A stretch of DNA of 34,490 bases, from the IMG/VR virus record IMGVR_UViG_3300007541_000084, positions 1 to 34,490 of that record; one strand, written 5' to 3'. The notes beneath the pieces are model-generated. The model saw only the letters and a program-made list of their open reading frames with translations. It ran no database searches and was not told the origin of the DNA. This DNA comes from a virus. Taxonomy: Duplodnaviria > Caudoviricetes. This document shows, piece by piece, positions 1 to 34,490 of the stretch. Both the position numbers and the translations under genes were made by a program. Position 1 is the first letter of the stretch. Each line of letters starts with the position of its first letter.

Positions 1-4
1 AGAT

Positions 5-355
5 ATGCCGAAGCTGCCGCCGCCGGTCCAGCCCGGCGAGGTCGTCATCGACGAGGCGGTGCTGCGCCAGATTGAGGAGGAGCGGCTTGCTGCTCTGGTC
101 ATCCAGAAGAAGGCTGAAGCCTCGGCGATTGTCGATGACTTGCGCGCGAGGACGCTTGTGCCGGAGCGCGGAACGCGAATGATGAGGATCGACCCGCGTC
201 GGTTCGACCGCATTGAAGCTTCTGAGCCTGTTCGCCGGAGGGTCTTGACAACACTGAGCAGCATAGGCCCGCGCGACCTGCCAAAGCCTCGCATCACCTA
301 TGCTGACCTTATTGCCATACGCCGCTCCGCAAGCCGCGTTAAGACAGGATTGTGA
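5..355 (+). CDS. Hypothetical protein upstream of portal
   Basis: 116-aa ORF with phage-like codon usage. Its stop lies just before the portal start. The start is uncertain at the window edge. Confidence 0.65.
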   Translation: MPKLPPPVQPGEVVIDEAVLRQIEEERLAALVIQKKAEASAIVDDLRARTLVPERGTRMMRIDPRRFDRIEASEPVRRRVLTTLSSIGPRDLPKPRITYADLIAIRRSASRVKTGL

Positions 356-357
356 GG

Positions 358-2010
358 ATGGACGATAACGCAAAAGAACTGATCCGGCGTGGCAACAAGC
401 TCTTCGAGCAGAAGGCTCCCTTTGACACGCTCTGTCAGGAGATCGCGTCCAACTTCTATTCCGCACGCGCCGACTTCACGACCAAGATCAACCTCGGCGA
501 CGAGTTCGCGTCCCACCTCGTCGACAGCTACCCGGAGCTGGTGCGGCGCGATCTCGCCAACGCCTTCGCCTCGATGTTGCGCCCGAGCAACCAGCAGTGG
601 TTTTCGGCCAGCGTCGATGAGGATCTCGAAACCCAGAAGGAGGTCAAGGTCTACCTCGAATACATGGACAAGGTCACAAGCCGCATCCTGTACGACCCGG
701 AGACCAACATGCGCCGGGCCTGCACCGAGGCTGACAACGACCTCGCCGCCTTCGGCAACGCCGTCCTCTCCATCGTCGACAACAAGAACCGCGACGGCCT
801 GAACATCCGGGCGTGGCACCTTCGCGACTGCGCGTGGATGGACGACGAGCTGGGCACCATTGCGGCGCTCCACCGCAAGCAGAAGATCACGCTGGTAAAC
901 CTCCAACGCCAGTTCGGTGAGAAGGCGTTCCCGCAGCGCTGGAAGAACCAGCTCGGGAAAGATCCGCTTGCAGAGGTGACGATCCGCCACTGCGCCGTGC
1001 GGAAGGCCGACTATGACCCCTACGGTTCCAAGAAGACCTTCGGCGGTATGCCCTTCGTCTCGATCTTCTACACGGAGGAGGGCGACCTCCTCGCGGAGAT
1101 CCCCGAGCCGCACATGCCCTACGTCGTGCCGCGCTGGCAGAAGGTGTCAAGCTCGCCCTATGCCTTCTCGCCCTCAACCATCATTGCGCTGCCCAACGCC
1201 CGGCTGATCCAGCGCATGATGCTGACCCTGATCGAGGCCAGCGAGAAGACCGTGGACCCGCCGCTGGTGGCGACCCACGAGGCGATCAAGTCCGAGGTCG
1301 ACCTGACGGCGGGCGGCATCACTTGGATCGACCGAGAGTATGATGAGCGCCTCGGTGAGGCGATCCGGCCCCTTCAGCTCGGACGGAACATCGCCATCGG
1401 TTACGATCTCGTCGACACCCAGCGCAAGATGCTGGCGGAAGCCTTCTACCTGTCGAAGATCAATCTCCCGCAGGCCCGCGAGAAGACGGCCTATGAGACG
1501 GCGCGCCTCGTCGAGGAGTACGTCCGCAACGCGCTCCCGCTCTTCGAGCCGCTGGAGGATGAATACAATTCCGCCGTCCTCGACGCCGTCGTGGCGCGCG
1601 CCATGCGCCTTGGCGCTTACGGCCCGGCAGACCGCATCCCGCAGGCACTGAGGGGGAAAGACTTGAAGTTCCGCTATACCAACCCGCTGCGCGAGGCCAT
1701 GGCCAAGCGGAAGGTCGTCGCCTTCCAAGACACGGCCCAGCTCCTCGCCGCTGCCGCGCAGATCAAGCCCGACAGCCTTGCCATCGTCGACGTCAACACC
1801 ATGCTCCGCGACGCGGTGCGCGGCACGGGCGCTCCGGCGACGTGGTTCAAGAGCGAGGACGAGCTGGCCGCAGAGCAGGCCATGCAGGCCCAGATGCAGA
1901 AGCTCATGCAGACCGGCGGCATAATGAGCCAAGGCGCTGACATCGCCAAGAAGGTCGCCGACGCCGAGTTCGCCGTGAAGCAGGCGGAAGCGGGCCCGGA
2001 AGCGGCCTGA
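358..2010 (+). CDS. Portal / head-tail connector protein (T7 gp8/BPP-1-like)
   Basis: About 550 aa with podoviral connector motifs (QWF, DLAAFGNAVL, PYVVPRWQKVSSSPYAFSP, EKTVDPPL, TAYE, Q-rich tail). ATG 358 is preceded by AGGA at 346-349. Confidence 0.93.
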   Translation: MDDNAKELIRRGNKLFEQKAPFDTLCQEIASNFYSARADFTTKINLGDEFASHLVDSYPELVRRDLANAFASMLRPSNQQWFSASVDEDLETQKEVKVYLEYMDKVTSRILYDPETNMRRACTEADNDLAAFGNAVLSIVDNKNRDGLNIRAWHLRDCAWMDDELGTIAALHRKQKITLVNLQRQFGEKAFPQRWKNQLGKDPLAEVTIRHCAVRKADYDPYGSKKTFGGMPFVSIFYTEEGDLLAEIPEPHMPYVVPRWQKVSSSPYAFSPSTIIALPNARLIQRMMLTLIEASEKTVDPPLVATHEAIKSEVDLTAGGITWIDREYDERLGEAIRPLQLGRNIAIGYDLVDTQRKMLAEAFYLSKINLPQAREKTAYETARLVEEYVRNALPLFEPLEDEYNSAVLDAVVARAMRLGAYGPADRIPQALRGKDLKFRYTNPLREAMAKRKVVAFQDTAQLLAAAAQIKPDSLAIVDVNTMLRDAVRGTGAPATWFKSEDELAAEQAMQAQMQKLMQTGGIMSQGADIAKKVADAEFAVKQAEAGPEAA

Positions 2011-2025
2011 GAAGGGAAACCCTGA

Positions 2026-2361
2026 TTGACCCCTAAGCTTGCCGCGTGGCGGCCTTGGAAACCCGTCGTTGTGAACGTCTCGCCGGTCGTCGGCGCGGGT
2101 ATCATCAACAAAGCAGATGCAATAGCTATCCGGGCCGTGGCACAAGGAGATGCTTCCCCGGATCAGCAGAAGCGCGCGATTGAGGCCATCATAGGCCGGA
2201 TCGCCTGCACTGACGACATGAGCTTCCGGGCGGAAGACCACGGTGGCATGTTCGAGACGGCCTTCGCAGAGGGCAAGCGGTATGTCGGCTTGCAGATACG
2301 CAAGATGATACACACGCCCCTGCACATCCTGACCGGCGAGAATACTTCTCTACCGGCATAA
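2026..2361 (+). CDS. Bbp19-like protein
   Basis: Lies between portal and scaffold and carries the family-typical motif F...TAFAEGKRYVGLQI. TTG start. Confidence 0.8.
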   Translation: MTPKLAAWRPWKPVVVNVSPVVGAGIINKADAIAIRAVAQGDASPDQQKRAIEAIIGRIACTDDMSFRAEDHGGMFETAFAEGKRYVGLQIRKMIHTPLHILTGENTSLPA

Positions 2362-2363
2362 CC

Positions 2364-2393
2364 GCCGACACCCCGCTGGTTCAGTGGCCCGGC
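2364..2393 (+). promoter_or_regulatory. Leader hairpin with ACACC/CC internal loop upstream of scaffold RBS
   Basis: Sequence gccg-ACACC-ccgctg-gtt-cagtgg-CC-cggc. The same loop recurs with different stems at 4006-4031 and 4083-4106. Confidence 0.6.
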
Positions 2394-2409
2394 AACCCCA
2401 TAGGACAAC

Positions 2410-3384
2410 ATGACGGACGAAACCCGCCTTGAAGAGGGCGGCGCTGAAACTGCGCCTGCCGACACCTCCACGACCGCCAGCACCCCGGCGGAACCGCAGA
2501 AGACGCTCAGTGAGAGTGGCGTAAGCGATCCGCCCGCACAGGCTGCGGAGACGAAGGACACAGCAGCCCAGCCCAAGGCCAACTGGCCGGAGAACTGGCG
2601 CGACCAGCTCGCGGGCGGCGACGACAAGCTCAAGAACCTCCTGAACAGGTACACGAGCCCGGATGCCTTCGCCAAGGCGTTCAAGGAACTGAGGACGGCC
2701 TACGACAGCAAGAAGCCCGCCAAGGCGGAAGAGGTCGAGCTGCCGGAGAACCCGACGGAAGAGCAGCTCGCGGCCTACCGGAAGGCCAAGGGCGTGCCGG
2801 ATCGCCCGGAGGATTATGAGTTCGAGGTCGAGGAAGGCCGCGAGCTGAATGATGGCGAATACACCATCTTCATGGATTTCGCGAAGCACATGCACGAGCG
2901 GAACATCCCCGTCAGCATGGTCAAGGAAGTGTCGAGCTGGTTCCTCGACTATCAGGAGATCGCCGAGCAGAAGGCTGCGGAGATGGCCTATCAGGCCCGT
3001 CAGCAGACGGAGGAGAGCCTCCGCGCGGAGTGGGGCCCGGACTACAAGGCCAACGTCAACATGATGGCCAACGTGCTTCAGGAGCATCTGGGCTCGCGGA
3101 CACAGGAGCTGCTCGCGAAGCAGTTCACCGACGGAAGCCGCCTTGGTGACAACGAGATGTTCATCCGCCTCATGGCGGATCTGAGCCGCAAGGTCGGCGG
3201 ATCTTCCGCCGAGCTGTACACCACGGACGTGGCGACAAGCGGCAAGAGCCTCGAAGCCCGGCGCAGCGAGCTGATGAAGATGATGACCGACGCCGACCCG
3301 GTGGTTCGCAAGAAGTACTGGGCGTCGGACACACAGGAAGAGTTGCAGCGCATCACCGCCGCCATGCTGCGGCGGCAGGCGTAA
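2410..3384 (+). CDS. Capsid assembly scaffolding protein
   Basis: Low-complexity acidic N-terminus and motifs WRDQL, GVPDRPEDYEF, LRAEWGPDY, LGDN. Sits before the capsid gene, with RBS TAGGA. Confidence 0.88.
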   Translation: MTDETRLEEGGAETAPADTSTTASTPAEPQKTLSESGVSDPPAQAAETKDTAAQPKANWPENWRDQLAGGDDKLKNLLNRYTSPDAFAKAFKELRTAYDSKKPAKAEEVELPENPTEEQLAAYRKAKGVPDRPEDYEFEVEEGRELNDGEYTIFMDFAKHMHERNIPVSMVKEVSSWFLDYQEIAEQKAAEMAYQARQQTEESLRAEWGPDYKANVNMMANVLQEHLGSRTQELLAKQFTDGSRLGDNEMFIRLMADLSRKVGGSSAELYTTDVATSGKSLEARRSELMKMMTDADPVVRKKYWASDTQEELQRITAAMLRRQA

Positions 3385-3394
3385 GGAGACACCG

Positions 3395-3484
3395 ATGCCC
3401 GGACCCACGATGGCGGTCTACGCTGGTTCCAAGAAGCCCGCGAAGAAGGCCAAGCCTTCCAAGCCGAAGCCCAAGGGCAAGTGA
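3395..3484 (+). CDS. 29-aa Lys/Pro-rich peptide (MPGPTMAVYAGSKKPAKKAKPSKPKPKGK)
   Basis: Not in the ORF track. Strong RBS TAAGGAG before ATG 3395, and the ORF fills the gap between scaffold and the next gene. Confidence 0.75.
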   Translation: MPGPTMAVYAGSKKPAKKAKPSKPKPKGK

Positions 3485-3488
3485 GCCG

Positions 3489-3821
3489 ATGAGCTACAAA
3501 ACGCCCGCGTGGCAGCGCGCTGCCGGTCAGAGCAAGAAGGGCGGCCTGAACGAAACAGGCCGCCGCTCTGCCAAAGCAGCGGGCATGAACCTAAAGGCCC
3601 CCGTGAAGGGCAAGCCCTCGGGCCCTGCGGAGATGCGGCGGAAGGGGAGCTTCCTCACCCGCATGGGGAACAGCCCCGGCCCGGAGAGGAAGCCCAATGG
3701 CGAGAAGACGAGACTGCTCCTGAGCCTCGAAGCTTGGGGTGCCAAGTCCAAGGCCGACGCCAAGTCCAAGGGCAAGCGGCTGCTCGCAGCCTATCAGGCC
3801 AAGAAGGAGCGCTCGGCATGA
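3489..3821 (+). CDS. Small highly basic phage protein (DUF6321-like)
   Basis: TPAWQR...KGGLN..GR.S...NLKAPV...R.GSF..RM...RL..SL.AW pattern recalled from small basic phage proteins. Confidence 0.75.
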   Translation: MSYKTPAWQRAAGQSKKGGLNETGRRSAKAAGMNLKAPVKGKPSGPAEMRRKGSFLTRMGNSPGPERKPNGEKTRLLLSLEAWGAKSKADAKSKGKRLLAAYQAKKERSA

Positions 3822-3979
3822 AGAAGCAGATCTGGGACAAGCCCCGCCCGAAGAAGGCCGGGAAGGTCCAGAAGCTCTCCGACATCGAGAAGGCCCGCGC
3901 GAAGGCGGCGGCTGCAAAAGCAGGCCGACCTTACCCGAACCTGATCGACAACATGAACGCCGCCAAGGGCGGCAAGTAA
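3818..3979 (+). CDS. 53-aa basic protein (MKKQIWDKPRPKK...AGRPYPNLIDNM)
   Basis: ATGA overlap with the previous stop and an AAGGAG RBS. It is the real part of track ORF 3509..3979. Confidence 0.8.
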   Translation: MKKQIWDKPRPKKAGKVQKLSDIEKARAKAAAAKAGRPYPNLIDNMNAAKGGK

Positions 3980-3983
3980 AGAT

Positions 3984-4174
3984 CTCGCCGCACGTCGGCG
4001 AGTAAGCAGACACCCCGCACTGCGGCCCTGCACTGACGATCCAAGAACAACCAGCAGAAGTCTGAGCACTGCAAAGCGAGTGGAGCCCCCTCACCGGGCA
4101 CCGCTCTGAACTCGCACGCGCAGACACCCGACGACTGACGCGCCCCCCTCAACACAAAGAGAGGAGTGCTTCAG
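3984..4174 (+). promoter_or_regulatory. Structured capsid leader (several hairpins, RCACC/CC internal loops, RBS GAGAGGAG)
   Basis: Hairpin ctcgccg/cggcgag at 3984-4002, motif hairpins at 4006-4031 and 4076-4115, and direct repeat gcagacaccc at 4006 and 4120. Confidence 0.65.
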
Positions 4175-5005
4175 ATGGCACTTAATCCTACTCAGGTGCT
4201 GTATCGCGACGAGTTCGTCGCGAGCTTCGAACAGCGCCAGTCCTACCTCCGTGACAGTGTCACGAGCGAGGCAATGGTCAAGGGCAACTCCGCGATCTTC
4301 CTCGTCACCGGTCAGGCCGACACCATGAAGGAACGTGGTGTGGACGGGCTGATCCCCTCCGCGAACGAGACCGACAGTCAGGTCACCATCGCTCTGAAGG
4401 AAATGCATCACCGTGCTACGGCGACGTCCTTCGACATCTTTGGTGGTCAGTCGGATCGTCGTCGCATCCTTCAGGAACGTGGCATGAAGGCCGCGAACAA
4501 GGAGATCGATGACAACATCATCTCCGCGCTCGGCTCTGCAACCTCGTCCTACAACAGCGGTTCTGCGGTCACCCTGACCTACGGCAAGCTCGTGGACATC
4601 CTCTCCGAGCTGTTCGAAAATCAGGTGGACAACGACGGCCAGATCACTTGCGTCTGGACGCCGAAGACCATGGCCCGCATTATGACCTTCGCGCAGGCGA
4701 CCTCGATTGACTACGTCAATCAGAAGCCGCTCGTCGATGGTCCGCAGCCCTTCCGCTTCCTCGGCGCGATGCACATCATGCATCCGCGTCTGACCGGCGT
4801 GGGTACGTCCACTGCTTCGAACTTCGTCTATCACAAAGCTGCCGTTGGCCACGCCATCGACAGCGCTGGGATCAAGACGGACATCGGGTACAACGGCGAG
4901 CATGACTACAGCTACGCCCGTCACTCGATCTTCCACGGTTCGAAGATCCTCCAGAACGCTGGCGTGCTGAAGGTCGTCACCGACGACACGGCTGCGTTCT
5001 CGTAA
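4175..5005 (+). CDS. Major capsid protein
   Basis: 276 aa following the scaffold, with motifs FEQRQSYLRDSV, AANKEIDDNII, FRFLG..IMH and a C-terminal G.KILQN.GV.KV. Strong RBS before ATG 4175. Confidence 0.9.
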   Translation: MALNPTQVLYRDEFVASFEQRQSYLRDSVTSEAMVKGNSAIFLVTGQADTMKERGVDGLIPSANETDSQVTIALKEMHHRATATSFDIFGGQSDRRRILQERGMKAANKEIDDNIISALGSATSSYNSGSAVTLTYGKLVDILSELFENQVDNDGQITCVWTPKTMARIMTFAQATSIDYVNQKPLVDGPQPFRFLGAMHIMHPRLTGVGTSTASNFVYHKAAVGHAIDSAGIKTDIGYNGEHDYSYARHSIFHGSKILQNAGVLKVVTDDTAAFS

Positions 5006-5031
5006 TCGTAAGACAGAAAGGAGCTAACCTC

Positions 5032-5325
5032 ATGGCTTACGTTTCCACTCAGCTTCGCCTCATGGTTCCGTCCATGAACGCCGACAGCCCGCAGCTCTGG
5101 ACCCTTCAGGGTGTGGATGCGGTCTCGACCGTTCGCGGCGCGAACTTCGTGAGCGACGCGCAGGCTCGCGGTCTCCGCAAGGGTGATATCGTCCTCTACA
5201 CCAAGTGGGACAATATCTCCACGAAGGCGACCTGTCAGGGTCACACGCTGCTCACCGTTCTGACTGTCGGCTCCTCCGGTGCCGATTTGTCCGACGGTAC
5301 GGCGGTCGACGCGACCAACACCTAA
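5032..5325 (+). CDS. Probable head decoration/minor capsid protein
   Basis: 97 aa with strong RBS AAGGAG, lying between capsid and terminator. Motif FVSDA..RGLRKGDIV. Confidence 0.7.
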   Translation: MAYVSTQLRLMVPSMNADSPQLWTLQGVDAVSTVRGANFVSDAQARGLRKGDIVLYTKWDNISTKATCQGHTLLTVLTVGSSGADLSDGTAVDATNT

Positions 5326-5331
5326 GAACAG

Positions 5332-5360
5332 GGCGGGGGGCTTCGGCCCCCCGCCTTTTC
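5332..5360 (+). terminator. Intrinsic terminator after capsid genes (T7 Tphi-like position)
   Basis: 10-bp stem ggcggggggc/gccccccgcc with a C(UUCG)G loop, followed by TTTT. Confidence 0.9.
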
Positions 5361-5381
5361 CGTATCAACACAGGGGTTCAT

Positions 5382-5813
5382 ATGACGCCGCTCAAGGCTC
5401 CCAATCTCGACCACTCCCACTACGTCCGTCTCAGCATGACGGCCTCGGTTCCGGCGGGCACGACGCTTGCCGATGTTCTGAACCCCGCCTACTGGGCGAA
5501 CCATGCCTACCGCCTCAAGCGCGGTGCCATCATCGAAATTCTCTCCGAGGACAATCTGCTCGACTGCGAGCTGCGCGTCCTCGAAACCGGCCCCACTTTC
5601 GCCAAGGTCCGCCTGCTTCGGAACTACGTCGCAGAAGAGACCAAGGCCGCTCCTGAAACTCCCGCACCGGAGGAAGACATCGAGGTGAACTACGGCGGCA
5701 AGCAGGATCGCTGGCGCGTCGTTCATCGCGGTCACGTCGTCAAGTCCGGGTTCGAAACCATCGTCGAGGCGAACAAGGCTGCGGATGAATACCGTGGCAA
5801 GCTCGCCGCCTGA
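5382..5813 (+). CDS. Conserved-looking hypothetical virion-region protein
   Basis: ATG 5382 follows AGGGG. 143 aa (VLNPAYWANHAYRLKRG...WRVVH). The upstream extension in the track ORF is not credible. Confidence 0.75.
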   Translation: MTPLKAPNLDHSHYVRLSMTASVPAGTTLADVLNPAYWANHAYRLKRGAIIEILSEDNLLDCELRVLETGPTFAKVRLLRNYVAEETKAAPETPAPEEDIEVNYGGKQDRWRVVHRGHVVKSGFETIVEANKAADEYRGKLAA

Positions 5814-5824
5814 AGGATAACGCC

Positions 5825-6454
5825 ATGCCCACGAAGCTCGGGATCTGGAACGATGCTCTCCGCATGATCGGCGAGCATCGTCTTGTGTCGCTCACCGAAG
5901 ACACTGAAGCCCGCTATGTGCTGGACAGCGCTTGGGACGACGCCAAGATGTTCGTCTTCACCGAGGGGCTCTGGAACTTCGCGACCAAGACCGAAGAGAT
6001 CAACGCGGACACCGGCCAGACGCCGATCCCCGGCTTCGCTTTTGTCTTCGACAAGCCGCTCTACTGGCTCAGGACGATCTCAATATCCCAGACCTCGCGC
6101 TTCGACACCGAGGCGATCTACCGGGATGAGAACAACAAGATCCACGCCAACGTAGATACACTGTACATACGCTTCATCAGCTATGAGCGGTCGACTGACG
6201 AGCAGATCGAGAACTGGCCGCCGTCCTTCGCGAAGGCCATGTCGGCCTATCTCGCGAACACTTGCGCGGTACGGATCTCCGGCAGCAAGTCCGACGCCGA
6301 CGCACTGAGGGCGCTTTACAGAGACGCGCTCGCATCGGCGAAGAACAAGGACGCGCTCGATCAGGCGCAGATGTTCACCGCCCCCGGCAACTGGATCAGG
6401 GCGATGCGTGGATCGTCCAGCCGGTGGGACCGGGGAAGCCTGTCGGGGTACTGA
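5825..6454 (+). CDS. Tail tubular protein A / adaptor (T7 gp11-like)
   Basis: Motifs IWNDALRMIG, WNFAT, WPPSFAKAMSAYLA and AKNKDA. Size and position fit. Confidence 0.88.
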   Translation: MPTKLGIWNDALRMIGEHRLVSLTEDTEARYVLDSAWDDAKMFVFTEGLWNFATKTEEINADTGQTPIPGFAFVFDKPLYWLRTISISQTSRFDTEAIYRDENNKIHANVDTLYIRFISYERSTDEQIENWPPSFAKAMSAYLANTCAVRISGSKSDADALRALYRDALASAKNKDALDQAQMFTAPGNWIRAMRGSSSRWDRGSLSGY

Positions 6455-6457
6455 TAG

Positions 6458-9430
6458 ATGCCGCGCGCGCAAGTCCCATTCTTCGCGATGAATGCGGGGG
6501 AGGTTTCCGCCGCAGCCCTCAACCGCGTCGACCTAGAGAAGATGCGGCTTGCCGCCGAGGACATGATCAACTGGATGCCGTCGGTCCTTGGACCGATGAG
6601 CCTGCGCCCCGGCCTCAAATATCAGAGCGCATCGCTCGGCGACGCAAAGTGCCGCCTCCTGCCGTTCATCTTCAACGCCTCGACCACCAGCTTGCTGGAG
6701 ATCACGGCGAGCGGGCTTCGCGTCAGGAACAGCGACACGCTGGTGACCTACGCCAACAACGGGACGAACATCACGAACGGCACGTTCACGGGCGTCTCCG
6801 CGACCTACACGCGGACGCTCACGACCGTGACGATCACGAAGACGGCGCACGGCCTCGCCAACGGCACAGCGGTCTACTGCGACTTCACATCTGGCGGCGC
6901 TGCGGACGGCAACTATACGGTCGCCAACGCCACGGCCAACACCTTCGACATCACCACTACGGCCTCCGGCACGATCTCGACGTCGAACGTCACCTACTAC
7001 CCCTATTGGTCGAATACCTCGACGACGGGGGCAAGCATCTCCTTTGCAAGCGACAGGCTGGAACTGAACAACACCGAATACGCCTACGCCCGCGCCCGGC
7101 AGGCGGTCACGGTTGCATCCGGCGATCAGGCGGTCAGGCATTGTGTGAAGATCACGGTGGCGCGTGGGCCCATCGTCTTCCGCATCGGTTCATCGGCAGG
7201 CGGCACTGAGATCATTGGGAACCAGACGCTGGACGAGGGGCAGCACTTCATTGCCTTTACGCCCAACACCGGAACGATCTACATCGAGGTCGAGGCCATC
7301 AGCACGGGCCGCTCGGTCAAGCTCGTCGATGGCATCGAGATCTACCGGGACGCGGACCTTCAGATCACAACGCCATGGGCCGAGGCTGATCTTAACAAGA
7401 TCCGCTACGCCCAGTCGGGCTCCATCGTCTTCATCGCCTGCGCCGGATACCAGCAGTACAAGATCGAGCGCCGTGGCCCCAACTCGTGGAGTGTCGCCAA
7501 GTATATCTCCAGTGCGGGCCCCTATCTCGGCTACTCGGCGCGCAAGGAGAAGATCCAGCCCTCCGGCCTTACCGGAAACATCACGCTCACCGCGAACCAG
7601 TCCTATTTCTCCAGCGACATGGTGGGCTCGATCTTCCAGATCGCGCACCCGAAGCAGACGGTCACCATCAACATCACGAGCGCTGACCAGTACAGCGATT
7701 ACATCCGGGTGACGGGCGTCGGCACGACCGACCGGGCGTGGTCCCTGAGCATCAGCTACGGCTCCGGCGCATCCGGTACGCTGACACTGGAGCGCGCCTT
7801 CGGTACGCCCGATGGCTGGACGACGACGAACACCTATACGACGAACACCTCCGCGACCATCGACGACAGCGGCACGACCTTCGGCTCCAGCTCCAACAAC
7901 CTGATCACCTATTGGCGGATCTCCGCGATGCCGGGCGCTACGATTGCGGGCATCATCACGGCGACCCTCACCTACGAAGGTGGCCGCAAGGTCGGCTCGG
8001 CCCGCATCACCGGCTACACCAGCGCAACCTCGGTCAGCGCCGAGGTGGTGACACCCCTTGGCGATACGACCTACACCGAGGACTGGAAGCCGGGCGCGTG
8101 GAGTGGTGCTGCCTCATGGCCGTCCGCCGTCACCTTCTACGATGGCCGCCTGTGGTGGGCGGGCCTCGACAAGGTCTACGGCTCGGTCTCGGACGATTAC
8201 TACAACTATGACCCCGAGACGGAAGGCGACGCCGGGCCTATCGTGCGCTCCGTGGCCACGGGCCCGGTCGAGGGCATTGCATGGATGATGCCGCTTCAGC
8301 GCCTCATCGTCGGCACGGCCTCCTCCGAGGTGTCGATCCGCTCGTCAAGCTTCGATGAGCCGTTGACGCCGACGGCGTTCACCGCGCGCAATGCCTCGAC
8401 CATGGGCAGCGCGCCTATTCAGGCGATGCCCATCGACAGCTCAGGCGTCTTCGTCCAGCGCAACAAGACCAAGATCTTCGAGTTCATCTACGACGTCGAG
8501 ACCAACGACTACGGCGCGCGAGAGCTGACCCGGCTCAACCAGACGATCTGCAAGCCCGGTGTCGTCGCGATTGCCGTGCAGCGCCAGCCCGACACCCGGA
8601 TCTGGTTCGTCAAAGAAGACGGCGCTGTTGCGATGCTGCTCTACGACCGCGCCGATAGCGTCGTCGGCTGGGCCCGCTTCGTGACCGACGGCGAGATCGA
8701 GAACGTCGCGATCCTCCCCACGGGCGAGGACGACGACGTGTACTTCGTGGTCAAGCGCACCATCGGGGGCGTCGCGAAGCGCTACATCGAGAAGCTTGCC
8801 TCGGCGGATGAGCTGGACGTGACCGGCGTGTCCTATTACGTCGACAGCTCGATCCGCTTCCAGTCAGTCTCGCCGACGCAGACGGTGACTGGTCTTACGC
8901 ATCTTGCCGGAAAACAGGTTGTGGTGTTCGCACCGCGCCTGTTCTGCTTCGAAGGCGCATCCTTCGAGACCGATGCGTTTCAGGCTGACAGCACGACGGG
9001 CGCGGAACCGCGCACCACCTACACCGTGAACGGCTCTGGCGAGATCACGCTCGACTTCGCGGTCACCGACGTCGTGGTCGGCCTGCCTTACACCGCCAAG
9101 TACAAGAGCGTGAAGCTCGCCTACGGCAGCGCAGCGGGCACAGCATTGACCCAGAAGAAGCGTGTCGACCATCTCGGCATCGTCGGTCTGAACACCGCGC
9201 CCGACGGCCTTCGCATTGGCCGCGACTACGACAACATGACCAAGCTCTCGGCCATCTACAAGGGCAAGCAGCTCGACGACTACTTCATCGTCGAGGAATG
9301 GGACTACGACGCGACTGCCTTCCCCGGCAAGTTCGACACCGACAGCCGGATCTGCATCACGGCGCAGTCGCCGTACCCCGCGACCATTGCCGGTCTCGTG
9401 ATCAACATGCAGAACAATGATCGAGGTTAA
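6458..9430 (+). CDS. Tail tubular protein B / nozzle (T7 gp12-like) with inserted beta-domains
   Basis: Motifs N.GEVS, G.MSLRPGL, RLLPFIF, YAQSG, WPSAVTFYDGRLWW, VVGWARF, RYIEKL, GLTHLAGKQV and VGLPY. Confidence 0.9.
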   Translation: MPRAQVPFFAMNAGEVSAAALNRVDLEKMRLAAEDMINWMPSVLGPMSLRPGLKYQSASLGDAKCRLLPFIFNASTTSLLEITASGLRVRNSDTLVTYANNGTNITNGTFTGVSATYTRTLTTVTITKTAHGLANGTAVYCDFTSGGAADGNYTVANATANTFDITTTASGTISTSNVTYYPYWSNTSTTGASISFASDRLELNNTEYAYARARQAVTVASGDQAVRHCVKITVARGPIVFRIGSSAGGTEIIGNQTLDEGQHFIAFTPNTGTIYIEVEAISTGRSVKLVDGIEIYRDADLQITTPWAEADLNKIRYAQSGSIVFIACAGYQQYKIERRGPNSWSVAKYISSAGPYLGYSARKEKIQPSGLTGNITLTANQSYFSSDMVGSIFQIAHPKQTVTINITSADQYSDYIRVTGVGTTDRAWSLSISYGSGASGTLTLERAFGTPDGWTTTNTYTTNTSATIDDSGTTFGSSSNNLITYWRISAMPGATIAGIITATLTYEGGRKVGSARITGYTSATSVSAEVVTPLGDTTYTEDWKPGAWSGAASWPSAVTFYDGRLWWAGLDKVYGSVSDDYYNYDPETEGDAGPIVRSVATGPVEGIAWMMPLQRLIVGTASSEVSIRSSSFDEPLTPTAFTARNASTMGSAPIQAMPIDSSGVFVQRNKTKIFEFIYDVETNDYGARELTRLNQTICKPGVVAIAVQRQPDTRIWFVKEDGAVAMLLYDRADSVVGWARFVTDGEIENVAILPTGEDDDVYFVVKRTIGGVAKRYIEKLASADELDVTGVSYYVDSSIRFQSVSPTQTVTGLTHLAGKQVVVFAPRLFCFEGASFETDAFQADSTTGAEPRTTYTVNGSGEITLDFAVTDVVVGLPYTAKYKSVKLAYGSAAGTALTQKKRVDHLGIVGLNTAPDGLRIGRDYDNMTKLSAIYKGKQLDDYFIVEEWDYDATAFPGKFDTDSRICITAQSPYPATIAGLVINMQNNDRG

Positions 9431-9809
9431 GCGGCTCGACCCTCTGGAGCTGCACCGGTTTTACCGGGGGAGGGTCGAGTTCCATGTCCCGGTGTGGGGC
9501 TACGCCGCCAAGCGCGGCATCCTTACGACAAGCATCGGTGGGATCTGGCAGGGCTCCGATGGCCGGGTCTGGGGCTTCATTGATTTCAAGCCGGGGCACC
9601 GGAGCGTGATCCTCTACCGCTACATGCGGAAGCTCCTCGCGGAAGCCGGGGAGATGGGCGTGCCGGAGATCTACACGGTGCGCGACCACAACCATCCGAC
9701 CTCCGAGCGGCTCCTGTCGCGGAGCGGACTTGTCAAGACGGACGAACAAATCGACAGCCACGAAGTGTGGGTCTGGCGAAATCCTAGAATGGTGAATGAC
9801 AATGGCTGA
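9417..9809 (+). CDS. GNAT-fold-like protein (T7 gp13-like position)
   Basis: Follows the nozzle gene. GGI..W and SERLLSRSGL resemble the degenerate GNAT C-terminus seen at this locus. Confidence 0.6.
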   Translation: MIEVKRLDPLELHRFYRGRVEFHVPVWGYAAKRGILTTSIGGIWQGSDGRVWGFIDFKPGHRSVILYRYMRKLLAEAGEMGVPEIYTVRDHNHPTSERLLSRSGLVKTDEQIDSHEVWVWRNPRMVNDNG

Positions 9810-10419
9810 TCCTGTAACAATCGCAGCTCTGACGGCGACCGCAGCGAAGATCGGTTCGTTCGTTGCGGCGAATGCGGCCACAATCTCCGCTGTCTCTGCG
9901 GCGGCTGGCGGCGGTCTCGCCGCAGCGGGCACGATTGCGGCTGGTAATGCCGCCGCTGACGCCGCCCGTCAGGAGCAGAAGCAGCTCAATCAGATGGCCG
10001 CTGAAGAGCGCGCCGTGGCCTCCCGGCAGAAGGCCGCCGTCGATCTCCGCACACGACAGGTTCTCTCGCGGGCGCAGGCGGTCGCCGCCGCCAGCGGCGC
10101 AGGCGCTACCGATCCCACCGTCATGCAGATTATGAGCGGCATCACGACCGAGGGCGAGGTGCAGAAGGCCGAGGCCATGCGACAGGGTAACGAGAGCGCG
10201 AAGGGCCTTGAGTACAAGGGCCGCGTTGGCGTTGCAGCCGCAAAGACCAACCAGCGCCTCGGGTATCTCACGGCGGGCGGACAGGTGCTTTCGGGCGTCG
10301 GCGATGCCTTCTCCAAGTACGGCGCGGGCCTCGACAAGAAGCCCGCTGGCGGGGGCATACCCACCGCTGACTATAACTGGTGGCAGACGCCCAACGAAAA
10401 CTACGGCTACCGGATCTGA
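9802..10419 (+). CDS. Internal virion/ejection protein (gp14-like)
   Basis: MADP start, Ala/Gly-rich hydrophobic N-terminus, coiled segment and A..AASG motif. The start could be 9796 or 9802. Confidence 0.78.
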   Translation: MADPVTIAALTATAAKIGSFVAANAATISAVSAAAGGGLAAAGTIAAGNAAADAARQEQKQLNQMAAEERAVASRQKAAVDLRTRQVLSRAQAVAAASGAGATDPTVMQIMSGITTEGEVQKAEAMRQGNESAKGLEYKGRVGVAAAKTNQRLGYLTAGGQVLSGVGDAFSKYGAGLDKKPAGGGIPTADYNWWQTPNENYGYRI

Positions 10420-10432
10420 CGGATAGGACAAC

Positions 10433-12565
10433 ATGGCGAAGCTTCCAGACGCTGGCGATCTCGGCAACCCGAACTTCCGCCCAGCGCGGTCGTTTTCCAA
10501 CGTGCCCGTGGCCGACTACCAAAGTGCCTTCGGCGCGCTTGGTCGTGGCCTGTCCGATGTGGGTGAGGGCGCGCAGCGCTACGCCATCGAGGTCGATAAG
10601 CGGCTCAAAGACGAGGAAGCCTTCGGCGTCAATCTCCGGCTGGCCGACGCTCAGGTTCAGTTCTCCAGCACGGTATCCGGGCTCGACCCCTCCGACCCGG
10701 AGTTCGCCCAGAAGCGCATGAAGGCGTGGAGCGACACCTTCAAGCCGATCATGGACGGCATCCAGCACGGCGAGAACAAGCGCCGCTTCGGTGAATGGGC
10801 CTATGAAAACGGGGCCAAGATCCAGATCGACAGCGACCGGCTGGCGCTCGAAGCAAACACCGGCAAGACCAAGCTCCAGCTCTCCCAGTACATCGAACAG
10901 CAGAAGAAGCTCGTGGCCGACCGGGTGATCACGCCCGAACAGGCCAGCGCCAACGTCAAGGCGCAGATCGCTCAGGCCCCCAATCTCTTCGAACTCGACA
11001 AGCAGGAACTGCTTCTCAAGGACGCGACCAAGTTCGACGCGGACATCGTCGAGATGACGGCGCTCAACGACGCGGGCGAGTTCTCCGGTGGTGCCATCAT
11101 GCAGGCGCTGGTGCAGGCCGAAAGCTCTGGTGACCCAGACGCGGTATCACCAAAGGGTGCGATTGGGCTTGCACAGGTGATGCCCGAGACGGCGCAGGAG
11201 ATCGCCGAAGAACTCGGCGACAAGACGTTCCTTCAGCTCGATGCAACGCAGCGCAGCGCCTATCTTCGCCGGAAGGACGTGAGCCTCCGATACGGCGCGC
11301 ACTATCTCAACAAGATGCTGAAGCGCTACGGCGGTGATCTCGAAGCTGCGCTCATCGCCTACAACGCCGGGCCCGGCAATGCTGACAAGTGGGTTGAGGC
11401 GGGCCGTAACTACGAGGCATTGCCCAAGCCCGAGGAGACCAAGCCCTACGTCGAGAAGATCTTCGGATTGCTCGGCAGCGATGGCTCCGCACCGCCCACG
11501 GTTGGCAGGCGGGGTAAGCCCGAGGCGGCGATGATCTCCTCGCTTGAGGCCAACCCCGTCTTCCAGTCTCTCCCGGTCGATCAGCAGAACACCGTGCGGG
11601 AGAACGTCCGCAGGCAATACCGCCAGCAGCTTGAAGAGCAGGAGCGCCTCGACATCGTGGCCGGGACGCGGAGCGTCGTCGATTACGCCGTCGAGAACTA
11701 CTCAGATCCCGAGGTGGCGCGCGAGTACCTCCGTGAAAAGATCCAAGATCCGCTTGCATTGGAGGATGGCTTCGCGCTCCTCGACAAGGAGATCGCAGGC
11801 CGCAAGCAGCGCGAAGAAGATCGCAAGACGGAGATGTTCAAGTCTTCCGCCAACAAGGTGATCGAGCTGCGTGATGCTGGTAAGACCAACGAGGCGCTCG
11901 CCGCGATCCCAAGGGATCTTGACGCCGAGGATCGCGAGAAGCTCAGGAAGCTTGCGCTCGATGGCCCGGCGACGACCGATAACGCCAAGGTCGAGGGCGA
12001 CCTCTGGGCGATCTCTTACCGCGACCCCGAAGCCTTCAAGGCCGTGGACCTTACGAAGTACCGGGGCGACCTCACACAGGAGACGCTGGAAAAGTTCGCA
12101 AAGGTTCAGGAAGATCTGAAGAAGCCCGGCGAGACGACGTCGATCAGGACGGTCGGCAGCATGCTCGACAATTACTACGAAGAGCTGGGCATCAAGAGCA
12201 GCAAGGACGAGAACGACATCCGGGCGCGAAACGCAATCGAGCGCCAAGTGGGCAACCAGATCCTCACGCTGGAAAAGCAGCTCGGGCGCAAGGCCGAGAT
12301 GAACGAAATCCAAGAGGTCTTGGATACGACCTTTATGACGTTCTCCACGCCGGGGGATTGGTGGGGCTCTAACCAGAACAGCCTCAAGGATGTCCTCGGT
12401 ACGATGCAGGAGACGGCGGACGAATACGCGATGCCGCTCGACAGTCTCTACGACACGGCCATCACCGACCTCACGAACAACGGCTATGACCCGACGCCGG
12501 AGAACATCAACCGGTGGCTGGGCGACTACAAGAAGTGGCGGCAGCAGAAGGTTACTCCGCAATGA
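10433..12565 (+). CDS. Internal virion/ejection protein with lytic transglycosylase (SLT) domain
   Basis: SLT motifs ESSG..DAVSPKGAIGLAQVMPETA, AYNAGPG and ETKPYV at about 11090-11470, flanked by helical regions. Confidence 0.88.
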   Translation: MAKLPDAGDLGNPNFRPARSFSNVPVADYQSAFGALGRGLSDVGEGAQRYAIEVDKRLKDEEAFGVNLRLADAQVQFSSTVSGLDPSDPEFAQKRMKAWSDTFKPIMDGIQHGENKRRFGEWAYENGAKIQIDSDRLALEANTGKTKLQLSQYIEQQKKLVADRVITPEQASANVKAQIAQAPNLFELDKQELLLKDATKFDADIVEMTALNDAGEFSGGAIMQALVQAESSGDPDAVSPKGAIGLAQVMPETAQEIAEELGDKTFLQLDATQRSAYLRRKDVSLRYGAHYLNKMLKRYGGDLEAALIAYNAGPGNADKWVEAGRNYEALPKPEETKPYVEKIFGLLGSDGSAPPTVGRRGKPEAAMISSLEANPVFQSLPVDQQNTVRENVRRQYRQQLEEQERLDIVAGTRSVVDYAVENYSDPEVAREYLREKIQDPLALEDGFALLDKEIAGRKQREEDRKTEMFKSSANKVIELRDAGKTNEALAAIPRDLDAEDREKLRKLALDGPATTDNAKVEGDLWAISYRDPEAFKAVDLTKYRGDLTQETLEKFAKVQEDLKKPGETTSIRTVGSMLDNYYEELGIKSSKDENDIRARNAIERQVGNQILTLEKQLGRKAEMNEIQEVLDTTFMTFSTPGDWWGSNQNSLKDVLGTMQETADEYAMPLDSLYDTAITDLTNNGYDPTPENINRWLGDYKKWRQQKVTPQ

Positions 12566-15500
12566 ATGATTTCAGCATCGCGTCGTCTTGGGGCAAGCCC
12601 GAGGAAGAGACCGATACCTTCAGCATCGGTAACTCTTGGCGCGAGGAAGAAGACCGCCAGAAGAAGATCCAGCAGAAGATCGTCGAGCGACAGGTCTGGG
12701 ATCGCGACCCGAAGCGCGCTGCCGAGGCTCTGTCTCTGGCCAACGAACGCGGCATCCCGCCCTCGGTCATGTACCGCAAGCTCGACGAGTTCAAGCGCCC
12801 CCCGCAGATCGACTACGACAAGATGCGGCGTGAGGCTCCGGGCCTCGCCGGGCTGATGTCCAGCACATCCTATCTTCCGATCCTGCAAGCCGACGCCGAC
12901 AACCTGTCGTGGGTGGAGCGGAACTGGGGCGAGTTCAACAAGCGCGTCGACAGCGCCTTCGAGAGTTCGGAGCTGGGCCGCCTTGGTTACAAGTGGGCGC
13001 AGGGCACGGCGACAGAAGAAGAGAAGCAACGCGTTCGCGAGCTTCAGCGCCTTCAAGCATCCCGGCCTGATTACGACGTCGCATGGTATGACCCCGGCTA
13101 TCTGCTCGGCATCGTCGGGCAGGCCGCTGTCTCAACCGGCGGCACGGCCATCCGGGCGCTCGACGAAGCAGCGCTCGGCGCTGGCACCGGCCTTGTGACA
13201 GGTGCCACTATCGGTGGCGCTGGTGGCACGGTTGTCGCGCCGGGTTTCGGTACAGGCGTCGGTGTGGTGGGCGGCGGTATCGTCGGCGCTCTCTCCGGCG
13301 CTTCGACCGGCCTGAGCGTCGGCATCATCAAGGAGACCTACGAAGAGCAATACGGACTGACCTTCCTCAACATGGTCACGGCGCTGGATGAGAACGGCGA
13401 CCCCATTGACGAGGACACCGCCCGCTTCGTGGCGACCGGTGTGGGTGCCGCGAACGCGGTGTTGGAGCGGGTGAGCTTCGGCGTCCTGACCAAGAGCTTC
13501 CCCGGTGTCCGTGATTTCCTGAGCAAGGGCACCAGCAAGATCCTCCTCGAAAACCCAGCCGTGCGTTCCAAGCTGAAGCGCATCGGCCAGATCGTCGAGG
13601 CCGGTGCGGCGGAAGGCTCGACCGAACTGGCGCAGAGCGTCATCGAGCTAGAGAGCATGCTGGCGGCGGGGGCCGTTCTCGATGAGCAGGGGAACCCGCT
13701 CAAGGAGCAGCGGGCCCAGTATCCGACGGCGTTCATCGAAGGTGCCATTGGCGGCAGCGGCTTGGCCCTCGGCGGGCAGGCGGTGCAGGCCACCGTCCAG
13801 AGCGTCACGGAGCGCCGCCGGGCAAAGGCCGAAGCCCGGCAGCAGACGCTGATCGAGCTGGGCGACAAGATCCGGGGCAGCAAGGTCACGACCCTGTCGC
13901 CTGAAGCCTTGGCCGAGCATGCCAAGGTCATGGACGAGAACACCCCCTCCCAGATGACCGCTCCGGTCGAGGCCGTGGTCAAGCTGTTTCAGGAGGAGGG
14001 CTTCACCCCGGAACAGATCGAGCAGCGTTTTCCCGGCATCACGGTATCCCTGAACGAGGCTCAGTCCGGTAACGCGGAGGTGAAGCTCTCGGCTGCTGAC
14101 GTCGTGAAGATGGCGCAGCTCAAGGGCTACAACGAGTTCACGGGCGATGTCCGCATCGGGAACACGCCCACGGCCAACGAGGCCAAGGCCGGTGAGGCCG
14201 AGTTCCAGCAGATGATCGATACCGTTCCGGTGGACGATCAGCGGCAGGCCGTCGAGGCATCGATCCAGAACGAGATCACCCAGCAGCTCGTGGCCGCCGG
14301 TCAGGAGAACCGCGCCGCCCAGACACAGGCCAAGCTCTTCACCTCGACGCTCTCGAACCTCGCCCAGCGCGCCGGGCTTGACGTCAATGAACTCTACCGG
14401 CGCTACAATCTGTCCATCGGGGGTGAGCAGGAGGGGCAGGCGGTTGGTGGGGTCAAGCTGGAGCAGGACACGCCGGAGTTCCGCAACTGGTTCCTCGACA
14501 GCAAGGTGGTGGACGAGACTGGCGCGCCACAGGTCATGTACCGGGGCTCTTTGGATGACATTGGTGAGACAGCCTCTCGCGACGGCGTCATCTATTTCAG
14601 CAAAGATCCAAACGTCGCCGCAGGCGGCGAGCGCGGGTTTATCACTGACGAGGTGGCACAAGCTGCCGGGATCAATCCGGCTGACATCGAGCAGCCCTCC
14701 GGTCTCCGTGTGGTTCCTGCCTACCTCTCGATCCAGAACCCGGCAACTCTCGCCGACGTGCAACGCCTCGCGCCCAATGCAAAGACCGTTCGGGAGGCTA
14801 TGCCTGCTTTGAAGGCGGCGGGCTTCGATGGCTACATCTCGGATTATGAAACCGCCGTCTTTGATCCACGACAGATAAAGTCCGTCAACAATCGCGGCAC
14901 GTTCGATCCGAACAATCCCAACATCCTGATGCAGTCTGGTGTTCCGCTGTTCGAGAACCCGCTGCCGATTGAAGGCAAGGCCACCATCAACAAGGTCGGC
15001 CAAGCACTGACTGACCGGCACCAAGACATCTATGGCCGGAAGCTCGATCCCTCGACGAGCGCAGAGGACTACAACCAAGTCCGCGACGACATGATCGAGG
15101 AGATCAACTTCCAGCTCCAGCAGCGGAACAGTGGCGTCGGCTGGTACAGCGCGGATGTCGAGCTGGCGATCCGTCTTCTCTCCGTGGTGTTCCCGTCGCT
15201 TCGCGACAACGTCGCCCACCGCCAACTCCTCCTCATGTACGCCGCCGTCTTCTCCAGTGGCAACGACCCGGACAAGGCGCTTCAGATCTCGACCGAGGCG
15301 TTCGAGACGTTCCTGAAGACTGGCGAGACGCCAGTCGTCCGCGCCGATGCTGCGCGGGCCCGTGGCGTTGACCCGCAGATGACGACCTTCAAGGACAAGT
15401 CCGGTAAGGAGGTCACCAAGGAAGCGGGCTGGACGCAGCGGAGCGAGACCAACGAACAGCAGCTCGCCTTCATCAGGTACATCATCGAGCGCGAGGGTAG

Positions 15501-18500
15501 CCTCGAAGCCGGAATGAACTGGCTCCTGAACGAGCAGCCGCGCGAAGAAATCAACCGCGCGATGACCGAGAGCGGGCTCTACCAAGGCGGTCGCTTCAAG
15601 ACCCGCGCCGAAATTGCGGGCCCACCGGAGAGAGGCGTCCTCGCCTTTGGCCCCAAGCTGGGCCGCTACGCCATGGGCCTTCAGGGTGTGGAGATCGACG
15701 AGGGCGACGTCACCATCGACCTTTGGTACATCCGCACCTACCGGCGCTTGATCGGCGGCCTTCTCGACGGGCCGCTTGATCCCAAGACCAGTATCGTAGG
15801 CCAGCCTAATGATACCGACCGTGAGGTGATCAGACGGCTGACGGGTGACCTCGTTGCCCACTTTGCGGATCGGGGCTATACTGTCGGCGACGTTCAGGCT
15901 GTTCTCTGGTTCTATGAGAAGCGCCTCTGGGCGGCTCACGGTTTGCGCCTCGATGAAGGCACCAACTCTACAGGTGCGAAGCGCTTCCTTGAAGAAAGAG
16001 GATACTATGTCGGATCAAAAATCGGAGAAGCCTATGACCGTGAAGGAGGCACAGCAGCGGCTGGCGTCCTTGGCGGCCAAGAACCCGAACGGCTTATCGG
16101 ACGGCAAAGATCCGCCCGTCGTTTCGTATCCCGGCGGCTTGGTTGGAGCGGTGATGAAGGAGTACGGCTTTACGGAAGAAGAGGCAATTCGAATGATCGA
16201 AAAGTTCGGGGGATAGTCAATTACTACGTCCCGAACACGGCGCTCGTCGACGATCTTACCTATTCCGGCTACGCCGTCATCCCCGAGATCGAAGAGCTTG
16301 ACCCGAAGCGCACACCTGATTTCAGAAAAGCGATCAGTGACGCAAGGGCGGCATCTGAGTTTGGCGCTGCGGTTCACGTCTACAAGGAAGAAGAATACCG
16401 CAACATGCGGCTCTTCCTCACGCCCGACAAGAAAGCTGGTTTTGCGGTCAAGCCCGATGGCGACATCGTCAGCGTGTTTTCAGATGGCGGCGGCAAGACG
16501 GCTGCATTGTTATCTCTTGCCGTTGAGATGGGCGGCACCAAGCTCGACGCCTTCAATACGGTCCTGCCCAAGATATACGCGATCAGCGGCTTCAAGGAAG
16601 TGGGCCGTGATGCGTGGAACGAAGAATACAAAGATCCTGATTGGGATTACGAGACGTTCAAGGCATTCAACGATGGCCGCCCCGATATCGTCTATATGGT
16701 CTACGATGCGGCCTATGATCCCTATGCTGAAGAGGTAACCAATGTCCGAGACGATCAAACCCGCACCCTCTTCCAAGGCGTGGAACCCGAACGCGCCGGA
16801 GACGGAAGAGGACGGTATTCGGCAGGAAGCCTTGCGCCGCTTGAAGGTGCGCCAACTGTCGCAGGGGCTTCTGGCCCCGACCTCAACCTCGTCGCCGTTG
16901 CAGAGCAATACGCCCGCGACAACGGCATCAACCTCAAGCGCCAAGGCTCCTATGTCGAAGTAGACGAGGACCGCGCCCGGCGGATCGCCGCAGCCTATGA
17001 GGCGATGGAGCATGCGCCGCAAGATCCGGTGGTCAAGGAAGCTTACGCCAACCTGATCGTGCAGACAAAGGCGCAGTACGATGCGCTCGTTGCCGCAGGC
17101 TACAGCTTCACGTTCTACGATGACGCCACAGATCCGTACGACGGCAACCCGTGGAACGCAATGCGCGATCTGCGCCAGAACAAGCGCATGGCCGTCTACG
17201 GCACCTACGCCGGTTTCGGCACGGAAGGCGTCACTGGCGCGGAGATCAACGACAACCCCATGCTCGTGGACACCGGCCTTCGCTGGCAGGATCAGACGGG
17301 GGCCGAGCGCGTCGTCACGGCAAACGATCTCTTCCGCGCGGTGCATGATGCCTTTGGTCACGGTCTCGAAGGCGCAGGCTTCCGGGCCCGAGGCGAAGAG
17401 AATGCGTGGCAGGCCCACATCCGGCTCTACACCGGGTCTGCCGTTGCAGCGGTGTCAACCGGCACACGCGGCCAGAATAGCTGGCTGAATTACGGCCCCT
17501 ACGGTGAGAGCAACAAGACGGCCAAGGTGGAGGATACGGTCTTTGCCCGGCAAAAGATTGGGCTACTACCCTCATGGGTATGGGAAGAAGGACGAGCTGC
17601 TGACGAGGCCCCGGAGACGGGGCCTCAGTCGTTAGAGAGGCTCTATCAGAACGCCGTCGATGCCATCGCCAATGCCGACCTGATCACGAACACGCCGGAG
17701 TTCCGGCGGTGGTTCGGCAAGAGCGTGGTCGTGGACGACAACGGCAAGCCGCTGATCGTCTACCACGGCAGCGAGAAGGCGGGCTTCACTGTCTTCGAGA
17801 CCGATGGTGGAAGCGCCAAGACCAAAGGCACCGGGGCGTTCTTCTCGAACAAGCTCTCCAACGCGATGACCTATTCGGGCAAGCACACCATCGTGAACTT
17901 CCCCACGAAGGAAGACGCGCTCGCCAACCCCGGTCGTTACGGCTTCACGGTCGAGGAAGGTGACGACGGCAAGCCCTACATCATCGACGCCGACGGCTAT
18001 CAGACCGAGCTTAACGATGGTGAGACCGTTGATCAGGCGATGGTGCGTGCGGTTGACGATTGGCTCAATAGCGAACGGCTCGCAGGGCCGGAGCAGGCCA
18101 ACGTGCCGGTGTTCCTCCGCATGGAGAAGCCGCTCATCATCGATGCCAATGGCGCGAACTGGAGCAGCATCGGCGCGACGCCTGTCTTCGAGATCCTCGA
18201 TGCCGAAGGCAACGTGATCGGCTCCGCACCGGAAGAGGATCTGTGGGAATACGGCGAGGGTGCCACGCTTGGCAATCAGGATGGTTTCCTTGAAGACGGT
18301 CAAACCACCGATCAGATCGTCCGCGAGGCCCGGCAGTCTGGCGAGTATGACGGCGTCATCATCAGGAACGTCGTCGATGAAGGGCAGTACGGATGGTATG
18401 GCGATCCGTCCGACGTTTACGTCGTCTTCTACAAGAACCAGATCAAGTCGGTTCAGAACCAAGGCACGTTCAGCAACGACGATCCGAATATCCTGAAGCA

Positions 18501-21500
18501 GAAGGCGCGCGGCTTCATCACCTTCTCCGACCGCCGCGACCGCTTCCAGATCACCCTGACCGGCAAGGCCAATTTCTCGACTTTCGTCCATGAGAGCGGT
18601 CACTTCTTCCTCGAAGTGATGCAGGATCTCGTGGCGCGGGGCGAAGCGCCCCAGCAGATCATCGATGACCTTGAGAAGATCCGGCAGTGGACCGGCGTCG
18701 AGGACGGCGGAAAGTTCGAAACCCGGCATCACGAGAAGTTCGCACGCGGCTTCGAAGCCTACCTCCGCGAGGGCCGCGCCCCTGACAGTTCCCTTCAGGA
18801 CATCTTCAACCGCTTCCGGGCGTGGCTCGTGTTCATCTACAAGAAGATGACCGCGCTCAACGTCGACCTCACGGACGAGGTCCGTGGCGTCTTCGACAGG
18901 CTCGTCGCTTCCGACGCTGCCATCGCCGAAGCCCGAACACAGCTCGGCTGGTCGAAGCCCTTGGCGCAGGAAGCCCTTGCCCTGACCGATGCGGAATACG
19001 CCCGGTACGTCGAAGCATGGCAGAAGGCCAGCGACGAGCAGTCGCGCGAGCTGGACGAGCGCATGATGCGCGAGGCCGCTGAAGTCCGCAAAGATCTTTG
19101 GCGTCAGGAGACCGAGCGCCGGGTGGGCGAGGAGATCGACGCCCTCAAGAAGACCCGTGGCTACAAGGCTTGGAAGGCTCTGTCCGAAGGCGAGGGTCTT
19201 GAGGATCTCGGGCGGACGGCCCTGAAGATCGACCCCGAGAGCGTACCCCCGGAGTGGCGGCGCGACACGGTCGGCCTGACACAGGAGGGCGGCTTGCCGC
19301 TGGAGGTGGTCGCCGAGCTGCTTGGGTTCAACTCCGGCGAGGCGATGCTCCAGCTCATCGGCGGTGCCAAGTTCGCGCTCCGCGACATCCCCATCCGCGT
19401 CAAGAAGGCGATGGAGACGGAACACGGCCACCTCGACGCCGCAGCGCTGGCGGATGCCGCCAACGAGGCGGTGATCAAGCCTGTGGGCGAGGTGCTGCTC
19501 TCCGAGTACCGGGCGCTGGCGTCCGCCGCCGGGATCAAGGCCGAGCCGGGCCTTGGCCAGTGGCTCGCGGCCACCGCCAAGCGGAAGGTGCAAGCTCTCA
19601 CACAGCGGCAGCTTGAGCCTAACCGCTGGCGCAGGGCTGAACTCAAGTCCGCTCAGGAAGCTGCCGCCGCTGCGGCGCGCGGCGACAAGCAGAAGGCGGC
19701 TCTGGCCAAGCGCCAGCAGCTCATGGCCGCTGCCATGTACCGGGCCACCATAGAAGCCCAGAAGCGCATCGACACGATCCAGAAGAAGCTGACCCCCTTC
19801 ACCAAGGACAAGCGCCGGGCGCAGCTCGGCAAGGCCGGAGACAGCTACCTCGACGCCATCGACGAGATCCTCGAAGGCATCTCCTTCAAGAACGTCACAG
19901 CCAAGTCTCTCCAGAAGCAGGACCGGCTCGCGGCCTTCCTGAAGGAAGCCGAGGAGAAGGATCTGCCGGTCAACATCCCTGACTATCTGACCAACGCTCT
20001 GGGCAAGCGCAACTACTCGACGATGACCCTCGAAGAGCTGGAAGGCGTTCACGACACCGTGATGAGCATCTGGCATCTGGCGAAGACCAAGAACGAGCTG
20101 CGCGCCCGTAAGGAGAAGCGCGATCTGGAGCAGGCCATCGCCGAGATGGAGGTCAACGCCGAGAAGGCTCTCGGCGATCCGAAGATCGTCGACAAGTTCG
20201 TCTACGGCTGGAAGGACAGGGCGTCAGCCCGCATGAAATGGGTTCGGGCTAACCTGACCAAGATGGAGTTCCTGTTCGGCTGGTTGGACGGCCAGCCCTC
20301 CGGCGGGCTCATGCACCGTTACATCTACCAGCCGCTCACCGACGCGAACAAAGCCAAGTTCGACATCCTGAAGCGCTTCAACACCACGATCATCCAGCAC
20401 ATGCGAAACCTTCCGGCAGAGCAGAAGGCGCGCTGGAACAGCAAGCGCATGCTCCTCGGGCGCGAGGCCAACGGCGCAACGATCATCGCGGCTGCGCTGA
20501 ACCTCGGCAACGAGGGTAACAAGACCAAGCTGCTCGCAGGCTACAGCCTCGACAACCCACAGGGCGAAGCCCGCCTGATGGCCGAGATCAACGCCTTCAT
20601 GCGGAAGGAAGACTGGGACTTCGTGCAGCACATCTGGGACGAGATCGATACCCTGTGGCCGAAGGTCGTGGAGACGACCAAGGCCGCCACCGGCCTCCCC
20701 CCGGAGAGGGTCGAAGCGGTTCCGGTCGTCACCCCCTTCGGCACTTACAAGGGCGGCTACTACCCGGTGGTCTATGACCCGAGCCGGTCGCAGCGGCAGT
20801 TCGAGAACCAGCAGAAGGACAAGGGCCTGTTCTCGACGAACTACCTCAAGCCCACGCTGGGCGACGGTTTCGTCAAGGCCCGCACCAAGTATTCCGCCCC
20901 GATCCTCCTCGATCTCCGGGTGATCTCGCAGCATCTCTCCGAGGTCGTTCACTACGTCACCCACTATGAGGCGGTGACACAGGCCGACAAGATCACCCGG
21001 CACCCTCGCTTCCAGCAGATCGTGAAGCAGCACATGGGCGACGAGTTCTACAACACGATCAGGCCGTGGCTCACCGACATCGCTCGCGATCAGGACACGC
21101 CTGCGGTGACGAAGACGGAGCCCTTTGCGGAGGCGATGCAGTATCTGCGCGGCGGCATGTCCATCGGCGCGATGGGCTACAACATCTTCACGGGTGTGAA
21201 GCAGCTCCTCGGCGTGACGTCCACGCTCGACGCGGTGAAGACCAAGTACTGGATCTCCGGCCTCGTGAAGGCATGGATGTCGCCGAACGCCGTCGCCAAC
21301 TGGAAGGAGGCGTTCGCGAAGAGCAAGGAGCTGGAGCCCTTGATCAGCCAGTTCGACCGCGACATCAAGATGGTCAACGACACCTACGCGAAGCAGGGCA
21401 TCCGCAACACCTTCGACAAGTTCAACGCGCTCGCCTTCGCCCACATTGGGTGGTTGCAGGCGACGGTCAACGTCGCGAGCTGGCACGGTGCCTATGAGCA

Positions 21501-22158
21501 GGCGCTGGCGGAAGGCGCTACGGATGAGGCGGCAGTCGACCGTGCTGACGCGGTCGTCCGCATGACCCAGTCTGCTGGCGCGGTGAAGGATCTCTCGCCG
21601 ATCCAGAGAGGGACGGAGATCAACCGCAACATCTCGATGTTCTACTCGTGGTTCAATGTCCTCTACAACCGGCTCGAAGACATCGCGCGCCAGACGAAGG
21701 GTGTGCGGGATCTGCCCCGCGCGGCAAAGCGCATCGGCGTTCTTGTGATGATGTCAGCGTTGATCGAAGAAAGCTTGAGCCGCGCTTACGAAGAGATCTT
21801 CGACAACGTCGAGGATGACGAGGAAGAGAAGGGCTTCATCCTGACCGTGCTGATGAAGAGCGCGGACACGATGCTCGCCGCCATTCCTCTGGCCCGCGCG
21901 TTCGTCTCTGTGGAGGCGGCAGCGGGGGGCCTCAAGCCCGAGATCTCGCCTGTCATTCGAGTACCGGCGGATTTCTGGCGGACGTTCGAGGCGGCGAAGG
22001 ATCTCGTTTTCGAGCAGGAAGCCCCATCGCGGAGCGAGGTGAAGACGGCAGTGCGAACTGTGTCTGTCCTCACCCACGTTCCGGTGAGTGGCCTCTACAA
22101 TCTGTTCGACGAGTATTTCGGCGAAGAGATCTTCGACGAGAAGCGCAAGGCGCGCTGA
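12562..22158 (+). CDS. Giant polyvalent ejection/DNA-transfer protein (~3198 aa)
   Basis: ATG overlaps the previous TGA. It contains a Gly-rich membrane segment, two ART-PolyVal-like domains, a HhH-glycosylase-like domain, a GNAT-like domain, an HDxxGH domain, a HESGH zincin and a long helical C-terminus. Confidence 0.88.
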   Translation: MNDFSIASSWGKPEEETDTFSIGNSWREEEDRQKKIQQKIVERQVWDRDPKRAAEALSLANERGIPPSVMYRKLDEFKRPPQIDYDKMRREAPGLAGLMSSTSYLPILQADADNLSWVERNWGEFNKRVDSAFESSELGRLGYKWAQGTATEEEKQRVRELQRLQASRPDYDVAWYDPGYLLGIVGQAAVSTGGTAIRALDEAALGAGTGLVTGATIGGAGGTVVAPGFGTGVGVVGGGIVGALSGASTGLSVGIIKETYEEQYGLTFLNMVTALDENGDPIDEDTARFVATGVGAANAVLERVSFGVLTKSFPGVRDFLSKGTSKILLENPAVRSKLKRIGQIVEAGAAEGSTELAQSVIELESMLAAGAVLDEQGNPLKEQRAQYPTAFIEGAIGGSGLALGGQAVQATVQSVTERRRAKAEARQQTLIELGDKIRGSKVTTLSPEALAEHAKVMDENTPSQMTAPVEAVVKLFQEEGFTPEQIEQRFPGITVSLNEAQSGNAEVKLSAADVVKMAQLKGYNEFTGDVRIGNTPTANEAKAGEAEFQQMIDTVPVDDQRQAVEASIQNEITQQLVAAGQENRAAQTQAKLFTSTLSNLAQRAGLDVNELYRRYNLSIGGEQEGQAVGGVKLEQDTPEFRNWFLDSKVVDETGAPQVMYRGSLDDIGETASRDGVIYFSKDPNVAAGGERGFITDEVAQAAGINPADIEQPSGLRVVPAYLSIQNPATLADVQRLAPNAKTVREAMPALKAAGFDGYISDYETAVFDPRQIKSVNNRGTFDPNNPNILMQSGVPLFENPLPIEGKATINKVGQALTDRHQDIYGRKLDPSTSAEDYNQVRDDMIEEINFQLQQRNSGVGWYSADVELAIRLLSVVFPSLRDNVAHRQLLLMYAAVFSSGNDPDKALQISTEAFETFLKTGETPVVRADAARARGVDPQMTTFKDKSGKEVTKEAGWTQRSETNEQQLAFIRYIIEREGSLEAGMNWLLNEQPREEINRAMTESGLYQGGRFKTRAEIAGPPERGVLAFGPKLGRYAMGLQGVEIDEGDVTIDLWYIRTYRRLIGGLLDGPLDPKTSIVGQPNDTDREVIRRLTGDLVAHFADRGYTVGDVQAVLWFYEKRLWAAHGLRLDEGTNSTGAKRFLEERGYYVGSKIGEAYDREGGTAAAGVLGGQEPERLIGRQRSARRFVSRRLGWSGDEGVRLYGRRGNSNDRKVRGIVNYYVPNTALVDDLTYSGYAVIPEIEELDPKRTPDFRKAISDARAASEFGAAVHVYKEEEYRNMRLFLTPDKKAGFAVKPDGDIVSVFSDGGGKTAALLSLAVEMGGTKLDAFNTVLPKIYAISGFKEVGRDAWNEEYKDPDWDYETFKAFNDGRPDIVYMVYDAAYDPYAEEVTNVRDDQTRTLFQGVEPERAGDGRGRYSAGSLAPLEGAPTVAGASGPDLNLVAVAEQYARDNGINLKRQGSYVEVDEDRARRIAAAYEAMEHAPQDPVVKEAYANLIVQTKAQYDALVAAGYSFTFYDDATDPYDGNPWNAMRDLRQNKRMAVYGTYAGFGTEGVTGAEINDNPMLVDTGLRWQDQTGAERVVTANDLFRAVHDAFGHGLEGAGFRARGEENAWQAHIRLYTGSAVAAVSTGTRGQNSWLNYGPYGESNKTAKVEDTVFARQKIGLLPSWVWEEGRAADEAPETGPQSLERLYQNAVDAIANADLITNTPEFRRWFGKSVVVDDNGKPLIVYHGSEKAGFTVFETDGGSAKTKGTGAFFSNKLSNAMTYSGKHTIVNFPTKEDALANPGRYGFTVEEGDDGKPYIIDADGYQTELNDGETVDQAMVRAVDDWLNSERLAGPEQANVPVFLRMEKPLIIDANGANWSSIGATPVFEILDAEGNVIGSAPEEDLWEYGEGATLGNQDGFLEDGQTTDQIVREARQSGEYDGVIIRNVVDEGQYGWYGDPSDVYVVFYKNQIKSVQNQGTFSNDDPNILKQKARGFITFSDRRDRFQITLTGKANFSTFVHESGHFFLEVMQDLVARGEAPQQIIDDLEKIRQWTGVEDGGKFETRHHEKFARGFEAYLREGRAPDSSLQDIFNRFRAWLVFIYKKMTALNVDLTDEVRGVFDRLVASDAAIAEARTQLGWSKPLAQEALALTDAEYARYVEAWQKASDEQSRELDERMMREAAEVRKDLWRQETERRVGEEIDALKKTRGYKAWKALSEGEGLEDLGRTALKIDPESVPPEWRRDTVGLTQEGGLPLEVVAELLGFNSGEAMLQLIGGAKFALRDIPIRVKKAMETEHGHLDAAALADAANEAVIKPVGEVLLSEYRALASAAGIKAEPGLGQWLAATAKRKVQALTQRQLEPNRWRRAELKSAQEAAAAAARGDKQKAALAKRQQLMAAAMYRATIEAQKRIDTIQKKLTPFTKDKRRAQLGKAGDSYLDAIDEILEGISFKNVTAKSLQKQDRLAAFLKEAEEKDLPVNIPDYLTNALGKRNYSTMTLEELEGVHDTVMSIWHLAKTKNELRARKEKRDLEQAIAEMEVNAEKALGDPKIVDKFVYGWKDRASARMKWVRANLTKMEFLFGWLDGQPSGGLMHRYIYQPLTDANKAKFDILKRFNTTIIQHMRNLPAEQKARWNSKRMLLGREANGATIIAAALNLGNEGNKTKLLAGYSLDNPQGEARLMAEINAFMRKEDWDFVQHIWDEIDTLWPKVVETTKAATGLPPERVEAVPVVTPFGTYKGGYYPVVYDPSRSQRQFENQQKDKGLFSTNYLKPTLGDGFVKARTKYSAPILLDLRVISQHLSEVVHYVTHYEAVTQADKITRHPRFQQIVKQHMGDEFYNTIRPWLTDIARDQDTPAVTKTEPFAEAMQYLRGGMSIGAMGYNIFTGVKQLLGVTSTLDAVKTKYWISGLVKAWMSPNAVANWKEAFAKSKELEPLISQFDRDIKMVNDTYAKQGIRNTFDKFNALAFAHIGWLQATVNVASWHGAYEQALAEGATDEAAVDRADAVVRMTQSAGAVKDLSPIQRGTEINRNISMFYSWFNVLYNRLEDIARQTKGVRDLPRAAKRIGVLVMMSALIEESLSRAYEEIFDNVEDDEEEKGFILTVLMKSADTMLAAIPLARAFVSVEAAAGGLKPEISPVIRVPADFWRTFEAAKDLVFEQEAPSRSEVKTAVRTVSVLTHVPVSGLYNLFDEYFGEEIFDEKRKAR
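15854..15882 (+). promoter_or_regulatory. Putative internal sigma70 promoter inside the giant gene
   Basis: TTGCCC-N17-TATACT, with a GCTATA context typical of alphaproteobacterial RpoD promoters, about 125 nt upstream of nested ORF 16007. Confidence 0.6.
16007..16216 (+). CDS. Nested +1-frame ORF A (69 aa, MSDQKSEKPM...YGFTEEEAIRMIEKFGG)
   Basis: RBS GAAAGAGGA precedes the ATG. The composition is protein-like, and the main frame here turns into an R/G-rich linker. Confidence 0.65.
   Translation: MSDQKSEKPMTVKEAQQRLASLAAKNPNGLSDGKDPPVVSYPGGLVGAVMKEYGFTEEEAIRMIEKFGG
16742..16963 (+). CDS. Nested +1-frame ORF B (73 aa, MSETIKPAPSSK...IRQEALRRLKVRQL)
   Basis: RBS GAAGAGGT precedes the ATG. 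Same frame offset as ORF A, located at an inter-domain linker. The Ser/Thr-rich tail may be non-functional. Confidence 0.5.
   Translation: MSETIKPAPSSKAWNPNAPETEEDGIRQEALRRLKVRQLSQGLLAPTSTSSPLQSNTPATTASTSSAKAPMSK
17605..17626. other. Intragenic GNRA hairpin at a domain boundary
   Basis: gaggccccg-GAGA-cggggcctc forms a perfect 9-bp stem, with no clear U-tract. Confidence 0.55.
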
Positions 22159-22185
22159 GTTCTGCCCAACATCAACGAGGTTTGT

Positions 22186-22302
22186 ATGGCAACCAAGAAA
22201 GGTGAGGCCAGTGCGAAGCCGTATCGGAAAGTGACCAAGCGGCGAAACAAGCCGTTGCACCTCCGATACCGGAAGAAGCTCGGCCCGAAGGATAGCCCAT
22301 GA
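22186..22302 (+). CDS. 38-aa cationic peptide (MATKKGEASAKPYRKVTKRRNKPLHLRYRKKLGPKDSP)
   Basis: Not in the ORF track. RBS GAGGT, and its stop overlaps the endolysin ATG (ATGA). Confidence 0.7.
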   Translation: MATKKGEASAKPYRKVTKRRNKPLHLRYRKKLGPKDSP

Positions 22303-22727
22303 CACTGTCTGCATCATCGCTCGCCCGGCTCAAGGGCGTTCACCCGGATCTCGTGCGCGTCATCAAGCGCGCCGCGTCATCTTCAAAGCTCCCCTTCGCT
22401 GTTGTCGAAGGGCTCCGCACGATGGAGCGGCAGAAATATCTCAAGAAGATCGGCGCGACGAAGATCCTCAATTCTCGCCACATCACCGGTCACGCGGTGG
22501 ACATCGCGCCTCTCGTCGATGGCAAGATCCGGTGGGACTGGAGTTTGTACCTCATTCTGGCTGGCGTCGTCAGAGACGCTGCCGTGAAAGAAAATGTGCC
22601 GATCCGGTGGGGCGGCACATGGGGGTTGATCAACCCCGTCAAGGGCGCGTTCACATCGAAGATGCTGTCGCGCTCATTCCCTGATGGGCCTCACTTCGAG
22701 CTGCCCCGCAAGAAACCCTACCTCTAA
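22299..22727 (+). CDS. Endolysin, M15-family peptidase (L-Ala-D-Glu type)
   Basis: Motifs L.GVHPDL, EGLRT.ERQ, SRHITGHAVD, IRWGG.W and DGPHFEL. Confidence 0.92.
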   Translation: MTLSASSLARLKGVHPDLVRVIKRAASSSKLPFAVVEGLRTMERQKYLKKIGATKILNSRHITGHAVDIAPLVDGKIRWDWSLYLILAGVVRDAAVKENVPIRWGGTWGLINPVKGAFTSKMLSRSFPDGPHFELPRKKPYL

Positions 22728-22738
22728 GGAGAACGTAT

Positions 22739-22912
22739 ATGTTCACGTCTATCGACAAGGCGCTTGTCGCGCTCATCATGGGCCTGCTCTTCATCGTGCA
22801 GACCTACACCGGCTTCAGCACGTCGTGGATCCCGCAGGAGACCGTGGCCACCATCGTCGGCCTGATTACGCCGGTTCTTGTCTGGGCGATCCCCAACAAG
22901 AAGCCCGCCTGA
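22739..22912 (+). CDS. Putative holin, 57 aa with two TM segments
   Basis: Not in the ORF track. RBS TAAGGAG. Sequence MFTSIDKALVALIMGLLFIV...VATIVGLITPVLVWAIPNKKPA. Confidence 0.8.
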   Translation: MFTSIDKALVALIMGLLFIVQTYTGFSTSWIPQETVATIVGLITPVLVWAIPNKKPA

Positions 22913-22913
22913 G

Positions 22914-23168
22914 ATGAGCTGGCAGGAGGGCGTTGCTGTTCTGGTGATTGTCGCGGGCCTTGGTGCTGGCGCTTTCCTAGTGGCCCAGCGCCCTTCCTTC
23001 TGGATAGAGTTCGGCGCGCGGCTGATCAAGGCGCTCATGCCGCGCGTCATTGCCTACATGACACGTCGCATGCCGGAGAGCGAGGAAGCTGAATGGCATC
23101 GCGCGGTGAGGCAGGGACGCGGTGACGAATGGCTTCGTGAGAGATGGCGCAAGCGAAGGAAGAAGTGA
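22914..23168 (+). CDS. Membrane protein of the lysis cassette (84 aa, N-terminal TM, basic tail)
   Basis: ATG immediately follows the holin stop. Hydrophobic N-terminus and RERWRKRRKK end. Confidence 0.72.
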   Translation: MSWQEGVAVLVIVAGLGAGAFLVAQRPSFWIEFGARLIKALMPRVIAYMTRRMPESEEAEWHRAVRQGRGDEWLRERWRKRRKK

Positions 23169-23177
23169 GGAGTTCGA

Positions 23178-24227
23178 ATGGCAGGACCGCGCATCACAGA
23201 TGAGCAGTGTCTGGAGCGTCACCGCGCATTCAAGAAATACGGTTCGGTGAAGGCCGCCTCGGAAGCGATTGGCATTGGCCGTCAAGCTGTACAGCTCGGC
23301 GTCGAGCAGGCGAGGCTCCGGGGTCTGGTCAAGAATGGGGACGTGCTGGAGTTCCCCGATCTCCCAAGCGGCGACCTTCCAATCGACAAGATCATCGGTC
23401 TCATGGAGGAGCGCAGCACGAAGCGCCGGGTTTCCTTCGACGCCCACACATGGTTCCCGGTCAAGGTAAAGGAGGCCAAGCCCATTGGCATCCTCTGGAT
23501 GGGCGACCCCCACGTCGACGATGACGGCTGCGACTGGGCACTGCTCAAGCGGCACATCGAATGCTGCAAGCAGCCCGGCATGTACGGCGCGAACATCGGC
23601 GACACCACCAACGCATGGGCCGGTCGGCTCATCAAGAAATACGCCGATCAGGAGACGAGCGCGAAGACCGCCCGCAGGCTGGCCGAGTTCCTGATGCTCG
23701 ACGCTGGTATCCGGTGGCTCGTGTGGCTCCTTGGCAATCACGATCTATGGGGCGACGGTGCCGAGATCCTCGCACAGATGGCCAAGCGCCATGGCACCCA
23801 GAAGCTCGTGATGCACGACTGGGAAGCCCGGTTTTCGCTTAATTTTCCTAACGGAGCAAAAGTGAACGTCTGGGCCGCACATGATCTCCCCGGTGACAGC
23901 CAGTGGAACCCCTTGCACGGGCCGGTAAAGGCCGCGCGTTTCGGCCCCGAAGTAGATCTCCTCGTTGTAGGGCACCGTCATAATTGGGGTATCGCACAGT
24001 GGGAGTTGGCGGATAAAGGAACTATTCCAGTTATGATCCGCACTAGGGGCTATAAATTTAATGACGACTACGCCCGGCGCATCGGTAAGTCTGATCAAAA
24101 CGGCGGTGCATCTATTCTCACCATAGTCAACCCGCTCTCGGCGACGCGCGAGGGGCGTATCATGCCCTTCGCCGACATCGAGGCTGGCACGGAGTTCCTG
24201 CAATGGCTGCGATCCCGAGACGCCTGA
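23178..24227 (+). CDS. Calcineurin-like metallophosphoesterase with N-terminal HTH
   Basis: Motifs GDPH, GD, GNHD, H and GHRH, plus HTH-like GSVKAASEAIGIGRQAV. RBS GAGGAG. Confidence 0.88.
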   Translation: MAGPRITDEQCLERHRAFKKYGSVKAASEAIGIGRQAVQLGVEQARLRGLVKNGDVLEFPDLPSGDLPIDKIIGLMEERSTKRRVSFDAHTWFPVKVKEAKPIGILWMGDPHVDDDGCDWALLKRHIECCKQPGMYGANIGDTTNAWAGRLIKKYADQETSAKTARRLAEFLMLDAGIRWLVWLLGNHDLWGDGAEILAQMAKRHGTQKLVMHDWEARFSLNFPNGAKVNVWAAHDLPGDSQWNPLHGPVKAARFGPEVDLLVVGHRHNWGIAQWELADKGTIPVMIRTRGYKFNDDYARRIGKSDQNGGASILTIVNPLSATREGRIMPFADIEAGTEFLQWLRSRDA

Positions 24228-24460
24228 AGCCCGTGATGGTCGAGTGGCAGGACATCCTCGACGGCGGGGGTGAGTGGCACGATGGGGTCATTGCCCCGGT
24301 GCTTGTGAGAACGACGGGCTTCCTGCTCGCACAGAACAAGAAGCACGTCGTGCTGGTTCGTGATTACTATGACCTCGACGGGAAGCGGACGCTCGGCGGT
24401 CAGCTCGCCATTCCCTTGGGGTGTATCAAGCGAATGGTCGAGCTGGTGCCGAAGCCCTAG
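24203..24460 (+). CDS. Small beta-barrel-like conserved phage protein
   Basis: VEWQDI...TTGFLL...VVL...IP.GCI pattern, which is common in phages. Confidence 0.75.
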   Translation: MAAIPRRLKPVMVEWQDILDGGGEWHDGVIAPVLVRTTGFLLAQNKKHVVLVRDYYDLDGKRTLGGQLAIPLGCIKRMVELVPKP

Positions 24461-24960
24461 CCGTTGACCTTCCTGACGTACTGCTGGACCCGCGCCGGGA
24501 GGCGCTTCCAGCGCAGGGCCCCCGGCCCGCCGTTGTAGCAGGCCGCTGCCCGGCGGTGGTTCCCGCCAGCGGCCCGGTAGCAGTACCGGAGATAGGCCAT
24601 GCCAGCGTCGATCTGGCGGGCGCAGGAAGCCCCTGCGATGTTCCGGTAGCCCATGTGCCGGGCGGTCGACGGAAGCACCTGTAGCGGCCCCCTTTCCCCG
24701 GCACGGCCTACGGCATTGCAGCGGTGTCCGCTCTCCACCTTCGAGATCCGCAGAGCGAGACCCGGCGGCACCCCGTGACGGGCGGCGGATTGCTGCACCA
24801 TGCGCGGCACATCAGCGTGTGCGGCGGGAGGGGAAAGCACCGGAAAAGCCAGAGCAAAAACAATAGGGCAGATCAGGTGGGAGGGGAAACGCAAGCCCTT
24901 GAAAAGACGCGGTTGTGAGACAACCGCAGGGAGCGCCATGTTCTTCTGTTCTGTTTTCAT
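24457..24960 (-). CDS. Secreted lytic transglycosylase (SLT domain, signal peptide)
   Basis: Motifs KVESG, GERGPLQVLPSTA, AGMAYL, YNGG and YVRKV. A hydrophobic segment ends in AHA-D. The start is uncertain (24960 or 24939). Confidence 0.85.
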   Translation of the reverse strand: MKTEQKNMALPAVVSQPRLFKGLRFPSHLICPIVFALAFPVLSPPAAHADVPRMVQQSAARHGVPPGLALRISKVESGHRCNAVGRAGERGPLQVLPSTARHMGYRNIAGASCARQIDAGMAYLRYCYRAAGGNHRRAAACYNGGPGALRWKRLPARVQQYVRKVNG

Positions 24961-25020
24961 TCCATTGATTTCCTTACGTTTTTAGGGTGGGAGGGGAAAA
25001 CGGAAGTCAGGGAGGGGAAA
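24826..25020. repeat. Putative attP: four direct GGGAGGGGAAA arm-type repeats around a tRNA-3'-end-like core
   Basis: The 11-mer occurs at 24826, 24879, 24989 and 25010. Core AGGGAGCGCCA lies at 24928-24938. IHF-like sites TTTCAAGGGCTTG and AATCAATGGAATG are on the minus strand. The region is directly downstream of the integrase. Confidence 0.78.
24901..24927 (-). terminator. Possible terminator/hairpin next to the att core
   Basis: 8-bp stem gcggttgt/acaaccgc at 24909-24927, followed on the minus strand by GTCTTTTC. Confidence 0.55.
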
Positions 25021-25028
25021 ATCCTGTC

Positions 25029-26060
25029 CTATTTCTGTTCCAATCCGGCCTGCAATTTCATGGCCGCCTGAAGGGCGAGCTGCCGCTTGTTGGCTTCGCG
25101 GGTGTAGACCGCCGACTGTGAGTTCGTGCGCCACCCGAAGAGCGCTTGCAGCTCATGCTCGGAGCCCGAGCTGTTCGCCAGCACGGTGGCCGCCAGCTTC
25201 CGCAGGCCGTGCGAACTCTTCCTCACCCCGGCGGCGTCGCAGGCTTCCCTGAACCAGTTCCCGAAGCCCTCCTTCACCATCGGCTTGCCGTACTCGGTGA
25301 CGATGAAGCTGAGATCTCCGGTCGGCCCGGCGGCGATGGCTTCCTGCAAGGCAGGAGCGATGGGGATGTAGAGGGTGACGCCGGTCTTCTCGGCCTTGAT
25401 GGTGGCCACGCCGTCCTTGACGTGCTGCCGCCCGAGGCGAACCACGTCACCCCGGCGGAGGCCGGTGTTCAGGAGGATCTCCAGCGCAAGGCGCTCGCGG
25501 GTGCCCAGCGGCCAGCGCTCGCGGTAGAGCGCGACCTCTTCAAGGGTCCACGGCGGGAAGCCGTCGGTCTTCACCCGGATCTGCTTCACGTCGCGCGCCG
25601 GGTCCACGGCCACGAGGTCGTTCTCCTTGGCCCAGCGGAAGAGCGCGCGCATCACCTTCACGAAAAAGTTGGCGGCCCCCGGCGTGTCCTTCCGCCGGTC
25701 GCGGCCCTCGCGGATCTTGGCCTCAGTGATCAGCTTGTAGTCGATGTCGCCTGCATCCTTGATCACGCGGGCCAGCACGAGATCGCGCTGCTTCCGCGTC
25801 GATGGCGCGGTCTGCCCCCAGTCGGAGGACTGCTTCCACATATCGACCAACCAGCGCAGGGTGCCCTGCTCCCCGGTCTTCTGCTTCGGCTTCTGCCCGA
25901 GCGCGCCCGACATGACGGCATAGTAGTTGGCCTCGAACTCCTCAGAGCCATAGGCACCATAGACGCGGATCTTGGGCCCATTGCCCTTGCGAACGTACCA
26001 GCGCACCGTCCCTGACCGGGACGGGAACGGGTAGCAGTGGGGGTATCGAGCCTTCGGCAT
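25029..26060 (-). CDS. int: Tyrosine integrase
   Basis: Catalytic R (TGLRRGD), K (EKTG), HxxR (HGLRK), W (FGW) and Y (VYTR). The sequence resembles the alphaproteobacterial prophage integrase type. RBS GGAGG. Confidence 0.95.
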   Translation of the reverse strand: MPKARYPHCYPFPSRSGTVRWYVRKGNGPKIRVYGAYGSEEFEANYYAVMSGALGQKPKQKTGEQGTLRWLVDMWKQSSDWGQTAPSTRKQRDLVLARVIKDAGDIDYKLITEAKIREGRDRRKDTPGAANFFVKVMRALFRWAKENDLVAVDPARDVKQIRVKTDGFPPWTLEEVALYRERWPLGTRERLALEILLNTGLRRGDVVRLGRQHVKDGVATIKAEKTGVTLYIPIAPALQEAIAAGPTGDLSFIVTEYGKPMVKEGFGNWFREACDAAGVRKSSHGLRKLAATVLANSSGSEHELQALFGWRTNSQSAVYTREANKRQLALQAAMKLQAGLEQK

Positions 26061-26069
26061 GACCTCCCC

Positions 26070-26246
26070 TTACAGCTTGAAATCCACCATTGGATCAACC
26101 CGTCTCGCAGGCTGGGTTCCTGAGACCGGCCTGAGCAGAATGTTCCCATCTTGGGAAAGCTCCACCTCCACCGCCACGTCTTCCTGCTTCACGGCACGGA
26201 GGACGCGCGCGATCTCGGCCTGTGTGAAGCGCGCCTTCTTAGTCAT
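26070..26246 (-). CDS. Small integrase-associated protein, probable excisionase/RDF (58 aa, MTKKARFTQAEIARVLRAVKQ...)
   Basis: Not in the ORF track. RBS GAGGA, directly upstream of int. The RFTQA.I.R motif is typical of this position. Confidence 0.72.
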   Translation of the reverse strand: MTKKARFTQAEIARVLRAVKQEDVAVEVELSQDGNILLRPVSGTQPARRVDPMVDFKL

Positions 26247-26274
26247 GGGTCTTCCTCATGTGTTTCGCCGTTTC

Positions 26275-26940
26275 CTACGGCATCAGCTTGCGGACCTCGG
26301 AGGCCAGCCGTTCAAGCTTGCCCAGCCTGTCGTTGATCTGGTTGAGCGCGGAGACGGACGGCAGCGCGCTCATACATTCGTCGATCTTCTGCCGGTGTTC
26401 GCGCGCCTCAAGCAGCATCCCACGGGCATCGGTGAGCAGCTTCTGCACCTCGGCGACGAAGACAGTGGTGTCCGCATTGCCCGCGTTGTCGCCGAACATC
26501 TCGACGCGCAGCGTCTCAACCCACTTGCGCGGCACACCGAGGTCGGTCGAGACGCGCTGGTCCGACCAGCCACTGTCATAGCCGCGCTTCTCATCGAGAT
26601 AGACCTCGTTGAGCTTCTCGAAAATAATACGCCGGTCGTCACGCCCCATTTCGCGGGGCGGCATCACCGGGGTGGGCTCAATCGACGAGACGATCTTCAA
26701 GGCAGGCAACTCCTTCTGCTTGGGTTTGTTGGCACAGCCGGGGCATGTGTCGCGGTTCTCCACCGTTCCCACGATCCACCCCAACTGACGGAATTTCTTT
26801 TCGACGACTTCCGGCGGGAGGCCGTTGTGCTTGCTCACGCTGATCGCATGCGAGACGCCGCAGCGGCATGTCAGCCGGATCGCGCTCTTCAATTGACCTT
26901 CCATGCGCTCGCTCGTTACGCGGTATTTCCTCACTCCCAT
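26275..26940 (-). CDS. Hypothetical protein with Zn-ribbon (CxC...CPGC), HTH-like middle and coiled-coil tail
   Basis: TAATG coupling at 26940. Motifs CRCG, CPGC and WSDQRVSTDLGVPRKWV..R..FG. Confidence 0.78.
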   Translation of the reverse strand: MGVRKYRVTSERMEGQLKSAIRLTCRCGVSHAISVSKHNGLPPEVVEKKFRQLGWIVGTVENRDTCPGCANKPKQKELPALKIVSSIEPTPVMPPREMGRDDRRIIFEKLNEVYLDEKRGYDSGWSDQRVSTDLGVPRKWVETLRVEMFGDNAGNADTTVFVAEVQKLLTDARGMLLEAREHRQKIDECMSALPSVSALNQINDRLGKLERLASEVRKLMP

Positions 26941-27212
26941 TAGCTCTTCCCTTTCTTCACGGTCAGCTCCAAGCCCAGCACGTTCAGGCAAGCTGCGAGG
27001 TTGTGGACGTGAGGGATGATCTCAGCCAGCGCCGCCCGCAGCCGCTCGTTCTCTGCCGCCATCGCCGCAGCCTCCGCGCAGTATTGCGTCAGGCCCTGAT
27101 CCCGGGCGCAGCCGCCAGCTTTGAGGCGGGCGATTTCAGCGGCAGCATCACGCTTGCCGTCCTTATAACCCCGCCCATAGGCAGTGCTGTCGAAGCTGCG
27201 ATCCATGGTCAT
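26940..27212 (-). CDS. Hypothetical protein (coiled coil)
   Basis: Coupled to both neighbours. Motifs YGRGYKDG and ENERLRAAL. Confidence 0.7.
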   Translation of the reverse strand: MTMDRSFDSTAYGRGYKDGKRDAAAEIARLKAGGCARDQGLTQYCAEAAAMAAENERLRAALAEIIPHVHNLAACLNVLGLELTVKKGKS

Positions 27213-27361
27213 GCGGCCCCCTTCTCCCGGCGCGCGATCACGCGCTCCATATATGCGATGACCTCTTCGAGATCCCGGCCCGCTGTCTGATGCGCGCGCA
27301 GCATGTCGCGAAACATCACGATGATGTCCGTCTTGTCCGCTTCCGTCGTCCGCCTGATCAC
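27209..27361 (-). CDS. Hypothetical protein (50 aa)
   Basis: GTG start overlaps the upstream TGA, and its stop overlaps the next ATG. Confidence 0.6.
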   Translation of the reverse strand: MIRRTTEADKTDIIVMFRDMLRAHQTAGRDLEEVIAYMERVIARREKGAA

Positions 27362-27627
27362 CTGAGCCTCCCGTTCAGCCGGTCCACGATGAGCTGCGAA
27401 TATCCGGCGATGTCCTTCCAACTGTCCTCGTGCGATGCATCGCCATTAATCAGGCGACCGATCTTCACGATGATCATCTCCAGTGCATAGAGCTGATCTG
27501 GGTCCAGCACCTTGTTCCGCTTCTCAAGCTCGGCGTAGATCACCTCGCGGATCGCGAACGTCGTGCGCGCCAGATCAGCGAAGACGCCGTAGGTGTTGTG
27601 CCTCTCGTTCAGGGTCTCTTCGATCAT
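27358..27627 (-). CDS. DUF6378-like protein
   Basis: Motifs L.ER...YG.F, MI..KIGR..NGD..H.DSW.DIAGY. Confidence 0.85.
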   Translation of the reverse strand: MIEETLNERHNTYGVFADLARTTFAIREVIYAELEKRNKVLDPDQLYALEMIIVKIGRLINGDASHEDSWKDIAGYSQLIVDRLNGRLR

Positions 27628-27917
27628 CACGCATCTTCCTTCTGCATTGCTTCGTCGATGGCGTCCGTGAGCATCGCGCGAGCCATCACTGCTGGCGAAG
27701 TGAACGACTTCGCGGCCTGCCTGATCAGCCAGTTGTGATGCTCTTCCGTCAACATCTCGACGCGATTGTCCCACGCCAGATGCCGCCGGATCGTTTGTGT
27801 GACGTTCGCCTTCGTGCAGCCGGTGATCTGGGCGATCTCCGTCTTCGTGAGGTTCTGCTTCCACAGCCGGATGATCTCCGGGGTCTTGCTGCCGGGGCGA
27901 AAATAGTAGTCCCGCAT
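27627..27917 (-). CDS. HTH DNA-binding protein (96 aa)
   Basis: HTH LTKTEIAQITGCTKANVTQTIRR. TAATG coupling to the helicase. It is the real part of track ORF 27627..28904. Confidence 0.75.
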   Translation of the reverse strand: MRDYYFRPGSKTPEIIRLWKQNLTKTEIAQITGCTKANVTQTIRRHLAWDNRVEMLTEEHHNWLIRQAAKSFTSPAVMARAMLTDAIDEAMQKEDA

Positions 27918-29287
27918 TACTGCCTCTTCATTGCTTGCATGATCAGGTCGACCACATCGCGCTTGCCCTCGACGCGCTGGAGAACCAGCTCGTCCACGGT
28001 GTCCTTGGCGATGAGGTTGTGGATGAACACCGGACGGTCGTGCCCGGCTTGGGCCTGACGCGCAGGCCCAATGCGCTCGATGATCTGGAGCCTCTCTTCG
28101 AGGTTCCAGTTCAGTGAGAAGAAGACGAGGATGTTGCCCCCGTCCTGAAGATTGAGGCCGTGCCCGGCGCTGGCCGGGTGGGCGAAGAGCAGCGGGATCT
28201 CGCCAGCGTTCCACTTGCGGATCGTCGCGGGATCGGCGTCGAGAACGCGGCCCTTCGGGAATGCTTTCTGCAAGCGGGCGAGATCGCTCTTGAAATGATA
28301 CGCCACGAGGACCGGCGCGCCGTTCGCCTCCTCGATGATGCTGTCGAGCGCCTCGATCTTGGCGCGGTGGACTTCCTCCCACGCCCCGGTCTCGTCGGTA
28401 TAGACCGCACCGTTGGCGATCTGGAGGCACTTCATGGTCTTCGCGGCAGCGGAGAAGGCGGCGAGGTTCGTCTCGCTCGCCAGCTCGGTGAACATCTGCC
28501 GCTCCATCTCGCGGTAGACCCTGCGCGCAGCGGTGGGCAGCTCCACGGAGATGTTGTTGACGACCGGCTCCCTGATGTCGATGTGGTCCTTGAGGTCGAT
28601 GGAGAGCGAGATGTCCTTGATCTTCGCCTCGATCTCGCGCTGCGCGTGGGGCAGCGGGCGGATCATGGTGAAGCCTTGCGTCGTTGCAATGGTCTGGAAC
28701 CAGCGGTCGGTGAAAGCGGCGAAGCTGGCTCCGAGGCGCTCGCCCCTGTCGATGAACCAGCTCAGAGACCAGAGATCCTGAACGCCGTTCGCGGCAGGCG
28801 TTCCGGTGAGGCCGACATAGCGCGGCGTTGAGTGGGCGTAGTAGGCCAGCGCGGCGGCGCGCTTCGTGCCCTGCCGGAGGCGAAAGCCCTTCAATCTCGT
28901 ACATTCATCGGCGACGATCATCTTGAAGGGCCAGCGCTTGCCGCAGGCTTCCTTCAGCCAGACGAGGTTGTCGTAGTTGATGCAGATGATATCGGCGTCG
29001 GTGTCGAGCGCCTTCCATCGCTGTTGGATGCTGCCGGTGATCACGCTCACGGTGAGGTGCCGGAGGTGCGCCCACTTCTGGATCTCATCCGGCCACGTTG
29101 CGCGGGCGACGCGGAGTGGAGCGACGACGAGGACCGGGAAGATCTCCTCCGTCTCGGCAAGATGGGTTATTGCGGTCAGGATCGAGACCGTTTTGCCTGC
29201 CCCCATCGGCACGAACAGGTTCGTGCGCTTGTTGGCGATGATATGGTCAACGATTTCCTGCTGGTAGGGACGGAGTTGGAGGGTCAT
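27917..29287 (-). CDS. SNF2-family helicase
   Basis: Motifs LRPYQ, MGAGKT, DEC, LTGTP, SAGHGLNLQ and ERI...RQ. Confidence 0.95.
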   Translation of the reverse strand: MTLQLRPYQQEIVDHIIANKRTNLFVPMGAGKTVSILTAITHLAETEEIFPVLVVAPLRVARATWPDEIQKWAHLRHLTVSVITGSIQQRWKALDTDADIICINYDNLVWLKEACGKRWPFKMIVADECTRLKGFRLRQGTKRAAALAYYAHSTPRYVGLTGTPAANGVQDLWSLSWFIDRGERLGASFAAFTDRWFQTIATTQGFTMIRPLPHAQREIEAKIKDISLSIDLKDHIDIREPVVNNISVELPTAARRVYREMERQMFTELASETNLAAFSAAAKTMKCLQIANGAVYTDETGAWEEVHRAKIEALDSIIEEANGAPVLVAYHFKSDLARLQKAFPKGRVLDADPATIRKWNAGEIPLLFAHPASAGHGLNLQDGGNILVFFSLNWNLEERLQIIERIGPARQAQAGHDRPVFIHNLIAKDTVDELVLQRVEGKRDVVDLIMQAMKRQ

Positions 29288-29712
29288 TCCTCGCCTTCCT
29301 TCACCACATCCACCCATGCCTCTTCGAACATCTGCCGCGCGGCTTCGAACTCAGCTTCCGGCATCGAGGTGGTGCCGTCGCCGTGGACGACGGAATTGAT
29401 CCCCGATTGGATCAGGGTGCGGGCGCAGGCGGCGCAGGGCGCGTGGGTGACGTACACTGTGCAGCCCGCTGTGCGGATACCCTCTCGCGCGGCAAAGGCG
29501 ATGAGGTTGGCCTCCGCGTGGCTGGCGAAGAGATACTTGGCCGGGCGCTCAAGGCGCTCGGGCTTGTCATACACGTTGCGCGGAGGGCCGTTGTAAGCGG
29601 TGAGGCGCACCTCACCATCCGGGCCTACAAGGACGGCACCAACCTTCGTCGGATCTTTGCTCTTCAGCGCGGCGTGTCGCGCGAAGCCCATGTAATAGGT
29701 TTCCCAGTTCAT
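29284..29712 (-). CDS. dCMP deaminase family protein
   Basis: SKDP.KVGAV, YNG, HAE.N and PCxxC zinc motifs. Confidence 0.92.
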   Translation of the reverse strand: MNWETYYMGFARHAALKSKDPTKVGAVLVGPDGEVRLTAYNGPPRNVYDKPERLERPAKYLFASHAEANLIAFAAREGIRTAGCTVYVTHAPCAACARTLIQSGINSVVHGDGTTSMPEAEFEAARQMFEEAWVDVVKEGEE

Positions 29713-29990
29713 GCGATCACCTCTTCGATCTGCTCGATGGAATTGACGACGACGACGCGCACGCCGTAGCGGGCGAGGATCTCATGCTCCAGCGCCTGAA
29801 GCCGGGAGACCTTGCCCTTGGGGGCCTTCAGCTCGACGAAGATCAGGGGCCGCGCTTTGCGCCGCTTCTTGGGCAGAAGCACAAGCCGGTCGGGTGCGCC
29901 CCGGCGGCCCTGCCAGACCACCTTCCGCACCTCGCCTCCGACTTCCTTGACGCGCTTGATGAGCGCGCGCTCGATGTCACGCTCCTTCAT
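29709..29990 (-). CDS. VRR-NUC domain nuclease
   Basis: Motifs ERDIE, GAPDRL, FVELKAP and LQ. ATG 29990. Confidence 0.9.
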   Translation of the reverse strand: MKERDIERALIKRVKEVGGEVRKVVWQGRRGAPDRLVLLPKKRRKARPLIFVELKAPKGKVSRLQALEHEILARYGVRVVVVNSIEQIEEVIA

Positions 29991-30094
29991 TGGGGGAGGT
30001 ATCCTGTCAACAGAAGAGCGACCGCACCGGCAAGGCCCGCCGTAAACAACCACGCGCCAAAGATCAGCGTGTCCCAGATCTGATCAAAGTCCAT
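29987..30094 (-). CDS. 35-aa single-TM membrane peptide (MDFDQIWDTLIFGAWLFTAGLAGAVALLLTGYLPQ)
   Basis: Not in the ORF track. It fills the pol to VRR-NUC gap, has an ATGA overlap and has AAGGA upstream. Confidence 0.65.
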   Translation of the reverse strand: MDFDQIWDTLIFGAWLFTAGLAGAVALLLTGYLPQ

Positions 30095-30095
30095 C

Positions 30096-32147
30096 TCAGT
30101 CTTCCTTCTTGTAGCGGTCGGTCTCAAAGCCCGCCGCTGCGAGCGGCAGGCCGGGGGCCCAGCGCGGTGGCGTCGACATGATCCGGGCGAGGGTGTCGGC
30201 AGAGTAGGCGTCGGTGTCGGGCACCTCGGCGATCAGCTCGTCGTGAACGGAAAGCACGATGCGGTAGCCCGCAGCTTCGGCGGCCAGCATGCCGTGGGCC
30301 AGCACGTCACGGGCCACGGCCTGTGTCGCGTTCTCCGCGAGCTTGCCGGAGTAGGTTCCGATGCGCTCCCACTTGCGCGTGAACTGGTTGGTGCCCGCGT
30401 AGGACAGGCCGTCGTCGGCGCGTGCTGCCGGGTAGCAGAGGACGCGGCAAGACGGCAGCTTCATCAAGGTCCAATGGCCCCGGCGTGTGAAGCTGATGAG
30501 GCTGTTGACATCGGCGTACTCACCCTCGTTCTGGATCGCGGCGATCATGGCGGACTGGAGATCGCCCCAGAGCCGGGCGGTCGCCGGGTGGGCCTCGCGC
30601 CATGCGCGCTTGATCGCGTCGCAGACGATCCACGTCTTGTCGGCCAGCCCGAAGGTCGGGCGGCCATCCTTGACGGCGCGGAGGTAGGCGTCCTTCGCCT
30701 GACCGAGCAGCCGGTTGTTGAGGGCGGCAGCGGCCTTCCCGGCCATCGCGTCGAGGTCAATGCCGTAGGCCCCGGCGAAGGTCACGAAGGCACCGACGCC
30801 GCCCTCATAGCCCAGCGCCAGCTCCTGCACCTTGCCGATCTGGCGCTGCTCCTTCGTGACGGCTTCAGGCTTGACGCCGAAGGACCGGGCATAGGCCAGC
30901 TTGTAGAGGTCGTGCCCAGTGCCCTCGTCGAACTCGGCGAAGGCGTGAAGCTTCCAGTCCTCGCCAGCGAGCCACGCCAGCACCCGGCCTTCGATGTTGG
31001 AGAGATCGGCGACGACCAGCTTCTTGCCCTTGGGCGCGATGATCGTGCCCCGGAGCGCGGAGCTGGCCAACGCCATCACATTGCTCACCGGGTGGCGCGC
31101 CTTCAGCGCATCTATCCCGGCGTTGATCTCGGCGTTCTTCAACGAAGGCCGGGGGAGGTTCTGGGGCTGGAAGACGCGGCCAGCCCAGCGCCCGGTGCGC
31201 GAGGCTCCGCAGAACTGGAGCGTGCCGCGCAGGCGCGCATCCCAGTTCACGCCGAGCTTCAGCGCCTTGTACTTGGCCGTCGAGGTGGTGGCGGCCTGCG
31301 CGCGGACGGTGAGGAGCTGCCGGAGATCGGGCGGGAGCGTGTCGTCTTGCAGCATCTTCTCGACGGTCGAGCCCTTCACGTCGCCGAGCGTGATGCCGTA
31401 CTCCTTCGCGATGAACTCGATCAGGAGGTCGCGCTGTGTGGCGGCGGTGAGCGCGCCGTCGGTGATCTCGAAGGTTTCCTCGGCCAGCTCCTTCTGGCGG
31501 GTGTTCACGGCAGCAAGGGCCGCATCCACCAGCGCGAGGTCGATCAGCACACCCCGGTCGTTGATGTTCTGGTCGAGGCACCACAGGCGGCGCTCGGTCT
31601 CAGTCAGGTTCCACTTCGGGAGCTTCTTGTCGATGGCGCGCATGGCCTCGATGTCGAGGCGGGCATAGTCGAGGAAGCGCTGCCACTCCTCGGGGTGTGT
31701 CTCGGGCGTCGCGCGGCGAAGCGCCATGTTCTTGGGGCGCGGGACACAGAAGAGCTGGATCAGGCGCTTGCCGTCGCGGTCCTTGGCCTGATCGACCGGG
31801 ACGTGGAGGATCTCGCAGAGCTTGGCGAGCGCGCCGGGGAGGCCGTGGGCGAGCGCCGTGACCATGGTGTCGGTCCAACGGTCGACCGGGATATCGAGCT
31901 TCGCCGCATGGCGCAGCACCGTCCGGTCGAAATGAGAATTGTGGGCGCAGATGGTGAGCGCCTCGTCCATGAGCAGGGGGTAGACGGGTGTGTTGCGGAT
32001 GTCGCCGTTGACGGCGCACACCTCGACCGGCCCGTCGTCCACGGCCCACGCCGCGACGATGATCTCAGCGCCCTCGGCGTAGGCGTGCGTGCCCGCCGAG
32101 ATCGGCACTTCGCTGTAGGTTTCGACGTCGATGTAGAGCGTGGGCAT
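30096..32147 (-). CDS. DNA polymerase family A with 3'-5' exonuclease (APSE/SPO2-like)
   Basis: Exonuclease motifs DVET, HNSHFD, YARLD. Polymerase motifs RTGRWAG, DLSNIEGR, RQIGKVQELALGY, ENATQAVARD and VHDE. Confidence 0.95.
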   Translation of the reverse strand: MPTLYIDVETYSEVPISAGTHAYAEGAEIIVAAWAVDDGPVEVCAVNGDIRNTPVYPLLMDEALTICAHNSHFDRTVLRHAAKLDIPVDRWTDTMVTALAHGLPGALAKLCEILHVPVDQAKDRDGKRLIQLFCVPRPKNMALRRATPETHPEEWQRFLDYARLDIEAMRAIDKKLPKWNLTETERRLWCLDQNINDRGVLIDLALVDAALAAVNTRQKELAEETFEITDGALTAATQRDLLIEFIAKEYGITLGDVKGSTVEKMLQDDTLPPDLRQLLTVRAQAATTSTAKYKALKLGVNWDARLRGTLQFCGASRTGRWAGRVFQPQNLPRPSLKNAEINAGIDALKARHPVSNVMALASSALRGTIIAPKGKKLVVADLSNIEGRVLAWLAGEDWKLHAFAEFDEGTGHDLYKLAYARSFGVKPEAVTKEQRQIGKVQELALGYEGGVGAFVTFAGAYGIDLDAMAGKAAAALNNRLLGQAKDAYLRAVKDGRPTFGLADKTWIVCDAIKRAWREAHPATARLWGDLQSAMIAAIQNEGEYADVNSLISFTRRGHWTLMKLPSCRVLCYPAARADDGLSYAGTNQFTRKWERIGTYSGKLAENATQAVARDVLAHGMLAAEAAGYRIVLSVHDELIAEVPDTDAYSADTLARIMSTPPRWAPGLPLAAAGFETDRYKKED

Positions 32148-32169
32148 AGGGCGATCCGGTTTCAGATTG

Positions 32170-32211
32170 AGAAGACCGCCGCCGGGGGGAGGCACCCAAC
32201 CCCGGCGGCGG
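32170..32211 (-). terminator. Strong hairpin between SSB and polymerase genes (terminator/attenuator or processing site)
   Basis: 12-bp stem ccgccgccgggg/ccccggcggcgg at 32176-32211, followed on the minus strand by TCTTCT. Confidence 0.65.
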
Positions 32212-32233
32212 CGACTAGGCCGCGACTGGGCGG

Positions 32234-32770
32234 TTACGCGGCTTCGTCAACCGAGAGATCGGGGAAGTCGTCAGCGGACGCGGGCGCGCCGCCGGAGAAG
32301 GCATCACCATCGGCGTAGAACTGCACGCCCTTGAGCGTGGCGTTCACGCGCTTTCCGTAGGCGTTGTCCTGCGGGTAGATGTCGATGATCGCGTTGACGT
32401 AGCACCCGGCGTAGACCTTGCCGTCGCTCGCCGTGATCGGGCTGCGGTCACGGTCGACGACCGCCGGGCGCACCTTTGAGCGGGCGCTGACGAACAGGTT
32501 GCCGGGGAAACCGGCGTAGCTCGCCTTGTTGTCGCCGTCGTGCAGCGCGGTCTTGTCCTTGTTGGTCAGCTCCTTCTTCAGCGCCGTCCACTTCGCGCCC
32601 CACTTCTCGGAGCCGACCTTCTCGATGGCCTCGGCCATGATCTTCTCGGCGGGGTGGCCCTTCGGGAAGATGAAGCTCGCGGAGTAGGCTTCACCCTGTC
32701 CGTCGGAGAAGGCCTTGGCCTCGAAGAGCTGCGGGAAGGCGAGACGGACGTTCATCAGTGTCACTTTCAT
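32234..32770 (-). CDS. ssDNA-binding protein (DUF2815 / T7 gp2.5-like)
   Basis: Motifs VRLAFP.LF, LHDGD, VYAGCYVNA, L.GVQF..DGDAFSGG, with an acidic tail. Confidence 0.92.
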   Translation of the reverse strand: MKVTLMNVRLAFPQLFEAKAFSDGQGEAYSASFIFPKGHPAEKIMAEAIEKVGSEKWGAKWTALKKELTNKDKTALHDGDNKASYAGFPGNLFVSARSKVRPAVVDRDRSPITASDGKVYAGCYVNAIIDIYPQDNAYGKRVNATLKGVQFYADGDAFSGGAPASADDFPDLSVDEAA

Positions 32771-32786
32771 TTTCGTTTTCCTGTTT

Positions 32787-33941
32787 TCAGTTGGCAAAGA
32801 GATCGGCCTGCGAGATCGCGGGCCGCTTGTCGGTGATCGGTGCAACGGTGGGCTTGCCGTTGGCCTGCTTCATCGATGCCTGAAGCTCGATCCACTGATC
32901 CTTGGTCAGTTGACCGGCCTTCACGAGCTTCTCCACCCCTGCGGGGGAGATCAGGCTCTTCTCGTAAATCGCGTATTCGTTGAGGCCGAAGCTCTTGAGC
33001 TTGTCCTCGACGATGAAATCACTGTCCCACTTGCGTGTGCCCTTGCGCCCGGCGACGAGCTTCCAGCCGGGCACGTCGACACCGGCTTCGAGATCCTGCT
33101 GGCAGCGCTCGCGGATCGCGGCGCACCAGCCCTCGATCAGCTCGATCTCGCCCATGAGGCGGCCCAGCATTTCAGGGTTCAGCGTCGTCACAGGCCGCGC
33201 GTTGGACTTGGCCGTGGTGCTGTCGAGATCCTCGAAGCCCTCCACGACGGACGCGTAGACATGCTCGGCGAGTGCGGGGCACTTGGCCTTGGCGCGGCAG
33301 AAGCGGCACTGCTTCTCTCCGGGGGTCAGGTCGTCGTGCGTCGCCTCGCCCATCGCGAGGAGCTTCATCGCCCGGCCCGCGTCGCGGCGGACCAGAACCT
33401 CAAAGTCCTGCAAGACGTCGACGTTCACGAGCCACGAGCTGATGTTGTTCACGCGCGGCTGGACGATGACCATGTGGACCTGTTCGATGCGGTCCCAGAG
33501 GCCGAGCGAGTAGAGCGCGCCCAGTGCATAGAGCTGCATCTGCTCGTTGTTGACGGCCTCGACCTTGACGCCCATGCCGTACTTGAAATCCACGATGGTC
33601 AGCAGCTTGTCGTGGACGATGATGCAGTCGCTGGTGCCGAAGCTGTCGGCGTAGCCAACCGCCTGACTGAAATCGACGCGCTGCTCGATGAGGATCTCGC
33701 CGTAGCCGTCGGCAAGCCTGCGGACAGTGTCGGCGTAGGCGTTGACATGAACGAGCATCTCGGGATCGCCGCTGCGGACGTCGAGCCCTCCGAGGATCGC
33801 GGCTGCGAGGTCGTGGGCCTTGGTGCCTTCCTCCGCATAGGAGGACGTGGACGGGGGCTCGTGGCTCTCCATGAGCAGCGAGCCGCGGCAGCGCATCCAG
33901 CGATGCGCGCCGGAGGGCGAGAGGATGCTGTGGGCGGTCAT
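32787..33941 (-). CDS. Cas4-like PD-(D/E)xK nuclease (DUF2800)
   Basis: Motifs HS.LSPS.AHRW..C.GS, EGT.AH, FGTSD, DFKYG, QMQLYALG, QPR, C.FC.AK..C and GWKLV.GR. Confidence 0.92.
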   Translation of the reverse strand: MTAHSILSPSGAHRWMRCRGSLLMESHEPPSTSSYAEEGTKAHDLAAAILGGLDVRSGDPEMLVHVNAYADTVRRLADGYGEILIEQRVDFSQAVGYADSFGTSDCIIVHDKLLTIVDFKYGMGVKVEAVNNEQMQLYALGALYSLGLWDRIEQVHMVIVQPRVNNISSWLVNVDVLQDFEVLVRRDAGRAMKLLAMGEATHDDLTPGEKQCRFCRAKAKCPALAEHVYASVVEGFEDLDSTTAKSNARPVTTLNPEMLGRLMGEIELIEGWCAAIRERCQQDLEAGVDVPGWKLVAGRKGTRKWDSDFIVEDKLKSFGLNEYAIYEKSLISPAGVEKLVKAGQLTKDQWIELQASMKQANGKPTVAPITDKRPAISQADLFAN

Positions 33942-34222
33942 ATGTCTTTCCTCTTCATCAGGGCAACGGGGCGATGGTGGCAGGCGGCGCGGGAGCTGTT
34001 CGCGTAGCCGACGCGCTCCCACTCACGGCGGGTGAAGACTGCGCCCATGACGCGCGGGTCGACGTCGACCGGCGGGGGGCACTTGTCGCGGACCATGTCG
34101 ATGGTGACGATTGCACCGCTGCTGCCAAGCTCACGGGCGGTGGCGCGGGCGACGGCGAGCCAATCGCCGCGTGTCGCCTCGAAGAAAGGAAGCACAGCGT
34201 TCTCGAAGGATGCGTTTGTCAT
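33938..34222 (-). CDS. Hypothetical protein
   Basis: Coupled by ATGA overlaps. Motif PPP..DPRVMGAVF...W..VGY..S.R...H.RP. Confidence 0.75.
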   Translation of the reverse strand: MTNASFENAVLPFFEATRGDWLAVARATARELGSSGAIVTIDMVRDKCPPPVDVDPRVMGAVFTRREWERVGYANSSRAACHHRPVALMKRKDI

Positions 34223-34473
34223 GCGGACCCCTGTGGTTTGACGAAGGCAATGTTCTCGCGGAGCTGATCCATGACGTCGGCGAGCGCCTCTTCGAGATCG
34301 TCGATGTCGTCCTGATCCCCGGTGCCGACGACCGTGACGTCGATGTCTTCCTCGGCGTCGCGGACGCCGAGGACGATGAAGAGGCGGTAGCCCTCACTCT
34401 GGAGCTTCGATGCGAGGGCCGTCGCGAACTGCCGGGTGAAGAGGCTCACGGGGTTGCCACCCAGAAGAGCCAC
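34219..34473 (-). CDS. Hypothetical acidic protein
   Basis: Stop overlaps the next ATG. The start is uncertain near the window edge. Confidence 0.6.
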   Translation of the reverse strand: MALLGGNPVSLFTRQFATALASKLQSEGYRLFIVLGVRDAEEDIDVTVVGTGDQDDIDDLEEALADVMDQLRENIAFVKPQGSA

Positions 34474-34490
34474 ACGGCCCCGAACATCGC

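Follow-up and report, generated by a model that had tools for sequence, protein, structure and literature searches.

The giant gene and its cassettes

The window, i.e. the whole stretch of 34,490 nucleotides that was analysed, belongs to a temperate, podovirus-like phage. Genes encoding the portal, the capsid, the tail tube, internal virion proteins, and a lytic transglycosylase lie upstream of a giant gene that encodes a large multi-domain protein (Table 1). Its polyvalent-associated domains and its place in the virion module of a phage identify it as a polyvalent protein. Pfam detects an ART-PolyVal domain above the cut-off (E 7e-24) and an LPD22 domain slightly below it (E 4e-6, 27.4 bits for a cut-off of 28.6). 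The gene strings together exchangeable enzyme-like cassettes, three of which are studied here. The protein would be packaged and delivered to the host. We ruled out that it is a MuF polymorphic toxin, because the Pfam and PHROGs scans revealed no MuF domain in it and the gene is ~10 kb away from the portal gene.

Table 1. Features of the giant gene and of the ORFs nested in it (positions in the window).
Feature	Position	Strand	Remarks
Giant polyvalent protein gene	12514..22158	+	Main frame; 3,214 aa; last of the internal-virion-protein block
Predicted HhH-GPD DNA-glycosylase-superfamily fold domain	15055..15945	+	Main frame; model pLDDT 92.7
Promoter-like TTGCCC-N17-TATACT	15854..15882	+	Present, not above chance
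Shine-Dalgarno-like GAGGA of ORF A	15998..16002	+	From sequence; 4 nt 5' of the ATG
ORF A, nested +1-frame gene	16007..16216	+	69 aa; fusion of motifs G and N
Motif G (ORF A residues 10-26)	16034..16084	+	Peptide following the glycosylase-fold domain
Motif N (ORF A residues 44-68)	16136..16210	+	Peptide preceding the GNAT-like domain; family has free-standing bacterial members
GNAT-like domain	16282..16716	+	Main frame; assigned from the annotation of relatives, not from fold
Shine-Dalgarno-like GAGGT of ORF B	16732..16736	+	From sequence
ORF B, nested +1-frame gene	16742..16963	+	73 aa; conserved core (motif H) at 16784-16864
Domain with H-D-x-x-G-H and E-E, partner of ORF B	16834..17610	+	Main frame; model pLDDT 90.6
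Perfect 9-bp GAGA-loop hairpin	17605..17626	+	No U-tract; present, not above chance
ART-PolyVal ADP-ribosyltransferase domain	17734..17877	+	Main frame; Pfam, top-scoring stretch

The structural model of the first cassette points to an HhH-GPD fold, in agreement with the initial annotation of the locus, which had called it glycosylase-like. The top 23 matches of the structural search are all of the HhH-GPD type, with Z scores ranging from 9.9 (rmsd 3.9, 190 aligned) down to 6.1, and the next match scores 4.2. Foldseek gave a weak best match to OGG1 (E 0.18). An invariant Lys (15655-15657) and an invariant Asp (15718-15720), columns K248 and D269 in an alignment of 18 sequences, may correspond to the catalytic Lys/Asp pair that follows the hairpin motif in HhH-GPD enzymes. 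Relatives of the GNAT-like domain in Streptomyces phages are annotated as acetyltransferases (E about 1e-9). The domain had no match in Pfam or NCBIfam, nor did any of 56 members match Pfam. A weak PDB match (2qec, E 0.1) was lost with a larger profile, and the nearest named atlas clusters are DUF2686 and DUF1122 (<0.9). The third cassette has an invariant H-D-x-x-G-H at 17344-17361 and an invariant E-E further on, at 17395-17400, rather than the HEXXH of a zincin-like MPTase. Foldseek, a sequence profile, and a wide structural search found no fold for it (best Z 2.2), although the absence of a match does not imply a new fold.

Two genes nested in the +1 frame

Two ORFs, A and B, lie in the +1 frame of the giant gene. 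They had been described before, together with their GAGGA and GAGGT sequences, an upstream promoter-like site, and a downstream hairpin, and we found all these elements where they had been placed. Both ORFs had been described as starting in linkers. ORF B extends beyond its linker into the HDxxGH domain, whose first 43 codons it overlaps. The expected richness of the main frame in arginine and glycine over ORF A, and the higher AT content of the region, were recovered. Under ORF A, the GC3 of the main frame is 0.45-0.57 and its R+G fraction 0.27-0.32, while in the rest of the giant gene these values are mostly 0.8-0.9 and 0.1-0.2. The GC content is 0.56 at 16001-16500 versus about 0.62 in most segments of the window.

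Several observations suggest that the nested frames are translated and selected. Across homologous loci, the wobble bases of the main frame are fixed where the +1 residue demands it, and the third positions of the +1 codons vary. Under ORF B, 78-100% of the main-frame wobble bases are fixed (60 loci), and ORF B scores 62.3 bits (E 1e-16) against a profile made without the sequence of the window. In a related contig, the codon changes within ORF A are 5 synonymous and 5 non-synonymous in the +1 frame, and 1 and 8, respectively, in the main frame; upstream of ORF A, the main frame has 12 synonymous versus 1 non-synonymous change. Immediately ahead of the GNAT-like domain, an open +1 frame comes to its stop in 60 of 66 viral loci and 45 of 69 genome loci (the other 6 and 24 lack a qualifying +1 ORF), compared with 14 and 0 for the +2 frame. 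The nested peptides have their own Shine-Dalgarno-like sequence, start codon, and stop codon, and gene callers predict them as proteins in many contigs (181 entries of the N family and 278 of the H family). Among the 24 runs listed there was no RNA holder, which is neutral as to their expression. On this comparative evidence, we regard ORFs A and B as real, conserved +1-frame genes under selection, far beyond what is expected by chance. The GenBank records of the three cultured phages examined list only the large gene and leave the nested ones unannotated, and literature searches outside subscription journals and bioRxiv supplements turned up no account of genes nested within polyvalent ones.

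ORF A has an alternative start at ATG 16034, with GGAG at 16024-16027, 6 nt upstream. Its two motifs were scored with profiles made without the sequence of the window, giving 11.9 bits for motif G and 19.2 bits for motif N, and none of 1000 shuffles reached either score. The case for motif G is made of 15 loci, the lack of +1 stops, and the shuffle test. ORF A is a fusion of motifs G and N, such as forms when two cassettes become neighbours. Direct searches with ORF A returned a single match, a near-identical protein of 53 aa, and the atlas search returned none. Neither ORF A, nor ORF B, nor the N alignment could be placed in a family of Pfam, PHROGs, or NCBIfam, apart from sub-threshold ANTAR matches. 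Main-frame conservation is poor over motif N. This motif resembles a small helical bundle, with weak matches to ANTAR and DNA-binding families. Conserved main-frame residues account for part of the constraint on motif H. Outside the short motifs, the nested peptides are variable and rich in serine.

The initial annotation had proposed that the two ORFs form a separate transcription unit with a promoter and a hairpin. We rejected this idea, since both signals are at chance level. When the gene was shuffled 100 times among synonymous codons, a promoter-like site of equal quality arose one or more times in 55 of the shuffled versions, and a perfect hairpin with a stem of 9 bp or longer in 45. Dinucleotide shuffles contained 1.2 +/- 1.4 promoter-like sites versus 2 observed. 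Upstream of the homologous nested starts, promoter-like sites (at least 9/12) were found in 3 of 39 cases, versus 1 of 39 control windows. The hairpin is absent from the terminator-like sites and has no equivalent in the 15 homologous segments examined. There is a weak hint of a promoter in the related contig: among the 26 of 37 differences listed, none falls at 15877-15921, a stretch that excludes the -35 box, and 13 fall at 15922-15993.

Each peptide goes with one domain

The +1 ORFs had been suggested to be tied to particular cassettes. This holds, although the pairs are not all those initially envisaged. Every profile match lies in the +1 frame and beside its own domain (N: 70/70, H: 81/81, G: 23/23), and a six-frame search of the same loci found no match to the N, H, or G profiles away from it. 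These counts are partly circular because the profiles were made from peptides chosen beside each domain, and only two scans started from the peptide alone. Motif G lies behind the glycosylase-fold domain, motif N in front of the GNAT-like domain, and motif H over the start of the HDxxGH domain. Hence, the pairing of ORF A with the glycosylase-like domain is right for its first third (motif G), whereas its C-terminal part (motif N) goes with the GNAT-like domain. ORF B had been assigned to the preceding GNAT-like domain, but the H matches place it with the domain that follows. The spacing between peptide and partner is kept across viral and actinobacterial carriers, whereas what lies on the opposite flank varies without restriction.

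The motifs also occur in other combinations. Fusions of G and H were found in two loci (L014 and L131), and 6 of 150 catalogue proteins are H+N or G+H fusions. The coupling of peptide and domain extends to carriers unrelated to one another: it is present in a giant protein of a Limnohabitans phage, in a minor capsid protein of a Microbacterium phage, and in Rhodococcus and Nocardia proteins of about 400 aa. The homology of the actinobacterial peptide with N is not established (probability of 12%). In Streptomyces phage R4, the GNAT-like domain is a free gene with no N match. A scan for the DNA pattern of motif G gave 34 matches, of which 8 are in the +1 frame behind a glycosylase-fold domain, all on contigs already in the dataset; none of the three domains is near the other 26. 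A small cognate gene is linked to an enzyme-like gene, as in toxin-immunity and type II toxin-antitoxin pairs.

Free-standing members of the N family in bacteria

Small genes in genomes lacking the enzyme-like domain were demonstrated for the N family only. In one bacterial genus, 8 of 23 genomes carry a free-standing copy, placed among housekeeping and island genes. These free-standing chromosomal genes are under purifying selection: their within-clade pN/pS is 0.07-0.17 (12/12 pairs), and their old main frame has accumulated 2-6 stops. None of the five N-carrying genomes of the genus that were tested has a match to the GNAT-like domain, in searches of incomplete genomes made without a positive control. 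Among the metagenome loci retrieved with the N peptide alone, 10 of 15 have no adjoining GNAT-like domain. Two loci (L234 and L235) retain a stub of the first residues of the domain. Some free-standing genes of the family have a glycosylase-associated peptide in front. Such orphans are rare in three broader samples (1/401, 0/28, and 0/401 genomes). Two of the eight copies of the genus are damaged at the 5' end, and another locus of the family (L248) is interrupted. The search for the N peptide gave no match in plasmids and one record in cultured phages.

What the nested peptides may do

The peptides are likely built-in antidotes, a role already proposed in the initial annotation, because each accompanies one domain and bacteria keep one of them without the enzyme. 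We lean, with slightly better than even confidence and from sequence comparisons, towards the view that they are cognate antidotes of the enzyme-like domains, captured by bacteria as orphan immunity genes. Each of the three cassettes carries a small +1 peptide at one edge. These peptides would arise from internal translation starts on the late mRNA of the giant gene, and a separate promoter would therefore be unnecessary. The main-frame domains would be toxic to the producing cell, and the peptides would bind and silence their cognate domain during the synthesis of the virion protein. The peptides would then stay behind in the producer cell, so that the enzymes would be active in the next one. 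Bacteria capturing a peptide gene would gain immunity to that enzyme. The broader proposal, that polyvalent genes hold one hidden +1 antidote per cassette, that shuffling builds multi-antidote fusions, and that bacteria capture them as immunity against injected enzymes, is plausible but we hold it more tentatively, at somewhat below even confidence.

Alternatively, the peptides could be independent small effectors or regulators, if the cassettes derived from two-gene operons (a small gene and an enzyme) that came to be read through, the linkage being inherited without physical partnership. The free-standing copies that function without the enzyme in the same genome, the loci where the domain lacks a peptide, and the helical-bundle character of motif N with its weak ANTAR and DNA-binding matches would all fit. 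Yet the spacing to the partner is maintained while the neighbours on the opposite side are exchanged, and the persistent in-frame fusions of motifs would better suit modular binders, so that we find this explanation unlikely. Domain-specific coupling and a position in the internal virion block would suit just as well chaperones assisting the folding, packaging, or ejection of the adjacent domain for the capsid assembly or release of the giant protein. But a chaperone would be useless to a bacterium without the domain, and the orphans are under purifying selection; the same arrangement also occurs in the actinobacterial proteins of about 400 aa, which may not be virion parts. We thus consider such a role rather improbable. 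The clustering of starts and stops at domain borders might indicate translational devices with minor products, either internal starts with frameshift or re-initiation that free the domains, or Shine-Dalgarno sites pacing their folding. This is very unlikely, since the +1 amino acids are conserved through synonymous codons and the free-standing copies keep the protein and lose the main frame. Finally, it is hardly credible that the ORFs are untranslated and simply result from conservation of the main frame or of a motif in the DNA or RNA: motif H does lie over conserved main-frame residues, but wobble bases are fixed where the +1 frame requires while its own third positions vary, motif N sits in a poorly conserved stretch of the main frame, and gene callers list hundreds of such proteins.

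Relation to known systems

In lambda, the smaller gene of the Rz/Rz1 pair lies entirely inside the larger one, in its +1 frame, and the two products cooperate. This is one fixed lysis pair with a lipoprotein, whereas the nested peptides are several, look cytoplasmic, and are tied to exchangeable cassettes. Orphan immunity genes of polymorphic toxins are small cognate genes that persist in bacteria lacking the toxin and lie in islands, close to integrases and insertion sequences. The orphan N genes differ in that the presumed toxin is virion-delivered and the orphan stems from an out-of-frame nested gene.

In the Rpn genes-within-genes toxin-antitoxin systems (PMC10327210), a small inhibitor is translated from within the toxin gene. 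The nested peptides are in another frame, have no sequence in common with the carrier, and belong to the phage. We ruled out an intragenic antitoxin of the Rpn type, as ORFs A and B use the +1 frame and do not form a separately translated C-terminal part of the carrier. Small cognate ORFs beside MuF toxins of temperate phages have been proposed to be immunity genes (89.4% of 191 toxin genes; Jamet et al. 2017, PMC5576092). These toxins likewise combine a head-associated protein, a variable enzymatic domain, and a small adjoining ORF. In Microbacterium phage UtzChips, the gene of a minor capsid protein includes the GNAT-like domain studied here, together with a nested +1 ORF. However, the MuF immunity ORFs described there are separate genes 3' of a C-terminal toxin, whereas the nested genes are inside the carrier, often upstream of the domain, several per gene, and able to fuse.

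Polyvalent domains have been proposed to be conflict effectors (Iyer et al. 2017, PMC5512222), and the proteins treated in the passages concerned share with the giant protein the ART-PolyVal and LPD22 domains, a GNAT-like domain next to the ART, and modular recombining cassettes. The main text of that study never mentions overlap, linker, or glycosylase, and its passages on these domains describe neither nested genes nor genes for immunity. Polyvalent virion proteins are widespread, and cloning a domain that is toxic to its producer would be difficult. If every domain had a cognate peptide, this would account for the safe production of such cargo and would allow the expression and assay of the domain. 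The arrangement can be tested at the bench, because it is carried by the cultured Limnohabitans phage DC33, Microbacterium phage UtzChips, and Rhodococcus strains. Free-standing bacterial copies annotated as hypothetical proteins, for example WP_297728719.1, would become candidates for phage immunity. If the broader proposal is true, these genes would represent a class of anti-phage immunity genes that has gone unrecognised, and would provide an inhibitor for each uncharacterised polyvalent domain.

Nested genes in a giant polyvalent gene

The 34.5-kb virus record, about 70% complete, comes from a podovirus-like phage. Genes for the portal, capsid, tail tube and internal virion proteins lie on the + strand, those for DNA polymerase A, a helicase and an integrase on the - strand. 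Its giant gene encodes a product with matches to ART-PolyVal and LPD22 and hence a polyvalent protein, as defined in PMC5512222. The ART-PolyVal match is broken into three stretches, and the domain therefore contains insertions. The nested +1-frame genes lie along a stretch of three consecutive main-frame domains. The model of the first domain (pLDDT 92.7) had only HhH-GPD-type proteins among its top 23 structural matches (best Z 9.9). The second is called GNAT-like only by the annotation of relatives. The third has an invariant H-D-x-x-G-H and E-E and gave a confident model, for which the structural search returned nothing above Z 2.2. It is very common in phages: the viral collection contains 321 confirmed stretches, and identity is 66-77% for the best 80.

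Coordinates of features in the window and at the compared loci (L numbers)
Feature	Sequence	Positions	Remark
Giant gene	window	12514-22158 (+)	3,214 aa
First domain	window	14914-16014	segment modelled
Promoter-like site	window	15854-15882
Overlap of promoter-like site with main-frame insertion	window	15866-15874	three codons, relative to three homologues
ORF A	window	16007-16216	+1 frame
Second domain	window	16282-16716	GNAT-like
ORF B	window	16742-16963	+1 frame
Third domain	window	16834-17610
Hairpin	window	17605-17626
ART-PolyVal match	window	17734-18490	three stretches
Metallophosphoesterase gene	window	23178-24227	between lysis gene and integrase
Second small gene after free-standing N gene	L240	264-563
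Second small gene after free-standing N gene	L242	1797-2147
134-137-aa gene adjoining orphan N gene	L329	5094-5498; 15002-15406
134-137-aa gene adjoining orphan N gene	L331	1775-2188
134-137-aa gene adjoining orphan N gene	L333	1956-2369
134-137-aa gene adjoining orphan N gene	L334	1017-1421

ORF A and ORF B are under selection

Comparison across loci shows that ORF A is a gene in which two peptide motifs, G and N, are fused. The viral comparison set, drawn partly from the best 80 of 217, comprised 66 non-redundant loci that carry the GNAT-like domain, counting the window. In 60 of them, 28 or more open +1 codons lead up to a stop located 80-150 nt ahead of the domain, a configuration that +2 shows in 14 of 66. 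An ATG with a ribosome-site match of at least 4 nt is present in 39 of 59 of these loci, the window excluded. The common C-terminal motif of the +1 peptides, N, ends in G-L-T-R-E-x-A-x-E-M-A-E-x-F-G-F. In the 69 non-redundant genome loci (from 78 among the best 80 of 89), such an ORF with ribosome site and ATG occurs in 45 in +1 and in none in +2, and 24 of the 45 encode an actinobacterial-type peptide whose homology to N could not be demonstrated. Motif G (M-T-E-R-E-A-M-x-R), with instances chosen by a permissive pattern, follows the glycosylase-fold domain in +1 in all 15 other loci of at least 40% identity, and the 25 codons examined from the last glycosylase-fold helix onward are stop-free in +1 in 16 of 16 loci. 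Residues 10-26 of ORF A match G and residues 44-68 match N, each better than 1000 of 1000 shuffles.

A related contig from another sample, in a comparison resting on 26 of 37 differences, bears out the proposal of the initial annotation that ORF A is under selection in +1: main-frame wobble positions take 12 of the 14 listed differences upstream of ORF A vs 4 of 12 within the ORF (Fisher p 0.014). Across ORF A, the +1 frame counts 5 synonymous against 5 non-synonymous codons and stays free of stops; the main frame counts 1 against 8.

Judging from codon constraint, ORF B, whose core is motif H, is also a gene. The best 80 of 321 third-domain loci gave 74 distinct segments, of which 63 were <90% identical; the 60 with the anchor motif were used and 3 dropped. 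Under the core (main-frame codons -13 to +4), wobble bases are 78-100% fixed when only sequences with the most frequent residue are counted; four-fold sites in codons +9 to +55, also in the third domain, reach 30-59%. Selection on ORF B is thus upheld by this synonymous-constraint check. In the core, the +1 residue is often more conserved than the main-frame one (87% vs 47% at codon -11), and +1 codons vary synonymously (Glu GAG 30, GAA 22; Thr ACG 23, ACC 12, ACA 12; Gly four codons). Wobble fixation together with this variation shows that it is the +1 protein, not a nucleotide motif, that is under selection. The +1 peptide is unbroken in 54 of 63 other non-redundant third-domain loci, and ORF B matches a profile made without the window at E 1e-16. 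The catalogue proteins P0259, P0288, P0341 and P0402 also contain motif H, as tandem repeats and at the C-terminal end of larger proteins that look unrelated.

All features named in the initial annotation were found where it placed them: the promoter-like site, the hairpin, and the two ORFs, each with its ribosome-binding site. As signals of a separate transcription unit, the promoter and the hairpin do not exceed chance: among 100 synonymous-codon shuffles of the gene, 55 had one or more equally good sites and 45 one or more equally good hairpins. The hairpin lacks a U-tract. Promoter-like sites scoring at least 9 of 12 lie upstream of 3/39 homologous nested starts vs 1/39 control windows.

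Each peptide goes with one domain

By its position across loci, each peptide belongs to one domain. In a six-frame search of the loci collected up to that point of the analysis, with counts that include redundant loci and profile training sequences, all 70 N matches lie in +1 before the GNAT-like domain, all 81 H matches where the third domain begins, and all 23 G matches after the glycosylase-fold domain. The suggested pairing of peptides with cassettes thus stands, but its partners change: ORF B, initially assigned to the GNAT-like cassette, goes with the third domain, and the N part of ORF A with the GNAT-like one. In L014 and L131, whose cassettes adjoin in a different order, the fusion matches that order (G+H), and 6 of 150 catalogue proteins are fused peptides of the H+N or G+H type.

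The arrangement extends beyond this phage group. Limnohabitans phage DC33 has it in its giant gene and Microbacterium phage UtzChips in its minor capsid gene, although neither record annotates it, and it recurs in ~400-aa Rhodococcus and Nocardia proteins. It is not universal: a qualifying ORF is absent in 6/66 viral and 24/69 genome loci, and in Streptomyces phage R4 no ORF with an N match accompanies the acetyltransferase gene, which stands alone there. The DC33 record (L011, PQ492659.1) is classed under Inoviridae despite its 39 kb and 9.4-kb polyvalent-type gene. In ~400-aa proteins with a C-terminal GNAT-like domain (L253-L309, L321, L325; Rhodococcus, Nocardia, others, plasmid pHG203), a well-conserved Trp-rich +1 ORF of ~50 aa stops ~122 nt ahead of the domain anchor. 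L071, L137, L151, L154 and L162 have a third type of +1 peptide, placed after distant glycosylase-like domains, and their consecutive +1 ORFs form trains parted by single stops.

Free-standing copies in bacteria

Genomic context indicates that bacteria retain the hidden genes in the absence of the enzyme. Scanning 26 of 64 parts of the collection with the N peptide alone gave at least 15 loci: 5 of 15 are nested before a GNAT-like domain, and 10 lack such a domain and have a closed main frame. Nine of these ten were inspected for context: they carry ribosome sites of their own, and their surroundings include insertion sequences, an integrase, guaA together with a toxin-antitoxin-like pair, or metabolic genes. 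The copy in L248 is interrupted. In L234 and L235, the first residues of the GNAT-like frame persist after the stop, which points to capture from a phage cassette.

The N family has 181 entries in the protein catalogue, including WP_297728719.1, annotated in Limnohabitans sp. Rim8 and nearly identical to the nested ORF of L071. Among the 120 listed entries, 66 start with a peptide whose nested matches all come after distant glycosylase-like domains (L175, L187, L188); these entries are therefore free-standing analogues of ORF A. Whole genomes gave N-family matches in 1/401 of one family sample, then in 8/23 of that genome's genus, and in 0/28 and 0/401 of two other samples. The 8 genus copies lie in chromosomal regions of 35-39% GC, with a GGAGG site and 2-6 stops in the old main frame; the 5' end is damaged in 2 of them. 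Their pN/pS is 0.07-0.17 within clades (12 pairs) and 0.36-0.45 between clades (16 pairs, uncorrected). The GNAT-like domain, sought in five of these genomes, which are incomplete, was matched in none.

In L240 and L242, the end of the second small gene matches the +1 ORF 3' of the DC33 GNAT-like domain, which suggests a two-gene orphan array. The 134-137-aa gene, present twice within one 20-kb island (L329), may be another captured immunity gene.

Proposed role

We somewhat favour the view that the peptides are cognate antidotes. They would be translated by internal initiation on the late mRNA; the enzyme-like domains may be toxic to the producing cell, and each peptide would bind its cognate domain, shield the producer until the cargo is packaged, and be left out of the virion. 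We favour it because each peptide is tied to one enzyme-like cassette, the peptides fuse in modular fashion, and orphan copies are under selection in bacteria that lack the enzyme. From what is established about polymorphic toxin systems, this is the pattern expected of immunity proteins (PMC5576092). It is rather unlikely that the peptides are independent effectors inherited with the domains as linked pairs, and less likely still that they are domain chaperones. With the +1 amino-acid sequence itself under selection, translational devices seem improbable and by-products highly improbable.

Searches of the open literature turned up no account of polyvalent genes with out-of-frame genes inside them, and the words "overlap" and "linker" have no occurrence in the main text of the founding polyvalent paper (PMC5512222). 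The nearest published logics are the Rpn intragenic antitoxins (PMC10327210) and the MuF toxin-immunity pairs (PMC5576092). If the cognate-antidote reading holds, we would class the nested +1 peptides as a variant of toxin-immunity pairing.
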